Both the position numbers and the translations under genes were made by a program. From NCBI GenBank assembly GCA_024277725.1, contig JAJRUP010000152.1, positions 520-64,519 of the forward strand: DNA of 64,000 nucleotides, read 5' to 3'. This document shows, in pieces, positions 1 to 64,000 of this stretch. Within the stretch, counting starts at the first letter, position 1, and each line of letters starts with the position of its first letter. The DNA comes from a bacterium. Its GTDB lineage: Bacteria > CG2-30-53-67. Under the pieces are notes generated by a model. That model worked only from the letters and a program-made list of their open reading frames with translations. It had not been told where the DNA came from and did not search any database.

Positions 1-414
1 CATTGCATCGGTCAGAAGGACGTCCCGATGCATGGACTGGATGCACCGCACACAACGCCGATAGGTAATGCTCCCGACATTGAGAATCCGATCGCCCTCA
101 TACCAGATGTTGAAGATGCGATTCTTGACAAAGACCTCCCCCTTTTCCACCACCTGCCCGTAAAAGGTCCCCTTCATCTGTACGGAGGTAAAGATCTCAC
201 TGCCCAGCGCCCGGATGTCGTCGGGGAGACCTTCGATCCGGTTGTTATAGAGGGTCACCTTTTTGCCCTGCAGGAGGGGGAACCATTCCCGGATGAGAAA
301 GAGGGGGACATTAATCAGTTCAACCGTCTTGTTCTTCTCAATGGCATCGCGGATGGCCTGGAATCCCTCTTCCAGAGTGAAGATCTCATCGACCTGCATT
401 TCGAGGAGAGCCAT
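1..414 (-). CDS. hypothetical protein, partial (N-terminal 138 codons in window; C-terminus lies beyond the window start)
   Basis: Reverse-complement of 1..414 is stop-free and starts with ATG at 414..412 preceded by GGAAGGG (MALLEMQVDEIFTLEEGFQAIRDAIEKNKTVELINVP...). The plus-strand ORF 28..474 is its antisense shadow. N-terminus weakly resembles roadblock/LC7 (MglB-like) proteins from memory. Confidence 0.45.
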   Translation of the reverse strand, partial: MALLEMQVDEIFTLEEGFQAIRDAIEKNKTVELINVPLFLIREWFPLLQGKKVTLYNNRIEGLPDDIRALGSEIFTSVQMKGTFYGQVVEKGEVFVKNRIFNIWYEGDRILNVGSITYRRCVRCIQSMHRDVLLTDAM

Positions 415-523
415 ACCGGCACCCTTCCATTGTTGATCCTGACAGAATACGATACAACAACAGCGAACCTTTGACAAATCTTTTTCACAACAGGGTCGGA
501 AGGACGGAATGAAAAAGAAAGGA

Positions 524-1258
524 TCAGTGGACTTCCACCGGTTGGACGGCTTTTTCAATAATACCTACGGATTGGAGCCCCATCAGAATTCGGCAGATTT
601 CAAAATCTCCGAAGGACAGCTCCCTGCAGACCTCCTGAACACTTCTCGCTTTCCGGAGGATCTCCATGGCCTTTTTTTCTTTCGGTTTCATGTAGATACT
701 CTCCTGAAGCTTTCCGATCTCAGGGCAACACCGATAATACGTTTCAAGAGAACCGATCTCCCGTCGAACAATACGCCAATCCTGAACGCGTCTTGTCCCC
801 TCCAGGATCAGATCAAGGGTCTTGGTCTTCAGGGTAATCGATTCATCCTCCAAAGGCCCCATGGAGATAAAGGAGAAGTTTCCACGATCCCAATGGAGAA
901 GGCTCATAATGATTTCTTTCACCTGTTCTTTGACGGCCCAGTTCAGATTCCGCCGGGTAATAATTCCCAAGTCAACAAGAATCTCGCCATGACGTCGGTT
1001 GGGTGTCATCAGTTTCGACGAACGTTCAAAATCCTCGTAGGAAAGGATCCCGTTACGAAAAAGATAGGTACCCAGACGATCGTTTTCCCAATTCGACGTG
1101 GCAAAGACAATATTCCCGGAATTAAAAAAGATCGATTTCTTCATCCGGCCCCTGTCAAGGGAGAGCATCCCCGTCTCGGACCGGTCACAGAGAGACTTCA
1201 GTATCACGGCAAGGGAAGAATTTTGAAGATCTCCCTCCTGTTCAAAATAGATCTGCAT
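524..1258 (-). CDS. DUF4388 (PATAN-like) domain protein with a T2SSE_N/MshEN-like RxGE(I/L)L..(G)(I/L)IT..L..A..Q segment
   Basis: ORF 524..1297 begins with TTG. The internal ATG at 1258 (MQIYFEQEGDLQNSSLAVILKSL...GNIVFATSN) matches the usual DUF4388 N-terminus. RRHGEILVDLGIITRRNLNWAVKEQ resembles the c-di-GMP-binding MshEN/GspE-N motif. Confidence 0.6.
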   Translation of the reverse strand: MQIYFEQEGDLQNSSLAVILKSLCDRSETGMLSLDRGRMKKSIFFNSGNIVFATSNWENDRLGTYLFRNGILSYEDFERSSKLMTPNRRHGEILVDLGIITRRNLNWAVKEQVKEIIMSLLHWDRGNFSFISMGPLEDESITLKTKTLDLILEGTRRVQDWRIVRREIGSLETYYRCCPEIGKLQESIYMKPKEKKAMEILRKARSVQEVCRELSFGDFEICRILMGLQSVGIIEKAVQPVEVH

Positions 1259-1388
1259 GGATATTGCCTTCTGAAAGATAAAAAGTGAAAGGAACAAGTT
1301 TTTTCTATTATATTACGAGTCTTAAAGGGTGACAACGCATTAATGACGGGGATGACCCCATGGTTGTCGCATGGCTTGCAAACCACCT

Positions 1389-2588
1389 TTACGGCGGGAA
1401 CGCTTCGTCAACAATCCGTCCGAGTATCCGGCGGGCAATCTCGGACTTGGGAAGGAGTCCGGTCTCTTCGACCTTCCCCGTCCGGTCGAGGATCAGTACC
1501 CGGTTCATGTCCGATCCAAAACCGGCACCCTCCTCCGTCACATCATTCGCCACGAGAAGGTCCACTCCCTTGGCTGTAAACTTACGGCACGCTTTTTCTC
1601 TCAAACTTCCCGTCTCGGCGGCAAAACCGACCAGAAACTGGTCCGGCCGTTTCCGCCCTGCAAGAGATTTCAGAATATCCGGGTTTTCGACAAGGTGGAG
1701 CGTCAAAGAGGCCTCCCCTTTCTTCATCTTCTCCTTTGCCGGGGTCTCAACCCTGTAGTCGCCTACCGCCGCCGTCATGATCAGCACATCATACCGGGGG
1801 AAATGTTTTTCCGCGGCTTCCTGCATCTCCCATGCGGTTTCCACGGCAACAAAGTCCACGCCTTCCGGTGGGGGCAGACAGGTCGGGCCGCTGATCAGCA
1901 TCACCTCCGCTCCCTGCCGCAGGGCCTCGGCCGCAACGGCATACCCCATCTTTCCCGAGGAACGATTGGTGAGTACACGAACGGGATCGACCGGCTCCAC
2001 CGTGGGACCGGCAGTGACGAGCAACTTCTTCCCCCGCAACGGCCCCTTGAGCAGGCCAAGATTCTCAAGGACCCGGAGGATCTCCTCCACCTCAGCCATC
2101 CGACCGGGTCCCTCCTCCCCGCAGGCAAGTTCCCCCGTCCCGGGTTCAAGGAGATGAACTCCCCGTTTGCGCAGAATCTCGAGATTTGCCTGTACCGCAG
2201 GATGCCGGTACATCCGTGTGTTCATGGCCGGGACAACCAAAAGGGGAGCATCAAGGGCGAGGACCATCGTGGAGAGGAGGTCGTCTGCAATCCCGTTGGC
2301 GATCTTCCCGATGATGTTCGCCGTGGCAGGCGCAATCACCATCAGGTCCGCACGAAAGGGCTCTTCGATATGGGGCATGGAGGAACCATGGATTTCAAAA
2401 AGGGATGTCAAAACGGGGAAACCGGACAAGGTTTCCAGTGTCAGGGGGGTCACAAATTCCCGGGCATGACGGGTCAGTACAACGCGGACTTCGTGATGAG
2501 CCTTGACAAGGCCACGGACTAGATAGGGGATCTTGTAGGCGGCAATCCCGCCGCTGACCCCCAGGAGCACACGCATCCCTTTTCCCAT
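1389..2588 (-). CDS. coaBC: bifunctional phosphopantothenoylcysteine decarboxylase / phosphopantothenate--cysteine ligase
   Basis: 399-aa translation with flavoprotein N-terminus (VLLGVSGGIAAYK, PAMNTRMY) and DFP ligase C-terminus (LVTAGPTVEPVDPVR..NRSSGKMG). Gene order gmk-rpoZ-coaBC is conserved. Confidence 0.9.
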   Translation of the reverse strand: MGKGMRVLLGVSGGIAAYKIPYLVRGLVKAHHEVRVVLTRHAREFVTPLTLETLSGFPVLTSLFEIHGSSMPHIEEPFRADLMVIAPATANIIGKIANGIADDLLSTMVLALDAPLLVVPAMNTRMYRHPAVQANLEILRKRGVHLLEPGTGELACGEEGPGRMAEVEEILRVLENLGLLKGPLRGKKLLVTAGPTVEPVDPVRVLTNRSSGKMGYAVAAEALRQGAEVMLISGPTCLPPPEGVDFVAVETAWEMQEAAEKHFPRYDVLIMTAAVGDYRVETPAKEKMKKGEASLTLHLVENPDILKSLAGRKRPDQFLVGFAAETGSLREKACRKFTAKGVDLLVANDVTEEGAGFGSDMNRVLILDRTGKVEETGLLPKSEIARRILGRIVDEAFPP

Positions 2589-2600
2589 GGCCTGAACCTC

Positions 2601-2939
2601 TTAAGCGCTCTCTTCGGCTTTCTTCTTTTCCTTGGCCTCCGCAGCCGCCTTCTGTTTTTCCTGCATGGCTTTCAGTTCCATCTCTTCCTGTTCCCGAACG
2701 CGTTTTTCCATCTCCTCCCGGATCTTCCGGGCCTCTTCCGGGTCGTAGTAAGAAACCTTTCCTTCGGCCACTTCCTGCAGTGCCATCGTAATCGCCTTGC
2801 AATACGAAGTTTCGACGAGGGGTTTTTCCCCCCGCATGAGCATCTTGGCCCGTTGCGATACAACATGGGCCAGCCGAAACTTACTCCTTTCGATCCCCTT
2901 CTCCTGAATCTCCAGCGGTAATAGAATTGCCATATCCAT
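2601..2939 (-). CDS. rpoZ: DNA-directed RNA polymerase subunit omega
   Basis: KFRLAHVVSQRAKML...TMALQEVAEG matches the omega core. Lys/Glu-rich C-terminal tail. Lies between gmk and coaBC. Confidence 0.75.
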   Translation of the reverse strand: MDMAILLPLEIQEKGIERSKFRLAHVVSQRAKMLMRGEKPLVETSYCKAITMALQEVAEGKVSYYDPEEARKIREEMEKRVREQEEMELKAMQEKQKAAAEAKEKKKAEESA

Positions 2940-3188
2940 CCTCCATCCAGACGCGCTGCACGTATCGTTCGTGAAGCCGGTCTTGCATCCTCATTCTCTA
3001 AATAGTCCCATTCATATAAGGGGGCCTGTCCGCATGCAACGCCCAGACAGGCGCTTGAGTGCCGCAAAACGGCCTCATCATCATCCCGCTCCCTGGCACC
3101 TACCTACCCGGGGGGGCCTTCGTTGCACGCCTTGAGGAGACCGCCCTGCGGCCCTTCCGATGCATCACCGTATTCACGAACAAGGCCA

Positions 3189-3824
3189 CTATGTCCCGAG
3201 GAATTCTTTTTCCACCCATCGGGAGTCCACCCTGTGGACCGATCTTCTTTCCGCACGCAGGATCGAAAGGAGATCCTCCAGTGCCTCCTCAAATTCATCA
3301 TTGATCAAAAGATAATCATACTTCTCAAACTGTGCAATCTCCTCCCGCGCCTGCTTCAGGCGTCTGATAATCTCCTCTTCAGGGTCCGAGGCCCGCCCCC
3401 GCAGCCGTTTCTCCAGTTCGGCGAAGGAGGGCGTCACAACAAAAACAAAGACCGCTTTCAGGTCCTTCCGTGCCATCAGCTTCTGCGCACCTCCGGCATC
3501 AACATCGAGGATCACGTCGGAACCTGCTTCCTGGATCTCCCGGACCACCCTTTTGGAAGTCCCGTAGAAATTCCCATGGACCGGCGCCCATTCCAGGAAC
3601 TCCCCCTTCGCCGCCATGTCTTCAAAGACGGTCGGATCGACAAAAAAGTAATCACGACCATCCACCTCCCCGGAACGGGGGGGACGGGTCGTATAAGAGA
3701 TGGAATGGGTTAACCTCGGAAGTCGCTCAACCGCCGCACGGCAAAGCGAGGTCTTGCCCGCACCGGAAGGAGCAGAGAGAACCACCAGGAGCCCTTCCCT
3801 GCCCACATGCGATTCACTCATCAT
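3189..3824 (-). CDS. gmk: guanylate kinase
   Basis: P-loop GAGKTS and YTTRPPR motif, VDGRDYFFV. Listed ORF starts at TTG (3836); ATG ATG at about 3824/3821 is more likely. Confidence 0.9.
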   Translation of the reverse strand: MMSESHVGREGLLVVLSAPSGAGKTSLCRAAVERLPRLTHSISYTTRPPRSGEVDGRDYFFVDPTVFEDMAAKGEFLEWAPVHGNFYGTSKRVVREIQEAGSDVILDVDAGGAQKLMARKDLKAVFVFVVTPSFAELEKRLRGRASDPEEEIIRRLKQAREEIAQFEKYDYLLINDEFEEALEDLLSILRAERRSVHRVDSRWVEKEFLGT

Positions 3825-3900
3825 GGAATAGTTCAAGAAGATCGATTAGAGTAAAATCCAGCAATCCATAATCGAAAAAAGAGGTGTAGACGGCAAATCC

Positions 3901-4200
3901 TCAGGATCCGGAAGAAGAAATTTCCTTTTTGCCGCCGGACTCAAAGGTCTCCTTTTCCGCCTTGGTAAAGAACCGCTGGCTGATGGTTTCCGCCTGCACC
4001 GCGGAAAGAATGACATGATCACTGTCCGTGACCAGGATGGCCCGCGTCCTTCTCCCCTGCGTGGCGTCGATCAGCTTTCCCGACCCTTTTGCCACTTCTT
4101 TCAATCTCTTCATAGGAGCGGAACTCGGCGTCACCACCGCCACAATCCGTTCCGCCACAACGACGTTTCCGTAACCGATGTTGATAAGATCTTTTGTCAT
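3901..4200 (-). CDS. DUF370 / RemA-family protein
   Basis: [33 protein letters not shown] is the typical RemA/DUF370 N-terminus. Conserved yicC-remA-gmk order. Start chosen at the internal Met. Confidence 0.7.
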
Positions 4201-4293
4201 AGGCTTCCCCCTCCTTGAGGATGAGAAAAGAAATTCGGCCACCTACCCCCGGCCCGGATCATAGTAAAATAAAACCGCATGAAAATGCAAGTT

Positions 4294-5163
4294 TTATTCA
4301 ACATTCTGGATCTGTTCCCGTAATTTTTCCAGTTCGCTCTTGCAGGTCACCACCCACTGGCTGATCTGAAGATCATTCCCCTTGGAACCGATCGTATTGA
4401 TTTCCCGGTTCATCTCCTGAAGAAGGAACTCCATCCTGCGGCCATGGGGGCCGGAAGCGTTCAGCATATCCCCAAACTGATGTATATGACTCAACAGCCG
4501 GTCTACCTCTTCCGTGATATCACAACGATCGGCAAAAAGGGACACCTCCTGAAGGAGGCGGGTTTCATCAATCTCCTCTCCCGGTTGGAGAGAAACCAAA
4601 CGTTTTGCAAGACGTTCCCGATAGGCTTCCACAACATTCGGTGCCTGTTCTTTGAAACGCTTTTGCATCTCCCCTAAAGTCTCCAAGGAGTCCACAATCC
4701 CCCGCTTCAGGTTCTCCCCTTCGGCCTGCCGCATCACATCGAGAGACGAAAGGGCTTCCTGTAGGGAAGGAAGAAGTTCCTCCCAGATCCGGTCCAGATC
4801 CTGTCCCTCTTCGACAATGCGGAAGATCTCACGATAAGCAACCAGATGATCCAGGGTAACTTCCTGCGATAAACCATAACGTTCCTTCAAACGGTTCATC
4901 GCCTGATAGACCTGGTCGGAAAGGTCTTCATTCACCGCCAACGTACATGCCTCAACGCGGGCAGGATCCGTCGGATTACAGGTGAGGTCAATGCGACCAC
5001 GTTTGATCGTCTTCTTGATCTCCTCCCGGAAACGGGCTTCCAGGGCGGCAAGACTTCGGGAAAAGTGAAAATGGGGATCACTGAAACGGTGATTCACCGA
5101 TCGGATCTCCGTACACCAGCCGCCCGCTTCCCCCCGACCGAAACCGGTCATGCTTTTGATCAT
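4294..5163 (-). CDS. yicC: YicC-family protein (stress-induced RNase YicC-like)
   Basis: MIKSMTGFGRGE N-terminus and C-terminal DUF1732-like region (EFLLQEMNREINTIGSK). Start set at the MIKSMTGFG Met. Confidence 0.8.
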   Translation of the reverse strand: MIKSMTGFGRGEAGGWCTEIRSVNHRFSDPHFHFSRSLAALEARFREEIKKTIKRGRIDLTCNPTDPARVEACTLAVNEDLSDQVYQAMNRLKERYGLSQEVTLDHLVAYREIFRIVEEGQDLDRIWEELLPSLQEALSSLDVMRQAEGENLKRGIVDSLETLGEMQKRFKEQAPNVVEAYRERLAKRLVSLQPGEEIDETRLLQEVSLFADRCDITEEVDRLLSHIHQFGDMLNASGPHGRRMEFLLQEMNREINTIGSKGNDLQISQWVVTCKSELEKLREQIQNVE

Positions 5164-5243
5164 CCTTGATCCTTGAATACGATTTTGATCTGAAGAATTC
5201 GTTTGCAACTGTTCTATAACGGCACAGTAATAAGTCCCCGCTA

Positions 5244-5346
5244 CAAGGCGCGAAGGTTTTGAGGAGTGAAGCGTACTTTTCCCGTACGCCGCAACGATCT
5301 TAAAACCTGATATACGAAGTAGATGGACTTTTTACGAAGCCGTCAT
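5244..5346 (+). repeat. copy A of a ~103-bp paralogous intergenic element (candidate structured RNA)
   Basis: caaggcgcgaaggttttgaggagtgaagcgtacttttcccgtacgccgcaacgatcttaaaacctgatatacgaagtagatggactttttacgaagccgtcat. About 85% identical to 62681-62783. Stem 5254-5263 pairs with 5299-5308. Confidence 0.5.
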
Positions 5347-5434
5347 GAATTTAACGGATTATAGATTGTATTCAGGATATTGTCAAATCAGTTTTACCTT
5401 TACAAGCGAATAATTAGATTTTAAACTTCTTTTC

Positions 5435-7159
5435 ATGGATTCTTTCATCATCAAAGCCATCCGGGATGAATGGTGGACGATACTTCCGGCAGCTCGGATT
5501 CAACGGATCACCGAGATCCGTCAAAACGAGTTTCTCTTTATCCTGCGCACTCCCGGGCGGAACCGGAAGGTATTGATTTCCTGCAATCCTTCCCACCCGT
5601 CCCTCCACCTGACGGACGCCGACTTTCAGGCCGTCTCTCCTCCCTCCCCCTTCTGCATGGTGCTGAGAAAACATTTGACCGGCGGCACCCTGCAGGAAAT
5701 CTCTCTGCCCCCCCTGGAGCGGATTCTGACGCTCACCATACACCGGCGAAAGGAATCGGGACGGCTGCAAAAAATACATCTCATCATTGAGATCATGGGC
5801 AGGAGGAGCAACCTGATCCTCGCCGACCCGGACACGGGCAACATCGTCGATTGTGCCCGGCATATCCCCGGGGAACAGAACCGATTCCGTCAACTTCTTC
5901 CGGGACACCCCTACATAGCGCCCCCCCGTCCCGGAAAGATCGACCCCCGACATCTCACCGCAGCCGACATCCCACACAATCTTCAGGAAAGCGGGTCACC
6001 CCATCAATGGGTTGTAGAGCAAATCCGGGGATTCAGCCCCCTTCTCGCAAAAGAAGTCCTTTCCCGCAGCCGACGGAACGGCATCCTCCCCGTCATTGAG
6101 AGACTCATGGATGACTATGATGCGGGACGTTTCGAGCCGGCGATCTACCGTTCCCCCGATGGGTGCAGACGGATCCTGAGCGCATGCCGGCTCGATCACC
6201 TTGCGGATTTTACAAGGATTCCCTGTGACACGATGAATGATGCCGCCGACCGTCATCGGGAGATGTCCCTTACGACGGAAGAAGTCAACCCGGCCCGTTC
6301 ATCCCTCTCCAGGGCCCTCGAAAAAGTGATCGCAAAACAGGAAAGGATCCTGGCGTACATCGAAAAGGACCGCACTGCCTGCAAGGACCTGGACCGGCTG
6401 CGGCAGACGGGGGAATGGATACAGGGAAACCTCTATCGATTAAAAAGAGGCATGACGGAAGCCGAATTAATCGACCCGATGGGAAAGGAGCCCCGTCCGT
6501 TACGGGTCGCCCTCGATCCGCAACTCGCCCCCTATGAAAATGCACAACGCTATTTCCGGCGCTACCGGAAACTTCAAAGGATGCAGGCGGCGACCGAAAA
6601 CCGGTTCAGCAAGATTACCGGGGAACTGGAATATCTCCTGCAGGTCCGGGAAACCGTCCGGCAGGCCGAGACATTAGAGGACCTCCAGGAGATCCGGGAG
6701 GAACTGGCCGCCGGAAAATACCTCCCCCCTTCCCGGCAGAAAAAGAAGAAGAAAAAGAAACAACAGATCCGGCCGCCCCGCTGTTATCTCTCCTCGGCAG
6801 GGCACATCCTCCTGGTCGGCCGGAACAACCACGACAATGATCGCCTGACCACCCGCATTGCACACCGGGAAGACCTCTGGTTTCATGCCCAGGGACTTCC
6901 CGGCGCCCATGTGATCCTGCGCAATCCACAAAGAGATGAGATTTCACCGAAGGTGCTCCATGAAGCGGCGCTCCTCGCCGCCTACTACAGCCGGGGGAAA
7001 GATCACCCCAAGGTCCCCGTGGTCTACACCCTCCGCAAACATGTCAAGAAACCTCCGGGGGCGAAACCGGGAATGGTTCTCATTCATCACGAGAAGACCC
7101 TCCTCGTCGTCCCCCGGAAAGAGGATCTCCCCACCCCCTGCCCGGTAGAGGAATCCTGA
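5435..7159 (+). CDS. rqcH: NFACT-family RNA-binding protein (FbpA/Rqc2 homologue; ribosome quality control RqcH-like)
   Basis: 574 aa. N-terminal NFACT-N (ILRTPGRNRKVLISCNPSHPSLHLT), coiled-coil middle, C-terminal DUF814/NFACT-R (GLPGAHVIL...AAYYS). Contains a KKKKKKKQQ tract. Confidence 0.75.
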   Translation: MDSFIIKAIRDEWWTILPAARIQRITEIRQNEFLFILRTPGRNRKVLISCNPSHPSLHLTDADFQAVSPPSPFCMVLRKHLTGGTLQEISLPPLERILTLTIHRRKESGRLQKIHLIIEIMGRRSNLILADPDTGNIVDCARHIPGEQNRFRQLLPGHPYIAPPRPGKIDPRHLTAADIPHNLQESGSPHQWVVEQIRGFSPLLAKEVLSRSRRNGILPVIERLMDDYDAGRFEPAIYRSPDGCRRILSACRLDHLADFTRIPCDTMNDAADRHREMSLTTEEVNPARSSLSRALEKVIAKQERILAYIEKDRTACKDLDRLRQTGEWIQGNLYRLKRGMTEAELIDPMGKEPRPLRVALDPQLAPYENAQRYFRRYRKLQRMQAATENRFSKITGELEYLLQVRETVRQAETLEDLQEIREELAAGKYLPPSRQKKKKKKKQQIRPPRCYLSSAGHILLVGRNNHDNDRLTTRIAHREDLWFHAQGLPGAHVILRNPQRDEISPKVLHEAALLAAYYSRGKDHPKVPVVYTLRKHVKKPPGAKPGMVLIHHEKTLLVVPRKEDLPTPCPVEES

Positions 7160-7169
7160 AAGAACGTTG

Positions 7170-8444
7170 TCAGGGATAGAGCCCCCGGGCCAGCATGGCA
7201 TCGGAAATCTTGCGGATCCCCTTGATGAGTGCCGCCGTCCGCATGCTGATCTTTTCCCTTTCGGCAATGCCGTAGACCTCATCAAAGGCGTGAGTAATGA
7301 TCCGTTTCAACTGCATGAGAACTTCATCGATTTCCCAGAAGAAGTTCTGCAGGTCCTGGACCCACTCGAAATAGGAGACGATGACCCCCCCCGAGTTTGC
7401 CAGGATATCGGGAATGACAAAAACCCCCTTATCGTTCAGAATCCGGTCTGCCTCAATCGTCATCGGCCCGTTGGCCCCTTCGGCTACGATCTTCGCCTGG
7501 ACGCGGTCTGCATTCTTCTCATGGATCACTCCCGAAACAGCGGCGGGGATCAGGACATCACAGGGGAGGGCCAGAAGTTCTTCATTGGTAACGACATCCC
7601 CCCCTCTGAAGCAGGAGAAATTTCCATGTTCCCTGTGACAAGCAACAAGATCGTCGTAGTTCAGTCCGGAAGGATTGTAGATCCCCCCCTTGGAGGTGCT
7701 GACGGCCACCACCGTGCCGCCCATCTCCTCGATCGTCTTTGCCGCATTGGCACCGACATTCCCGAAACCGTGCAGAGCAAAAGTCGTCTCTTTCCCGATT
7801 CCGCTTCCCCTCTTCTCCAGTGCCTTGACAACGGTATAGACCACGCCCCTGCCCGTCGCCTCGCTCCGTCCCTGGGAACCTCCCACCACAAGTGGTTTTC
7901 CCGTCACCACGCCGGGCACGACATGTCCTTTCTGCTGGCTGTAGGTATCCATCAACCAGGCCATGACCTGCTCGTTCGTCCCCATGTCGGGAGCCGGGAT
8001 ATCCTTCTCCGGACCGATGATATTCACCAACTCCGCCGTGAAGCGTCGCGTCAGATGCTGCAGTTCATGCCGGGAAAGTTCGTGAGGATCGACCGTAACC
8101 CCACCCTTGGCTCCTCCGAGGGGAAGACCGACAAGGGCGCATTTCCAGGTCATCAGCATGGCCAGGGCCGCTGTTTCACCGATCGTCACCTCGGGATGAT
8201 AACGGATACCGCCCTTGAAAGGACCGAGGACATCATTGTGCTGCACCCGGTAACCGGCAAAGATCTTCACATCACCGTTGTCCATGCGCACCGGGATGGA
8301 GATGATCACGGAGCGGTCCGGAACCTGCAAACGATTCACAATGTTGGGATCAAGATCGATACGTTTTGCCACCTCCATAAACTGCTTCGTCACATTCCGG
8401 CAGGCCGGACATTCCCAGATCGTATGACACGACTTCATCTCCAT
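7170..8444 (-). CDS. gdhA: Glu/Leu/Phe/Val dehydrogenase (glutamate dehydrogenase)
   Basis: GGIRYHP, GLPLGGAKGG, GFGNVG Rossmann motif. ORF extends to 8474 with an unusual N-terminal CHTIWECPAC segment. Confidence 0.85.
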   Translation of the reverse strand: MEMKSCHTIWECPACRNVTKQFMEVAKRIDLDPNIVNRLQVPDRSVIISIPVRMDNGDVKIFAGYRVQHNDVLGPFKGGIRYHPEVTIGETAALAMLMTWKCALVGLPLGGAKGGVTVDPHELSRHELQHLTRRFTAELVNIIGPEKDIPAPDMGTNEQVMAWLMDTYSQQKGHVVPGVVTGKPLVVGGSQGRSEATGRGVVYTVVKALEKRGSGIGKETTFALHGFGNVGANAAKTIEEMGGTVVAVSTSKGGIYNPSGLNYDDLVACHREHGNFSCFRGGDVVTNEELLALPCDVLIPAAVSGVIHEKNADRVQAKIVAEGANGPMTIEADRILNDKGVFVIPDILANSGGVIVSYFEWVQDLQNFFWEIDEVLMQLKRIITHAFDEVYGIAEREKISMRTAALIKGIRKISDAMLARGLYP

Positions 8445-8691
8445 AAGAGGTCTCCTTTCGGCAGGTTTGATCACATCCTACACCAAGCAGCGACAGGAGG
8501 CAACTTGAGGGTTTCCGCCTGCAAAAAGTCTGCAGAACTGCCTTTCGTCTCTCATTTAGGGAACGTACCCGCAAAAGGCCGGAAGAAAATTTTCCTCTTT
8601 CGGCCCGGCGGCGGGTATGTTATAAAAAGCAGAAAAGGAAAGAATCGACGGATTCTTCATCATCACCCGCACAACATCAACCAATTTCGGC

Positions 8692-10047
8692 ATGCACAGC
8701 ATTCCCCATGCCGCAACGTATCTATCATCAATGACTTCTCTGGAAAAATACAATCATTCCGTCCGGCGACATCACCGGTGGAACACCTCCGTAGGGTGGT
8801 TGGACGGGATCTTCTTCGCCCTCGGTGGAAGCCTGGTATCGCATATTACCATTCTGCCGATTTTTCTCCGTCTCCTCACCGAAAGCAAGTTGATCATCGG
8901 ACTGGTCCATACCTTCACCATGGTGGGAATCTTCTTTCCCCAGATCATCTCTGCACATCATATCGAGTCAATGCCCCTGAAAAAGGGACTGGTTATCCTG
9001 ATCTGGGCCGTCATGCGCCTCCCCTGGCTGGTCCTGGCCCTGATTCTGCCCTTGATGGTCCACCTTCCCCCCCCCTGGCCGGTGGTGATCTTCCTCCTGC
9101 TCTACCTCGTCTTCACCTTCGGCTGGGGGTTCGGTATTCCTCCCTGGCTCGACATGGTCGGCCGGATGATTCTCCCCCAAAAGCGGGGAGCCTTTCTCGG
9201 GATCCGTTTCACCCTCGGACGGATCTTCGGCATGATCGGCGCACTTTTTTCCATCTACCTGATTGAGGCCTATCCCTTCCCCTACAACTTTGCCCTCTGT
9301 TTCGCCGCCGCCTTTATCTTCATGAACATTTCTCTCTTCTTTTTCGCTCTGACCCGTGAGGTTCCTTACCCCGTCGTAAAGAAAAAAATTGCCTTTCTCG
9401 ATTTCATGCGCGCCCTGCCGGATGTCTTCCGGCGGGATCTCAATTTCTTCTATTACAACATCTCCTTTGCCCTGATCGCCTTTACGAACCTGACCCTGGC
9501 ATTCTATTCGGTCTATGCCGTGGAACGTTTTTCCCTGCCGAGCAGTTCCGCCGGGATTTTCACCACCGTCTTCATGGGCTCCCAGGCTGTTACAGGAATC
9601 GTCTGGGGATTTCTGGGAGACCGGCGGGGACATAAGTTCTGCCTGGTCCTCTCCGCGACCATGAGTATTCTGGCGGCAGTGACCGCCTACAGTGCGCCCT
9701 CGGCAACGTTCTTCTACGCCACTTTCTTTTTCGCCGGCGGGTATATGAGCGGCGCCCTGATCTCCAACATGAACATTGTTCTGGAATTCTGCTCCCCCGA
9801 AGAACGCCCCCTCTATATCGGTCTTTCCAACAGTTTTGCTGCTCCGGTCTTTATCGTCTCCCCTCTTCTCGGCGGATGGATCGTCGATCACTTCTCCTAC
9901 CGGACGGCTTTCGCAACCAATGCCATTCTTACGTCAATCGGCCTGATGGTTCTCCTCTTTTTTGTCAAAGACCCTCGCCGTATCCCCCGGCAGAAAACCT
10001 GTGAAACCGAACAGGGAGATTCCCAAAACAGACAACCTGTGATATGA
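8692..10047 (+). CDS. MFS transporter
   Basis: 451 aa with about 12 hydrophobic helices and MFS-like loop motifs (GDRRGHK). Confidence 0.7.
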   Translation: MHSIPHAATYLSSMTSLEKYNHSVRRHHRWNTSVGWLDGIFFALGGSLVSHITILPIFLRLLTESKLIIGLVHTFTMVGIFFPQIISAHHIESMPLKKGLVILIWAVMRLPWLVLALILPLMVHLPPPWPVVIFLLLYLVFTFGWGFGIPPWLDMVGRMILPQKRGAFLGIRFTLGRIFGMIGALFSIYLIEAYPFPYNFALCFAAAFIFMNISLFFFALTREVPYPVVKKKIAFLDFMRALPDVFRRDLNFFYYNISFALIAFTNLTLAFYSVYAVERFSLPSSSAGIFTTVFMGSQAVTGIVWGFLGDRRGHKFCLVLSATMSILAAVTAYSAPSATFFYATFFFAGGYMSGALISNMNIVLEFCSPEERPLYIGLSNSFAAPVFIVSPLLGGWIVDHFSYRTAFATNAILTSIGLMVLLFFVKDPRRIPRQKTCETEQGDSQNRQPVI

Positions 10048-10325
10048 TCTTCCTATTGTAGATGACGGTTGACAACGGATCGGGCGGCAAGAAAAATGGG
10101 GCAAAATTGTACATGCCGTAGGTCAAAAGTCCCGTTTCCCTGAGACAAATTCAGCAGGAAAAAAATCAGGTCCAGCTAACTTATTGAATAAAGGAAGAAT
10201 TTGTTTTTTTCTCCTGCCGGACATTTCGGGCACAATAATTGCTGTTTCAGCTGTATCATCTCCTTGCAGGGCGATTTTGTTTCCCGGTCATTCACTTCTC
10301 TCTTTTTCTCGAGGGCTACAGAATA

Positions 10326-11413
10326 TGAGCCCGAAGAAGATTCTGTGTATCGAAGACAACCCGAGCAGCAGGCTTCTCATCCGGAAGATCCTGGAACGGA
10401 ACAATTTCGAGTTTCATGAAGCCGACAACGGGATTTCAGGAATCCGGATGGCCCGCGAAATCCGGCCGGATCTCATCCTCATGGACATCAACATCCCCGG
10501 GATGGACGGGTACGAAACCACCACCCGGATCAAGGGGATCCCTGAATTGAAAAATATCCCCATCGTGGCGCTGACGGGACAATCCGGACAAGGCGATCGC
10601 GAACGGACCCTCATCGCCGGCTGTGACGGCTACCTGGCCAAACCGATCATCGCCCGCGATCTTCCCCGGAAAATCGAGGGATACCTCACCGGAACCCGTG
10701 AACGCGTCGAGGGCGTGGAGGAAGGAAACTACCTCCGGGAATACAGTCATCGCCTCGTCAACAAGCTGGAAGGAAAAATTTACGAACTGGCGGAGAAGAA
10801 CCAGCAGTTACAGGAATACGGGCTCAAGATGGAGCGGGTCTATATCGGGGTCATGAGTTCCCTGATGAATGCCTTGGAGCAGAAAGACCCTTACACCGCC
10901 GGACATTCCACACGGGTGACCCGGTTGGCGCTTTCCATCGGACGCCGGATGGGACTCTCTCCGGAGGAATTGAATACCCTGACCCGTGCGGGGGAACTGC
11001 ATGATGTGGGAAAACTGATTATCGACCTCTCCTCCATCAACAAAACCGCCCGACTGAGCGCAGAGGAATGGATCCGGATGAAAGAGCATCCGAGCATCGG
11101 TGCCCGCATCCTCATGCCCCTCACTTTTCTGCACAAAGAGATCCCCATCGTGGCCCAACATCATGAGCGATGGGACGGGCAGGGGTATCCCAACGGCCTT
11201 TCCGGGGACGACCTCAGCCTGATTACCTGCATCATCACAGCGGCCGACAGTTACGATGCCATGACCTCGGCACGCTGTTACCGCAAGAACATCACTCCGC
11301 CGGAAGAAGTGGTCGAAGAAATCAGCCGCTGCCGGGGCGCCCAGTTTCATCCCGAAGTCGCGGACGCTCTGATTGCCCTGATCGAAGAAAAGGATGTTCC
11401 TCTCCCTCACTGA
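10326..11413 (+). CDS. response regulator with HD-GYP phosphodiesterase domain
   Basis: Receiver domain (ILCIEDNPSSRLLI...DLILMDINIPGMDGYE...KP) followed by HD-GYP (HSTRV..ELHDVGK..HHERWDGQGYP). ATG at 10326 (MSPKKIL). Confidence 0.85.
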
Positions 11414-11429
11414 CCGGTCCTGTCCGGGA

Positions 11430-11801
11430 TCAGAACTCCGTTGCATCGAAGGCCCCGCGAATCAGCGCAAATTCCTTCCGTCGTCCCTTCCGGTCCGTCC
11501 GGACGGTCACCACATCAAAGCGGCAGGGCGGCAGTACCCCGCCCTTCTCGTTCAGAAAGGCCTGAGCCGTCCGAATCAACTGACGCTGCTTACGACGGTC
11601 CACCGCCTCTTGCGGCATCCCGAAAGCAGCCGTCGAACGTGTCTTGACCTCGACAAAGACGAGGGTATCCGCCTCCCGGGCAATGATGTCGATCTCCCCG
11701 AAGGGGGTCCGGTAATTGCGCCGCAGGATCTCAAAACCTTCCTGCTGAAGATAATGGACGGCCTCTCTTTCTCCGAGTTTGCCGAGGAGTAGATGTCGCA
11801 T
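11430..11801 (-). CDS. yraN: YraN-family endonuclease (UPF0102)
   Basis: GEREAVHYLQQEGFEILRRNYRTPFGEIDIIAREADTLVFVEVKTR is the UPF0102 signature. Start placed at the internal Met to avoid overlap with rnhB. Confidence 0.75.
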   Translation of the reverse strand: MRHLLLGKLGEREAVHYLQQEGFEILRRNYRTPFGEIDIIAREADTLVFVEVKTRSTAAFGMPQEAVDRRKQRQLIRTAQAFLNEKGGVLPPCRFDVVTVRTDRKGRRKEFALIRGAFDATEF

Positions 11802-11815
11802 CGCATCCTGCTCCA

Positions 11816-12511
11816 CTACTCCGGGAAGGAAAGTCGACTCCCGCCCTTTCCCGTACCGGAGCAATATTCCCGCACCCCCCGGAAGGTCCTGCGATGGATC
11901 GGGCAGGGACCCCGCTCCTGAAGAATCCTCCGATGTTCCCGGGTACCGTAACCTTTATGTCTCTGAAAATTGTATTCCGGATAGCGCTGATGAAACTCCG
12001 CCATGAGCCGGTCCCGGGTCACTTTGGCAATCACCGACGCGGCGGCAATGGAATGACTGAGAAGATCCCCTTTGATGATCCCCTTCTGGGGTCGGGGGTC
12101 ATCAATCGAAAGGGCATCAATGAGGAGATAATCGGGCGAGGGTTGAAGGGCCGCCACGGCCGCCTCCATGGCACGGCGCGTCGCTTCCAGGATATTGATC
12201 CGATCAATCAGGTCGGCATCGGAGATCCCGATCCCCCAGGCAAGAGCCTTTTCCTGAATCAAGGGGAAAAGTTCTTCCCGCAGCGCAGGAGTCAGTTTCT
12301 TGGAATCGGTGAGTCGGGGAATTCCGGATTCCCCGGGGAGGATGACCGCCGCCGCCACGACCGGCCCCGCCAAAGGTCCCCGGCCGGCCTCATCAATCCC
12401 TGCCACCCTGCAGAACCCTTCATGATACGCCCTGCGCTCAAAGAAAAAAGGATCACATCGACTCTCCTCGGGGAAGAGTTCCGCCTCTGATGTCGCAGGA
12501 CCTTTTGCCAT
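11816..12511 (-). CDS. rnhB: ribonuclease HII
   Basis: AGIDEAGRGPLAGPVVAAAVIL, DSKKL and a YGTRE-like C-terminus. Confidence 0.85.
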   Translation of the reverse strand: MAKGPATSEAELFPEESRCDPFFFERRAYHEGFCRVAGIDEAGRGPLAGPVVAAAVILPGESGIPRLTDSKKLTPALREELFPLIQEKALAWGIGISDADLIDRINILEATRRAMEAAVAALQPSPDYLLIDALSIDDPRPQKGIIKGDLLSHSIAAASVIAKVTRDRLMAEFHQRYPEYNFQRHKGYGTREHRRILQERGPCPIHRRTFRGVREYCSGTGKGGSRLSFPE

Positions 12512-12566
12512 GAACGGACCCTCCCCTTCCGTCCGGATTCAAGGATCGGTCAGGGAATCGAAATAT

Positions 12567-12953
12567 CTACCGGGAAGCGTTGTTCCCCTTCTCCAGCTTG
12601 GCCCGCTGCTCCCTGGAAACCGCCGAAATACGGGCCGCCTTCCCGGAAAGATCCCGGAGATAATTCAGCTTCGCCCGCCGGACCTTGCCGTACTGCACAA
12701 CCTCGATCCGCTCAACGATCGGCGAATGGAGCGGGAAGGTACGTTCCACCCCCACACCATTGGAAATCTTACGAACGGTGAAAGATTCACGCAGGCGGGT
12801 CCCCTGGATACCGATCACCATACCTTCAAAAACCTGGATACGTTCCTTTTTCCCTTCGATGATGCGTACATGGACCCGCACCGTCGCACCGGGACGAAGG
12901 ACCGGAAGGTCCTTTTTCAACTCTCTCGTTTCAAGGGATTCAATAATATTCAC
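12567..12953 (-). CDS. rplS: 50S ribosomal protein L19
   Basis: [28 protein letters not shown] and the conserved trmD-rplS order. Confidence 0.9.
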
Positions 12954-12968
12954 GAGCTTTTCTCCTTT

Positions 12969-13763
12969 TCATGTTCCGTTTTTCCGCTCCTCATCGCACG
13001 CTTCCCTCTCCAACCCCGCTTCATACCGTTTCCGGATCTGCAGAAGCATCTCCCGATCTTCGTTACTCAACCCGGCATCCTCCAGTAAATCGGGACGGTT
13101 GCAGAAGGTTTTCTCTAATGCACAATAACGCTGGTACCTTTTGATCCTCGCATGATGGCCCGAAAGAAGGATCTTTGGAACCTTCATCCCGCGATACTCT
13201 TCCGGCCGCGTGTACTGGGGATGTTTCAGGATCCCCCCGGAAAACGAATCCGATGCGACCGAACGTTCATCCCCCACCACACCGGGCAGATTTCTCGAAA
13301 CCGCATCAAGCACCACCAGGGCCGCCAGTTCCCCTCCGGAGATCACATAATCCCCGATGGAGATCTCTTCATCCACGAGATGGGCAACGACCCGTTCATC
13401 AACCCCTTCGTAACTGCCGCAAATCAAGGTCACAGCCTTCGTTCCGGCAGCCAGGCGCTCGGCCATCGCCTGATCGAAGACACGCACCTGAGGGGACAGA
13501 AGCACCACCCGGGTCTCAGGCCGCGTCCCGCGTATCGCATCAACGGCCCGGAAGATCGGTTCCGGTTTCAGAACCATCCCTTCACCACCGCCGTATGGAT
13601 AGTCGTCCGCCGTCCGGTGACGGTCCCGGGTGTAATCCCGGAGCGAATGAACCCGTACGGTAATCTTTTGGTCCGCCCGCGCCCGTCCGATAATCCCGGT
13701 TTCGGCATAGACCCGAATGACCTCCGGAAAGAGGGTCAGGACATCCCAATCAAATAGACTCAA
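12969..13763 (-). CDS. trmD: tRNA (guanine37-N1)-methyltransferase
   Basis: LFPEV...YGGGEGMVLKPEPIF..VLLSPQ...GSYEGVDERV SPOUT motifs. Confidence 0.9.
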   Translation of the reverse strand: MSLFDWDVLTLFPEVIRVYAETGIIGRARADQKITVRVHSLRDYTRDRHRTADDYPYGGGEGMVLKPEPIFRAVDAIRGTRPETRVVLLSPQVRVFDQAMAERLAAGTKAVTLICGSYEGVDERVVAHLVDEEISIGDYVISGGELAALVVLDAVSRNLPGVVGDERSVASDSFSGGILKHPQYTRPEEYRGMKVPKILLSGHHARIKRYQRYCALEKTFCNRPDLLEDAGLSNEDREMLLQIRKRYEAGLEREACDEERKNGT

Positions 13764-14265
13764 GAAGTCCCTCCATGACGTGGATGATCATCTCCCTCCG
13801 TTCAAGATCGACCTTCCGGATCACCTCCTCGATCGCCGGAATCAGGATTTCCTTTTTCCCCTTCCGGACCACATAAACATCGTTGCTGCCCGTCTCCAGG
13901 ATTTCCGCGATCCTGCCCAAGGCAATACCTTCCTCGGTAACCACGGAAATCCCGAGTATATCGGCGTGGTAGTAACGTCCCTCCGGCAAGGTTTGCGCCT
14001 GCGAACGGGGGATCAGGATCCGCCCCTTCAGAAAAGGCTCCACATCTTCCAGACGATCCTTCCCCGCGAAATGGAGGATCAAGCGATCCTGCTGAAATCG
14101 GACCCGGTCAATCTCGACAGGAAAACGTTCCCCCCCGGGAACTTCAACCACCACTTCCGCAAGATCCAGAAACCGCCGGGGGGAATCGGTCAGGGGGTAG
14201 ACCTTGACCTCTCCCCGGATACCATGCTTCCGGAAAATCGTACCGACCTCTATCCACTCTTCCAT
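13750..14265 (-). CDS. rimM: ribosome maturation factor RimM
   Basis: EWIEVGTIFRKHGIRGEVKVYPLTD with a PRC barrel C-terminus. Start set at the internal Met; overlaps the trmD start as usual. Confidence 0.8.
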   Translation of the reverse strand: MEEWIEVGTIFRKHGIRGEVKVYPLTDSPRRFLDLAEVVVEVPGGERFPVEIDRVRFQQDRLILHFAGKDRLEDVEPFLKGRILIPRSQAQTLPEGRYYHADILGISVVTEEGIALGRIAEILETGSNDVYVVRKGKKEILIPAIEEVIRKVDLERREMIIHVMEGLLESI

Positions 14266-14332
14266 AAAACCGGGGACACCATCACTTTGATTCCATACAC
14301 AAATAGCCGCAGATGGACTTATTGCGAAGTGA

Positions 14333-14563
14333 TCACTCAATGATTTCGAGGACGCAGCGCTTCCCCATCTTCGTCCCCGCTGCATTCAGAATGGTCCGGA
14401 GCGCACGGGCGGTTCTCCCCTGTTTGCCGATGACTTTTCCCAAATCTTCCTGGGCGACCTTCAATTCGATGACGGTCGTCTTTTCTCCCTGCACCTCCTG
14501 GACATCGACTTCATCCGGACGATCCACCAGAGCTTTCACGACGTAAATAATGAGTTCTTTCAT
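14333..14563 (-). CDS. KH-domain RNA-binding protein (UPF0109)
   Basis: 76 aa, [18 protein letters not shown] motif, between rpsP and rimM as in many bacteria. Confidence 0.75.
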
Positions 14564-14619
14564 CTTCGGCCACCCTCCTCTCGAGCATCCACTTCCCGCC
14601 TATGCCTACGGTACCGCCA

Positions 14620-14883
14620 TTACGCGGTCTGACGAAATTTGGCCCAGATTCCCGTGCTCTTGAGAAAACGTTTGACCGTCTCCGTCGGCCGGGCACCGCA
14701 GCCCAACCACTTCAATGCCGCATCTTCCTGCAAAACGATTTCGGAAGGATCCTTCCGAGGATCGTAAGTCCCGATCTGTTCAACAAATTTCCCGTCTCTG
14801 GCCTTCTCCGAATCCATCACCACAATCCGGTAAAAGGGGGACTTTTTTGCGCCGAACCGGCTCAGACGTATTGACACTGCCAT
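14620..14883 (-). CDS. rpsP: 30S ribosomal protein S16
   Basis: MAVSIRLSRFGAKKSPFYRIVV N-terminus. Confidence 0.9.
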   Translation of the reverse strand: MAVSIRLSRFGAKKSPFYRIVVMDSEKARDGKFVEQIGTYDPRKDPSEIVLQEDAALKWLGCGARPTETVKRFLKSTGIWAKFRQTA

Positions 14884-14943
14884 ACCTTTTCACCTCCCTG
14901 AATCAAGTTGAATCCTCTCCTACGCTGCTCTCCTGCAGCAGGC

Positions 14944-16350
14944 TTATCTTCTGATCTTTCTTTTCTTCTTCAATTTCTTCCGAAATCTTCCGCCGCCGCT
15001 CATGGCCAGGGAGTTGCCCATACCCATGCCCGGCATCCCGCCGGGAAAAGCCGGAGCCCCCCCTTTGGCAAACATCTTCATCATCTTCTGCATCTGGGAG
15101 AACTGCTGCAAAAGACGGTTGAGGTCCTGCACCGTCGTTCCGCTTCCCCGGGCGATCCGTTTCCTTCGGCTTCCGTTGATGATCTGATGGCGCTGCCGCT
15201 CTTCGGGGGTCATGGAGCCGATCATCGCCTCAATCTTCACGAGTTCCTTTTCATCGGGCCGGGCCGCCGAGAGTTCCGGGAGCCGTCCCATGCCGGGGAT
15301 CATCTTCATCAGGGATTCGAGGGAGCCCATCTTCTTGATATTTCTGAGCTGATCCCGAAAATCATCCAGAGTAAACTGTTCCTTACGGATCTTTCGTTCC
15401 AGCCGGGCCGCCTGCTTCTCGTCAAAGGTCGCCTCCGCCTTTTCGATCAGCGTCAACAAATCCCCCATACCCAGAATCCGGGAAGCCACCCGATCGGGAT
15501 GAAAGACCTCAAGCTGGTCCATTTTCTCACCCATCCCGACAAACTTGATCGGTTTGCCCGTCACATAACGGATGGAAAGGGCGGCACCACCCCGGGCATC
15601 GCCGTCCAACTTGGTCAGGATCACACCGGAAATGTCGAGCACTTCATTAAAGCGCTGGGAGATATTGACCGCATCCTGTCCCGTCATGGCATCGGCCACG
15701 AAGAGAATCTCGTGAGGCGAAACCTTCGCCTTGATTCGCGAAAGCTCCTCCATCAGGGTTTCATCAATATGGAGCCGCCCCGCCGTATCCATCAGGACCA
15801 GGTCAAATCCCTCGGAGCGGGCCTTGGTCATCGCCTCGTCGCAGATCGAGACGGGGTCGCGGCTCTCCGTGCTGTAGACCGGGATGCCCAGTTGCTCCCC
15901 CAGGACCTGAATCTGTCGTATGGCGGCGGGACGGTAGACATCGGCGGCCACCATGAGGGGACGGTGCCCTTTTCTCTTGTAAATCCGGGCCATCTTGCCG
16001 ATGGTCGTGGTCTTCCCCGAACCCTGCAACCCCACTACCATGATTACCGTCGGAGGGGTGGAAGCGAGTTGAATCCGGCTGTCCGTCGCCCCCATGAGGT
16101 CCGTCAATTCATCCTGGACAATCTTGATGAACTGTTGGCCCGGATTGAGACTCTGATGGACCTCCGCCCCGAGGGAACGCTCCTTCACCTTTTCGAGAAA
16201 ACTCCGGACGACTTTGTAGTTCACGTCCGCCTCAAGAAGGGCCATTTTGACTTCCTTCAAGGCCTCCCGGACGTTTTCATCGGAAAGTTTCCCCTTGCCG
16301 GTGACGTTTCTAATAATTGAATTCAGTTTTTCCGAAAGGGTATCAAACAC
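14944..16350 (-). CDS. ffh: signal recognition particle protein Ffh
   Basis: NG domain (GLQGSGKTTT, DTAGR, TKLDGDARGG) plus a Met-rich M domain and basic tail. Confidence 0.95.
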   Translation of the reverse strand: MFDTLSEKLNSIIRNVTGKGKLSDENVREALKEVKMALLEADVNYKVVRSFLEKVKERSLGAEVHQSLNPGQQFIKIVQDELTDLMGATDSRIQLASTPPTVIMVVGLQGSGKTTTIGKMARIYKRKGHRPLMVAADVYRPAAIRQIQVLGEQLGIPVYSTESRDPVSICDEAMTKARSEGFDLVLMDTAGRLHIDETLMEELSRIKAKVSPHEILFVADAMTGQDAVNISQRFNEVLDISGVILTKLDGDARGGAALSIRYVTGKPIKFVGMGEKMDQLEVFHPDRVASRILGMGDLLTLIEKAEATFDEKQAARLERKIRKEQFTLDDFRDQLRNIKKMGSLESLMKMIPGMGRLPELSAARPDEKELVKIEAMIGSMTPEERQRHQIINGSRRKRIARGSGTTVQDLNRLLQQFSQMQKMMKMFAKGGAPAFPGGMPGMGMGNSLAMSGGGRFRKKLKKKRKIRR

Positions 16351-16679
16351 ACCTAACTCCCGCGGCGCTCAGCATCGCTTTTTTACGGCAAAGCCCGAAA
16401 AAGCCTTTCCGGACTTTCCAGTCAAACCTAAAGCTTACAGATTTTATTGATTTATTATACCTCTGTCAAGAAAATAAAGTACGCCATTCCTTGATGTCTT
16501 CGTAAGAAGTCATCTTCAGGCCGAGGGCGGGTAAGCCCCGGCCTGGGGTGGGGGTGGAACCATTTGAATTGACTTCAAATGGCGGGGGAGGAATCGCCTC
16601 CCCCGCCTCGTAAAAAGGCGTTCTTCGACTTTTTACGAGGTCATCATTCCTGAAAGAGGAGAAACTGCCGGTAAGGAAA

Positions 16680-17333
16680 TCAGGCAAGCTCTTTTCGAAA
16701 ACAATCCAGGGTTTCCTGGTAATCCTCCGTACCGAAAACCGCCGATCCGGCGACCAGTACATCGGCGCCGGCCCGGACGATCTTTTTCGCATTTTCCACC
16801 GTCACACCGCCGTCAACTTCAATTTCCAGGTCGAGTCTCTTCTCCGTCACCATCTCCTTGAGATGGGCAATCTTGGAGAGGACTCCCTCAATAAAGCTCT
16901 GTCCGCCGAAACCGGGGTTGACCGTCATCAGGAGTACCAGATCGACGTCGGCAAGAACATACTCCAGGATCGAAAGCGGCTGATGGGGGTTCAGGGCCAC
17001 CCCTGCCTTCTTCCCCAGATCCTTGATCTGGTGAATCGTCCGGTCAAGATGCACACAGGCCTCAGCATGGACCGTCAGGATATCACCGCCGGCCCGGGCG
17101 AATTCCGGGATGTAGTCCGAGGGACTCTCGATCATCAGGTGTACATCGAGGGGCAGATCGGTGATCTTGCGTACCGCCGCCACTACGGCGGGACCGATGG
17201 TGATGTTCGGCACGAAGTGACCGTCCATGACATCAACGTGGATATAATCCGCCCCCGCCTTCGCCACGGCCCGGATTTCCTCTCCCAGCCGTGCAAAATC
17301 GGAAGAGAGGATCGACGGCGCCATCTTGACCAT
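16680..17333 (-). CDS. rpe: ribulose-phosphate 3-epimerase
   Basis: [38 protein letters not shown]. Confidence 0.9.
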
Positions 17334-17593
17334 GAGAAAACCTCCCGGAAGATTTAAAAAATATGGACAGCCTACCCGAATCCCTCCCTTCTGTCAAAGG
17401 GGAATTTCAGGAGAAAAGCGGAAATTATCACGAAAGGAGTAGTGCAAAAATGAGGAGATCACGAATAAATTTACCAGGATTTGAGTAATTTAGTAATTCC
17501 CGGCGATTTTTTTGTGACTTTTCCCCTCCTTATCCCACTAATATACTGATTTTTTGTTTTATCGTTCAAAACGCGAAATAAGGAGTGACAAAA

Positions 17594-18940
17594 ATGGCAA
17601 TGATCACGGAAAGAATCTCAATCGACTCAGGAAAGATCCAAAACTTCATCTTGCAGTTCATCCTCTTGACCCTCCTCCTCCCCTTCCATGCAGAGGCGGC
17701 AGCCAACTATACGTTGGGGATGATCAGCGACCCCACTTACGGAATCATCGACCGGAACCCCGTGCTCGACAACACGGGCCGGGTGGCCTGGGAACAGAAA
17801 CGGCCCAACCCCGACGGCTGGTCCTACAGCTCCGGGATCCATCTCTACGACGGCGGGACCCACACCTTCCTCGGGGACTATACCCACGAGAACGTGGGTC
17901 CGACCCTGAGCGACTCGGGCTCACTTGTGTGGAGGGACAGAACCACAAGAGAAATCAAACAATACAGCAACTCTTCGACCCAGACGATCGGTTCCTACCT
18001 GGCCTACACGGACCAGGCGGTCAGCCGGGACGGCAAGGTGGCCTGGTACTACGCCGATTCCAGCAGCGGATCGAGCAACAACGCCTTTTATCTCTACTAC
18101 CACGGCACGACGAACGTCTCCCCGAACGCAGGCTATTTCGACTATCCCGCGTACACCATATACAAACCCTACGGAAACGCTTCCGGAGCTTACGCCCCGA
18201 AGGTCAACAATGCCGGACAGACCGTCTGGATGGGAGGCGTGTACGACCAGGAGATCTTCGTCTACGACAGTGCGGCCGGGACCATCAGCAATATCAGCAA
18301 CCGGAGCTTCGACGACTACTACCCGGACATCAACGACAGCGGCGAGATCGTCTGGTATGGTGTAACCTCCACCGATACGGGATACCCATACGGATACCCC
18401 ACCGAGGCCGATCTTTTCTACTACAACGGTTCTGCCGTGCAAAGCATCACGGGAAATCCGGTAAGCACCAGCGGGGGTTATTCGGCGCCGCTCATCAACA
18501 ACAACGGCCAGATCGCCTACGTCGGCCCCGACACCGATCCCGGGGGCACCGACCTGGAGGTCTTCCTCTACGATATCGCATCCGGCACCACCCTCCAGAT
18601 CACGCACGACGATATCTGGCAGCCCTTCTATTTAAGCATGAACGATTACGGCCAGCTCGCCTGGGTCGGGGTCGCCAAAGACCTCTCCACCGACGACGAG
18701 GTCTTCGTCTGGGACGGGAGCGTCGTGCAGCAGCTCACCCACGACGACGGCAACGCCCTGAACACCTCCATCAACAACCTGGGCCAGGTGGTGTGGGAAA
18801 ACTATGATACCAATCCCTCCAACCAGGACTGGGAGGTCTGGCTCGCCACACCCACGGCCGTTCCCGAACCGGGCAGTCTCCTGTTGATCGCCTCGGGCAT
18901 CACCCTCCTCTCCCTGCGGCGTTCCCGGAACGGTTCATAA
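17594..18940 (+). CDS. secreted repeat protein with PEP-CTERM sorting signal
   Basis: ATG at 17594 with AAGGAG upstream and a signal peptide. About eight ~45-aa repeats (E[VI]F[VL][YW]DG...T......[IL]N[ND].G[QE][IV][AV]W.G, ELW-DGT-like). C-terminus VPEPGSLLLIASGITLLSLRRSR is PEP, then a TM helix, then an Arg cluster. AT-rich upstream region. Confidence 0.7.
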   Translation: MAMITERISIDSGKIQNFILQFILLTLLLPFHAEAAANYTLGMISDPTYGIIDRNPVLDNTGRVAWEQKRPNPDGWSYSSGIHLYDGGTHTFLGDYTHENVGPTLSDSGSLVWRDRTTREIKQYSNSSTQTIGSYLAYTDQAVSRDGKVAWYYADSSSGSSNNAFYLYYHGTTNVSPNAGYFDYPAYTIYKPYGNASGAYAPKVNNAGQTVWMGGVYDQEIFVYDSAAGTISNISNRSFDDYYPDINDSGEIVWYGVTSTDTGYPYGYPTEADLFYYNGSAVQSITGNPVSTSGGYSAPLINNNGQIAYVGPDTDPGGTDLEVFLYDIASGTTLQITHDDIWQPFYLSMNDYGQLAWVGVAKDLSTDDEVFVWDGSVVQQLTHDDGNALNTSINNLGQVVWENYDTNPSNQDWEVWLATPTAVPEPGSLLLIASGITLLSLRRSRNGS

Positions 18941-18958
18941 CACTCCGCTCCTGTGAGC

Positions 18959-19012
18959 GGTCTTTTCCGCTCCTCCCGAACCTGCCGAAGGAGGAGCGGA
19001 AAAGACCCATTT
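18959..19012 (+). terminator. stem-loop downstream of the PEP-CTERM gene (18-bp perfect stem)
   Basis: ggtcttttccgctcctcc / ggaggagcggaaaagacc perfect inverted repeat with a 13-nt loop, then catttctcc, 19 bp after the stop codon. Confidence 0.55.
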
Positions 19013-19072
19013 CTCCTTCAACCGACATCCCCATCGAGGATGTCGTGCAACCTCCTGAAGGTTCAGAAAAAT

Positions 19073-19101
19073 TTGACAGAACCCTCGCCGTTCACTATAA
19101 T
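19073..19101 (+). promoter_or_regulatory. consensus sigma-70-type promoter (TTGACA-17-TATAAT)
   Basis: TTGACA at 19073-19078, exact 17-nt spacer, TATAAT at 19096-19101. Predicted start about 19108, giving a ~235-nt leader before the tusA-like gene. Confidence 0.6.
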
Positions 19102-19285
19102 TTCGAAGGAAAATCGACGAATTATCAGCAATACCAGAGAAGGATAATCCCTGCAAGTGCGGCGTTCCTCATCCGCCCCGATGGGGTATGGACCCTCGCT
19201 TCACCCCGTATGGGAAACCTCCACGCTCCGGCTTGGGGATGAAGGTGCAATACCGTCAGGGTTCCGGTACGGAATGCGCTATGCA

Positions 19286-19315
19286 CAGGAACCGGCGGTT
19301 TTCCGCCGGTTCCTG
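19286..19315 (+). promoter_or_regulatory. perfect 13-bp palindrome (CAGGAACCGGCGG-TTTT-CCGCCGGTTCCTG) in the leader
   Basis: Perfect inverted repeat about 30 nt upstream of the tusA-like start codon. Either an RNA hairpin or a dimeric-regulator operator. No following U-tract. Confidence 0.4.
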
Positions 19316-19343
19316 TCTGCGGAGCGTCACAGGAGACGAAGGC

Positions 19344-19580
19344 ATGGAGGTTACAAGAGAGATCGACGTAACCGGCAGGATCTGCCCCGGTCCCCTCATT
19401 GCCGTTGCCAAGGAGATCCGCCGCCTTGATGCAGGCGCCCTCCTCCGGGTAACCGGTGACGATCCCCTCTTCGAGGAGACGATCCTTGAGTTCTGCAGGG
19501 AGGGGAACCATGTCGTCATCGAAACGAAGCGGGAGGGGAAACGGGTCTGTATCGTCCTGCAAAGGTCAACCGTTTCATGA
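19344..19580 (+). CDS. tusA: TusA-like sulfurtransferase (SirA/YedF/YeeD family)
   Basis: MEVTREIDVTGRICPGPLIAVAKEIRRL contains the CPxP active-site motif, about 78 aa, GGAGA RBS. The listed ORF 19188..19580 includes an unlikely N-terminal extension. Confidence 0.75.
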   Translation: MEVTREIDVTGRICPGPLIAVAKEIRRLDAGALLRVTGDDPLFEETILEFCREGNHVVIETKREGKRVCIVLQRSTVS

Positions 19581-19596
19581 GCGGAGGGAGGCCGGG

Positions 19597-20124
19597 ATGG
19601 CGAAAAAGGGAACGATCATGGTCGTAAGCGGTGAACTGGACCGGGTCCATACCGCCTTTCTCATCGCCACGGGGTTTGCCGCCCTCGGGGTCGAGATGAA
19701 GATGTGGTTCGTTCTCTGGGGTCATAACTGCCTCAAGAAACGGCGGGGACTCTTCGCCCGGCGCCGCAAACCCGTTCCCGACCGGGAAGGGACCTACCGG
19801 AACCTCGACACAGACAACCTGCTCCAGCCGATGGTGGAATTGATCAACCGCGGCGGCGCCGACCACCTCCCCTTGTCCCGCCTGAACCTGATGGGCCTCG
19901 GTCCGGCCCTTTTCCGGAAGATGATGAAGAAGAAGAACATCCCCACCTTGAAGGAACTGATCGCCGACGCCGATGAGCTGGGAGTGAAATTTATCCTCTG
20001 CCAGATCTGCATCGACGCCCTCGGTCTGAGTGTGGACGACCTCATTGTCCCCCATGTGGAGGTCCAGGGAGTGGCCGCCTACATGAAAGACACCATGGAG
20101 GCCCATGTGAATCTCTTTATCTGA
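19597..20124 (+). CDS. DsrE/DsrF-like family protein (DsrE2-like)
   Basis: MAKKGTIMVVSGELDRVHTAFLIATGFAALG...KFILCQICIDALGL is the DsrE-fold pattern, with conserved Cys positions in the CQIC segment. Immediately follows tusA as in TusA-DsrE2 sulfur-trafficking pairs. Confidence 0.65.
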   Translation: MAKKGTIMVVSGELDRVHTAFLIATGFAALGVEMKMWFVLWGHNCLKKRRGLFARRRKPVPDREGTYRNLDTDNLLQPMVELINRGGADHLPLSRLNLMGLGPALFRKMMKKKNIPTLKELIADADELGVKFILCQICIDALGLSVDDLIVPHVEVQGVAAYMKDTMEAHVNLFI

Positions 20125-20150
20125 CGAAATTTCTTCGAAAGAGGCATGCA

Positions 20151-22292
20151 ATGAACCGGGAAAGGAAAGAACACCTGGAAGAAATTCTGAAATTACGCGA
20201 GGAGAACGCCTTCTTCCGTAAGACCCTGAACGAAACCTCGGCAGGACAGGAACTCCTCCGGCAGCGGAAGGAATTCGCCCAGGTCCTCAAAGTCAGTCAG
20301 GCCGTCGTCTCCGAACTCGACTTGCAGAAGGTCCTGAACCTCGTGGCGCAATCGGCCCGGGAAATCATCGAGGCCGAGACAGTCGTCGTCCCGATCCTGA
20401 ACGAGGAGCGTGACCATTATGCATACATGGCGGCGGTAGGAGAAGGCGCCGGGGAATTCGCCAATCTGCAATACAAGATTCATGTCGGCATGTGCGGCTG
20501 GGTCCTCCGCAACGAACGTCCCCTCCTCTTCGGGGAACCGGCAGAGTGGTGGATAGAGGAAAAAACCCCTTGGGAGGAGGGACAGCAGTCGGCCCTCCTG
20601 GTTCCTCTCTCCGGCCGGAAAGGAATCATCGGAGGGCTTTCCGGCCTCGGCAAGAAGGGAGGCGGGAGCTTCACCGAACATGATCTCGAACTTCTGACTC
20701 TCTTTGCAAACCAGGTGAGCATCGCCATTGAAAACGCCCGCCTTTTCCAGGAAAAAGAAGAAGTCATCTCTGATCTGGAAAAGGAAAAGGAGCGGCTGGC
20801 CGTGACCCTGCGCAGTATCGGCGACGGGGTGATTACCGCCGATATGGCAGGCCGCGTCATCCTGATCAACAAGGTCGCGGAAGAACTCACCGGCTGGAGT
20901 CAAAAGGAGGCGGCAGGACAACCCCTGCAGTCGATTTTTCACATCATCAACGAGAAAACGCGTATCCGCTGCGAAGATCCCGTCGCAAAGGTCCTCAGCT
21001 CAGGAAAGGTCATCGGCCTGGCCAACCACACCCTTCTCATCGCAAAAGACGGCACGGAACGGATCATTGCCGACAGCGGAGCACCGATCCGGGACCGGGA
21101 AAGCCGGGTGATCGGCGCCGTTCTCGTCTTCCGGGATATTACCGAGAAAAGGAAAATCGAATCGGAACTGTTGAAAATCAAGAAACTTGAATCCCTGGGC
21201 GTCCTGGCCGGAGGCATCGCCCATGATTTCAACAACATCCTCGTCGCCATTCTCGGGAACCTCAGCCTCGCCACGGCAAACCTCTCACCTGAAGATAACC
21301 TCTTTCCCCTCCTCCGGGAGGCCGAGAAGGCCTCTCTCCGTGCCCAGGGATTGACCCGCCAACTGCTCACCTTCTCCAAGGGGGGAGCACCGGTCAGGAA
21401 ACTCGCCTCCATGACCGAGGTGATCCGTGATTCCTGCAACTTCGTTCTCCGGGGAAGCCGTGTCCGGTGTACCTACCGGATTCCGAAGGACCTCTGGCCG
21501 GTAGAAATCGACACCGGTCAGATGAGCCAGGTGATTCAGAACCTGGTCATCAATGCCGTCCATGCCATGCCGGAAGGCGGCACCATCGAGATCGCCTGTG
21601 CCAACCTGGCGCGAGGCAGAGAAGAGGCCCCGACGCTTTCCGAAGCTCCCTATGTAAAAATCCTCATTCGCGACCGGGGAGCGGGGATTGCCCCGGAACT
21701 GATCGACAAGATCTTCGATCCCTACTTCACCACCAAAGAGGAGGGAAGCGGCCTCGGGCTCACCGTAACCCATTCCATTGTCACCAAACACGACGGACAC
21801 ATTGCGGTTGCCTCCGAGAAGGAAGGAGGCACAATTTTCACCATTTACCTCCCCGCCGTCACAGTGAAGGTCCCCGGGGGGAAAAGCACTCCCCGGACAT
21901 CGCCGGGAAAAGGCAATGGAAAAATCCTCGTCATGGACGATAAGGAGATCGTCCGCACCGTGGCCTGGAACATGCTGACCCACGCAGGTTACGAGATCGT
22001 CTCCGTTGTCTCCGGCGAGGAAGCCGTACAATACTACCGCAAAGCCGCCGAAGACGGTCATCCCTTTGATCTGGTCATCGCGGATCTCACCGTTCCCGGA
22101 GGAATGGGAGGAACAGCCACGGCCGCAGAAATCCACCGGACCCATCCCGAAGCAAAGATCATCGCTTCCAGCGGGTATTCCAACGACTCCGTCATGGCGG
22201 ATTACGAAAAATTCGGTTTCTGCGGCGCCGTGGCCAAACCCTACCGTATGCAGGAATTGCTGGAGGTCGTCGCCCGGGTCATGGAAGAATAG
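20151..22292 (+). CDS. hybrid sensor histidine kinase (GAF - PAS - HisKA - HATPase_c - receiver)
   Basis: GAF-like N-terminus, PAS (ITADMAGRVILINKVAEELTGW), H-box (GGIAHDFNN), N/G boxes (NLVINAVHAM..DRGAGI..GSGLGL), C-terminal receiver (ILVMDDKE...DLVIADLTVPGG..KP). Confidence 0.85.
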   Translation: MNRERKEHLEEILKLREENAFFRKTLNETSAGQELLRQRKEFAQVLKVSQAVVSELDLQKVLNLVAQSAREIIEAETVVVPILNEERDHYAYMAAVGEGAGEFANLQYKIHVGMCGWVLRNERPLLFGEPAEWWIEEKTPWEEGQQSALLVPLSGRKGIIGGLSGLGKKGGGSFTEHDLELLTLFANQVSIAIENARLFQEKEEVISDLEKEKERLAVTLRSIGDGVITADMAGRVILINKVAEELTGWSQKEAAGQPLQSIFHIINEKTRIRCEDPVAKVLSSGKVIGLANHTLLIAKDGTERIIADSGAPIRDRESRVIGAVLVFRDITEKRKIESELLKIKKLESLGVLAGGIAHDFNNILVAILGNLSLATANLSPEDNLFPLLREAEKASLRAQGLTRQLLTFSKGGAPVRKLASMTEVIRDSCNFVLRGSRVRCTYRIPKDLWPVEIDTGQMSQVIQNLVINAVHAMPEGGTIEIACANLARGREEAPTLSEAPYVKILIRDRGAGIAPELIDKIFDPYFTTKEEGSGLGLTVTHSIVTKHDGHIAVASEKEGGTIFTIYLPAVTVKVPGGKSTPRTSPGKGNGKILVMDDKEIVRTVAWNMLTHAGYEIVSVVSGEEAVQYYRKAAEDGHPFDLVIADLTVPGGMGGTATAAEIHRTHPEAKIIASSGYSNDSVMADYEKFGFCGAVAKPYRMQELLEVVARVMEE

Positions 22293-22317
22293 CTTTCCCA
22301 AAGAAACCAACACAACA

Positions 22318-22593
22318 CTAAGTGGTCCTGTTCGTAAATACTGTGACGCACCGAGAGGGTCGCAGGGCGGTCTCGTCTCCGCGCGCGACGGAGGCGGTAC
22401 GTACCCCTTGTGGTACGGTGCAGGGAGCGCATCCCAAGATACCTTAATGTGTCAGCCGCCGCAGGCGGCATCAATTAAGGTAAAGCGGGAGTCTGGCCCA
22501 GCGAAGGCTTGCCTTCGCTGGGGAAAAGACAACGAAGAAGAGGCCGTCCTGCGGCACTCAAATGCCACCGTATTTACGAATAGGGCCACTAAG
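22318..22593 (+). ncRNA. candidate structured RNA / MITE-like element closed by a 24-nt inverted repeat
   Basis: ctaagtggtcctgttcgtaaatac (22318-22341) pairs with gtatttacgaatagggccactaag (22570-22593) at 21/24. Two of the three mismatches are G-U-compatible only on the plus strand. Interior holds at least four strong GC hairpins (palindrome ggtacgtacc; accttaat...attaaggt; cccagcgaagg-cttg-ccttcgctggg). Confidence 0.4.
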
Positions 22594-22709
22594 GGAGAGC
22601 CTGACCCCGGAACGCTGCAAGGCTCCACATTCGCATTGTTTCCCGAAACGTTTTGTGATATACATCATTTTCAGACTCCCTTTCAGGATCCCGGTGAAGA
22701 TATCGTTTC

Positions 22710-24623
22710 ATGAACCTCTTCCGTAAATTTTATTCCTCCAGTCCCTTTCCGGCTGTCGCAACGGTTTATCTGGCGGTCTCCCTGCTCCTGCGCCTTCTCC
22801 TTTGGTGGTCCTTCGGACGGCCTGCCGAAGTTTCTCCATGGCACCTGCCGGCCATACTCGGGTTCGGAGCCGTCAACGACCTCGCGGAACTTTTCTACCT
22901 CCTCGCACCGGTTGTCTTCTACCTGCTGCTGCTCCCCTCCGGAATCGCACGCTCCGCACGGCACCGTCGTTTCCTCACCGGATGCACCTATCTGGTCCTT
23001 TTCGGAATGCTTTATATCTCGGCAGCGGAATATTTCTTTTTCGAGGAATTCGATTCCCGGTTCAACCTGATGGCCGTCGACTATCTCGTCTATCCGCATG
23101 AGGTATGGGGCAACATCTGGGATTCGTACCCGGTCCTCCCCGTCCTTGCGGCAACAGCAATCCTTTCCATGGTCCTCCTGAAATTGATCGGACCGACGCT
23201 GCAAAACTGGCTCCTGGATCCTCCCCACCCGCTCAACCGCAGAAAGTTATTGCTCGGCTACATACTGACGCTGGCACTGATCTTTGAGGGGTTTTCCACC
23301 ACTACGCTGGCTCATTCTACAAACCGGGTGGAAAATGAACTGACCGTAAACGGAATCAGCAGCCTCTTCCAATCATTTCGTACGCATGAACTCGACTACA
23401 ATCTCTACTATCCGACCCTCGGCCACGACCGGGCCTTCCAACGTATTCGCAACCACCTTGCCGAAGGGCGAGGCACTTTGGATCCGTCGCTGGGAGAAAA
23501 CCTGAATCGAACCTTTCAAGCCGACCCCGCCGGCCTGGGAAAAATGAACGTCGTCATCATTGTCGAGGAGTCGCTGGGCGCAGGATTTGTCGGTGCCTAC
23601 GGCGATCGGCGCGGATTGACACCCGTTTTCGACAAACTGGCCGAGGGGGGGCTTCTGTTCGAAAACACCTATGCCACGGGGACCCGGACCGTGCGTGGGC
23701 TGGAGGCAATCACCGCTTCCTTCCCTCCGATCCCGAGCGTTTCAATCCTTCGGAGACCGGGCAATGAAGGGATTGCCACGTGGGGAAAGGTGATGCGGAA
23801 CAACGGTTATGCCACTTCGTTCCTCTACGGCGGTTACGGCTATTTCGACAACATGAATTATTTTTACCGGAACAACGGCTTTGCCGTCAGTGATCGGGGG
23901 GAGATCAAAAAGGTGACCTTCGCCAATATCTGGGGGGTCTGCGACGAGGACCTTTTCAACCACGCGCTTGACTATTACGATACACTCCACCGGCAGAATC
24001 GTCCTTTCTTCTCCATCGTGATGACCACCTCCAATCACAAACCCTTTACCTTCCCGGAGGGAATTCCGGGCATTCCCCACAAAGGAGGGGGAAGAAAGGC
24101 GGGGGTCCGTTACGCCGATTATGCCCTGGGACGTTTTTTCAGCCAGGCACCGCAACATCCCTGGTTCGGCAACACACTTTTTGTGATCGTAGCGGATCAC
24201 GACGCTCGCGTTTACGGACGGTTACAGATCCCCCTACGCCACTACCGGATCCCCCTGCTGATCTACGCACCGGGGAAGATCTTACCGCAGAGGGTTGCAA
24301 CCCCTACCAGCCAGATCGACATCGCCCCGACGGTCCTGGGACTGCTCGGGCTCCCTTATCGTGCACCCTTTTACGGCCGGGACATCCTGAAGGTCCCCCC
24401 CGGGGAACCCCACCCCGTCCTCCTCAGCCACAATCATGATGTGGCGCTCTTCCAGGACGGCAAGCTGACCGTGTTGGGAATGGACGGAAAACTCACCACC
24501 TTCCGTTATCTTCCAAAGAAACATCGCTTGATCCCGGTCGGGGATAACCCCGCAATTACGGAACTGGCAATTGCCTATTACCAGACCGCCTTTGAGCTTT
24601 TCAAATCCCACCGGTACCAATGA
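22710..24623 (+). CDS. LTA-synthase/sulfatase-family membrane protein (phosphoglycerol- or phosphoethanolamine-transferase-like)
   Basis: 637 aa. Five or so N-terminal TM helices, then an alkaline-phosphatase-superfamily domain (VVIIVEESLG..TRTVRG..MTTSNHKPF..VIVADHD). Confidence 0.75.
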   Translation: MNLFRKFYSSSPFPAVATVYLAVSLLLRLLLWWSFGRPAEVSPWHLPAILGFGAVNDLAELFYLLAPVVFYLLLLPSGIARSARHRRFLTGCTYLVLFGMLYISAAEYFFFEEFDSRFNLMAVDYLVYPHEVWGNIWDSYPVLPVLAATAILSMVLLKLIGPTLQNWLLDPPHPLNRRKLLLGYILTLALIFEGFSTTTLAHSTNRVENELTVNGISSLFQSFRTHELDYNLYYPTLGHDRAFQRIRNHLAEGRGTLDPSLGENLNRTFQADPAGLGKMNVVIIVEESLGAGFVGAYGDRRGLTPVFDKLAEGGLLFENTYATGTRTVRGLEAITASFPPIPSVSILRRPGNEGIATWGKVMRNNGYATSFLYGGYGYFDNMNYFYRNNGFAVSDRGEIKKVTFANIWGVCDEDLFNHALDYYDTLHRQNRPFFSIVMTTSNHKPFTFPEGIPGIPHKGGGRKAGVRYADYALGRFFSQAPQHPWFGNTLFVIVADHDARVYGRLQIPLRHYRIPLLIYAPGKILPQRVATPTSQIDIAPTVLGLLGLPYRAPFYGRDILKVPPGEPHPVLLSHNHDVALFQDGKLTVLGMDGKLTTFRYLPKKHRLIPVGDNPAITELAIAYYQTAFELFKSHRYQ

Positions 24624-24649
24624 TCCGGCCTCGGCAAGGTATTTTCTTA

Positions 24650-24678
24650 TTGACATATTCGAGAATGGTCATTAGAAT
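24650..24678 (+). promoter_or_regulatory. sigma-70-like promoter (TTGACA-17-TAGAAT) upstream of the glutamate synthase genes
   Basis: TTGACA at 24650-24655, 17-nt spacer, TAGAAT at 24673-24678. Leaves a ~195-nt leader before 24875. Confidence 0.45.
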
Positions 24679-24874
24679 AGGCGTTCGGCTTCGGAAAGAA
24701 AACGTCGTTGAAGATTGAGTTATTTTTCACATGATTTCAGGTGGTTCACCGGAAAAAGCACCCCACGACGCGCCTGCCCTTCCTTAGGCATCCCTCCCCG
24801 ATGATCAGGAATTGGATATGCAGGCCCTATCGATTTCGGGGCGTAATTCCCCGTAAGATTTCAAAGGATCCCTT

Positions 24875-25990
24875 ATGTGCCGATTAAGCGCAGTCACTTC
24901 CGACCAATACTTCTCTCCCATGGAGAACATCCTGGCCCTTGAAACCATGAAGGAAGGGCACGACGGTTCCGGTCTGGGCCTGGTCTTGAAGGACCTGGGC
25001 GGAGAATTCGAGCATCTCAAGGAATATCCGATCCTCTCCGGAATCTGTTCCAACAAAGGAATGGAAGCCCTGAATCATTATATGGAAGAAGCGGGCTTTG
25101 TAGAAAAATTCATGTGGGAACCTCGAATCCGGGAGATCCCGGGTTCGGGAATCACCCGTCGCGACCACTATTTCGCCAAGGCCTACAAATATCCACCTGC
25201 TTTCCAGGACAAAAACGAAGAAGAAAAAGAACAACTCCTTTTGGAAACCCGGTTAGCCCTCCGGGACCTGGGAGAAGCCGACGAGTCGATCTTCGTCTTC
25301 TCTTTCTATCCCGATGTCATCACCTTGAAATCGGTCGGCGACCCCCTGCAGGTGGGAGAATTCTTCGGTCTCGACAAGGATTCACTGACGGCGAAGATTA
25401 TCTTTGCCCAGGGACGGCAGAACACCAATTACGCCATTTATCTTTATGCCTGTCATCCCTTTTTCATTGAAGGCTATTGCACCATGACGAACGGGGAGAA
25501 CACGGCTTTCGTTCCGATCCGGGAATTTTTAACCAGCCGCGGGTTTGCAGGTTACCGGGGGTACAACAGCGACAGCGAGGTCTTCACCCACATCCTCCAC
25601 TATTGTCATCGACAACTCAAATTCCCCCTCCCCTATTTCAAGGATGTCATCACTCCTCTGCAGGAAGGGGAGATCGAAGGGCGTTCGGACCGTGATGCCG
25701 TCCGCCTGATCAAGAAATCCCTACGGCCCCTCTGCATCGACGGACCGAATTGCATAATCGGATTTACCCCGGACGGCACGGTCTTCATGACCCAAGACGC
25801 CAAGAAACTCCGGCCCGGCGTTGTCGGCGGCGTGCCCGGCAAATACGCCCTCATGTCCGAGGAGTGCGGGCTCGACCGGGCCGTACCGGAACGAGACAAG
25901 ACACAAGACATCTGCCCCATGAAATATGATATGGTGGTGGTTTCTCCGGGAGCCAGAAAGGTAACAAAATGGAACCAGCTGAACGTTTAG
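24875..25990 (+). CDS. glutamate synthase, class-II glutamine amidotransferase subunit (archaeal-type domain 1)
   Basis: Begins MCRL (Cys2 nucleophile typical of Ntn class-II GATases). First of three adjacent genes that together cover glutamate synthase domains. Confidence 0.8.
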   Translation: MCRLSAVTSDQYFSPMENILALETMKEGHDGSGLGLVLKDLGGEFEHLKEYPILSGICSNKGMEALNHYMEEAGFVEKFMWEPRIREIPGSGITRRDHYFAKAYKYPPAFQDKNEEEKEQLLLETRLALRDLGEADESIFVFSFYPDVITLKSVGDPLQVGEFFGLDKDSLTAKIIFAQGRQNTNYAIYLYACHPFFIEGYCTMTNGENTAFVPIREFLTSRGFAGYRGYNSDSEVFTHILHYCHRQLKFPLPYFKDVITPLQEGEIEGRSDRDAVRLIKKSLRPLCIDGPNCIIGFTPDGTVFMTQDAKKLRPGVVGGVPGKYALMSEECGLDRAVPERDKTQDICPMKYDMVVVSPGARKVTKWNQLNV

Positions 25991-27627
25991 ACGCAAACCA
26001 TGAACTGACGCTGCATGAGTTTCCCTATATCATCCAGTGGCGGGAGGACCGATGCACCCGGTGCGGGCGCTGTACCGCCGTCTGCCCGGTTCATGCCATC
26101 GAACCGACGGTCTTCTCCCAGCGAGTCGTGAAATCCGAGGGAAGTGTCCCCACACCGACAACGGTACGCAGCATCATGCAGGGCGTCCGGCAAGTTACGG
26201 AGATCGACCGGTACTGCACCGGTTGTTCCACCTGTTCCCTCGTCTGCCCGAATGTGGCGATCGAACCGGAATACAACCCCCGTCATAAATTCCTCTTCTA
26301 CAAGAACAAGGGAGGTGTTCCTTACAAACGGGGCGGGCGCCGGAACGATCCGACACCGTCCACGGTGGACCAGTTGAAATTCACCCGGATTTCCATGCTC
26401 ACCGATCCGGCCCTCGACGCCGGACGACACGAGTTCCGGATCCGGACCCTCCTGGGGCGGAACCTTCCGCCGGAGCGGCTTCCTCTGGAATCCCGTGAGG
26501 GGAAATTGAGAGTCCGGGGGGAAACCGGTTTCATCCCGCCGGTGCGGGAGATCTTTCCCATCCGGATCGGGAGCATGTCGGTGGGGGCGCTTTCTCCCCA
26601 CATGTGGGAGGGATTGGCCATGGGAGTCGCCTATCTCAATGAGGTCGAAGGACTGCCGGTCGTCATGTGCACCGGCGAGGGCGGGATCCCGCCGCGCCTT
26701 TTGAAATCCCGTTTTGCCAAATACATGATCCTCCAGATCGCCTCAGGCTATTTAGGCTGGGACGAGATCGTCCATGCCATCCCGGAAATGACGGAAGATC
26801 CGGCGGCCATCGAGATCAAATACGGCCAGGGAGCCAAACCGGGTGACGGTGGTCTCCTCATGGCCTACAAGGTCCTGAAACTGATCGCCAAGATCCGGGG
26901 CGTCCCGATGTACGTCGACCTCGCTTCCCCCCCGACACACCAGACAAAGTACTCCATCGAAGAGGCCGTGGCCAAAATGATCCAGTCGATGTCAATGGCC
27001 TGGGGCTTCCGCGTCCCCGTCTACCCGAAGATCTCGGGAACCAAGACGGCCCAGGCCGTTCTCAACAATCTGGCCCGAAATCCCTATGCGGCGGCCCTCT
27101 GTATCGACGGTGAGGACGGCGGGACCGGCGCAGCCTATAACGTCTCCATGGACAAGATGGGGCATCCCATCGCCTCCAACATCCGGGATTGCTACCTCGA
27201 TCTGGTCAAACAAGGGAAACAGAACGAACTTCCCCTGATCGCCGCCGGCGGTATCGGAAAGGGAGGCAACCTGGCCGCCAATACCGCGGCCATGATCATG
27301 CTCGGTGCCTCGGCCGTCGATATCGGGAAATATATCATGCAGGCGGCAGCCGACTGTCTCGGGAATGAGTACAATCGGTGCAACCTCTGCAACACGGGAC
27401 GCTGCCCCCGGGGGATCACCACCCAGGATCCCCGTCTCTACCGGCGGCTCGACCCGGACCGTGTGGCGGAACGGGTCGTTGACGTATTCAAGTCGGCCGA
27501 CGTGGAACTGCGGAAGGTCTTTGCTCCACTGGGACGAAGCACGGAACTTCCGATCGGAATGTCCGATGCCCTCGGCGTTGCGAACAAGGAGATTGCCGAC
27601 CGTTTGAAGATCAGTTACGTCTGTTAG
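25969..27627 (+). CDS. glutamate synthase FMN-binding (central domain) subunit with N-terminal 2x[4Fe-4S] ferredoxin motifs
   Basis: CTRCGRCTAVCP and CTGCSTCSLVCP clusters, then a GltB-central-domain-like TIM barrel (GEGGIPP..KYGQGAKPG..IAAGGIGKGG). Confidence 0.8.
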   Translation: MEPAERLDANHELTLHEFPYIIQWREDRCTRCGRCTAVCPVHAIEPTVFSQRVVKSEGSVPTPTTVRSIMQGVRQVTEIDRYCTGCSTCSLVCPNVAIEPEYNPRHKFLFYKNKGGVPYKRGGRRNDPTPSTVDQLKFTRISMLTDPALDAGRHEFRIRTLLGRNLPPERLPLESREGKLRVRGETGFIPPVREIFPIRIGSMSVGALSPHMWEGLAMGVAYLNEVEGLPVVMCTGEGGIPPRLLKSRFAKYMILQIASGYLGWDEIVHAIPEMTEDPAAIEIKYGQGAKPGDGGLLMAYKVLKLIAKIRGVPMYVDLASPPTHQTKYSIEEAVAKMIQSMSMAWGFRVPVYPKISGTKTAQAVLNNLARNPYAAALCIDGEDGGTGAAYNVSMDKMGHPIASNIRDCYLDLVKQGKQNELPLIAAGGIGKGGNLAANTAAMIMLGASAVDIGKYIMQAAADCLGNEYNRCNLCNTGRCPRGITTQDPRLYRRLDPDRVAERVVDVFKSADVELRKVFAPLGRSTELPIGMSDALGVANKEIADRLKISYVC

Positions 27628-27640
27628 ACTTCAAGGCGGT

Positions 27641-27704
27641 CAGCTTTCAGCACTCAGCTACGACAGTTCCTCTGCACATCAATTTCCCGCTTTGCTGAAA
27701 GCGA
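27641..27704. repeat. partial copy of the hairpin-module repeat family (shares cggtcagctttcagc...catcaa.tttccc with 55468-55510)
   Basis: gctttcagc (27647) and gctgaaagc (27696) form a 9-bp inverted repeat. The left part matches the R3 element near 55468. Confidence 0.4.
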
Positions 27705-27719
27705 TTTTGTGAGGAAAAT

Positions 27720-30038
27720 ATGGTCATCAAAGGAAATATCAAAGGAAAACGGATCCCCTCACGTGAACTGGAGGAACAGATCCAGCAGGCCGTCCGGGAC
27801 GGGAACCGGACCTTGACCATTCAGGCCGACGGCCAGCACGGCATCGGCGGCCGGATCTGGCCGATGGGTAAAAAGATCCGGGTCACCGTTACCGGTCCTG
27901 TCGGACAACGCCTCGGCAGCATGGGGATGGAAGGAACGGAGATCCTTGTGAAGGGAAGCGCCTCCGACGACGTCGGTTGGATCAACTGCGGCGCGAAGAT
28001 CACGGTCTTAGGTGACGTCACCAACGGCGCTCACAATGCCGGCGCCCAGGGCATCCTTTATGTCCAGGGAGGCGGCGGTGCCCGCTGTGACACGATGACC
28101 AAACATAATCCCCGTTTCGAGCCGCTCCAGTCGTGGTACTTCCGGGATGTGGGCGACTCCTTTGCGGAATTCAAGGCGGGGGGGATCGCCGTGGTCTGCG
28201 GTGTGAATCCCCGGAATCCGGACAACATCCTCGGCTACCGTCCCTGTGTCGGGATGGTGGGGGGGACCATCTATTTTCGGGGCCCCATCCAGGGATTCAG
28301 TGAAAATGATGTCAAGCAGGTCGACCTGACCCCCCAAGACTGGGACTGGCTCACCAAGAACATCAAGCCCTACCTCAAGGCGATCAACCGGATGGATCAC
28401 CTCGAGGAACTGACCCGATCGGCGGAAGACTGGAAGAAACTGATTGCCTATACCCCGGCGGAAAAGGCCGAAAAGCGCGGCCGAAAGATCCCGATGGCGG
28501 AGTTCCGCGAAACGGTCTGGGAGAAAGGGGTCGGCAAAGGCGGTATCTTCGGGGAATATCTCGAACACGATCCGACTCTCCTTCCCTACATCACAAACGG
28601 TGAGAACCGACGGTTCCGTCCGGTCTGGAACAACGACCGGTACCTGCCTCCCTGCGCCTACTCCTGCCCGTCACGGATCCCGTCGCATAAGCGGGCGAGC
28701 CTGATCCGACAAAACCGCCTCGAAGATGCCCTGGCACTGGTCCTGCAATACAGCCCGTTCCCGGCCTCCGTCTGCGGCCAGGTCTGCCCGAATCTCTGCA
28801 TGGACGCCTGTACCCGGGGACAGATCGACAAACCCCTCGACATCAAGAATCTCGGGAGTCTCAGCCTGGAACTCCCGGCTCCCCAAAAAGCCCGTTCCAC
28901 CGGCAACACCGTCGCCATCATCGGCGCCGGGCCGGCGGGACTCTCTGCGGCCTGGCAATTGGCCCTTCGGGGACACACCGTCGATCTCTATGAGTCCACG
29001 GGGAGACTGGGGGGTAAGCTGGAACTCTGCATCCCCCGGGAGCGGCTTCCTCAGGAGATCCTCGCCAAAGAGATCTCACGCTTTGAGGAGATGGGGATCA
29101 ATGTTCACCTCAAATGCAAAGTAACCCGGAAACTCTTCAAAAAACTCTACAGAGAACACGAAATCGTCATCATCGCCTGCGGCGCCCATGAGGCTCGGGT
29201 GATCCGTTTCGACGGTATCGACGATGTCACCCCCGGCATCGGATTCCTCAAGGAGATCAATTACGGGACACCGAAGGACTTGAAGGGGAAAGAAGTCATC
29301 GTCATCGGTGCCGGCAACGTCGGCATGGATATCGCCTGTCAGGCCTATGCCTGCGGTGCAAAGTCGGTCACCGCCGTCGACATCCAGCCACCGGCAAGCT
29401 TCGGCAAGGAACAACAGATGGCCCGGGAACGGGGGACCCGGATCCTCTATCCCAAAGTGACGAAGAAGTACAGCAAGCGGGCGAAAAAACTTTACTTTGA
29501 AGACGGCTCCTCACTTCACGCCGACGAAGTGATCATATCCATCGGCGAAGTGCCGGTCCTTGATTTTCTTCCTCCCGAAATCCACACGGAGCGAGGATAC
29601 GTCGTTGCAAATGAACTCGGACAGAGTTCGGATGTCAAGGTCTTTGCCGTGGGGGATGTCACACAGCCGGGCCTGATCACCCATGCCATCGGGCAGGGCC
29701 GGATCGCCGCCGACGTTATTCACCATCAGATGATGAGCTATGATTACGTCCCCGAGGAAAAGCAGGTCATCCCCTATCACCGGATCAAGACCGTCTATTA
29801 CGAGAGTTCCCGTCCCGATGAGTTTGTACCGGAAGAGGAGGCCAACCGCTGCATGTCCTGTGGTTCCTGCCGTGACTGCGGCATGTGCGAAACAAGCTGT
29901 TACTACAATGCCATCTCACGGGTGGAAGGGGAAGAAGGGAGTTTCGAATACATTGTCAACGATGATCTTTGTATCGGCTGCGGTTTCTGTGCGGGGATCT
30001 GCCCTTGCGGCGTGTGGGAGATGAAAGAAAACGTCTGA
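27720..30038 (+). CDS. glutamate synthase GXGXG domain fused to a GltD-like NAD(P)H:FAD oxidoreductase and a C-terminal 2x[4Fe-4S] ferredoxin
   Basis: N-terminal tandem-repeat GXGXG domain (IQADGQHGIGG..VLGDVTNGAHNAG..YVQGGGG). Two dinucleotide-binding motifs (IIGAGPAGLSAA; VIGAGNVGMDIA). C-terminal CxxCxxCxxxC pairs. Confidence 0.8.
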   Translation: MVIKGNIKGKRIPSRELEEQIQQAVRDGNRTLTIQADGQHGIGGRIWPMGKKIRVTVTGPVGQRLGSMGMEGTEILVKGSASDDVGWINCGAKITVLGDVTNGAHNAGAQGILYVQGGGGARCDTMTKHNPRFEPLQSWYFRDVGDSFAEFKAGGIAVVCGVNPRNPDNILGYRPCVGMVGGTIYFRGPIQGFSENDVKQVDLTPQDWDWLTKNIKPYLKAINRMDHLEELTRSAEDWKKLIAYTPAEKAEKRGRKIPMAEFRETVWEKGVGKGGIFGEYLEHDPTLLPYITNGENRRFRPVWNNDRYLPPCAYSCPSRIPSHKRASLIRQNRLEDALALVLQYSPFPASVCGQVCPNLCMDACTRGQIDKPLDIKNLGSLSLELPAPQKARSTGNTVAIIGAGPAGLSAAWQLALRGHTVDLYESTGRLGGKLELCIPRERLPQEILAKEISRFEEMGINVHLKCKVTRKLFKKLYREHEIVIIACGAHEARVIRFDGIDDVTPGIGFLKEINYGTPKDLKGKEVIVIGAGNVGMDIACQAYACGAKSVTAVDIQPPASFGKEQQMARERGTRILYPKVTKKYSKRAKKLYFEDGSSLHADEVIISIGEVPVLDFLPPEIHTERGYVVANELGQSSDVKVFAVGDVTQPGLITHAIGQGRIAADVIHHQMMSYDYVPEEKQVIPYHRIKTVYYESSRPDEFVPEEEANRCMSCGSCRDCGMCETSCYYNAISRVEGEEGSFEYIVNDDLCIGCGFCAGICPCGVWEMKENV

Positions 30039-30146
30039 TGGTTCGACAAGCTCACCATGCACGGTCTGTTTTCACAGACTCACCATGAGCGGATTCTTAT
30101 CCCTTCCCCTGAACCGGTCGAAGGGGAAACGGAAGGATCAAAGGGC

Positions 30147-31358
30147 TTACATCCCCAAACTGGCGAGCAGATCATCGACATCCTGCTGACTGCCGACATT
30201 CGCTTCACAGACACTCTCACTTGATTCCTGGCTCTGGGCGTTAAATTCAACGGCCAGTTCCGGATTCATGATGCAAAGCACCTCTCGAAGGGTTCCCGTC
30301 AACGTATTGATCTGCTGACTGACCTTGTCGGCAAATTGCAGGCTCATCTCCGCTTCATCAATCCAGGGGATCACATCCTCCGGGACCTCGTCCCGAAGCT
30401 TACCCAGAATCTTCACGATCGTTTCGGTATTGCTGGCAATCCCTTTCCGGACATGCTGTGTCTTCCGGTGAAAATCCGAGGCGTCGACAATCTCTTCCAG
30501 TTTGTTCAGCACGGCCTTATAGAGTCCCAGAATCTTTTCCCGTTCTTCCATCCGGTGATAACGGTCGAGAAAGGCCACCAACTGGTTCTTGAAGAGGTGT
30601 ACCAGGTCGACCAGACGTCCGTCATCGGACGATATTGTCTCCAGAGGCCGGACCTTCATGGAACCGGCATAATCGGCCTTGCTGAAAAAGACACGGACCG
30701 AACCGTCCTCGGAGAGGGAATGGTTGTAGGTGTTGCGGATCCGTTCCCGGATCTTTGCCTGTTTTTTCGGCTCATCCTCAAAATCGATCGAGCACTCCAT
30801 CCCCAGATCCTTGAGAGTATCTACAACCAGACGGCAGGCTTCCTCCAGATCGAGGGTTTCCTGAAGATACTGCCCGCAGTGAACCAGCCCCGCCAGATCT
30901 TCATGCAACTGGATCAGGGCACCGGCATATTCTTCCATGAGTTTTTTCGACTTCTCCAGGGCACGACATTCCTCCCGTTCCTTCCACCGGGATCGGGCTG
31001 ATCGCGCCATCTGCCGGAACATCAGTGCCGAGGCCGCCTCCGACCGGGGTTGCTCGATGATCATCGTATGATCGGACACCGGCAATCCAGCGGTGATGCC
31101 CGACGTCATCTCGTCAAGCACCACCGTACACTGGATTTCCGGAAACCTGCGGGCCAGCGCATCGGACATGGAAAAGGCATCCCGTTCCGGGGGGGAGTGG
31201 GAGATCAACACCGATGCCCCGGGACATGAATCCAATAATTCCACCGCTTCCTCTTCCGTATCGACAAGAAGGGTCCGTACATTTTCCGTGCAGAACTCCT
31301 CCCCCGGATGTGCGAAGGGGAAAGCACCCACAGCGATCACATTCCATTCCGCATCCAT
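30147..31358 (-). CDS. hypothetical protein with a degenerate receiver-like N-terminal domain
   Basis: 403 aa. The N-terminal ~110 aa (NVRTLLVDTEEEAVELL...ASVLIS) are receiver-like; the rest is a helical acidic region with no recognised motif. Divergent from lptF. Confidence 0.5.
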   Translation of the reverse strand: MDAEWNVIAVGAFPFAHPGEEFCTENVRTLLVDTEEEAVELLDSCPGASVLISHSPPERDAFSMSDALARRFPEIQCTVVLDEMTSGITAGLPVSDHTMIIEQPRSEAASALMFRQMARSARSRWKEREECRALEKSKKLMEEYAGALIQLHEDLAGLVHCGQYLQETLDLEEACRLVVDTLKDLGMECSIDFEDEPKKQAKIRERIRNTYNHSLSEDGSVRVFFSKADYAGSMKVRPLETISSDDGRLVDLVHLFKNQLVAFLDRYHRMEEREKILGLYKAVLNKLEEIVDASDFHRKTQHVRKGIASNTETIVKILGKLRDEVPEDVIPWIDEAEMSLQFADKVSQQINTLTGTLREVLCIMNPELAVEFNAQSQESSESVCEANVGSQQDVDDLLASLGM

Positions 31359-31671
31359 AAAAACTCTTTCATCATTCGTTTTTGTCAGGAAAGTAAAGCT
31401 TCACACACCAACTTTCTTTTCGGCCGACAGCAGAAAATACTTGAGGATTTTTTCTTTTTGCCCTGTCCGGTCGCCTTGCAGAGGACAAAAAACGGTTTAC
31501 ATCCTTGCATAATCCGGTTAGTATTTTCAGATTATCTCCGGAAAATTGAGTGAAAACAACAGGGGGCAAGGATTCCAGGGGTCCCGTAACGTGTTCAAAC
31601 ACTATAAGGAGTTGGAGGAGTTCGAGCGGATGCTCAAGGCACTGTTTCATCGACTCCCCGGATAGGAATTT

Positions 31672-32853
31672 ATGAGAAGAATCCTGCCCCGTTATATTCG
31701 CAAAGAGATCCTGCCCCCTTTCGCACTCTCTTTGTGCGTTTTCACCCTCGTCCTCTTCATGCAGAATGCCCTGGAGCTGTCCAACCTGATCATCACGAAA
31801 GGTGTGGCCCCTTCCAATATCGCCCGGATCGTTCTCTACACACTTCCCCCCACCCTCTGGCTCACCCTTCCCATCTCCTTTCTCACGGCGAGCTTGACAG
31901 CCCTCAGCCGGCTTTCCTCCGACAATGAAGTCATTGCCATGAATTCCCTGGGCATCGGGCTGGGAAGCTTTCTCCGCCCCGTAATGACCCTGGGCGTGCT
32001 TTTGTTCCTTCTCACCTTCGCCGTCGGAGCCCTCGCCATCCCCTGGGGGCGCACTTCCTTGAATCAGCTCGTCTACCGGATCTTCCAGGAAAGCGCAACC
32101 GCCGGGATCGAGCCCAAGGTCTTCAATGACACCTTTTCCGACCTGGTGATCTTCGCCGATGATGTCGAACGGGGGAAAAACATCCTGCGAAACGTTCTGA
32201 TTACGGATTACCGGGGAGAATTGCCGGAGACCATTTATGCACAGTCCGGAATAATCCACTCCAACCCGGACAGCCTCACTCATTCCTTGACGCTGCACAA
32301 CGGCGCCGTCCACCAGTACAACGCCCGCAAAGGGCAGTACCGTTTGATTCATTTTCAGGAGTATCAACTCTCGCTGGTCACCGACGTGGCACCGGTGGTC
32401 TATTCGATGAGCCTTGGAGAGAAGACCTATCATGAGATGACCCTGGCGGAACTCCGCAAGGCCGCACAGGAGGGAGAGCCTGTAAAGGCACGGAGTTTTC
32501 AGCTTCACTACTATGAAAAATTCGCTCTTCCCTTCTCCTGTATCATCTTCGGGCTTGTCGCTCTTCCCTTCGGAACCCGTTTTCAACGATCGGGAAAGAT
32601 GATCGGTTTTTCCTGGAGCCTGGTCATCGTCTTTTGCTATTACCTTCTCCTGGGCGCTGGACGTCATTTTGGAACGGAAAACCTGCTCCCCCCGTTGCTT
32701 GCAATCTGGCTTCCGAATCTGGTCTTCGGCCTGATCGGCATCTATGCCCTTTTCCGGGCCTCGCGGGAGATCCCGCAAGATCGAGGTTTTCTGGATGGGA
32801 CCTATGGTCTGCGACATGCCTTTCGGCGAATTGTGAAACCGGCCGGAAAGTAA
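31672..32853 (+). CDS. lptF: LPS export ABC transporter permease LptF
   Basis: MRRILPRYIRKEILPPFALSL is the typical YjgP/YjgQ N-terminus. Six TM helices with a periplasmic beta-jellyroll insert. Followed by lptG. Confidence 0.8.
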   Translation: MRRILPRYIRKEILPPFALSLCVFTLVLFMQNALELSNLIITKGVAPSNIARIVLYTLPPTLWLTLPISFLTASLTALSRLSSDNEVIAMNSLGIGLGSFLRPVMTLGVLLFLLTFAVGALAIPWGRTSLNQLVYRIFQESATAGIEPKVFNDTFSDLVIFADDVERGKNILRNVLITDYRGELPETIYAQSGIIHSNPDSLTHSLTLHNGAVHQYNARKGQYRLIHFQEYQLSLVTDVAPVVYSMSLGEKTYHEMTLAELRKAAQEGEPVKARSFQLHYYEKFALPFSCIIFGLVALPFGTRFQRSGKMIGFSWSLVIVFCYYLLLGAGRHFGTENLLPPLLAIWLPNLVFGLIGIYALFRASREIPQDRGFLDGTYGLRHAFRRIVKPAGK

Positions 32854-32864
32854 ATGAAAAAACG

Positions 32865-33947
32865 ATGAAGACCCTCTCAAAATATGTAGCCCGTGAATAT
32901 ATCAAGATGCTGCTGATCTGCTTCAGCGCCGTCACGACCGTCTACCTGCTGGTACACTTCCTCGGAAAACTCGATGAGTTTATTGAGTTCAAGGCCTCTC
33001 TTTCATTGATCATCCGAATGATCCTCCTGAAAATCCCCAGGATCTTCTATGAGGTCCTGCCGATCGTCTCGCTCCTCGCGACACTGATTACCCTGAGCCT
33101 CTTCTCCCGTCACAATGAAATCATCGCCATGCGCGCTTGTGGGATCCGTCTGAACCGGCTTCTCGTGCCGATTTTCTTTGTCACCCTCATCCTCTCCCTG
33201 CTGGCGCTGGCCGACGGGGAATGGCTGGTCCCCTATGCCAACCAGCGCCTCAGTTGGCTCGACGACGTGGCCCTGAAAAAAAAGCCCCATCTTCTGGCCT
33301 TGAAGAATAATCGAATCTGGTTTCGAACCGGCACTAACGGTTTTTGCAATATCCGAAAGGTCGATCCGGACCGCAAGATTCTTCACGGTGTCACGCTCTA
33401 TTATTTTAATTAACATTACGAGTTAAACCATCGGCTGGATGCGGACGTGGTGGTCTGGAAGGAAGGCGCCTGGATCACCCGGGAAGGGACCGAGTGGACC
33501 TTTTCGGAATCCGGAGAGATCCGGGAAGAACGTTCCTTCCAGGGCACTTTTCCGCTGGAGGAACCGCTGGAGGAAATCATCAAGGTCGAGAAACCCTCCA
33601 AGGCGATGGGCTACAAGGAACTCCGAAAATATATCAGGATCCTGAAGAAGGATGGTTATCCGACCACCGCTTATGAAGTCGACCTCCATGCGAAGATCTC
33701 CTATACCGTGATCAACCTCATCATGGTGCTCCTGGGGATCCCCTTCGCCCTGCACACCAATCGCAAAGGGGGCCTCGCCTTCAGCATCGGGATCAGTCTG
33801 GTCGTGGGATTTCTATACTGGCTGGCTTTTTCGGTGGGACTCTCCTGCGGCCATGGCGGTCTGGTATCTCCCCTCCTCGCTGCCTGGATCGCCAATCTCC
33901 TCTTCGGAACGACGGCAGGTTACCGGCTCGCCAAGGTCCGGTTCTGA
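32865..33947 (+). pseudogene. lptG: LptG interrupted by an in-frame TAA (33411-33413) inside an AT-rich patch; 5' fragment 32865..33413, 3' fragment 33414..33947
   Basis: MKTLSKYVAREYIKMLL...GVTLYYFN*HYELNHRLDADVVVWKEGAW... continues in the same frame (32634 and 33447 both frame 0) through to the C-terminal TM helices. Local sequence tattattttaattaacattacgagttaaac is atypically AT-rich. Confidence 0.6.
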
Positions 33948-34017
33948 ACCGGGGGACCCGTTCCCGAAATACCATGGCATTCGAGTGTCCCAAGACGGCA
34001 CACAAGAAAAAGGCCGA

Positions 34018-35046
34018 TCAGGAGGCCGGATGCCCTGCTTCTTCCTGCATTCCCGCCAGGCGGGCGAGTTCCTCCAACTGTTCCGGTTTCCCCACGCAGA
34101 TCAGAAGATCTCCTCTCTCTAAGACGGTCTTGGGCGGCAGGCTCGTATTCATGGTACCGTCCTCTTTCTTGACAGCAACGATCAAGACCCCCAGTTCTTC
34201 ACGGATCCGGGAGTCCATGATCCGGATACCGTCGTAGGCGGATTGCTCGGCAATGCGGACGGCATCGAGGCGAAATCCCATTCCGTCCCGACGGACGGCG
34301 GTCTCCAGGAAACTGGAAATGTGGGGCCGGAAGATCGACTCGGCAATCTTGGAAGCACCGATCAGATAGGGAGAAACCACCATGTCGGCGCCCGCCCGTT
34401 TGAACTTTTTCTCCGATCCTTCTTCCCCGGTCCGGGTAACGATCTTCAGTCGGCTATTGATCCCCCGGGCGGAAAGAACCACATAGAGATTCTCCGCGTC
34501 CGAGGTCAGGACCGTGATTAACCCCTTGGCCCTTTCGATCCCGGCGGCAATAATCACATCGTCCTGCGTAGCATCCCCCTGAATGGCGATGTACCCCTTC
34601 TCCTGAATCTCGGTTACCACCTCCGGATACTTTTCGATCACGACAAAGGGGAATCCCGCCGACGCAAATTCCGAACAGATCTGTTTCCCCATCCGACCGT
34701 ATCCGCAAATAATGTAGTGCTCCTTCATACGTCTGATTTTTTCGTTCACCTTTTTCCTCCCCAGCACTTCCCGGATCTCTCCTTCGAGAATAATCCCGAT
34801 GGCCGTCTTAAAAACATAGGCGACCGTCCCGACCCCGACCAGGATCAGAACGACCGTGAAGATCCTCCCTGCCGTATCCATCTGGTGGACTTCCATGAAA
34901 CCGATCGTCGAGAGGGTAATCATCGTCATGTAAAGCGAATCGGCGACCCCCCACCCCTCGATGATCATGTATCCCAGTGTACCAAAGGCCATGATCGCCG
35001 CCAGGATCAACAGTGAATATTGCAATTTCTTGATTGGATTGACCAA
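34018..35046 (-). CDS. potassium channel protein with RCK (TrkA-N/TrkA-C) domains
   Basis: Two TM helices plus a pore helix with selectivity filter TLSTIGFME (TxGFG-like). Rossmann GYGRMGK, then a TrkA-C domain. Confidence 0.8.
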   Translation of the reverse strand: MVNPIKKLQYSLLILAAIMAFGTLGYMIIEGWGVADSLYMTMITLSTIGFMEVHQMDTAGRIFTVVLILVGVGTVAYVFKTAIGIILEGEIREVLGRKKVNEKIRRMKEHYIICGYGRMGKQICSEFASAGFPFVVIEKYPEVVTEIQEKGYIAIQGDATQDDVIIAAGIERAKGLITVLTSDAENLYVVLSARGINSRLKIVTRTGEEGSEKKFKRAGADMVVSPYLIGASKIAESIFRPHISSFLETAVRRDGMGFRLDAVRIAEQSAYDGIRIMDSRIREELGVLIVAVKKEDGTMNTSLPPKTVLERGDLLICVGKPEQLEELARLAGMQEEAGHPAS

Positions 35047-35070
35047 GATATCCTCCCGGAAAGGAAATCC

Positions 35071-35511
35071 TCATTCATGATCTTGCAAAAGGGAAGAACA
35101 GCTCCGGACCATGTTCCGGTAATGGCTCCCCTTCCAATAAACCCGTTGACAAGACAAACAGCGACCGAATTTCGATTCGGCAAGATAGACATAATCCGGA
35201 ACAAAGGGACGAGCATCCTCCCGGGAGATGGGCGTAAGCGACCGGTTGCAGAGGATGCAACGGGAAAGGATCCGCTCCCGGAAGACCGGGTAGGCCCGGA
35301 TGACCTCCTCGAGTTGTGCCGGAGGATCGTTACAGGTGACCAGAAGATATTCCGCCACACCTCGACGCCGGACCAGACGGGTATCCCGCGTCAACAGGAC
35401 CCGCCCCTCCCTCCGGGAAATTTCAATCAGTCGCCCATCCTCCACCGGATTCAGGTAGAGGACGTCAAACCCGAGAACCCGCATCCACCGGGCCAGTTTC
35501 CCCAGCATCAT
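35071..35511 (-). CDS. Mut7-C RNase-domain protein (DUF5615-like)
   Basis: MMLGKLARWMRVLGFDVLY..RVLLTRDTRL..RCILCN..C..C is the Mut7-C pattern. Start set at the internal Met because the upstream part of ORF 35071..35718 overlaps a bidirectional terminator. Confidence 0.65.
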   Translation of the reverse strand: MMLGKLARWMRVLGFDVLYLNPVEDGRLIEISRREGRVLLTRDTRLVRRRGVAEYLLVTCNDPPAQLEEVIRAYPVFRERILSRCILCNRSLTPISREDARPFVPDYVYLAESKFGRCLSCQRVYWKGSHYRNMVRSCSSLLQDHE

Positions 35512-35621
35512 ATCGGCCGCGAAGGTCCGCTCCGGGGCTTTCGGTATCACCTTAACCGCCCTGAAATAAAAGAAAAGTCGTTTAATGTAAGATATCAAAA
35601 GCCTCGGAGAAAAGTCAAGAA

Positions 35622-35654
35622 AACCCCAAAAAAAAGCCCGCTTTCGCGGGCTTT
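35622..35654 (-). terminator. rho-independent terminator of the deacetylase gene (aagcccgc-gaaa-gcgggctt + T8 on minus strand)
   Basis: Plus strand reads aaaaaaaagcccgctttcgcgggctttca. A- and T-tracts on both sides, so possibly bidirectional. Confidence 0.7.
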
Positions 35655-35863
35655 CACAGGGGATCGGGGACCGGCGTAGCAAGGGGGATCGCATTAACCA
35701 CTCCCCGGAAATTCCCAAAGGGTATTTATATTATAAGTAACATGAGAAGGCCAAAAGTCGCGAAAAAATATAAAGAAATCCGTTTTTCTTTCAACCTGTT
35801 GATTTATAAGGTTTATCCCCCTTTGACCCGGTCTTTGTCGTAGCTGTAAGAGAAGTTCTCCGA

Positions 35864-36796
35864 TCAGTTCCGGATCAGGGCCCGCAGATGCATCCGCACC
35901 GCCCCTTTGAGTCCCTCCAGACTGTACCCCCCCTCCAGGAAGGAAAGGAGCCGTCCTCCGCAACGTTCCTCGGCCAGGGCAACCAGGAGTTTCGTCATCC
36001 CGCCGAATCCCTCATCGGTGACCATCATCCCGGCAAGGGGATCATCCCTGTGGGCATCAAAACCTGCCGAAATCAGGATCAGGTCGGGCGGGAAACTCTC
36101 CATCGCCGGGATCAGCCGGTCCACCAGTGCTTCCCGGTAGGCTTTGTCATCACCCCCGGCGGGGAGAGGAACATTCAGGGTTCTCCCTTCCCCCTCCCCC
36201 CGTCCCGTCTGGTCTGCGGCACCGCTCCCCGGATAGTGTGGATATTGATGGATGCTGAAATAAAAGACGGTCGGGTCGGCATAAAAGGTGTTCTGCGTCC
36301 CGTTGCCATGGTGAACATCCCAGTCGACGATAAGAACATTTTTCAGGTTATGTCTTGCCTGTGCATAACGAGCGGTAACGGCAATATTATTAAAGAGACA
36401 GAACCCCATGGCACGGTCACGTTCTGCATGATGCCCCGGCGGTCGTACGGCACAAAAGCCGTTTCGCACCCGCCCCGCCATCATGGCATCAAGCACCGTC
36501 AGCCCACCACCGGCCGCCCGGCGGGCCTCCTCGTAAGAGGCGGAAGAGACCATGGTATCGGGATCAAGGGCATGGATCCCACCCCTGCAGGCCTCTTCTA
36601 CCCGACAAATATAATCTCGATCATGGACCCTCGCCAATTCCTCTACCGTAGCAGAGCGGGGCTCCAGCCGAAGGAGATGAGAAGAGAACTCCGGAAGATG
36701 ACAGACCTCTTCGATGGCCCCGAGTCGATCCGCCCGTTCCGGATGCACCCCCGTATCGTGGTGGTACCCTGAAATGATCAGGCCGGTTTCGTTCAT
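35864..36796 (-). CDS. histone deacetylase-family protein (AcuC/acetylpolyamine amidohydrolase-like)
   Basis: CAVRPPGHHA, DWDVHHGNGTQ, GFDAH..D motifs. Start at MNETGLI. Confidence 0.85.
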   Translation of the reverse strand: MNETGLIISGYHHDTGVHPERADRLGAIEEVCHLPEFSSHLLRLEPRSATVEELARVHDRDYICRVEEACRGGIHALDPDTMVSSASYEEARRAAGGGLTVLDAMMAGRVRNGFCAVRPPGHHAERDRAMGFCLFNNIAVTARYAQARHNLKNVLIVDWDVHHGNGTQNTFYADPTVFYFSIHQYPHYPGSGAADQTGRGEGEGRTLNVPLPAGGDDKAYREALVDRLIPAMESFPPDLILISAGFDAHRDDPLAGMMVTDEGFGGMTKLLVALAEERCGGRLLSFLEGGYSLEGLKGAVRMHLRALIRN

Positions 36797-36970
36797 CAGT
36801 CCTCCCTCTAAAGAGATTGAATGTTTCACTGAGGTTAGACCATAAGAAGTCCGATGTCAATTATCGGTTGTCAGCGTTTCTAAAACCCTTTACAATAATA
36901 ACAAAAGTATTCTCCGGGAACGGAAAACCTGCAACAAACCTTGCCTTTTGGAAGAGAGAAGAATATTTCC

Positions 36971-37591
36971 ATGCCTGAGACTGAGACGAACTACGAAAAA
37001 GCCCTGAAGACCGCTCTCGACAATGCCGTCAATGCCCTCCTCGATCAGGACCTGCAGGCGGTCGCCGACCGAAGCGGCGCCACACTGAAAGCAGACAGAG
37101 TCCTGCAGACATACTTTCTGCACAAAAAGATCCGGGTTTCGGGAAGTTCCAGGGCAGTCTATCTCAACGATGAACCGGCGGGAATCCGCCTGTCGATCCT
37201 CGTCCTCCACTACCTGTTAAAGGCAACAGGGGTCCCTATCTCCGGAAAGAGCATCTCCTTTAAAGAGGTCCCCCAGGGGACACTCTATTTCCAGCCCTTC
37301 CGGGGACGGGTGATCTTCCCGATTCTCAGACTTTTCGATTCGGAACCAGAAGATCTGCTCACCGCGGTCGAAGAACTCGGCGGGGAAAAAACGGAGGAGG
37401 GGGATCTCTCCTTCCGACTCCAGCCCTTTCCCCGGGTCACCGTCCAATACATCTATTACCGGGGGGAGGAAGGGATTCCACCGGACCTGAATATTCTCTT
37501 TGACGCAACGGTTCCCGCCTACCTCTCCACGGAAGATATCGTTGTCCTCTGTGAAGAGATCAATCGCACGTTGAAAACCGCCCGGACATGA
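36971..37591 (+). CDS. hypothetical protein (about 207 aa, possibly DUF3786-like)
   Basis: ATG at 36971 with GGAAGAGAGAAG upstream (the listed ORF starts at TTG 36941). No catalytic motif recognised. 29-bp gap to the next gene suggests an operon. Confidence 0.5.
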   Translation: MPETETNYEKALKTALDNAVNALLDQDLQAVADRSGATLKADRVLQTYFLHKKIRVSGSSRAVYLNDEPAGIRLSILVLHYLLKATGVPISGKSISFKEVPQGTLYFQPFRGRVIFPILRLFDSEPEDLLTAVEELGGEKTEEGDLSFRLQPFPRVTVQYIYYRGEEGIPPDLNILFDATVPAYLSTEDIVVLCEEINRTLKTART

Positions 37592-37619
37592 GGGTTGCAG
37601 CTTTTGCAAGGAGTCTTCC

Positions 37620-38660
37620 ATGATCTTCCCCGGTCGCAAAGCACTGATGGAAAAGATCCCCACCGGGAACATCCGTGTGGATGATCTCATTTCCGAATTC
37701 ACCAACCGGAATTTTTCCGGTTACGCGGAATTCCGTTTTCCCGATTCCAAGGGAATCATCCTCTTTCACAGCGGGGAGATCGTGACTGCGATTTACAAGG
37801 GGGAAAGCCGCGTCAAGAGCCAGGAAGAAGGGATTGCGGCCATCAAGAACGCCTGCCGGCTTCAGGACGGAGAGATCAGTGCCTATCAGCTCCCGGGCGA
37901 AATGGCCCATATGCTCCGGGGACTCTGCAACCGGGAATTTCTCGAAGAGATCCATGTGCCGGGAAAACTCAAGTTGCTCCTCGCTGCCCGGGAAGAGGAA
38001 AACCATACCGGAACGCTTGATATTCTTTTCACCCAGCGCAAAGAGAAAGGGATGATCCTCCTGATCAACGGACGCGTGGCCAATACCTTTCTGGAGATGG
38101 ACAAAAACCTGACTCTGGAAGGGAAAGAAGCGCTGGATCGAATCTATGAACTGTTGGACGACGGGGACGGGAACTGCCGGATTTTCAAATCCGATTTTTC
38201 CCGGGAGATCTGGAAAACGAGACGGGGCACCCGAAAACCCCACGAAAGCCGGATCTACGAAATCCTGACGGAACGGGAAAAAACGAAGGAATCTCCCTTG
38301 AGCAGTATCCTGCGTGATTTTTCCAGGAAGGTCAACAACCCTCCCTTTACCGCCCTCCTCCAGGAAGACGGAACCATTCTCGCATCGGCATCGGAAACCG
38401 AAGTACCCACCGACGGCGAGGGTCCATTCAACAAATTCCTTACCGAGGCCTCGGCACTCTTTGAAACTACCCGCTTAGGCACCCTGAAGGAAGTCCTGTG
38501 CACATCGCAGGAGAAGAATCTTCTGATTCGCGCACTTCCGGAGAAGAGGTGTTTTCATGTCCTGGTGATGGAAAGGAAGAACCTCCCCCGGAATCTCCGG
38601 AAACACCTCGCGGAGCTGGACCGGGAGATGGCTGCACTGGAAGAGAAAGCCGTTTCCTGA
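37620..38660 (+). CDS. hypothetical protein with two DUF4388-like segments and a roadblock/LC7-like C-terminal segment
   Basis: AAGGAG 7 nt upstream of the ATG. Residues ~15-60 (GNIRVDDLISEFTNRNFSGYAEF..GIILFHSGEIVTAIY) and ~125-165 (GTLDILFTQRKEKGMILLINGRVANTFL) recall DUF4388. C-terminus (DGTILASASE...LLIRALPEKRCFHVLV) is roadblock-like. Pattern recognition only. Confidence 0.5.
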   Translation: MIFPGRKALMEKIPTGNIRVDDLISEFTNRNFSGYAEFRFPDSKGIILFHSGEIVTAIYKGESRVKSQEEGIAAIKNACRLQDGEISAYQLPGEMAHMLRGLCNREFLEEIHVPGKLKLLLAAREEENHTGTLDILFTQRKEKGMILLINGRVANTFLEMDKNLTLEGKEALDRIYELLDDGDGNCRIFKSDFSREIWKTRRGTRKPHESRIYEILTEREKTKESPLSSILRDFSRKVNNPPFTALLQEDGTILASASETEVPTDGEGPFNKFLTEASALFETTRLGTLKEVLCTSQEKNLLIRALPEKRCFHVLVMERKNLPRNLRKHLAELDREMAALEEKAVS

Positions 38661-38745
38661 CGGCAGGGATCCGGGACCAGAACCCGGGAAAGAGGCACTT
38701 CCGGGGGGCTGCTGATCCCTGACGATGGATCTCGGAAAACGGTTC

Positions 38746-39159
38746 TTAGTGGATTTCCAAGGCGTTAAAGAAATAGGAAATCTCGAAGGCCGCCGTCTCC
38801 GGCGCATCGGAGCCGTGGACGGCATTCTGTTCGATACTGGCGGCAAAGTCCTTCCGGATCGTTCCAACTGCTGCTTCTTCGGGATTGGTGGCCCCCATCA
38901 GCTCCCGGTTCTTCCGGATCACATCTTCCCCTTCCAGCACCATCACCACGCAGGGGCCGGAAGACATGAAATCGGTCAGGCTGGAAAAGAAGGGCCGTTC
39001 CTTGTGAACCGCGTAGAAACCTTCGGCCTCGGCCTTGGACAGATGGATCATCTTGATGGCGGCAATCCGAATCCCCGACTTCTGAAAACGGCGGATCACC
39101 TCACCGAGAATATTCTTTTTCACCCCATCGGGCTTCACAATCGACAATGTTCGTTCCAT
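38746..39159 (-). CDS. ndk: nucleoside-diphosphate kinase
   Basis: [20 protein letters not shown] active-site region. Confidence 0.95.
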
Positions 39160-39439
39160 GGATCTGCTCCTTTTTCAACAAGATTGCAAATAAAATTTGA
39201 TCTATGTAACACACAAACAAAGTGGAAGTCAAACATTATCGCAGCTTCAAATCCCATGACCTGCCTGCCGCAGGCAGGCGGAAATGGTTCTCCACCCGCG
39301 CAGCGGTGGGTCTCCTGAAGCCCCCCCGAAGGGGGGACGTAACCCCCTGTCACGCAGTCTGGCATCACAGATGAGGAAGGGAAAAAGCGCGAGAATGAAC
39401 ACAAAGCTCATACACCGGATCGGTTGAACCTCTCCGGGT

Positions 39440-39465
39440 CCGCCACCTGTGAGGTGGTGGTTTTA
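39440..39465 (+). terminator. plus-strand intrinsic terminator-like hairpin (ccgccacc-tgtga-ggtggtgg + TTTTA)
   Basis: 8-bp GC stem with one G-U wobble, 5-nt loop, U-rich tail only on the plus strand. Closes a GC-hairpin-rich ~200-nt segment (39245-39465) antisense to the ndk upstream region. Confidence 0.45.
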
Positions 39466-39565
39466 GATCAGAAGAATACGGCGGCCACAGTCTTAACTGA
39501 CGGAGGCCCCTTGGGTGAGTTTCGAGATTGTCATGGAGGAGAATTGAGAAGGTTGAGAAAATACT

Positions 39566-40117
39566 CTATTTTGCTTTTAATCTCTCCGCCTCCTCCAACC
39601 CCGCCTGAAGGGCCTTGAGATTCAGCTCTTCCGTCCCCCGGGGAACCCGCGAGAGAACCGCCTCTTCGATGGCCTTCCGTGAAACCACCCCGGTGAGTCC
39701 GACAACGGCTCCGAGTGCCACGATATTGCCAACAATCCGACGCCCGATCTTTTCCCCGGCAACCTGAAAGATCGGAACGGAGTAGACGGTGAACTCCCCC
39801 TTCGGGACCTTCTTCACTTCCTGGGGATCAACGATCAGGATGCCTCCGGGCTTGAGATCCGAAGAATACTTGTCACAGGAAACCTGTGTCAGTGCCAGCA
39901 GAATATCGATGTTCGTCGCTTTGGGGTAATCGATCTCTCCCTCACTGATAATGACCTCGGCCTTGCTCGCCCCGCCCCGGGCCTCGGGACCGTAAGACTG
40001 ACTCTGTACGGCATTCTTGTCGTCATAGATCGCCGCCGCTTCGGCCAGGATCACTCCGGCCAGAATAATCCCCTGACCGCCGGACCCGCTGAACCGGACT
40101 TCCACTCGATTGGACAT
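39566..40117 (-). CDS. korC: 2-oxoacid:ferredoxin oxidoreductase gamma subunit
   Basis: VRFSGSGGQGIILAG...YGPEARGG gamma-subunit signature. Confidence 0.85.
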   Translation of the reverse strand: MSNRVEVRFSGSGGQGIILAGVILAEAAAIYDDKNAVQSQSYGPEARGGASKAEVIISEGEIDYPKATNIDILLALTQVSCDKYSSDLKPGGILIVDPQEVKKVPKGEFTVYSVPIFQVAGEKIGRRIVGNIVALGAVVGLTGVVSRKAIEEAVLSRVPRGTEELNLKALQAGLEEAERLKAK

Positions 40118-40210
40118 GAAAAACCCTCACTTCGTTCGGTTCAAACCGTTCAAACAGTCGAATCGGTTTAAACGGCTTAAACGGTTTAAACTATTTGAAC
40201 CGTCCTTTAT
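40118..40210. repeat. AT-rich nested palindromic element between korB and korC
   Basis: cggttcaaaccgttcaaac...ggtttaaacggcttaaacggtttaaac...tttgaaccg. Outer 9-bp inverted repeat and repeated GTTTAAAC palindromes, inside a GC-rich operon. Confidence 0.5.
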
Positions 40211-41077
40211 TTAATTCCCCACCTCGCTCTTCGGGCCGCTCCCCTGGATATACCGCCGCTTACGGACCTCCGAGGCTCGTTCACTCATCTTCCGGTACCG
40301 TTCAATAAATCCGATGCGGGGATGATCCACAAAGATTCCCGTAATGATCTTTCCTTCCCGTTCCTCGTCGGTCATCTTTTCCGCCTTTTCCCTGGGAACA
40401 CTGTCCTTCTTGAAATGTTCCAGAAAGGTCACCGGGTTCGGGGTACGGTTCCGCCGGCCATAAACGGTCGGACATTGGGTTACCGCCTCGACCAGGGAAA
40501 ACCCTTCCCGATCCAGCGCTTTGGCAATATACCCTTCGAGTTGGGCGGCATGATAAACGGTACTCCGTGCCACAAAGGACGCCCCCGCGCCCTCCGTCAG
40601 CCGGACGATATCAAAATTGGGCTCCACCTGGCCGTAGGGAGCGGTACTGGCCATCTTGCCTTCCGGGGTGGCGGGGGAATATTGCCCGCCCGTCATGGCA
40701 TAGATGGAATTGTTGAAAAGGATCACCGTCAGGTCCATGTTCCGCCGTGCGGCATGGATCAGGTGGTTTCCGCCGATGGCCAGCGCATCGCCGTCACCGG
40801 TGACGACAATCACATGGAGCCGCGGTTTGGCGATTTTGATCCCCGTGGCAAAGGCGATCGCACGGCCGTGGGTCGTGTGGAGGGTGTTGAAATCGAGGTA
40901 TCCCGAAGTCCGGCTGGAACAGCCGATTCCCGAGACAACCACCACATCGTCCTTGCTCCATCCCATCTTATGAATGGCGCGGATCAGGGCTTTGACGACG
41001 ATCCCGTTCCCGCAACCGGGGCACCAGATATGGGGAAAGGTGGACGGTCGGATGTATTGCTCATAATCAAAGGCCAT
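40211..41077 (-). CDS. korB: 2-oxoacid:ferredoxin oxidoreductase beta subunit (TPP-binding)
   Basis: WCPGCGNG, GIGCS, GDGDALAIGGNH TPP motif. Confidence 0.9.
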   Translation of the reverse strand: MAFDYEQYIRPSTFPHIWCPGCGNGIVVKALIRAIHKMGWSKDDVVVVSGIGCSSRTSGYLDFNTLHTTHGRAIAFATGIKIAKPRLHVIVVTGDGDALAIGGNHLIHAARRNMDLTVILFNNSIYAMTGGQYSPATPEGKMASTAPYGQVEPNFDIVRLTEGAGASFVARSTVYHAAQLEGYIAKALDREGFSLVEAVTQCPTVYGRRNRTPNPVTFLEHFKKDSVPREKAEKMTDEEREGKIITGIFVDHPRIGFIERYRKMSERASEVRKRRYIQGSGPKSEVGN

Positions 41078-41123
41078 CGTTCAACCCTTTCGAAAAATCG
41101 CTCCCGGGATCGTACGCCTCTTC

Positions 41124-42293
41124 TCAGTCGACCTCCAGAATCCTGTCCAGGATCTCCTCCGGAGAGATGGGCAGGGCGTCGACCCGGTTGAGAGGAACCA
41201 ATCGGGACGAAGGTTCGATCCATTTGCGGACTTCCCCGGCCAACTGTCCGAAACTCAACTCCGGAACGATGATCCGCCGTACTCCCCTGCAGAACTCCCC
41301 CAGTTCCCGGATGGGAAAAGGCCAGATGGTGACGGGGCGGAAAAAACCGACGTTTTTTCCCCGTTGCCATGCCTCTTTCACGGCATGATTTGCCGCCCGC
41401 GCCGTCGAACCGAAGGCCACAACAACCGTATCGAGGGATCCCTGCTGATCTTCCGGAACGATCTGCTCCACATTCCGGATCTCCTCCGCTCCCCGTTCGA
41501 TCTTGCCAATGAGACGTTCCGCCTGACACCGGACCTGTTCCGGCAATCCCGTAGGAAATCCTGTTTCATCGTGATACAGCCCCGTGATGTGAAAGCGGTA
41601 TCCCTCGCCGAAGGCTGCCAGGGGCGAGACATCCCGATCATTGGCATAGGGAAGATACTTATCCTTCGGTCCCCCGGGAGACAACCGGTCGACCACCGAA
41701 TATTCCGCAGGATCGGGAATAACGACCTTCTCCCGCATGTGGGCCAGGATCTCATCCATGAGGAGGATCACCGGTGTCCGGAACCTCTCGGCAAGGTTGA
41801 AGGCCCGGATCGTTTCAGAAAAGACCTCCCGAACCGAGGAAGGGACGAGGACGATCATCGGGTGGTCCCCGTGGGTCCCCCAGCGTGTCTGCATCAGGTC
41901 CGCCTGGGAAGGTCCCGTGGGATGCCCCGTGGAAGGACCGGAACGCATGACATCAATGATCACACAGGGGATCTCCGCCATGCAGGCAAATCCGATGTTC
42001 TCCTGTTTCAGGGAAAATCCGGGACCGCTGGTGGCGGTCATCGATTTCACCCCGGCGATGGAGGCCCCGATCACGGCGGCAATCGAGGCGATCTCATCCT
42101 CCATCTGGATAAAGTTTCCTCCCACTCTCGGAAGGTAGAGAGAGAGAACCTCGGCAATCTCGGAAGAGGGGGTAATCGGATAGCCGGCAAAGAAACGGCA
42201 CCCCGCCGCCAGGGCGCCTTCGGCACAGGCCTCATTCCCCTGCATGAGGCGGACATCCCGCCCCTTCTTCTCTCCTTCGGCACGAGGCGTCAT
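41124..42293 (-). CDS. korA: 2-oxoacid:ferredoxin oxidoreductase alpha subunit
   Basis: LMQGNEACAEGALAAGCRFFAGYPITPSSEI. Start set at the Met near 42293; the ORF extends to 42428 into korD. Confidence 0.85.
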   Translation of the reverse strand: MTPRAEGEKKGRDVRLMQGNEACAEGALAAGCRFFAGYPITPSSEIAEVLSLYLPRVGGNFIQMEDEIASIAAVIGASIAGVKSMTATSGPGFSLKQENIGFACMAEIPCVIIDVMRSGPSTGHPTGPSQADLMQTRWGTHGDHPMIVLVPSSVREVFSETIRAFNLAERFRTPVILLMDEILAHMREKVVIPDPAEYSVVDRLSPGGPKDKYLPYANDRDVSPLAAFGEGYRFHITGLYHDETGFPTGLPEQVRCQAERLIGKIERGAEEIRNVEQIVPEDQQGSLDTVVVAFGSTARAANHAVKEAWQRGKNVGFFRPVTIWPFPIRELGEFCRGVRRIIVPELSFGQLAGEVRKWIEPSSRLVPLNRVDALPISPEEILDRILEVD

Positions 42294-42586
42294 CGACCTT
42301 TTCCTTTCCGTACAGGCACTTTTTCCTCCACCTTCCTCCCTTCCTCTTGGTTCCCCTTTTCCACGGCAGGCCCCTTCGGATGACAGAGGATGGCAAAATC
42401 GGGACAGTGCTGTTCGCACATCAGACAACCGATACAGTCCTTCATCCTTACCGGCTCACAATGAAATTCCGGATAGGTCAGCTCCAGCACCTGTTTCGGA
42501 CAGAGGGCGACACAGATCCCGCAGGACTTGCAACGTTTCGTGTCCACTACAATCTTAAACTCTTTTTTCGTCTTCTTTTCCGTCAT
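42290..42586 (-). CDS. korD: 2-oxoacid:ferredoxin oxidoreductase delta subunit (2x[4Fe-4S] ferredoxin)
   Basis: [12 protein letters not shown] and [12 protein letters not shown]. Confidence 0.8.
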
Positions 42587-43460
42587 CGTTCTCGATTAGG
42601 ACCTTTCGAATCGTTTCCCCGATTGCAGCTGGATGTTCCGCCATCCGGACACCGGCGGCGCGCAAGGCTTCGATCTTGACTTCGGCCGTTCCCCGGCCTC
42701 CGGAGATGATCGCTCCGGCATGGCCCATCCGTTTGCCCGCCGGCGCCGTCTTCCCGGAAATATATCCCACCACCGGTTTGTGAAAGGAGGTCCGGATAAA
42801 CTCCGCCGCCTCTTCTTCGGCCCTCCCGCCGATCTCGCCGATCAGGACCACGCCCTCCGTCTCCGGGTCCTCCTGGAAGAGGGCCAAAAGATCAACAAAG
42901 GAGGTCCCCACAATCGGATCGCCGCCGATGCCGATGCAGGTACTCTGTCCCTCTCCTGCTTTCGTAATCTGACGCACCGCCTCATAGGTCAGGGTCCCGC
43001 TGCGGGAGATGACCCCCACCCGCCCGGGGCGATGGATCGGACCGGGCATGATCCCGATCTTGCAGGCACCGGGCGTAATAATCCCCGGACAATTGGGGCC
43101 GATAAGACGGCTGTTCTTCCCCTTCAGAAAACGGACGACATCGGCCATATCGAGGAGGGGAATCCCTTCCGTGACACAGACAATCAGCTCCACCCCGGCT
43201 TCCACCGCCTCCAGGATGGAATCGGCCGCGTAAGGGGCCGGCACCATGATCATGGAGGCATCGATCGAATGCCGTGCGCAGGCCCGCTCCACGGTATCGT
43301 AGACGGGCACTCCGTCCACGGTCTTGCCTTCCTTCCCGGGCGTCACACCGGCGACAATCTTCGTACCGTAGTTGAGGCACTGCCGGGCGTGAAAAGAACC
43401 TTCCCGTCCCGTGATCCCCTGGATCAAGATCTTCGTTTCTCTATGAACGAATATACTCAT
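42555..43460 (-). CDS. sucD: succinyl-CoA synthetase alpha subunit
   Basis: [12 protein letters not shown], CoA-binding and phosphohistidine region (ISRSGTL..GIGGDP). Confidence 0.9.
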
Positions 43461-43609
43461 CCTTGGCCTATCCCGCAATCGGAGGAACCGCCCGTTGCTG
43501 TCTTTACTTCATCATCTCACGCCTAACCTTCATCCTCTCATGGATCAATATCGGAAACGGGGAGAAATGATTAAGGTCAGGTGAAAAACGGCATAACCAC
43601 CTCAGACGA

Positions 43610-44776
43610 TCAGGAAGCCTCCTGTACACTCCGAACGATTTTCGTCGCCGCTTCCAACATGTCGGAGGCCGTTTCGATCGCCAATTTCGACTTCCGGAAG
43701 ATCGCCCTCCCCTCCTTGACGTTGGTCCCTTCAAGACGGACAACGATGGGGAGGACCATCTTCAGCTTGGCCGCTGCTTCCACAACCCCCTCCGCCACCC
43801 GGTCACAGCGGACAATTCCGCCGAAGATATTGATCAGCACCCCCCGTACCCGTGAATCGCCCATGAGAATCCGGAAAGCCTTCTCGATCCGCTCCACGTC
43901 GGCCGCTCCGCCCACGTCGAGAAAGTTGGCGGGCGCTCCCCCCACGTGCTGGATCATGTCCATCGTCGCCATGGCGAGCCCGGCGCCATTGACCATACAT
44001 CCGATGTTCCCCTCCAGGCGGATATAACTCAGATGAGACTCCATGGCTTCCCGTTCCAGAGAATCTTCCTCCTCCGGGTCGCGCATCGCTTCGATCTCCG
44101 GCTGCCGGAAGAGGGAATTGTCATCAATCAGGATTTTGGCGTCAAGGGCCACCAGACGATGGTCCCCTGTCACCACGAGAGGGTTGACTTCCACAAGAGA
44201 ACAATCCCGGGCGATGAAGGTACTGTAAAGATTGGAGGCCACCTGCAGAAAGGACGGCAGGAGCTGTTTGCCGATCTTCAGGGCATGGGCCATCCGTCGG
44301 ACGTAAAAGGGCCTTAAACCCAACGCCGTATCAATAAAGAATCGATGGATCTTCTGAGGATGAAGGTGCGCCAGTTCTTCAATATCCACCCCTCCCGCTG
44401 CACTGGCCATGACCACTTGAGAGGCCGTCTCCCGGTCCAGGGTGATCGCCAGGTAGAGTTCCCGGTGAATCTCCAGCGCCCGCTCCACCAGGACCTGTCG
44501 CACCAGGGATCCTTCCGGACCGGTCTGGGGCGTAACCAGCTTTTGACCCAACAATTCTCCCGCGATCTTTTTTGCCTCGGAGGCATCTTCCGCCAACCGG
44601 ACCCCGCCTCCCTTTCCCCGCCCTCCGGCATGGATCTGAGCCTTGACGACAACACGCCCCGTAATCTTCTCTGCGATCTTTTCCGCCAACTCAGGCGTCG
44701 TTGCGGGATGCCCGAAGGGAACGGGGACTCCAAAGTCGTGCAGGATCGCCTTCGCCTGATATTCGTGGATCTTCAT
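43610..44776 (-). CDS. sucC: succinyl-CoA synthetase beta subunit
   Basis: MKIHEYQAKAIL, ATP-grasp, GNIGCMVNGAGLAMATMD. Confidence 0.9.
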   Translation of the reverse strand: MKIHEYQAKAILHDFGVPVPFGHPATTPELAEKIAEKITGRVVVKAQIHAGGRGKGGGVRLAEDASEAKKIAGELLGQKLVTPQTGPEGSLVRQVLVERALEIHRELYLAITLDRETASQVVMASAAGGVDIEELAHLHPQKIHRFFIDTALGLRPFYVRRMAHALKIGKQLLPSFLQVASNLYSTFIARDCSLVEVNPLVVTGDHRLVALDAKILIDDNSLFRQPEIEAMRDPEEEDSLEREAMESHLSYIRLEGNIGCMVNGAGLAMATMDMIQHVGGAPANFLDVGGAADVERIEKAFRILMGDSRVRGVLINIFGGIVRCDRVAEGVVEAAAKLKMVLPIVVRLEGTNVKEGRAIFRKSKLAIETASDMLEAATKIVRSVQEAS

Positions 44777-44811
44777 ATTCAGAGACCATCACATTTTCGG
44801 ATTGTTCTTTT

Positions 44812-45540
44812 CTATCTCCCGGACTTTGATTTTTTCCTGAGCCGCGACCGGAGGATCTCCATTTTCAGCTCTGCAATCGCCCCGGTGACGTTGATCTCCT
44901 TCGGACAGGTCTCCACACAATTGAAGATTGTATGACACTTGTAGGGGCCGGTCAAATCATTGAGAATCTCAAGGCGTTCCTCCCCCGCCTGATCCCGGGA
45001 ATCGAAGATAAAACGGTGCGCCTTGAGGAGCGCCGCAGGTCCCAGGTAGGCCTTGTCATACCAGTAGGTGGGGCAGGCCGAGGTGCAGGAACCACAGAGG
45101 ATGCATTTGGTCGGCTCGTCAATGCGGTCCCGCTCTTCAGGACTCTGAAGCCGCTCCTTTTCCGGCGGTCGATCGTTGTTAACGAACCAGGGCTTGACCG
45201 CCTCATTCCGTTCGAAAAAGGCATCGCTATCGACGATGAGATCCTTGATGACGGGAAACCCCTTCAAGGGATCAATCCGGATCACTCCCCGTTTCTTCAG
45301 GTCTCGCACGAGGGTCCGGCAGGCGAGCCGGTTCTTTCCGTTGATCATCATGGCATCGGAACCACAGACACCGTGAGCGCAGGAACGCCGAAAAGAGAGG
45401 GTTCCATCGAGTTTCCACTTGATCTCATGGATGCAATCGAGAATCCGCCAGTCCGGCTGCACGTCGATCCTGTACTCCCGGTACAGCGGGACAGAACCGT
45501 TTTCCGGATCAAAACGGAAGATTTTGAAGCATCGTTCCAT
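44812..45540 (-). CDS. sdhB: succinate dehydrogenase / fumarate reductase iron-sulfur subunit
   Basis: [2Fe-2S] (CAHGVCGSDAMMINGKNRLAC) and CILCGSCTSACP / CHTIFNCVETCP clusters. Confidence 0.9.
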   Translation of the reverse strand: MERCFKIFRFDPENGSVPLYREYRIDVQPDWRILDCIHEIKWKLDGTLSFRRSCAHGVCGSDAMMINGKNRLACRTLVRDLKKRGVIRIDPLKGFPVIKDLIVDSDAFFERNEAVKPWFVNNDRPPEKERLQSPEERDRIDEPTKCILCGSCTSACPTYWYDKAYLGPAALLKAHRFIFDSRDQAGEERLEILNDLTGPYKCHTIFNCVETCPKEINVTGAIAELKMEILRSRLRKKSKSGR

Positions 45541-45541
45541 C

Positions 45542-47275
45542 TCAGTAGGTCCTTTCCCTCGGCTGAAAACGGGTAATCACCACCGGCTTATAGGAGATTT
45601 CCGGTCCCTCCGCCCCCTTGCGGACCAGGGTATGTTTCAGAAAGTTTTCATCATCCCGGTCGGGGTAGTCTTCCCGGAAGTGCGCCCCCCGGCTCTCTTT
45701 GCGTGCCAGAGCACCGGCCACCATCGTCTCGGCAAGGGAGAGCAGATCGCCAAGCTCCCAGGCCTCGATCAGGTCGGTGTTACAAACCCGTCCCCGATCC
45801 ATGATCCGAATGCCGGCATAGCGGGTACGGAGCCGGGCCAGGTCCGCCTGCGCCTCCCGAAGGAGTTGCTCATTGCGAAAAACGGAACAGCGGAACATCA
45901 TCACCTCCTGAAGCAGCGACCGGATCCCGGCCGCCGTCTCCTCGCCGGAACCGCTTAAGAGATCCTCGATACGAAGGCAAACGGCATCGGCAACATCGGC
46001 GGCAGGTCCCGGCATACCGAGACCGCCGATATCGGTCAGGATCCGCCTCCCCGCCCGTTTTCCGAAAACGACAATGTCAAGAAGGGAGTTGCAACCAAGA
46101 CGGTTTCCACCATGGACGGAAACACAGGCACATTCCCCCGCAGCATAGAGACCGGGGACGGGGGTCCCTTTGTCATCGACGACCACCCGGCCGTCCACAT
46201 CGGTGGGGATCCCCCCCATGGCATAATGGGCCGTCGGCTGTACCGGGATCGGCTCCCGGATCGCATCAACCCCGATATAGGTCAAGGCGAAACTGTGGAT
46301 ATCGGGGAGTTTTTCCAGGATCTTCTTTTTGCCCATATGACGAATATCGAGATGGACATAGTCTTTCCCACCAATGCCCCGATTTTCGCGGATCTCCCGG
46401 TAGATCGCCCGGGAGACGACGTCTCGCGGGGCGATGTCCTTCATCGACGGGGCATAACGTTCCATGAATCGCTCTGCATGGCCGTTGAGAAGGATCCCCC
46501 CCTCCCCTCGGGCCCCCTCGGTGATGAGGATCCCCAGCTTGTAGATCCCCGTGGGGTGGAACTGGATGAATTCCATGTCCTCCAGGGGAATCCCGGCGGC
46601 ATAAGCCATGGCCATACCGTCCCCCGTATTGGCATGGGCGTTGGAAGTCGTCTTGAAAACACGGCCGTAGCCCCCCGTTGCGAGAAGGACCGCCTTGGCA
46701 TGAAAGAGATGAATCCCGCCATGTACAACGTCCCAGGCCACGACCCCCTCGACGCTCCCCTCCTCCCGGATCAGGGAGAGAGCGTAATACTCCGAATAGA
46801 AGCGGACTTCCTTCCGCAGACAATGTTCATAAAGGGTATGCAGGATCACATGCCCCGTCCGGTCCGCCGCATGACAGGCCCGCGTGGCCGAGTGCCCCCC
46901 GAAAGGGCGCTGCGAGATCCGTCCGTCGGGCAGGCGGCTGAAGGGGACGCCGAGATGCTCCAGTTCATAGACCGTCTGCGGAGCTTCCGAACAGAGAACC
47001 TCGATCGCATCCTGATCGCCGAGATAATCGCTTCCCTTCACCGTATCAAAGATATGTTTCTCGCAGGAATCGTCGTCCACATTGCCCAGGGCCGCAGCGA
47101 TCCCTCCCTGGGCGGCACCGGTATGGGACCGGGAGGGAAAGACCTTGCTGAGGACCGCCACATCAGCCCCGTCGGACGCCTCCAGGGCGGCCCGGAGTCC
47201 GGCACCGCCGGCCCCGACGATCAGCACATCATGGCGGTGCAGAACAGGAGAGGAAATTGTCGTCATAAAGGGCAC
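45542..47275 (-). CDS. sdhA: succinate dehydrogenase / fumarate reductase flavoprotein subunit
   Basis: [17 protein letters not shown] motif, covalent-FAD His region (SHTGAAQGG), HGGNRLG. Confidence 0.9.
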
Positions 47276-47281
47276 GTTCCT

Positions 47282-47644
47282 TTACGATTGAATCGTGAAA
47301 ACCGCGATCGAATAGACACCGATCATGAAAAACACCAGTGCCACCGTCCAGAGCAGGATGAGAAGCATGCGCTGCAGCTTTTCACGATGTACATATTCCA
47401 GCACCACCGTCTGAAAACCGTTAAAACCATGGAAAATTGCAAGGGTCAGAAAAAGAATGTCAAAGATCTTCCAGTAGGGCGAAGCCAGGCGGACCGCCAC
47501 CTTCCGGTAAGTCACAAAACCTTCCTGGAAATAATGGAGAAAGTAGAAGTGCGTCAGCAACAGGATCAGCAACCCCGCCGCCGTCAGGCGTTGCAGGAAC
47601 CAGAGCAGGATTCCGCCCGGTCGTCTCGCATCCACAAATGCCAT
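47282..47644 (-). CDS. sdhD: succinate dehydrogenase membrane anchor subunit (SdhD-like)
   Basis: Three TM helices. Start set at MAFVDARRPGG. Position in the sdhCDAB operon. Confidence 0.65.
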   Translation of the reverse strand: MAFVDARRPGGILLWFLQRLTAAGLLILLLTHFYFLHYFQEGFVTYRKVAVRLASPYWKIFDILFLTLAIFHGFNGFQTVVLEYVHREKLQRMLLILLWTVALVFFMIGVYSIAVFTIQS

Positions 47645-47652
47645 AACATTCC

Positions 47653-48024
47653 TCAACCGGGAAACTGCCTGCCCAGAAGATTCAGGATCGGAACGACCCC
47701 GATCAGCAGAACCACCACCGCAAGACCGGCCAACACGAAAAAGAGTCCCTTCTGATGACGGACGCCCCACCCGGTATCAATCAGAAGGAGGCGTACCCCG
47801 TTCAAGGCATGATACAGTACCGTCCCCAACAGTCCGACTTCAAAGAAGAGAAAGAGAGGAGTCTGCACCGTCGCCATAACACGATCGAACCCTTCCGGGC
47901 CCTGACCAATCGTGCGGACCACCCAGATATGGATCACCAGGTAAAGGGAAAGGAGAAGACCCGTAATCCGGTGAAGCACCCAGGCAAAGGACCCGACGTG
48001 CCATTGATACCGTTGTGCCGACAT
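47653..48024 (-). CDS. sdhC: succinate dehydrogenase cytochrome b subunit (SdhC-like)
   Basis: QRYQWHVGSFAWVLHRITG parallels the E. coli SdhC N-terminus. GGAAAGG RBS before the ATG at 48024. Confidence 0.65.
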   Translation of the reverse strand: MSAQRYQWHVGSFAWVLHRITGLLLSLYLVIHIWVVRTIGQGPEGFDRVMATVQTPLFLFFEVGLLGTVLYHALNGVRLLLIDTGWGVRHQKGLFFVLAGLAVVVLLIGVVPILNLLGRQFPG

Positions 48025-48149
48025 CTGCTGCAGCCTTTCCTCAAAGAACCGGCCGGCCGAAATCATAAGGGAGAAAAACAGAAGAATTTCTATGACTATA
48101 CCGAAGAGGCAGCAAATTTTCAATGGAATTTCTCAAATTCCTGCCCGCC

Positions 48150-48192
48150 TGCAGAAAATAAAGAAGGGCCGGGACCGGCAAACCGGTCCCGG
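48150..48192 (-). terminator. intrinsic terminator after comEA (ccgggaccgg-tttg-ccggtcccgg + T-rich on minus strand)
   Basis: 10-bp perfect stem at 48169-48192 followed on the minus strand by cccttctttattttctg. Confidence 0.65.
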
Positions 48193-48210
48193 CAGGAAAG
48201 ACCCAAGGAA

Positions 48211-48540
48211 TCAGTGGGGAAGGTCGCGGTGCTTTACCGAAACCGTCACGCGAGGCTTGATCTTTTCCAACAGTTTCTCACCAATCCCCTTGACCCGGAG
48301 AAGGTCTTCGACGGATGCAAAGTTTCCCTTCTTCAGCCGGTAGTCGATGATGGCCTGTGCCTTCTTCTCCCCGATGCCGGGCAGGGTACTGAGTTGATCG
48401 AGGCTCGCCCGGTTCAGATCGACTTTTTCCACCTTCACTTTCATGGAGACAGCGGAGTCACCGGCCGTCACCGTTGAAACCCCCAGGGCAACCAGAACGA
48501 TGACGGCAAAAATTACGGTAGTGGCGTATCTTTTTCTCAT
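48211..48540 (-). CDS. comEA: ComEA-family helix-hairpin-helix DNA-binding protein
   Basis: Signal/TM N-terminus, [26 protein letters not shown]...[10 protein letters not shown] tandem HhH. Confidence 0.75.
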
Positions 48541-48862
48541 CACTTTTCCCTCCTTGATGATATGGACGGCACGCAAAAAATCAGACGGACTTCCGAAGAA
48601 AGTTGGATCACCTCCCTTGGCGCGGATTTTGAGACAATGGCCTTGTTTTTTAGAGATGAGAGCGGTGCAGGTAGATGAGAATTTCTGCTTTAGAAGAAAA
48701 GATACCCAAAAAGCATTGTTTACGCTAACATCCGCAAGAAACGGAGTCAAGCCTTTTTTCATCTTGCTTTTTCACAAAGTCGTCAAGTTTCCTGTTGACG
48801 GAAAGGGAGATGACTTGATAAGTTTTAAAAGATCAAATCACGCAAACAACGGAGCCCTCTTT

Positions 48863-51040
48863 ATGAAAAAATGGAACATCCTGTTTTCCACCTTCCTCCT
48901 CATCTTCCTGTCCGTCCTTCCAACCTCGATTTTCGCAGAAGATCGTTATGTACCGGGAGAACTCCTGGTACGGTACAAATCGCAGGTCTCCGCATCGGCG
49001 GTGGCCCAATCCCTGAGCGCAAAGGGCGCCGAACAGATCGACGGCTCCCGCCGAAGGAGCCTTCACCATGTCCGTCTTCCCGAAGGAACCACCGTGGAGG
49101 AAGCGCTCCGGGAATTCCGGAACGACCCCGACGTCCTCTATGCCGAACCGAACTATATCGTCCATGCCCTGGGACAGACCTTTCCCAACGAAAAAGACAA
49201 TGCATCCGAAAAATGGGAGCAACAGTGGGGTCTGTACAATACGGGCCTGTCAATCGGGACAGGAAACACCACCGGCACGGCCGGGGCCGATATCAACGCC
49301 CCCGAGGCCTGGGACATTACGACCGGTTCGACCAATACGGTCATCGCCATCCTCGATACGGGGATGGACATGGACCATCCGGAGTTGGTCAACCAGCTCT
49401 GGACCAACAGTGGAGAGACGGCCGGGAATGGCCGGGATGACGACGGGAACGGCTACGTCGATGATCGTCAGGGATGGGACTTCATCAACGACGACAACGA
49501 TCCCGACGATGACAATCTTGGTGCGGGAAGCAACCAGAATAACCACGGGACCCATATCGCCGGGATTATCGGTGCGGAGGGGAACAACAGTACCGGGATC
49601 GCAGGCATCAACTGGGACGTCTCTCTCATGATCCTTAAAGTCCTCGATGCCAATGGAGAAGGCCCGGTCGACAAGATCGTCCTCGCCATCGATTACGCCA
49701 TCGACAAAGGGGCCAAGATCATCAACGCCAGTTGGGGCCTGACCAGCTTCAGCCAATCCCTGTACGATACCGTCAAAGACGCCCGGGACAGCGGTCTTCT
49801 TGTGATTGCCGCGGCAGGAAACACCTCGACCGTCGAATATCCGGCCCGGTACAATCTCGACAATATCATCTCCGTGACCGCAACCGATCTCGATGACAAC
49901 CTGGCTGATTTCGGCACCGGCACCAAGGCCGCCGTCGGTGTCCGGGACGTCGATCTCGCAGCGCCGGGGGAGCTGATCTACAGCACCTTCATCGTCGGAG
50001 ACGCCCCGGCCAACCTCTCGGACAACACAAAGGACTACTACTGGAAGGACGGAACCTCCCAGGCCGCGGCCTTCGTCTCCGGTGTGGCCGGGCTTCTCCT
50101 GGCCGACAACTCGATCTTGACCCCCGACCAGATCAAGGCCCGGATTCTGGGAAGTGTGGAGACGGATTCCATCACCGACACCTCCATCTTGAACTCCACT
50201 GCCAGCGGCGGACGGCTCAATGCGGCGGCGGCCCTAACCAGCCAGATCGTCGTCGTCCCCTACGGTACATCGCTCCTCAAAGGGGAGATCCGCCAGTTCA
50301 CCCTTGACGGCGCCGTCGCCACCGACTGGGCCACCAGCAACCCCAACGTGGGGACCATCGACGCCAACGGCCTCTTCACCGCCGAGGGGACCGGCTCCTG
50401 CACCGTCTTGGCCAACAACGAGACCTATACCTCGGGGACGATCTACGTGGAGGAGATCACCGTCAACGTGGATACCACCTCCCTCGACCCGGACGAGACC
50501 ACAACCATTACCGCCTCCGGCGGAACCGCCCCCTATACCTACACCAGCAGCGACCCGAAGGTCCTGACCGTCGATGCCGCAAGCGGCGTGGCCACCGGCG
50601 TGGACAAGGGGAGCGCCACGGTCACCGCCTCCGACGCCCGGGGCTTCTTCGGGATCTCCGAAAGCATCTCCGTCTCTTCGGCGGGGAGCGGGAAGGTCAC
50701 AGGAAACTGCTTCATCGCGACCGCCGCCTACGGCTCGCAACTGGAACCCCACGTGCGGACCCTGCGGCATTTCCGGGACCGATACCTGCTGACCAATGAC
50801 GCGGGCCGTCTCTTCGTCCGCCTTTACTATCGCTTAAGCCCCCCCCTCGCTGCAACCATCGCCGCACACCCGGCCCTGCGGACGGTCGTTCGCTTTCTCC
50901 TGCTCCCCCTGGTTCTTTTCGGATCCTTGATGGTGAAGACAGGGATCTCCTGGAAGGTCTTTTTCGCGGTACTGTTCGTGATCATCGGAGGGACGGCCAT
51001 GCTGCTGCGGCGCCGATCCGGAACGGTTCAATCACCATGA
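48863..51040 (+). CDS. secreted S8 subtilisin-like serine protease with Ig-like domains and an unusual C-terminal Cys-containing tail
   Basis: Signal peptide, inhibitor-I9-like propeptide. Catalytic D (AILDTGMD), H ([10 protein letters not shown]), S ([13 protein letters not shown]). Two Big_2-like domains. C-terminal tail described in findings. Confidence 0.8.
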
Positions 51041-51106
51041 AGGGCATGAAGAACAGGAAGGAAAACCGGTCATCCCAAAGGCAAGAGTAAAATCAAAAAG
51101 CAGAAC

Positions 51107-51198
51107 CACCGGGGGAACACGGGGAAAAACTTGTTATTCCCTCTCCCCTTGGGGAGAGGGTCAGGGTGAGGGGGGAAGTTGATGCAGCCTGAAAGCTT
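51107..51198 (+). repeat. R1 copy of the hairpin-module repeat (ccctctcccc-ttgg-ggagaggg core)
   Basis: ccaccgggggaacacgggg...ttattccctctccccttggggagagggtcagggtgaggggggaagttgatgcagcctgaaagct. Convergent intergenic between the protease and proS. Confidence 0.55.
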
Positions 51199-51206
51199 CG
51201 GCTTCT

Positions 51207-52913
51207 CTATCCCGAAATCAGGGAGAGGACCTTCGGAACCGCTTCCTCCACGGCAACCCGGGTCATCTCACCGGTCCTGCGCTCCTTGATCTCCACGACC
51301 CCCTCCTTCAGCCCCCGGTCGCCGATCACGATCCGGCAGGGGATGCCGATCAGGTCGGCGTCCTTGAACTTGAAGCCGGGACGTTCGTTCCGGTCGTCGA
51401 GAAGAACATCGATCCCTTTCTCCCTCAAGGCCCCGTAGAATTTCTCCGCCAGGTCAACAACCTCCTTTGACTTGGCGCTGAGGGGAAGGATCAGGGCCGA
51501 AAAGGGAGCGATCGGAACGGGCCAGCAGATTCCGTCGGGGTCGTGATTCTGTTCGATGGCAGCCGCAGCGGTCCGCCCCACACCGATCCCGTAGCACCCC
51601 ATGATCATCGGCCGGCTTTTGCCGTCCTCATCGAGGAAGGTCGCCCCCATCGACTCACTGTACTTCGTCCCGAGCTTGAAGATGTGCCCCACTTCGATTC
51701 CCCGGCTGATCTTCAGCCTTCCGGAACAGCGGGGACAGCCGTCCCCTTCCCGGGCGATCCGGATATCGTCGAAGGCGTCGGGTGTAAAATCACGGTTCAC
51801 CCGGACGTTGACCAGATGAAGATCGGCACGGTTCGCTCCCGTCACCCCCTCCGTGACGGAAAGAATCCCGTGATCTGCGATCACCGGCACACCGGTCAGG
51901 CCCACGGGACCGGAGAAACCGGAGGGACCGCCCGTGACCTTCTGCACCGTCTCCTCGTCGGCCAGGGTGATCGTCTCCCAGCCGAGACGGTTCTTGAGCT
52001 TGATCTCGTTCAATTCGTGATCCCCCCGGACCAGCCCCACCGCGGCGTGGCCCTCCCCGTCCATCACGATGAGGGTCTTGATCAGTTTTTCCGGCCCGAC
52101 ATTCAAAAAGGCGGAAACCTCCTCCACACTCTTTTTGCCCGGCGTCCGAACCTCCTCGAGCGTGCCCGCTTTCCCGGAAGCGGCGGCAGGCTCCTTGCGG
52201 ATCCCGGCCCGCTCCGTATTGGCGGCATAGCTGCAGGAATCGCAACAGGCCACGGCATCCTCACCGGTTTCGGCCATGACCATGAACTCATGGGAAAAGT
52301 TTCCGCCGATGGTCCCCGTATCGGCCTCAACGGCCCGGAATTCCAGGCCGCACCGCTCGAAGATCCGGCAGTAAGCATCAAACATCTTCCGGTAGCTTTC
52401 ATCGACCCCCGCCTCGTCCCGGTCGAAACTGTAGGCATCCTTCATGATGAACTCCCGCCCCCGCATCAGGCCGAAACGGGGCCGGATCTCATCGCGGAAC
52501 TTCGTCTGGATCTGGTAGAGATTGAGGGGAAGTTCCCGGTAGGAACGGACGTTCATCCGCACCAGGTCGGTAACCACCTCCTCGTGGGTCGGGCCGATGC
52601 AGAACTCCGTATCCTTCCGGTCGCGGACCCGGAGGAGTTCCCGGCCGTAGTGGTCCCAACGACCGCTCTCCTTCCAGAGCGAGGCCGGCTGCACCGCCGG
52701 CATCAGAACCTCCTGGGCACCGGCCCGGTTCATCTCCTCCCGGATGATCTGCTCCACCTTCCGGATCACCCGGTAACCGAGCGGAAGGTAGGTATAGATG
52801 CCCGCCGCCAGTTTCCGGATCATCCCGGCCCGCATCATCAACTTGTGGCTCACCACCTCGGCCTCGGCCGGGTCCTCTTTCAACGTCGGAATGAGTAACT
52901 GCGAATAGCGCAT
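51207..52913 (-). CDS. proS: proline--tRNA ligase
   Basis: Class-II aaRS motifs with an editing-domain insertion. Start at [13 protein letters not shown]. Confidence 0.9.
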
Positions 52914-52999
52914 GAAAACGCCCCTTCTGTTGAATCGCAAAAAAATGACCTGAACGATCCGATATTCTTAACAGATGAAGGCGGGAATTTCAACCGGAA

Positions 53000-53656
53000 T
53001 CAGCTCAACCGTGCAAAACCGTACCAGATGCGGACCATTTGCCACAGGGTCAGCGGCTTCGTGACCACCTCCGTCCGGCCGGCGCGGACCGCCTGCACGA
53101 TGGAAGAAATCGACCTTTCGGCATCAACGATCGTCGATGTCCTGTCAAACTGACGAAGCATGTGGGTATCGGAGGAACCAACCAGGGGGATGCCGTAGTC
53201 TCGGCAGATTCGTTCCGCCTTTCGGTTGTAATTGACCAGGCGGTGATAGAAATGGGAGAACTCGACGGCGTCGAAAAGCGTCCTGTTCTGCATGAATCGT
53301 CCGTTGAGACAGGTGGTCTTGGGAAAGAAGGGATGAGGAGCGATGATGAGCAGATGTTCATCCTTCGCCTCCCGGAGGTCCCGGAAATCCCGGATCGACT
53401 GATGTTCCGCTCTTGCATTAATCAGAAGGACATGCTTGCCTTCCACAAGGAGTTCGATCCCCGGGATCAGGAGGATCCCCCGCTCCCCGGCATAGTCCCG
53501 CAACTCCTCACTGAAGGTTACCACCCCGTGGTTGGTAATGGAGAGGACATCATACCCCTTGTGACAGGCAAGATCAATGATCTCCCGGTCCGAATAGGAG
53601 ATCCGGTCGTAAAGGTCGGAACCGGTATGGAGATGAAAATCACACTTGAGTTTCAC
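53000..53656 (-). CDS. PHP-domain metal-dependent phosphoesterase
   Basis: CDFHLHTGSDLYD..ITNHG..APHPF..GSSDTH polymerase/histidinol-phosphatase fold motifs. Confidence 0.75.
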   Translation of the reverse strand: MKLKCDFHLHTGSDLYDRISYSDREIIDLACHKGYDVLSITNHGVVTFSEELRDYAGERGILLIPGIELLVEGKHVLLINARAEHQSIRDFRDLREAKDEHLLIIAPHPFFPKTTCLNGRFMQNRTLFDAVEFSHFYHRLVNYNRKAERICRDYGIPLVGSSDTHMLRQFDRTSTIVDAERSISSIVQAVRAGRTEVVTKPLTLWQMVRIWYGFARLS

Positions 53657-53833
53657 AGGTCACCTCAACGATTATCATAGCATATTTTTCCCATTGCCGG
53701 AGGGGAAACCTCCCGCGGAAAGACGACCGGAGGCGACCTTCTGCGGCACGGTGGCCGGAAAAAGGCCCTTGTAAAAAATCACAGAGGAGGAGTTTCAACG
53801 GGGGGAGAACATGACAGGGAAATTCCAATTCGG

Positions 53834-54337
53834 CTATGCCGGGGAACCGGGGAAGACGGTGACGATCCGGTCCCCCACGTGAACATCGAATTCGGAGCAG
53901 AGCAGCACCAGTTCTGCATCCTCCAGGGGCATGTTGATCTCCAGGGCGATCGGTTTTTTCCCGGCATCCACCCGGTACCGGTAGAGGTCCTTTGCCTCCA
54001 ACAGACGTTCCGAGATCGAAAGCGGGGTCAGGTCGAAGATCCGCAACCGGTCCCGCTCCACCCGGTTCCGGTAGTAGATCTGCACGACATCCCGGAAAAC
54101 AAGCCGGTGGGGAAGATAGGGATTGACCGTCCCGGAATTGATCCGCAACCAATCCTGACACCGCAGATCGACACGAACTTCTTCGCCGTGAAGATCCAGA
54201 TCAACCGTCTCCACATCCGCCTGGTGGAAGGAGAAATCCTGCCGAAAGGTTTCGGAATCGATCCGACCTCCCGCAATGTCGTCTGCAACTTTTTTCAGAT
54301 ATTCCCGGATCTGGTCGTCCGAATAATTTTCCGTCAT
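53834..54337 (-). CDS. hypothetical protein (about 167 aa)
   Basis: No recognised motif. GTG/ATG starts at 54343/54337. Preceded on its strand by repeat copy R2. Confidence 0.45.
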   Translation of the reverse strand: MTENYSDDQIREYLKKVADDIAGGRIDSETFRQDFSFHQADVETVDLDLHGEEVRVDLRCQDWLRINSGTVNPYLPHRLVFRDVVQIYYRNRVERDRLRIFDLTPLSISERLLEAKDLYRYRVDAGKKPIALEINMPLEDAELVLLCSEFDVHVGDRIVTVFPGSPA

Positions 54338-54416
54338 TGACACCTTCTCCTTGATTCTAATTCTCCCGGTCGAAAGACGAAAGGCCGTCCCAGGTAAACC
54401 GGGACACTACTCATAA

Positions 54417-54490
54417 AGCTTTCAGCTCTTACGCCCCCTCATCCCAACCTTCTCCCCCAAGGGGAGAAGGAGAAATAACAGGTTTGGTTT
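54417..54490 (-). repeat. R2 copy (inverted orientation) of the hairpin-module repeat
   Basis: Reverse complement reads caaacctgttatttctccttctccccttgggggagaaggttgggatgagggggcgtaagagctgaaagct, collinear with R1. Confidence 0.55.
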
Positions 54491-54508
54491 TATCCTGTAG
54501 ACCCTGTC

Positions 54509-54760
54509 TGAAAGGTTTTGCCTTTCTCTGCGGCCTCCGCGTCTCTGCGGTGAATGCCTTTCGCCTTTGACTTTGGTTTTGACTTTCTCCGTGTCCTCCG
54601 TGGTCTCCGTGGTCAAAGCTTTTGGCCTTTGATTTTGACTTCTGTCTTTTCCCCCGTGACTCCCCGTGTTCCCCGTGGTGAATGCTTTTCGCCTTTGACT
54701 TGTTTTGTTTTCTCTGCGTACTTCGCGGCTCTGCGGTGAATGCCTTTCGCCTTCCATCTC
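54509..54760. repeat. degenerate ~60-bp tandem repeats (4-5 units) with direct TTTGAYTT repeats at ~11-12-bp spacing
   Basis: Units of the form cYcYgYggtgaatgcYtttcgcctttgactt(g)gttttgacttYctc. Not CRISPR-like: no unique spacers and the repeats are degenerate. Confidence 0.6.
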
Positions 54761-54761
54761 T

Positions 54762-55409
54762 TTAATCCAGCCCCACACGATCGCAGTAATCGTAGATCCG
54801 GCACTCCCCGCACTTCGGACCGATGGGACGGCAAAGGTTCTGGCCGTAGGTGACGAGCAAATCATTGATGACCTTCCAGTGTTTCTTCGGGAGTTTTTCC
54901 CGAAGGGCAAATTCCGTCTTCTCGGGCGTGGCGGTCTCCACATACCCCCACCGGTTCGTGATCCGGTGAACATGGGTGTCGACACAGATCCCGTATTTGT
55001 CATAGCCGATGGTCACCACGAGGTTGGCCGTCTTCCGTCCGACGCCGGGGAGGGTGAGGAGTTCCTCAATCGTATCGGGCACCCGGGAGTCAAAATCCGC
55101 CATCAATCTCCGGGAGATTTCCCGGACATTTTTCGCCTTGACGCGGTAGAAACCGACGGGATAGATCAATTTCTCGATTTTCCTGACCGGAAGCTTTGCC
55201 AGGGTCTCGGGCGCTCTTGCCACGGCAAAAAGACGTTTCGACGCCGCAGCGGTCGTGCCGTCCTGTGTCCGCAGAGAGAGGACGCAGGAGATCAGGATCT
55301 GGAAAGGATCCCGCGTCTTCTCGGCCACGACCCCCACAATGGGGACCTTCCACTGCTTCACTTCCTTCTTCAGGATCCGGACAACTGCGTCGATCTGTCG
55401 GTCATCCAT
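54762..55409 (-). CDS. nth: endonuclease III
   Basis: HhH-GPD (LLTLPGVGRKTANLV), catalytic K/D, [4Fe-4S] CxxxxxxCxxCxxxxxC at the C-terminus. Confidence 0.9.
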   Translation of the reverse strand: MDDRQIDAVVRILKKEVKQWKVPIVGVVAEKTRDPFQILISCVLSLRTQDGTTAAASKRLFAVARAPETLAKLPVRKIEKLIYPVGFYRVKAKNVREISRRLMADFDSRVPDTIEELLTLPGVGRKTANLVVTIGYDKYGICVDTHVHRITNRWGYVETATPEKTEFALREKLPKKHWKVINDLLVTYGQNLCRPIGPKCGECRIYDYCDRVGLD

Positions 55410-55480
55410 TGTATTCTCGAGCGTCCATCATAATCGGTTAAGCGTGATGCGCACTGCACTGAGCGATCAGCAGTCAACGG

Positions 55481-55585
55481 TCAGCTTTCAGCCTTCATCA
55501 ACTTTCCCCCTCACCCTGGCCCTCTCCCCAAAGGGAGAGGGGAGGATAAGGTTCCCCTGTGACACCCCGTGTTCCCCGTGGTTGA
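55481..55585 (-). repeat. R3 copy (inverted orientation) of the hairpin-module repeat
   Basis: Reverse complement reads cacggggaacacggggtgtcacaggggaaccttatcctcccctctccctttggggagagggccagggtgagggggaaagttgatgaaggctgaaagct, near-identical in layout to R1. Confidence 0.55.
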
Positions 55586-55690
55586 TTGCTTTTGCCTTTG
55601 TTTTTCTCTGCGTCTCTGCGGTGAAAGCTTTTCAGCTTTGTTTTTTATTCTTTGTTTTTGCTTTTTCATCTTTCATATTTTTCCCGATCT
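55565..55690. repeat. second block of the degenerate tandem repeats, overlapping the ispG 3' end
   Basis: ccccgtggttgattgcttttgcctttg / ctctgcggtgaaagcttttcagctttg and T-rich continuation. Encodes the Lys-rich ispG tail on the opposite strand. Confidence 0.5.
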
Positions 55691-56729
55691 CCTCCATGAG
55701 GGCATCGGCCAGCTCTTCTTCCCTGACCTTCCGGACGACCTTCCCTTTCCTAAAGACGAGTCCCACCCCCTTGCCGCCGGCGATCCCGAAATCGGCCTCC
55801 CGTGCCTCGCCGGGACCGTTGACGACACACCCCATGACGGCCACTTCGATCGGCCTTTTCATCTTCGTCAGACGCTCCTCCACCTCCCGGGCCAACCCGA
55901 TCAGGTCGATCTCACACCGGCCGCAGGTGGGGCAGGAGATCATCGTCGGCCCCGCCTCGCGAAGTCCCAGCGATTTGAGGATCTCGATCCCGACCCGCAC
56001 CTCCTGTACAGGGTCGTCCGTCAACGAAACCCGAAGGGTGTCTCCGATCCCCTCGCTTAGCAGGACACCCAAGCCAACGGAGGATTTCACCGTCCCCGCA
56101 AGGAAGGTCCCGGCTTCGGTGATCCCGATATGGAGAGGATAGTCGGTCTTTTGTGCAATCAGCCGATAGGCCGCCACGGTCCGGGCAACGTCATGGGCCT
56201 TGAGGGAGATCTTGATCTGCCGGAAGTCAAGATCTTCCAGGATCCGGACATGGTGCAGAGCGGACTCCACCATCGCCTCCGGCGTGGGACCACCGTACTT
56301 CTCCCACATCTCGGGCTCCAGCGATCCGGCATTCACACCGATCCGGATCGGGATCTCCCGTTCCCCGGCCGCCTCAACGATCGTTTCGACACGGGCCCGC
56401 TCCCCGATGTTCCCGGGATTGATCCGGAGGGCATCGACGCCTGCATCGATCGCCATCAGGGCCAGCCGGTAATTGAAATGGATATCAGCAACCAGGGGGA
56501 GTTCGACGGCCTTCTTGATTTCGGAAAGCGCCCGGCCCGCCGCCTCGTCGGGAACGGCAACACGGACGATTTCGCATCCCGCCTCCCGGAGGCGTTCGAT
56601 CTGGGCAACCGTCGCTTCCACATCACGGGTATCGGTGTTGCACATCGACTGCACCGAGACGGAGGCCTCCCCGCCAACGGGGACATTGCCCACCCGGATC
56701 ATAGCGGTTTTCCTGCGGATGATCTTCAT
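55632..56729 (-). CDS. ispG: 4-hydroxy-3-methylbut-2-en-1-yl diphosphate synthase
   Basis: [22 protein letters not shown] [4Fe-4S] region. Lys-rich C-terminal tail ([13 protein letters not shown]) encoded within the repeat block. Confidence 0.9.
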
Positions 56730-56757
56730 GAAACCTCCGGAACAGCCACTCCTGTGA

Positions 56758-58383
56758 TCATTTGAAGACCCGCATCAGATCGTTGTAGAAGGCGAAGATC
56801 ATGAGAGAGATCAGGAGGAAGAGTCCGATCTGCTGGGCGATTTCCCGCTTCTGCATGCTCAGGGGGCGTCCCAGCAGCCCCTCGATGACGAAGAAGAGGA
56901 TATGGCCCCCGTCCAGGATCGGGATGGGCAGAAGGTTGAGAATCCCCAGGTTGATGCTGATGAGGGCGAGAAACTTGAAGAGTTCCAGCATCCCGTACTG
57001 GATCTGCTGTCCCGCCAGTTGCGCGATCAGGATCGGACCGCCGATCGTCTCCGCGGGGATCACCTGCTGAATCAGTTTGATCAGGCTCACGATGATTAAC
57101 CGGGTAATGTCCCAGGTCATCTGCAGGCCCTTGTAGAAGGCCATAAAAGGATTATACCGCACGGAAAGGGTCGGACCGGGTTCCGGACGATAGGCGCTCA
57201 GAACACCGATCTTCCCCATGACCACTTTTTTTCCCACGGCATCTTTCGTCAAAAACTCTTCGGGCACCACCGGAAGCGTCAGGGTTTTTCCGCCACGAAC
57301 CAGTTGGACGGAAAGAGAGATACCCGGATTCCTGCCGATAATCTCCTGGAGTTCTGCAAAACTTTTCAAAATCTTTCCATCGATGGCAACGATCCTGTCC
57401 CCGGCCTGGATCCCCGCCGCCTGTGCCGGAGAATCCTCCACCAGATCCTGCACGAATAGTTCCGCCGGAAAGATTCCCAGGAGGGTCGGAACCTTTTCGG
57501 GATCGGCCTGCAACGCCTGCAGCTCACCCGGGGTGAGCGACAGAGTCAGGGTGCGTTCCTCTTCCTCCCGCTTCACCGTCAGTTCAATCGATGTTCCCCG
57601 GACCCGACGGAGGGAACGTTTTAGTTGTGGAAAGTTATTTACTTCCTCGCCGTTCACGGTCAGGATACGGTCACCCGTCCGCAGACCGCTTCGGCCGGCC
57701 GGGGAAACGGGATTAGAGATCCCCACGACGGATGCCAGAGTATGATGCAGAATCCCGATGACGGAACGCTCCTCACTTTCGCCGAAGATGTTTTTCCGAT
57801 CCCGCAGCATCGGCTGGACCGTCACTTCAAACTGTTTTTCCTCCCGACGGACCGTAAGAATCAGGGGATTCCCGTCACTCTCCTTGATCCGCTCCGTCAG
57901 CTCCTCCCACAGCCGGACCGGCTCATGGTTGACGGCCACCACATGATCTCCTCCCCGGATGCCGACCTCCCAGGCCGGAGACCCTTCCTCCACCCGGCCG
58001 ATGGTGCTGTCCTCCGAGGGATAACCGACCATGAACATCCCCATGAAGATGAGCATCGCAAAAAGGATGTTCGAAAACGGTCCTGCGGCAACGATCAAAA
58101 AACGGCTCAACAGGGGCTGGTGATTGAATGAACGTGCCTCATCTTCCGGCAACAGCGGTTCCTTCGGATCTTCCCCGATCATCTTCACATAGCCCCCTAA
58201 GGGGATGGCCGACAGAAGGTATTCCGTCTCTCCGACCCGTTTCGCGATCAACTTGGGACCGAAACCGAGAGAGAACTTTTCAACACCGACCCGGAACCAC
58301 TTGGCCATGAGGAAATGTCCCAATTCATGCACAAAGATGAGGATCCCCAGAACAACGACAAAGGCTACAAAACTGGATAGCAT
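56758..58383 (-). CDS. rseP: RIP metalloprotease RseP (site-2 protease) with tandem PDZ domains
   Basis: HELGHF zinc motif in TM1, PDZ domains, C-terminal LDGG. Start at the [11 protein letters not shown] Met. Confidence 0.85.
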
Positions 58384-58485
58384 AATATAATGAACATCCT
58401 TTTGAAGGGGTTTGTCCGATTCCTGCAATCCTGCAGACCCCGGATCCATTCCGGGGATTATAAAGGTAACATAATGAGGGGGAAA

Positions 58486-59655
58486 TCACAAACGGCCGAT
58501 CTCTTCCCGGGCCGTCTTTCGCGTCTCCAGGTCCGTCCGAAGAACCTCTTCGATCGTCTCATAATTCCGGTTCCTGCTTTTCTCCATGACCGCCCGGATC
58601 AAACGAGGGATCTGGAGAAAACCGATCCGCCCCTGCAGAAAGGAACTCACCGCCACCTCGTTGGCAGCATTCAAAACAGCCGGCATCAGCCCCCCCTGTC
58701 GCAGGGCATCCTCGGCCAGGGCAATCGCGGGGAAACGTTCACGGTCCGGCTGCTCAAAAGTCAACGGCCCCTGCTCAATCACGTTCAAGAACTCCACCCC
58801 GCTTTCCAGCCGCTCGGGATACCCGAGGGCATAGGCAATGGGGACCCGCATGTCGGGCAGTCCCATCTGGGCCAGGACCGAACCATCGCGGAACTCCACC
58901 ATCGAATGGACGATACTTTCGGGGTGCACAACGATATCAATCTGTTCGACGGGGAGATCGAACAACCAGCGCGCCTCGATCACCTCAAGCCCCTTGTTCA
59001 TCAAGGTCGCGGAATCGATCGTGATCTTTTGCCCCATCTCCCACCGGGGATGCTGCAGGGCATTCTCCGGCCGCACCCGTTCCATCTCGTTTCGGGTCAT
59101 CTCCCGGAAAGGTCCGCCCGATGCCGTCAGGACAAGACGCCGGACCTTGCCGGGGTCCTCTCCTGCCAGGCACTGATAGATGGCACTGTGTTCGCTGTCA
59201 ACGGGAATGATCTCGGCACCGTGCTCTTTCGCTTTCTCCATGACCAGGCGTCCGGCCATGACGAGGGTCTCCTTGTTCGCAAGGGCAACCCGTTTCCCCT
59301 CCTGCACGGCCGCCAGGGTCGGCACCAGTCCGGCCGCACCGACGATGGCCGAGACCACGATATCGACCTCTTTGAGTGTCGCCGCGCGCATCAGGTCTTC
59401 CACACCGGTACCGATTTCGGGGGACGATCCTTTCAGCAGGGAAGCCAGGCGTTCCCGGGCCTCCCTGTCCGCCACGACGACCTGCTTCGGAGCAATGCGC
59501 TTTGTCTGTTCCGCAAGTAATTCCACGTTCCGGTAGGCCGTCAGGGCAATCACTTCAAACCGGTCGGGATGACGGGCAATCACATCCAGGGTGTTGACCC
59601 CGATCGATCCGGTGGACCCGAGAACCACGACCTTCTGTTTACGTGATGCAGCCAT
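58486..59655 (-). CDS. dxr: 1-deoxy-D-xylulose 5-phosphate reductoisomerase
   Basis: VLGSTGSIG, LANKE, DSEHSA motifs. Confidence 0.9.
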   Translation of the reverse strand: MAASRKQKVVVLGSTGSIGVNTLDVIARHPDRFEVIALTAYRNVELLAEQTKRIAPKQVVVADREARERLASLLKGSSPEIGTGVEDLMRAATLKEVDIVVSAIVGAAGLVPTLAAVQEGKRVALANKETLVMAGRLVMEKAKEHGAEIIPVDSEHSAIYQCLAGEDPGKVRRLVLTASGGPFREMTRNEMERVRPENALQHPRWEMGQKITIDSATLMNKGLEVIEARWLFDLPVEQIDIVVHPESIVHSMVEFRDGSVLAQMGLPDMRVPIAYALGYPERLESGVEFLNVIEQGPLTFEQPDRERFPAIALAEDALRQGGLMPAVLNAANEVAVSSFLQGRIGFLQIPRLIRAVMEKSRNRNYETIEEVLRTDLETRKTAREEIGRL

Positions 59656-59679
59656 GTCGCAGGACCTTTCCCGGCAGAA

Positions 59680-60480
59680 CTATCCGATCCCGGACTGGAG
59701 AAGATAGTAGAGTGCCGGCGCGGCAAAGAGGATACTGTCGAAACGATCAAGGACCCCGCCATGCCCCGGAAAGAGAACACCGGAATCCTTGAGACCGGAG
59801 GAACGTTTCAGGATCGACTCGGCCAGGTCTCCGACCTGACCGATCAGCCCGAGTCCCGTCCCCAGAAGGGCCATCGTCACCAGTCCCTCCGGGGAGAAGA
59901 AGAAAAATTTCCCCAATCCCCCGGCCATCAGGGAACAGAACAGCCCGCCCGCCGATCCTTCCAGAGTCTTCTTGGGGCTGACCTTGGGGAAGAGTTTCCG
60001 TTTCCCGTAACGGGTCCCGATATAATAGGCACCGGTATCCCCGGCCCAGACCGTCAGGAAGAGGAAAAAGATCCAGGCCCGCCCGTCTTCCAGGCCACGA
60101 AGCAGGAGAAGATAGCCGAAAAGATAGGGAACATAAAAGAGGCCGAAACAGGTCACGCTGATTTCCCGCACAGCCTGCCCCACTTCCCGTCCCGAAAAGG
60201 TTCGAAAGACCATGGCCAGAAGAACAAAAAGAACCAGTACCCCCGACACCCAGGCGCCATTTCCGGTGTAGAATCCGGAGAGGAGCAGCGCCCCCATCAG
60301 CAGGCCATGAAATTTCTGGAGCCGAAACCCGTCGGATTCCTGCAAGTGATAGAATTCGTTCTGTCCGATAAGGGCGGTGACAAGCAGGGCAAGAAAAAAG
60401 ACAAAGGAATCGCTGAAAAAGATCAGCAGGGCAAGAACCGGAAGACCGACAAAGGCGGTCATCACTCGTTTAGGAGGCAT
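59680..60480 (-). CDS. cdsA: phosphatidate cytidylyltransferase
   Basis: Multi-TM protein with the C-terminal CTP-transferase signature (SxxKRxxGxKDxGxxxPGHGGxLDR). Confidence 0.85.
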   Translation of the reverse strand: MPPKRVMTAFVGLPVLALLIFFSDSFVFFLALLVTALIGQNEFYHLQESDGFRLQKFHGLLMGALLLSGFYTGNGAWVSGVLVLFVLLAMVFRTFSGREVGQAVREISVTCFGLFYVPYLFGYLLLLRGLEDGRAWIFFLFLTVWAGDTGAYYIGTRYGKRKLFPKVSPKKTLEGSAGGLFCSLMAGGLGKFFFFSPEGLVTMALLGTGLGLIGQVGDLAESILKRSSGLKDSGVLFPGHGGVLDRFDSILFAAPALYYLLQSGIG

Positions 60481-61282
60481 CTTCCTTCCCTTTCACCTGT
60501 TCGCCTGTCATGCCGTATCGCCGTTCCCGTTTCTGGTAATCGAGGAGTGCTTCGAGAAACTCCTTCCGTTTGAAGTCGTGCCAGAGGATAGAAGTAAAAT
60601 AGAGTTCGGTATAGACCGACTGCCAGGTGAGAAAATTACTGACCCGAAGCTCGCCGCTCGTCCGGATAATCAGGTCCGGATCGGGGCAGTCTCTCGTGTA
60701 CATCCGGGCGCTTAATACCGCTTCATCAATCTCCTCGGGCCGGATCCGGCCGTCGGCAACTTCCTGTGCCAGGGACTGCACCGCATCGATAATCTCCGCC
60801 CGTCCACCGTAACTCAAGGCAAGATTCAGAGTCATCTGTTGATTCGCTCCCGTCTCCCTCTCGGCCCAATGGAGGAGTTCCTGGATATTCTCCGGCAGGT
60901 CCCGGATCCTCCCGATGGCCCGGAAACGGATCCCCTTCTCCTGCATCACCCGAACTTTCTTTTTGATATATTCCTTGAGAATCCCCATGAGGGCCCGGAC
61001 CTCGGCCCGCGGACGCTGCCAGTTCTCCGCGGAAAAGGCATAGAGGGTCAGGACACGGACACCTGTTTCGCGGGCGCAGGCGACCACTTCGTCGACGGAA
61101 CGCACCCCTTCCTTGTGCCCCATGATACGGGGGAAGGAACGCGCTCCGGCCCATCGGCCGTTTCCATCCATAATAATGGCGACATGGTAGGGAAGTGCGG
61201 CAGGATCAATCTGGTGAAAGAGGCCCGGATAACGTTTTGCCGTCTCGTTGCATTCTCCCGTAGGAGGCAAATCTTTGTTCAT
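60470..61282 (-). CDS. uppS: isoprenyl transferase (undecaprenyl diphosphate synthase)
   Basis: HVAIIMDGNGRWA and the RTSGE...FLLWQ-like C-terminal motif. Confidence 0.9.
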   Translation of the reverse strand: MNKDLPPTGECNETAKRYPGLFHQIDPAALPYHVAIIMDGNGRWAGARSFPRIMGHKEGVRSVDEVVACARETGVRVLTLYAFSAENWQRPRAEVRALMGILKEYIKKKVRVMQEKGIRFRAIGRIRDLPENIQELLHWAERETGANQQMTLNLALSYGGRAEIIDAVQSLAQEVADGRIRPEEIDEAVLSARMYTRDCPDPDLIIRTSGELRVSNFLTWQSVYTELYFTSILWHDFKRKEFLEALLDYQKRERRYGMTGEQVKGKEDAS

Positions 61283-61333
61283 CGGATTGATTGTATCCGT
61301 TTTGGAATGACATCATCTTGCGAGGGGACCTTC

Positions 61334-61891
61334 TCAGACCGTCATGACATCTTCTTCCTTGGCCTGGAGGACCTGATCCGCCTCCTTGACAAATTCATCG
61401 GTCAGCTTCTGAATCTCGTCCATGGCTTTATGAAGTGCATCTTCGGTGATCTCTTTTTCTTTTTCCATCTTCTTGAGTTTGTCATTCGCCTCTTTCCGGG
61501 CGTGTCGAACCGCAACCCGGCAGTCTTCGGCCATATTCCGGATGACCTTCACGATCTCCCGTCTTCGCTCTTCCGTCAGTTCCGGGATGGTAATCCGGAT
61601 CACCTTGCCGTCATTGGAAGGCGTCAACCCCAGGTCCGAAGAGAGAATGGCCTTTTCGATCGCCTTCAAAGCCGAGGCATCCCAGGGCTGAACGGCAATG
61701 GTCCGGCTCTCCGGAACCGAAAGGGTGGCCATCTGGTTCAGACGGGTGGCCGTCCCGTAATAGTCGACCATGACATGGTCCAGGATCCCCGTCGAAGCAC
61801 GGCCCGTCCGGACCCGGGCGTATTCTTTCTTCAAGGCTTCGATGGCCTTCTCCATCTGCGCTTGGGTCCTCGATTTCAATTCCGTAATCAT
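61334..61891 (-). CDS. frr: ribosome recycling factor
   Basis: 185 aa with a typical RRF coiled-coil (VRTGRA..LL). Confidence 0.9.
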
Positions 61892-62613
61892 GATTCCCCT
61901 CCCCGTACCAAGGTACCGATTCTCTCTCCAGCCAACACCTTATTGATGTTTCCTTTTTTCATCATATTGAATACGATAATCGGCAGGTTGTTGTCCATGC
62001 ATAAGGAGATTGCCGTGGCATCCATCACTTTCAAGCGCTTTTGCAGGACATCGAGGTACGTCACCTCCGGCAGGAACTGTGCACGGTCGTCCTTCATCGG
62101 GTCCGCCGTATAGACACCGTCGACCTTGGTCGCCTTCATGATAACGTCGGCATTGATCTCCATGGCACGGAGGGCCGCCGCCGTATCGGTGGTGAAGAAG
62201 GGATTGCCCGTTCCGCCGCCGAAAATCACCACCCGTCCCTTCTCCAGATGGCGGGTCGCCCGTCTCCGGATGTAGGGTTCGGCCAGTTCCTTCATCTCCA
62301 GGGCGGAGAGAACCCGCGTATCGATCCCCACATTCTCCAGGACATTCTGGAGGGCCAGGGCATTCAGCATGGTCGCCAACATCCCCATGTAGTCGCCCGT
62401 GGCCCGGTCCATCCCCTGGGCAACACCGGCAACCCCCCGAAAGATATTTCCCCCGCCGATGACCAGCGCCGTCTCGACATGGAGCGCCGTAATCTCCTTG
62501 ACTTCCTCGGCAATGGTCCGGAGGGTCTCGGGATCAATCCCGTAGGCCTGTTTCCCCATCAGGGCTTCTCCGCTCAACTTGAGCAGCACCCTTCTGTATT
62601 TAAGATCTGCCAC
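61888..62613 (-). CDS. pyrH: UMP kinase
   Basis: [22 protein letters not shown] start with GGGAAAGGA RBS. Candidate -35/-10 (TTGCCG-17-TACTAT) about 40 nt upstream. Confidence 0.9.
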
Positions 62614-62680
62614 GAAATCCTTTCCCTAAATGCATAGTATAAAGTCTGATTTCATACGGCAAGGTAAAAAGCTCCGGATG

Positions 62681-62783
62681 CAAGGCGCGAAGATTTTGTG
62701 GAGTGAGGCGTACTTTTTTGTACATCGCAACGAACACAAAATCTGATAAACGCAGCAGACGGACTTTTTACGCAGCCGCCATA
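62681..62783 (+). repeat. copy B of the ~103-bp paralogous intergenic element
   Basis: caaggcgcgaagattttgtggagtgaggcgtacttttttgtacatcgcaacgaacacaaaatctgataaacgcagcagacggactttttacgcagccgccat. Stem 62691-62700 pairs with 62735-62744. Compensatory changes relative to copy A. Confidence 0.5.
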
Positions 62784-62801
62784 GAAATATTGCAGGACTC
62801 G

Positions 62802-63734
62802 TTATTCACCCTGGAGCTGGGCCTGTATTTCCGCGGCAAAATTTTCCTGCTTCTTTTCGATTCCCTCCCCCAGTTCGTAACGGACGAAGCGGCGGATCTC
62901 GAATCCCTCGCCGATCTTCGCCTGACTCTCTTTCACGAGATCGAAGATCTTTACGTCGGTATCCTTGACGAAGGGCTGCTCAAGCAGGCAAATCTCCCCG
63001 AAATATTTTTCGATACGCCCCTGGACGATCTTCTCGATAATCTTTTCCGGTTTACCCGACTCCAGGGCCTGTTCCCGGTAGACGGTCTTTTCCCGTTCCA
63101 GAACATCGGCCGCAACATCATCACGGGTCAGATAAAGGGGGCGGGCCGCTGCAATGTGCATGGTCAGGTCCTTGAGCCGTTCCTGAAATTCTTCTTTTTC
63201 CGCCATCTCCGCCGACGGACAGGCCACCTCCAGCAGGACCCCGATCTTGCCCCCCATATGGATATAGGAGGCCACCTTTACATCCTCTCCGGAATAGCGG
63301 GTAAAACGACGAATGGTCATGTTCTCCCCGATCGTCGCGATCCGGTCTTTCAGGTTTTCATCCACGCTCCGACCGTCATCCATTTTCTCCGCCGAAAGGG
63401 TCGTAAGATCCGCCGGAGCCGCATTGAGGATCACCTGGGCCACCTGGTTACAGAAGCTCTGAAACTCCTGGTTCTTCGCCACAAAATCAGTCTCTGAGTT
63501 GACTTCCAGGAGGCAACCGGTAGAGCCGTCGTCCGTTAAAGCCGCCACCACCAAGCCTTCCGAAGCAACGCGGCCGGCCTTCTTGGCCGCAGCGGAGAGC
63601 CCCTTTTTCCGCAGAAAATCGATGGCCGCCTCCAGATCTCCACCCGTTTCCGCCAGGGCCTTCTTGCAATCCATGATGCCGGCCCCGGTCCGTGTGCGCA
63701 ACTCTTTTACCTGTACTGCTGATATCCCACTCAT
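62802..63734 (-). CDS. tsf: translation elongation factor Ts
   Basis: VKELRTRTGAGIMDCKKAL N-terminal UBA-like motif. rpsB-tsf-pyrH-frr order. Confidence 0.9.
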   Translation of the reverse strand: MSGISAVQVKELRTRTGAGIMDCKKALAETGGDLEAAIDFLRKKGLSAAAKKAGRVASEGLVVAALTDDGSTGCLLEVNSETDFVAKNQEFQSFCNQVAQVILNAAPADLTTLSAEKMDDGRSVDENLKDRIATIGENMTIRRFTRYSGEDVKVASYIHMGGKIGVLLEVACPSAEMAEKEEFQERLKDLTMHIAAARPLYLTRDDVAADVLEREKTVYREQALESGKPEKIIEKIVQGRIEKYFGEICLLEQPFVKDTDVKIFDLVKESQAKIGEGFEIRRFVRYELGEGIEKKQENFAAEIQAQLQGE

Positions 63735-63797
63735 GCTTGTCTCTCCTTAATGACAAAAAACCTCAACCCTTCACATATCGAGGGTCGGGCAGATCTA

Positions 63798-64000
63798 TTC
63801 CGGGGCGGCCTCGGAAGATGCCGGGGCTTCCGCCGCAGGATCCGAACCCGCTGCAGCGACTTCGCCGGCAGCCGCCATCATTTCCGCTTCCACCTCCGGC
63901 ATCCGCTGCTCTTTTGCTTCACAGACGGCATTGGCAATCTTGGAGGCCAACAACCGGATGGAACGAATCGCATCATCATTTCCGGGAATGATATAATCGA
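63798..64000 (-). CDS. rpsB: 30S ribosomal protein S2, partial (C-terminal part; N-terminus beyond window end)
   Basis: Reverse-complement translation ...[68 protein letters not shown] matches the conserved S2 C-terminal [10 protein letters not shown] region plus an acidic tail. Confidence 0.8.

Follow-up and report, generated by a model that had tools for sequence, protein, structure and literature searches.

The window analysed here, 64 kb of the source genome, was compared with about 70 kb of sequence from relatives. At the locus under study it carries ispG, nth, an unknown 169-aa gene (hyp), a PHP-domain gene and proS, together with a convergent subtilase gene. Beside these genes lie three collinear modules of ~90 bp, one on the plus strand (51107-51198) and two on the minus strand (54417-54490 and 55481-55585). 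The alignment of the modules, the 86% complementarity over 71 nt between the arms 51127-51197 and 55483-55553, and the 23-mer GGGGAGAGGGNCAGGGTGAGGGG (2 occurrences against 0.00 expected) bear out the composite repeat family and the three modules described in an earlier sequence-only reading, whose statement that this is not a CRISPR array is also upheld. That reading placed degenerate tandem repeats next to the two inverted copies. This is correct for both, but direct reading shows that the plus-strand copy adjoins tandem units as well.

Organization of the composites

Each tandem unit consists of an A-rich linker, the motif TTCACC and three 9-mers of the form CRCRGRGNN. In the nth-side block (54521-54753), four clear units and a fifth, decayed one are 58-66 nt long, and this ~60-nt unit is the true period. 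The five TTTGAYTT motifs of the block start at 54566, 54578, 54628, 54634 and 54694, at spacings of 12, 50, 6 and 60, so that a single pair is 12 bp apart and the proposed helical phasing at 11-12 bp does not hold. TRF detected 9-nt periods at 54586-54614 and 54652-54677. The 9-mer flavours differ among units of one array, running CGCAGAG, CACGGGG, CACGGAG and CGCAGAG along the nth block (direct-repeat families D1/D2; alignment A2).

All three composites start at the stop codon of the upstream gene or a few nucleotides from it, and in each the G-rich strand is the sense strand of that gene; purine content reaches 63% on the sense strand of the nth composite. The subtilase TGA (51038-51040) falls within the first decayed unit, and the ispG stop codon (55632-55634) is overlapped by the first of the two units located there. 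Both the ispG and the subtilase composite terminate in a short run of CTGANNG heptamers, the six beside copy 3 being ATGAAGG, CTGAAAG, CTGACCG, TTGACTG, CTGATCG and CTCAGTG, whereas the nth composite ends differently, with a single CTGAAAG and a small hairpin. What had been taken for a partial fourth copy (27641-27704) gives no module alignment; what it has in common is limited to the GCTGAAAGC palindrome and three heptamers of the CTGANNG type.

The Pfam GcpE domain stops at residue 349 of the 365 of the ispG product. The suggestion that the Lys-rich tail was absorbed from the repeat block is partly confirmed: the A-rich last ~16 codons contain two copies of AAAAACAAAG, the stop lies inside a unit, and a third local copy is found in the linker of the neighbouring unit (4 occurrences in the window versus 0.13 expected). 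Tails vary in close relatives (KDKNRDKGA, KKIKPEKY, TDDGRRTTDD and others), and the tail, repeat-like in sequence, is lineage-specific.

Table 1 Features of the composite repeats in the window.
Feature	Position	Strand	Composition and remarks
Decayed tandem units	51033-51130	+	3' of, and overlapping, the subtilase stop; from direct reading, aligned with other units
First decayed unit	51033-51063	+	CACC + ATGAAGGGC ATGAAGAAC AGGAAGGAA; after it, in the same array, an A-rich linker and GGGGGAAC ACGGGGAAA
Triplex motif (BoxC/PIT/TMECO), copy 1	51139-51173	+	CCCTCTCCC-CTTG-GGGAGAGGG-TCA-GGGTGAGGG-G; exact consensus match
3' flank of copy 1	51175-51197	+	AAGTTGATGCAGCCTGAAAGCT; lineage-specific onset of heptamer-type segment; common to copy 3 and L121
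Whole nth composite, ~405 nt	54352-54756	-	Between nth and the 169-aa gene
Four ~60-nt units and a fifth, decayed	54509-54756	-	Linker AAAGGCGAAAGGC, head ATTCACC, three 9-mers each
Triplex motif, copy 2	54436-54471	-	Covarying variant CCTTCTCCCC-TTG-GGGGAGAAGG-TT(G)-GGATGAGGGG
3' flank of copy 2	54387-54435	-	CGTAAGAGCTGAAAGCT, then small hairpin GTCCCGGTTTACCTGGGAC
Two units 3' of ispG	55541-55650	-	TTTCACC GCAGAGACG CAGAGAAAA, then CAAAGGCAAAAGCAATCAACC ACGGGGAAC ACGGGGTGT CACAGGGG
Triplex motif, copy 3	55508-55541	-	CCCTCTCCC-TTTG-GGGAGAGGG-CCA-GGGTGAGGG; exact consensus match
3' flank of copy 3	55457-55506	-	AAAGTTG + six heptamers, consensus CTGANNG; from direct reading; kept in L121
Lys-rich ispG end	55635-55685	-	Last ~16 codons; A-rich, linker-like sequence
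Heptamer/palindrome piece	27643-27702		No module copy; three minus-strand CTGANNG heptamers plus an inverted repeat of 10 bp, GCTTTCAGCA/TGCTGAAAGC

Identity of the triplex core and the tandem units

The hairpin core of the modules is the BoxC/PIT/TMECO intrastrand-triplex motif of E. coli, whose consensus and BoxC/PIT history are given in PMC4666352. The motif has three blocks: the first is C-rich, the second is G-rich and its Watson-Crick partner, and the third, also G-rich, mirrors the second. The consensus CCCTCNCCC-N3-6-GGGNGAGGG-N3-GGGNGAGGG is matched exactly at 51139-51172 and 55508-55541, with 0 matches expected. The hairpin of copy 1 is seen in the predicted fold, and about 40 nt around this copy match E. 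coli intergenic sites. Of 5426 E. coli genomes, 5409 contain the core, as ~93% identical 40-mers, at 83,094 places in total and a median of 17 each; 83,035 of these places are chromosomal and 59 lie on plasmids, and no annotated feature lies beneath any of the eight best matches listed. More than 120 core matches were also found in IMG/VR contigs.

Copy 2 departs from the consensus in all three blocks together, and this covariation is backed by 117 metagenome loci. Among the metagenome composites, a CCC C-stem is paired with GGG in the first G-rich block in 83 loci and CCT with AGG in 13. The third block follows the stem, with G in 60 of 62 loci and A in 5 of 5 (Fisher p = 2e-6 for sequences that are not independent), and it is still kept where loop 2 carries a mini-hairpin insertion. 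The three blocks of the core thus covary. No stable triplex was visible in a DMS footprint made in vivo in E. coli (PMC4666352).

The tandem units also have described counterparts. Read on the plus strand, unit 3 (TCTCCGTGT CCTCCGTGG TCTCCGTGG) equals the class 2 sites of Geobacter metallireducens, multicopy repeats made of three tandem TCTCCGTS[Y], and the CTGANNG run of copy 3 is similar to that organism's class 3 heptamer repeats (PMC2700814). The 20-mer TTCACCGCAGAGNCGCAGAG occurs in at least 120 genome stretches from considerably more than a dozen named lineages that range from Chloroflexota to Chlamydiae. Such exact identity between very distant lineages is difficult to derive from neutral slippage alone, and hints at an active process or a selective constraint. 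Gene 3' ends are mildly over-represented beside the elements, which an RNA-level role would fit as well.

A composite query (two 9-mers, a gap of 12-42 nt, then the hairpin) retrieved 9-mers followed by the triplex motif in at least 120 metagenome stretches representing at least 117 distinct loci; in 71 of the 117 the third block lies on the side that it takes in the window. The parts are widely distributed, and the association of core and tandem 9-mers is real and recurrent; it holds despite the ubiquity of the core itself and the lack of the nth block in several relatives.

Polymorphism among relatives

Insertion/deletion and cassette-swap polymorphisms are evident at this locus. The nth-hyp spacer measures 424 nt here and 16 nt in L121/L122, whose ispG is 98% identical, and the nth block is also missing from L372 and L373; in L124, nth is followed by another composite, of one unit. 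The ispG-nth spacer measures 222 nt here, 283 in L121, 148 in L124, 322 in L372 and 36 in L373. In L121 the core of copy 3 is replaced by the copy 2-type variant between identical flanks; this variant also occupies the ispG site of L124, where, between ispG and nth, the triplex motif is followed by the copy 2 flank, so that module and flank occupy different spacers by strain. The site of copy 1 is occupied in L121 and empty in L373. The latter, a 77% relative, has none of the elements and an unchanged gene order (ispG-nth-hyp-PHP-proS / subtilase) with spacers of 36, 19, 12 and 7 nt. Since the order is the same in the repeat-free L373, the intervening genes do not represent cargo, and it is the spacers that received the repeats, contrary to the idea that they are remnants of integrated element ends flanking core genes. 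A conserved cis-regulatory role, including the regulatory cassettes once proposed, is argued against by presence and absence of the nth block at 98% ispG identity and by L372, in which three units lie antisense at the ispG site. The instability of the spacers agrees with published work on E. coli, in which TMECO sites were linked to intergenic differences between strains.

Alternative explanations

The repeats could act as REP-like RNA elements of 3' UTRs or intercistronic regions, the hairpin blocking 3'-5' exonucleases or attenuating read-through and so tuning ispG, nth and downstream expression. The strand and stop-codon position of the three composites would fit, as would predicted folds that extend the hairpin by G-U pairs present on the sense strand alone. 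In other genomes, 9-mer elements begin a median 26-30 nt past a same-strand stop codon, adjoining gene 3' ends outnumber 5' ends (111 vs 71 and 61 vs 40), long hairpins with an inverted partner occur in 60% of 9-mer elements, and the HPG1 motifs of E. coli lie nearer 3' ends. However, fold z-scores (-0.94, -2.89, -1.41) leave two of three copies unremarkable, no T-run follows the hairpins, the terminator scan missed them, and PIT elements lacked promoter and terminator activity in E. coli in the work that PMC4666352 cites. Orientation is not kept, as L372 shows; the heptamers at 27643 are antisense, and the neighbour upstream shares the strand in 56 vs 38 and 29 vs 25 cases. Loss of the block between strains of near-identical ispG speaks against a needed function, and a simple hairpin does not account for the covarying third block, nor does RNA form purine-motif triplexes (PMC4666352). 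We therefore consider an RNA-level role unlikely, and are equally doubtful of its variant in which GGGG-AGA-GGG-TCA-GGG-TGA-GGGG forms a G-quadruplex.

The clean ~405-nt presence or absence between strains, the same module and flank in different spacers, the REPIN-like long perfect hairpins in other phyla and a phylogenetic spread suggestive of horizontal movement would also suit non-autonomous MITE- or REPIN-like elements, mobilized in trans by a transposase such as a RAYT/IS200-type Y1 or IS110-type recombinase recognising the hairpin. This is improbable: the ends of the insertion were searched and have no terminal inverted repeats, the two junctions show a weak 8-10 nt resemblance rather than a convincing target-site duplication, and there is no transposase among the adjacent genes examined. 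REPs are normally lineage-specific, yet very distant lineages carry identical copies of these strings, and TMECO is reported to show no association with E. coli mobile elements, in keeping with its few plasmid copies. Very unlikely, in our view, are site arrays for a nucleoid-associated or global regulator, in which three 9-mers seat a multimer and stacked units build a nucleoprotein complex. Direct 9-nt triplets with conserved CRCRGRG positions are repeated across units, and the same architecture in G. metallireducens was annotated by Aklujkar as putative global regulator or IHF/HU binding sites; the IS110-family ISGme8 is annotated there as inserted near several class 1 sites, so at least one protein system recognises such a neighbourhood (PMC2700814). 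Yet a 9-nt period sets successive sites on different helix faces, and the same 20-mer recurs in very distant lineages sharing no specific regulator. Arrays are gained or lost between near-identical strains and inverted between relatives, and no replication or regulator gene is adjacent. The identity of the core, the lack of helical phasing and the mixed flavours within one array also count against the earlier preference for an iteron or response-regulator array over REP/BOX elements.

Interpretation

Two kinds of bacterial intergenic repeat, both widespread and poorly understood, are represented here by local copies, and the locus is probably a mosaic of such known multicopy DNA, combining the triplex motif and the 9-mer units with a short heptamer run; the kinds are known, but their local arrangement is unusual. 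The modules were inserted into, and are still exchanged among, the spacers of the compact string ispG-nth-hyp-PHP-proS and the convergent subtilase. As to how they spread, we infer that they act at the DNA level and not through a dedicated regulatory function. Their purine/pyrimidine-asymmetric mirror and inverted repeats may leave B-form when single-stranded, which could promote recombination between copies as well as slippage and template switching. Units would then expand and contract, triplex cores be swapped as cassettes, and whole composites be gained or lost; the polymorphism among relatives suggests that the modules may be recombinogenic in this sense. The hypervariable spacers and changed gene 3' ends seen here, such as the Lys-rich tail of ispG and the subtilase stop within a unit, would be the outcome.

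Organization of the composite repeats

Direct reading of positions 50900-56100, together with repeat searches of the whole window, bore out an earlier sequence-only reading in which three copies of one module of about 90 bp lie around nth and ispG. Among pairings of the copies, that of 51127-51197 with 55483-55553 scores best in the repeat search, at 86% complementarity across 71 nt, and one 23-mer, GGGGAGAGGGNCAGGGTGAGGGG, occurs twice in the window against 0.00 expected. At the core of each module is a triplex motif, composed of a C-rich first block, its Watson-Crick G-rich partner and a third, 3′ G-rich block. As the same reading had stated, tandem blocks adjoin both minus-strand modules; they lie upstream in module orientation and consist of head-to-tail units of 58-66 nt. 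In each unit, an A-rich linker (AAAGGCGAAAGGC) leads into the head ATTCACC and then into three 9-mers of the form CRCRGRGNN, for which the unit alignment distinguishes the flavours CGCAGAG, CACGGGG and CACGGAG, with CATGAAG after the subtilase gene. The units are mutually 61-91% identical in the window repeat search and differ in their 9-mer flavours: unit 3 reads TCTCCGTGT CCTCCGTGG TCTCCGTGG on the plus strand, and elsewhere the related flavours CTCTGCG and CCCCGTG are found. All units of an array share one orientation, forming direct-repeat families with no inverted partner at the insertion between nth and hyp169, a gene for a 169-aa protein.

In the modules at ispG and the subtilase gene, the triplex core is followed by AAGTTGATGMAGSCTGAAAGCT, which at the ispG copy is the start of a run of six heptamers CTGANNG. 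The composites (units, triplex motif and 3′ flank) have a sense strand that is 59-64% purine, and the whole nth-hyp169 composite, at 63%, stands at about the 99th percentile of 400-nt windows. The stop codon of the subtilase gene sits within a unit. A scan of the composites returned no terminator-like T-runs or promoter-like sites.

Two elements of the proposed layout were not recovered. The TTTGAYTT sites, described as phased at 11-12 bp, are spaced 12, 50, 6 and 60 nt across the five sites of the block, and they recur because the unit of about 60 nt recurs. The supposed partial fourth copy does not align with the module; it has in common with it only GCTGAAAGC and three CTGANNG heptamers, located on the strand opposite to the neighbouring genes. 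An Rfam scan of the window gave no family at gathering score, and in a permissive scan whalefall-1 RNA reached 18.9 and 15.7 bits against a gathering score of 37. The view that this is not a CRISPR array was upheld, since the repeat searches found no identical repeats with unique spacers of similar length, and the sole CRISPR-DR match (CRISPR-DR57) reached 18.7 bits where the family's gathering score is 39.

Positions of repeats and genes in the window
Feature	Position	Strand	Basis
Module, copy 1	51107-51198	+	direct reading, repeat searches
Module, copy 2	54417-54490	-	direct reading, repeat searches
Module, copy 3	55481-55585	-	direct reading, repeat searches
Triplex motif, copy 1 (exact consensus)	51139-51172	+	consensus match
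Triplex motif, copy 2 (variant)	54436-54471	-	
Triplex motif, copy 3 (exact consensus)	55508-55541	-	consensus match
Decayed units preceding the plus-strand module	51033-51130	+	direct reading
Four clear units and a decayed fifth	54509-54756	-	repeat searches, alignment
Unit 3, as read on the plus strand	54586-54614	+	
Two units	55541-55650	-	repeat searches, alignment
nth-hyp169 composite	54352-54756	-	
20-mer TTCACCGCAGAGNCGCAGAG	55612-55631		
Supposed fourth copy	27641-27704		
Subtilase gene	end 51040	+	family assignment
proS, PHP-domain, hyp169, nth and ispG genes, in this order		-	family assignment
hyp169	53834-54343	-	
Direct repeat of ~128 nt	5219-5346 / 62656-62782		
ORFs following the ~128-nt repeat	5435..7159 / 62703..63497	+	
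Stretch of 276 nt	22318-22593		
Partial inverted copy of the 276-nt stretch	3050-3190		
Tandem repeat with a 9-nt unit	40137-40191		

Other repeats occur elsewhere in the window. An intergenic direct repeat of about 128 nt, whose copies are 81-82% identical and lie just upstream of plus-strand ORFs, holds a long imperfect hairpin (GGTTTTGAGGAGTGAAGCGTAC ... GTACGCCGCAACGATCTTAAAACC); it has no Rfam match at E<=1 and may serve as a leader common to both ORFs or represent a small RNA. A 276-nt stretch lies between 28-nt inverted repeats (86% complementary), and a partial inverted copy is found 19 kb off, with arms of 75 nt and 33 nt at 79-82%. This stretch looks like a small MITE-like element without relation to the module family.

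Identity of the triplex motif

Two studies contain the core strings in their full text: Holder et al. 2015 (PMC4666352) and, under a different name, Kaplan et al. 2016 (PMC5100583). In the 1990s the E. coli motif received the name BoxC, and was later called the potential intrastrand triplex (PIT) element and then TMECO (PMC4666352, citing Bergler 1992 and Hoyne/Maher 2000). Its 37-nt consensus, 5′-CCCTCNCCC-N3-6-GGGNGAGGG-N3-GGGNGAGGG-3′, has 3610 occurrences in 262 proteobacterial genomes, and the E. coli sequence adopts in vitro an intrastrand triplex that is stable, as determined by CD and NMR. Neither promoter or terminator activity nor a stable in vivo triplex is on record for the motif, which is statistically associated with intergenic rearrangements among E. 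coli strains (PMC4666352).

Copies 1 and 3 of the window match this consensus exactly, against 0.00 expected in shuffles. Copy 2 is outside the literal consensus and keeps the three blocks with coordinated changes (CCTTCTCCCC / GGGGAGAAGG / GGATGAGGGG): a C-to-T change in the first block is paired with G-to-A in both G-rich blocks, so that the third still mirrors the second. On direct reading, the mirror repeats are GGGAGAGGG / GGGTGAGGG and GGGGAGAAGG / GGATGAGGGG, with one A-to-T change, and they would permit triads of the types G·G-C, A·A-T and T·A-T. The window copies are all intergenic. Of 5426 complete E. coli genomes, 5409 contain matches to a 51-nt query from copy 1, at 83,094 places in all (median 17 per genome); 83,035 of these are chromosomal, and the best 8 of the 83,094 overlap no annotated feature. 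Scanning IMG/VR contigs with the core gave more than 120 matches, from clearly unrelated genomic backgrounds.

The identity of this part is therefore that of BoxC/PIT/TMECO, with which it shares the exact consensus (two copies), intergenic position, multiple copies, a third block mirroring the second and a tie to intergenic rearrangement between close strains; the window core is about 93% identical to E. coli copies across 40 nt. It differs in its host, an uncultured deltaproteobacterium-like lineage, in having one copy beyond the strict consensus, and in being part of a larger conserved module with 9-mers upstream and heptamers downstream, an arrangement not described for E. coli. The HPG1/HPG2 G-quadruplex-hairpin-duplex switch of E. 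coli belongs to the same sequence family, viewed as a G-quadruplex: it has four G-tracts, 3-nt loops and a C-rich 5′ flank, and is strictly intergenic, often between convergent or tandem genes (PMC5100583). The E. coli motifs often form close inverted pairs, whereas the window copies are single and joined to tandem units.

The 9-mer units in other genomes

Multicopy intergenic sequences of Geobacter metallireducens were catalogued by Aklujkar et al. 2009, where binding of a global regulator or of IHF/HU was hypothesised only (PMC2700814). In class 2 of that catalogue, TCTCCGTS[Y] is repeated three times in tandem and most sites are paired in inverted orientation, with varying distance between partners, and class 3 consists of five tandem heptamers containing CTGA; the site table places the sequences at gene 3′ ends, at 5′ ends and in operon interiors, and IS110-family insertions adjoin several related class 1 sites (PMC2700814). 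Compared by consensus, unit 3 on the plus strand is three tandem TCTCCGTS[Y]. The opposite-strand pairing of class 2 does not extend to the window, where each array has a single orientation; instead of inverted pairs, the window has arrays stacked head to tail and joined to a class-4-like motif. Heptamers also differ, with the consensus MTYCTGA in Geobacter and CTGANNG here.

We scanned one genome per species with the 20-mer TTCACCGCAGAGNCGCAGAG. At least 120 matches were obtained, distributed over well over a dozen named lineages (for example loci L244, L230 and L163, within L132-L251). The carriers include Chloroflexota, Acidobacteriota, Planctomycetota, Bacteroidota, Verrucomicrobiota and Chlamydiae, together with Armatimonadota, Gemmatimonadota, Nitrospinota, Thermodesulfobacteriota, Burkholderiales, a Heliomicrobium and others. 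Among the matches listed, the 20-mer most often forms one arm of a hairpin of 50-265 nt with perfect complementarity: an exact reverse complement follows the 9-mer run within 250 nt in 81 of 135 instances, giving a long hairpin, and a direct partner in 2. The head-to-tail stacking of the window is therefore unusual for the 9-mer family. In the same 135 listed instances, no triplex motif occurs within 300 nt of the run. When the gene next upstream shares its strand, the 20-mer begins a median of 26 nt past that gene's stop codon. Other flavours (CGCCAAGNN, CACGGAGNN, CATGAAGNN) adjoin it in some loci.

Viral contigs scanned with the 17-mer CCACGGGGAACACGGGG gave 7 matches, none with the unit architecture, several of them in apparently coding, Gly-rich, GGN-periodic repeats. 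Our searches of the literature found no description of the 9-mer strings or of TTCACCGCAGAGNCGCAGAG, literal-string matches being unrelated primers and 'nonanucleotide' results irrelevant. The window also holds a separate tandem repeat with a 9-nt unit, CGGTTTAAA, in about 6 copies with 76% match.

Recurrent fusion and covariation of three blocks

The fusion of units and triplex motif was searched for with a composite pattern, comprising a hairpin stem, 12-42 nt and two 9-spaced CYCYGYG. It matches once in the window against 0 expected and gave 0 matches in viral contigs. Metagenome contigs gave at least 120 matches in at least 117 distinct loci, many of them window-like: a head precedes two to four 9-mers, which a short spacer separates from the triplex motif. 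The third block is on the window's side in 71 loci and on the opposite side in 27, among the matches listed. A lineage-specific 22-mer gave 0 matches in this metagenome collection, although the JGI contigs L121 and L124 contain it; the collection is evidently without those samples.

Since the far stem half and the third block had been left free in the pattern, covariation could be tested. Among the 117 loci listed, the stem pairs CCC with GGG in 83 and CCT with AGG in 13, and the third block follows the stem, with G in 60 of 62 loci and A in 5 of 5 (Fisher p = 2e-6, a value that is indicative only because the sequences are not phylogenetically independent). Covariation of this kind is what a three-stranded or mirror-repeat constraint would predict, and a plain hairpin does not explain the pattern. 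In several loci (L257, L315, L346, L367, L272, L342, L355), a small GC hairpin such as TGGCGCGAAGCGCC expands the second loop and the third block is kept after it. This retention across inserted mini-hairpins suggests that the third block is under constraint.

Relatives at the ispG-nth locus

Because hyp169 and ispG of the window had no exact match in the contig index, relatives were found by ispG homology search.

Spacer lengths at the locus in the window and its relatives
Source	ispG identity	ispG-nth	nth-hyp169	proS-subtilase
Window		222 nt	424 nt	166 nt
L121/L122	98%	283 nt	16 nt	166 nt, with the window's triplex copy
L124	88%	148 nt	synteny broken	
L372	79%	322 nt	genes overlap	
L373	77%	36 nt	19 nt	7 nt

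L121/L122 has the gene order of the window and differs from it by an indel of about 405 nt between nth and hyp169. Its ispG-nth spacer holds two units of other flavours, (AAAGTC)4 and a copy-2-type triplex variant, both flanks of which are identical to those of the window, amounting to a core swap. In L124, a copy-2-type motif directly follows ispG with the flank GTCCCGGTTTACCCGGGAC, which in the window belongs to the nth-hyp169 spacer, and another composite is found after nth. L372 has GACGAC-type repeats read into a longer ispG tail, then three CGCAGAG units in inverted orientation without triplex motif. In L373 the entire gene string is compact, with none of the elements. The core swap, the unit changes and the 405-nt indel agree qualitatively with the raised intergenic variability between close strains that characterizes BoxC/TMECO, and structural polymorphism at this locus is rapid.

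From this comparison, the tight operon is the ancestral state, into whose spacers the repeats were inserted later. The 3′ end of ispG has repeatedly served for landing or expansion, and gain, loss, inversion and swapping of modules occur as fast as strains diverge. On the synteny among relatives, an integrated element is rejected; the core genes between the copies, taken earlier as possibly bounded by element ends, are ordinary and syntenic rather than cargo. L124 ceases to be syntenic with the window just past its nth-associated composite, which may mark a rearrangement breakpoint beside repeats. Frames at about 12400-12800 of the same contig, interrupted by stops, seem to resemble an integron-type tyrosine recombinase in its N-terminal part (…RVRHYSRR…YCHWVK…).

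The idea that repeat sequence was absorbed into the ispG frame is reasonable, given the composition of the tail and its differences among relatives. In the window, residue 349 of 365 is the last one of the GcpE domain, and the A-rich codons beyond it hold two of the three local copies of AAAAACAAAG, the third lying in the linker of the next unit. After the conserved ...ALMEEI(G/R)K, relatives have tails such as KDKNRDKGA, KKIKPEKY and TDDGRRTTDD, among others, and at 3140-3225 of L372 the ispG ORF runs through GACGAC(G/A) repeats to give a 387-aa protein with a TDDGRRTTDDRQRR tail. Similar repeat tails in several other relatives indicate that variable, repeat-encoded ispG C-termini are common in the clade. 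The protein hyp169, which has no match in Pfam or NCBIfam, is kept in all relatives examined at 167-172 aa, always between nth and the PHP-domain protein.

Mechanism and alternative readings

We consider it probable that the modules are structure-prone at the DNA level and owe their polymorphism to slippage, template switching and recombination between copies, by which they would be expanded, contracted and exchanged, as proposed for E. coli TMECO; local effects of the modules would then be by-products. A role at the RNA level, at gene 3′ ends, seems unlikely. The elements are positioned after stop codons and neighbouring gene 3′ ends are in excess, but fold z-scores are unremarkable in 2 of 3 copies, published terminator assays were negative, near-identical strains differ in presence or absence, and orientation is not conserved. 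A rule that the element follows a same-strand gene is true for the three window copies and not in general, L372 being reversed. Crude ORF analysis counted same-strand against opposite upstream genes as 56 to 38 and 29 to 25, figures that are only indicative because they come from simple longest-ORF calls, with 28 and 49 cases 'inside' ORFs that are probably spurious.

Mobilization in trans, as for a MITE or REPIN, would account for the clean indel and the wide spread, but neither defined ends nor an enzyme is in view, and we regard it as improbable. No inverted repeat joins the ends of the nth-hyp169 insertion and there is no clear target-site duplication, the junctions AAAGAG|ATGGAAGG and ATCAAG|GAGAAGG showing weak resemblance only; no transposase was found among the genes neighbouring composites. 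The likeness to REP, BIME and REPIN sequences of Enterobacteria and Pseudomonas is one of organization: mosaics of short structured modules in spacers, often past stops and within operons, with copy number and composition differing by strain, and 9-mer elements that form REPIN-like long hairpins in other phyla. Unlike REPs, the window repeats have no REP sequence similarity, no GTAG-type head and no RAYT identified among the neighbouring genes; they are direct rather than inverted, and sequences of their type are shared across phyla instead of being lineage-specific. An array of protein-binding sites is less probable still, as there is no phasing, no uniform site and no partner gene. The resemblance to iterons or response-regulator arrays that the sequence-only reading proposed comes down to direct repeats near a GC-rich hairpin, whereas the window repeats are heterogeneous, lack regular helical spacing, are polymorphic between near-identical strains and lie in a chromosomal housekeeping operon, next to ispG, nth, proS and a subtilase gene; their surroundings contain neither a rep nor a regulator gene, and no DnaA boxes or AT-rich unwinding region. 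With phasing absent, genes syntenic and iteron features missing, that functional reading is largely unsupported.

A bolder possibility, to which we give little credence, is that 9-mer units and triplex motif together form a single self-propagating non-coding element across phyla, whose modules would move as cassettes via a widespread enzyme or be kept by selection on three-stranded DNA in vivo. It is raised because TTCACCGCAGAGNCGCAGAG is identical in Chlamydiae, Chloroflexota, Bacteroidota and Planctomycetota, because the arms of each hairpin are perfectly complementary, and because the covariation is mirror-symmetric, with the third block kept across inserted mini-hairpins.

Implications

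For this window, tempting but wrong readings (iterons, regulator arrays, integrated-element ends) are removed, and local oddities are explained, namely the long spacers of a housekeeping operon, the Lys-rich ispG tail and the subtilase stop codon within a repeat. Such repeats also affect annotation, giving spurious ORFs and variable C-termini such as FTAETQR, NHGEHG and TDDGRR.

The triplex core is already known, and the unit type is catalogued in Geobacter. What may be new is the fusion of head-to-tail units to the triplex motif, its metagenome breadth, the core swap, the mirror-preserving covariation and the identity of a 20-mer across lineages, none of which we found described; these points bear on a long-standing 'known unknown' and do not constitute a new kind of system. 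BoxC-type triplex motifs and 9-mer tandem or hairpin repeats are abundant across bacteria. Handles on their function and mode of spread are now provided by their recurrent fusion, by the exchange of core cassettes between 98%-identical strains, by covariation of three blocks that keeps the mirror and by one 20-mer found in very distant lineages. If the two parts did form one cross-phylum element, its natural variants would make the 30-year-old question of BoxC's purpose directly testable.
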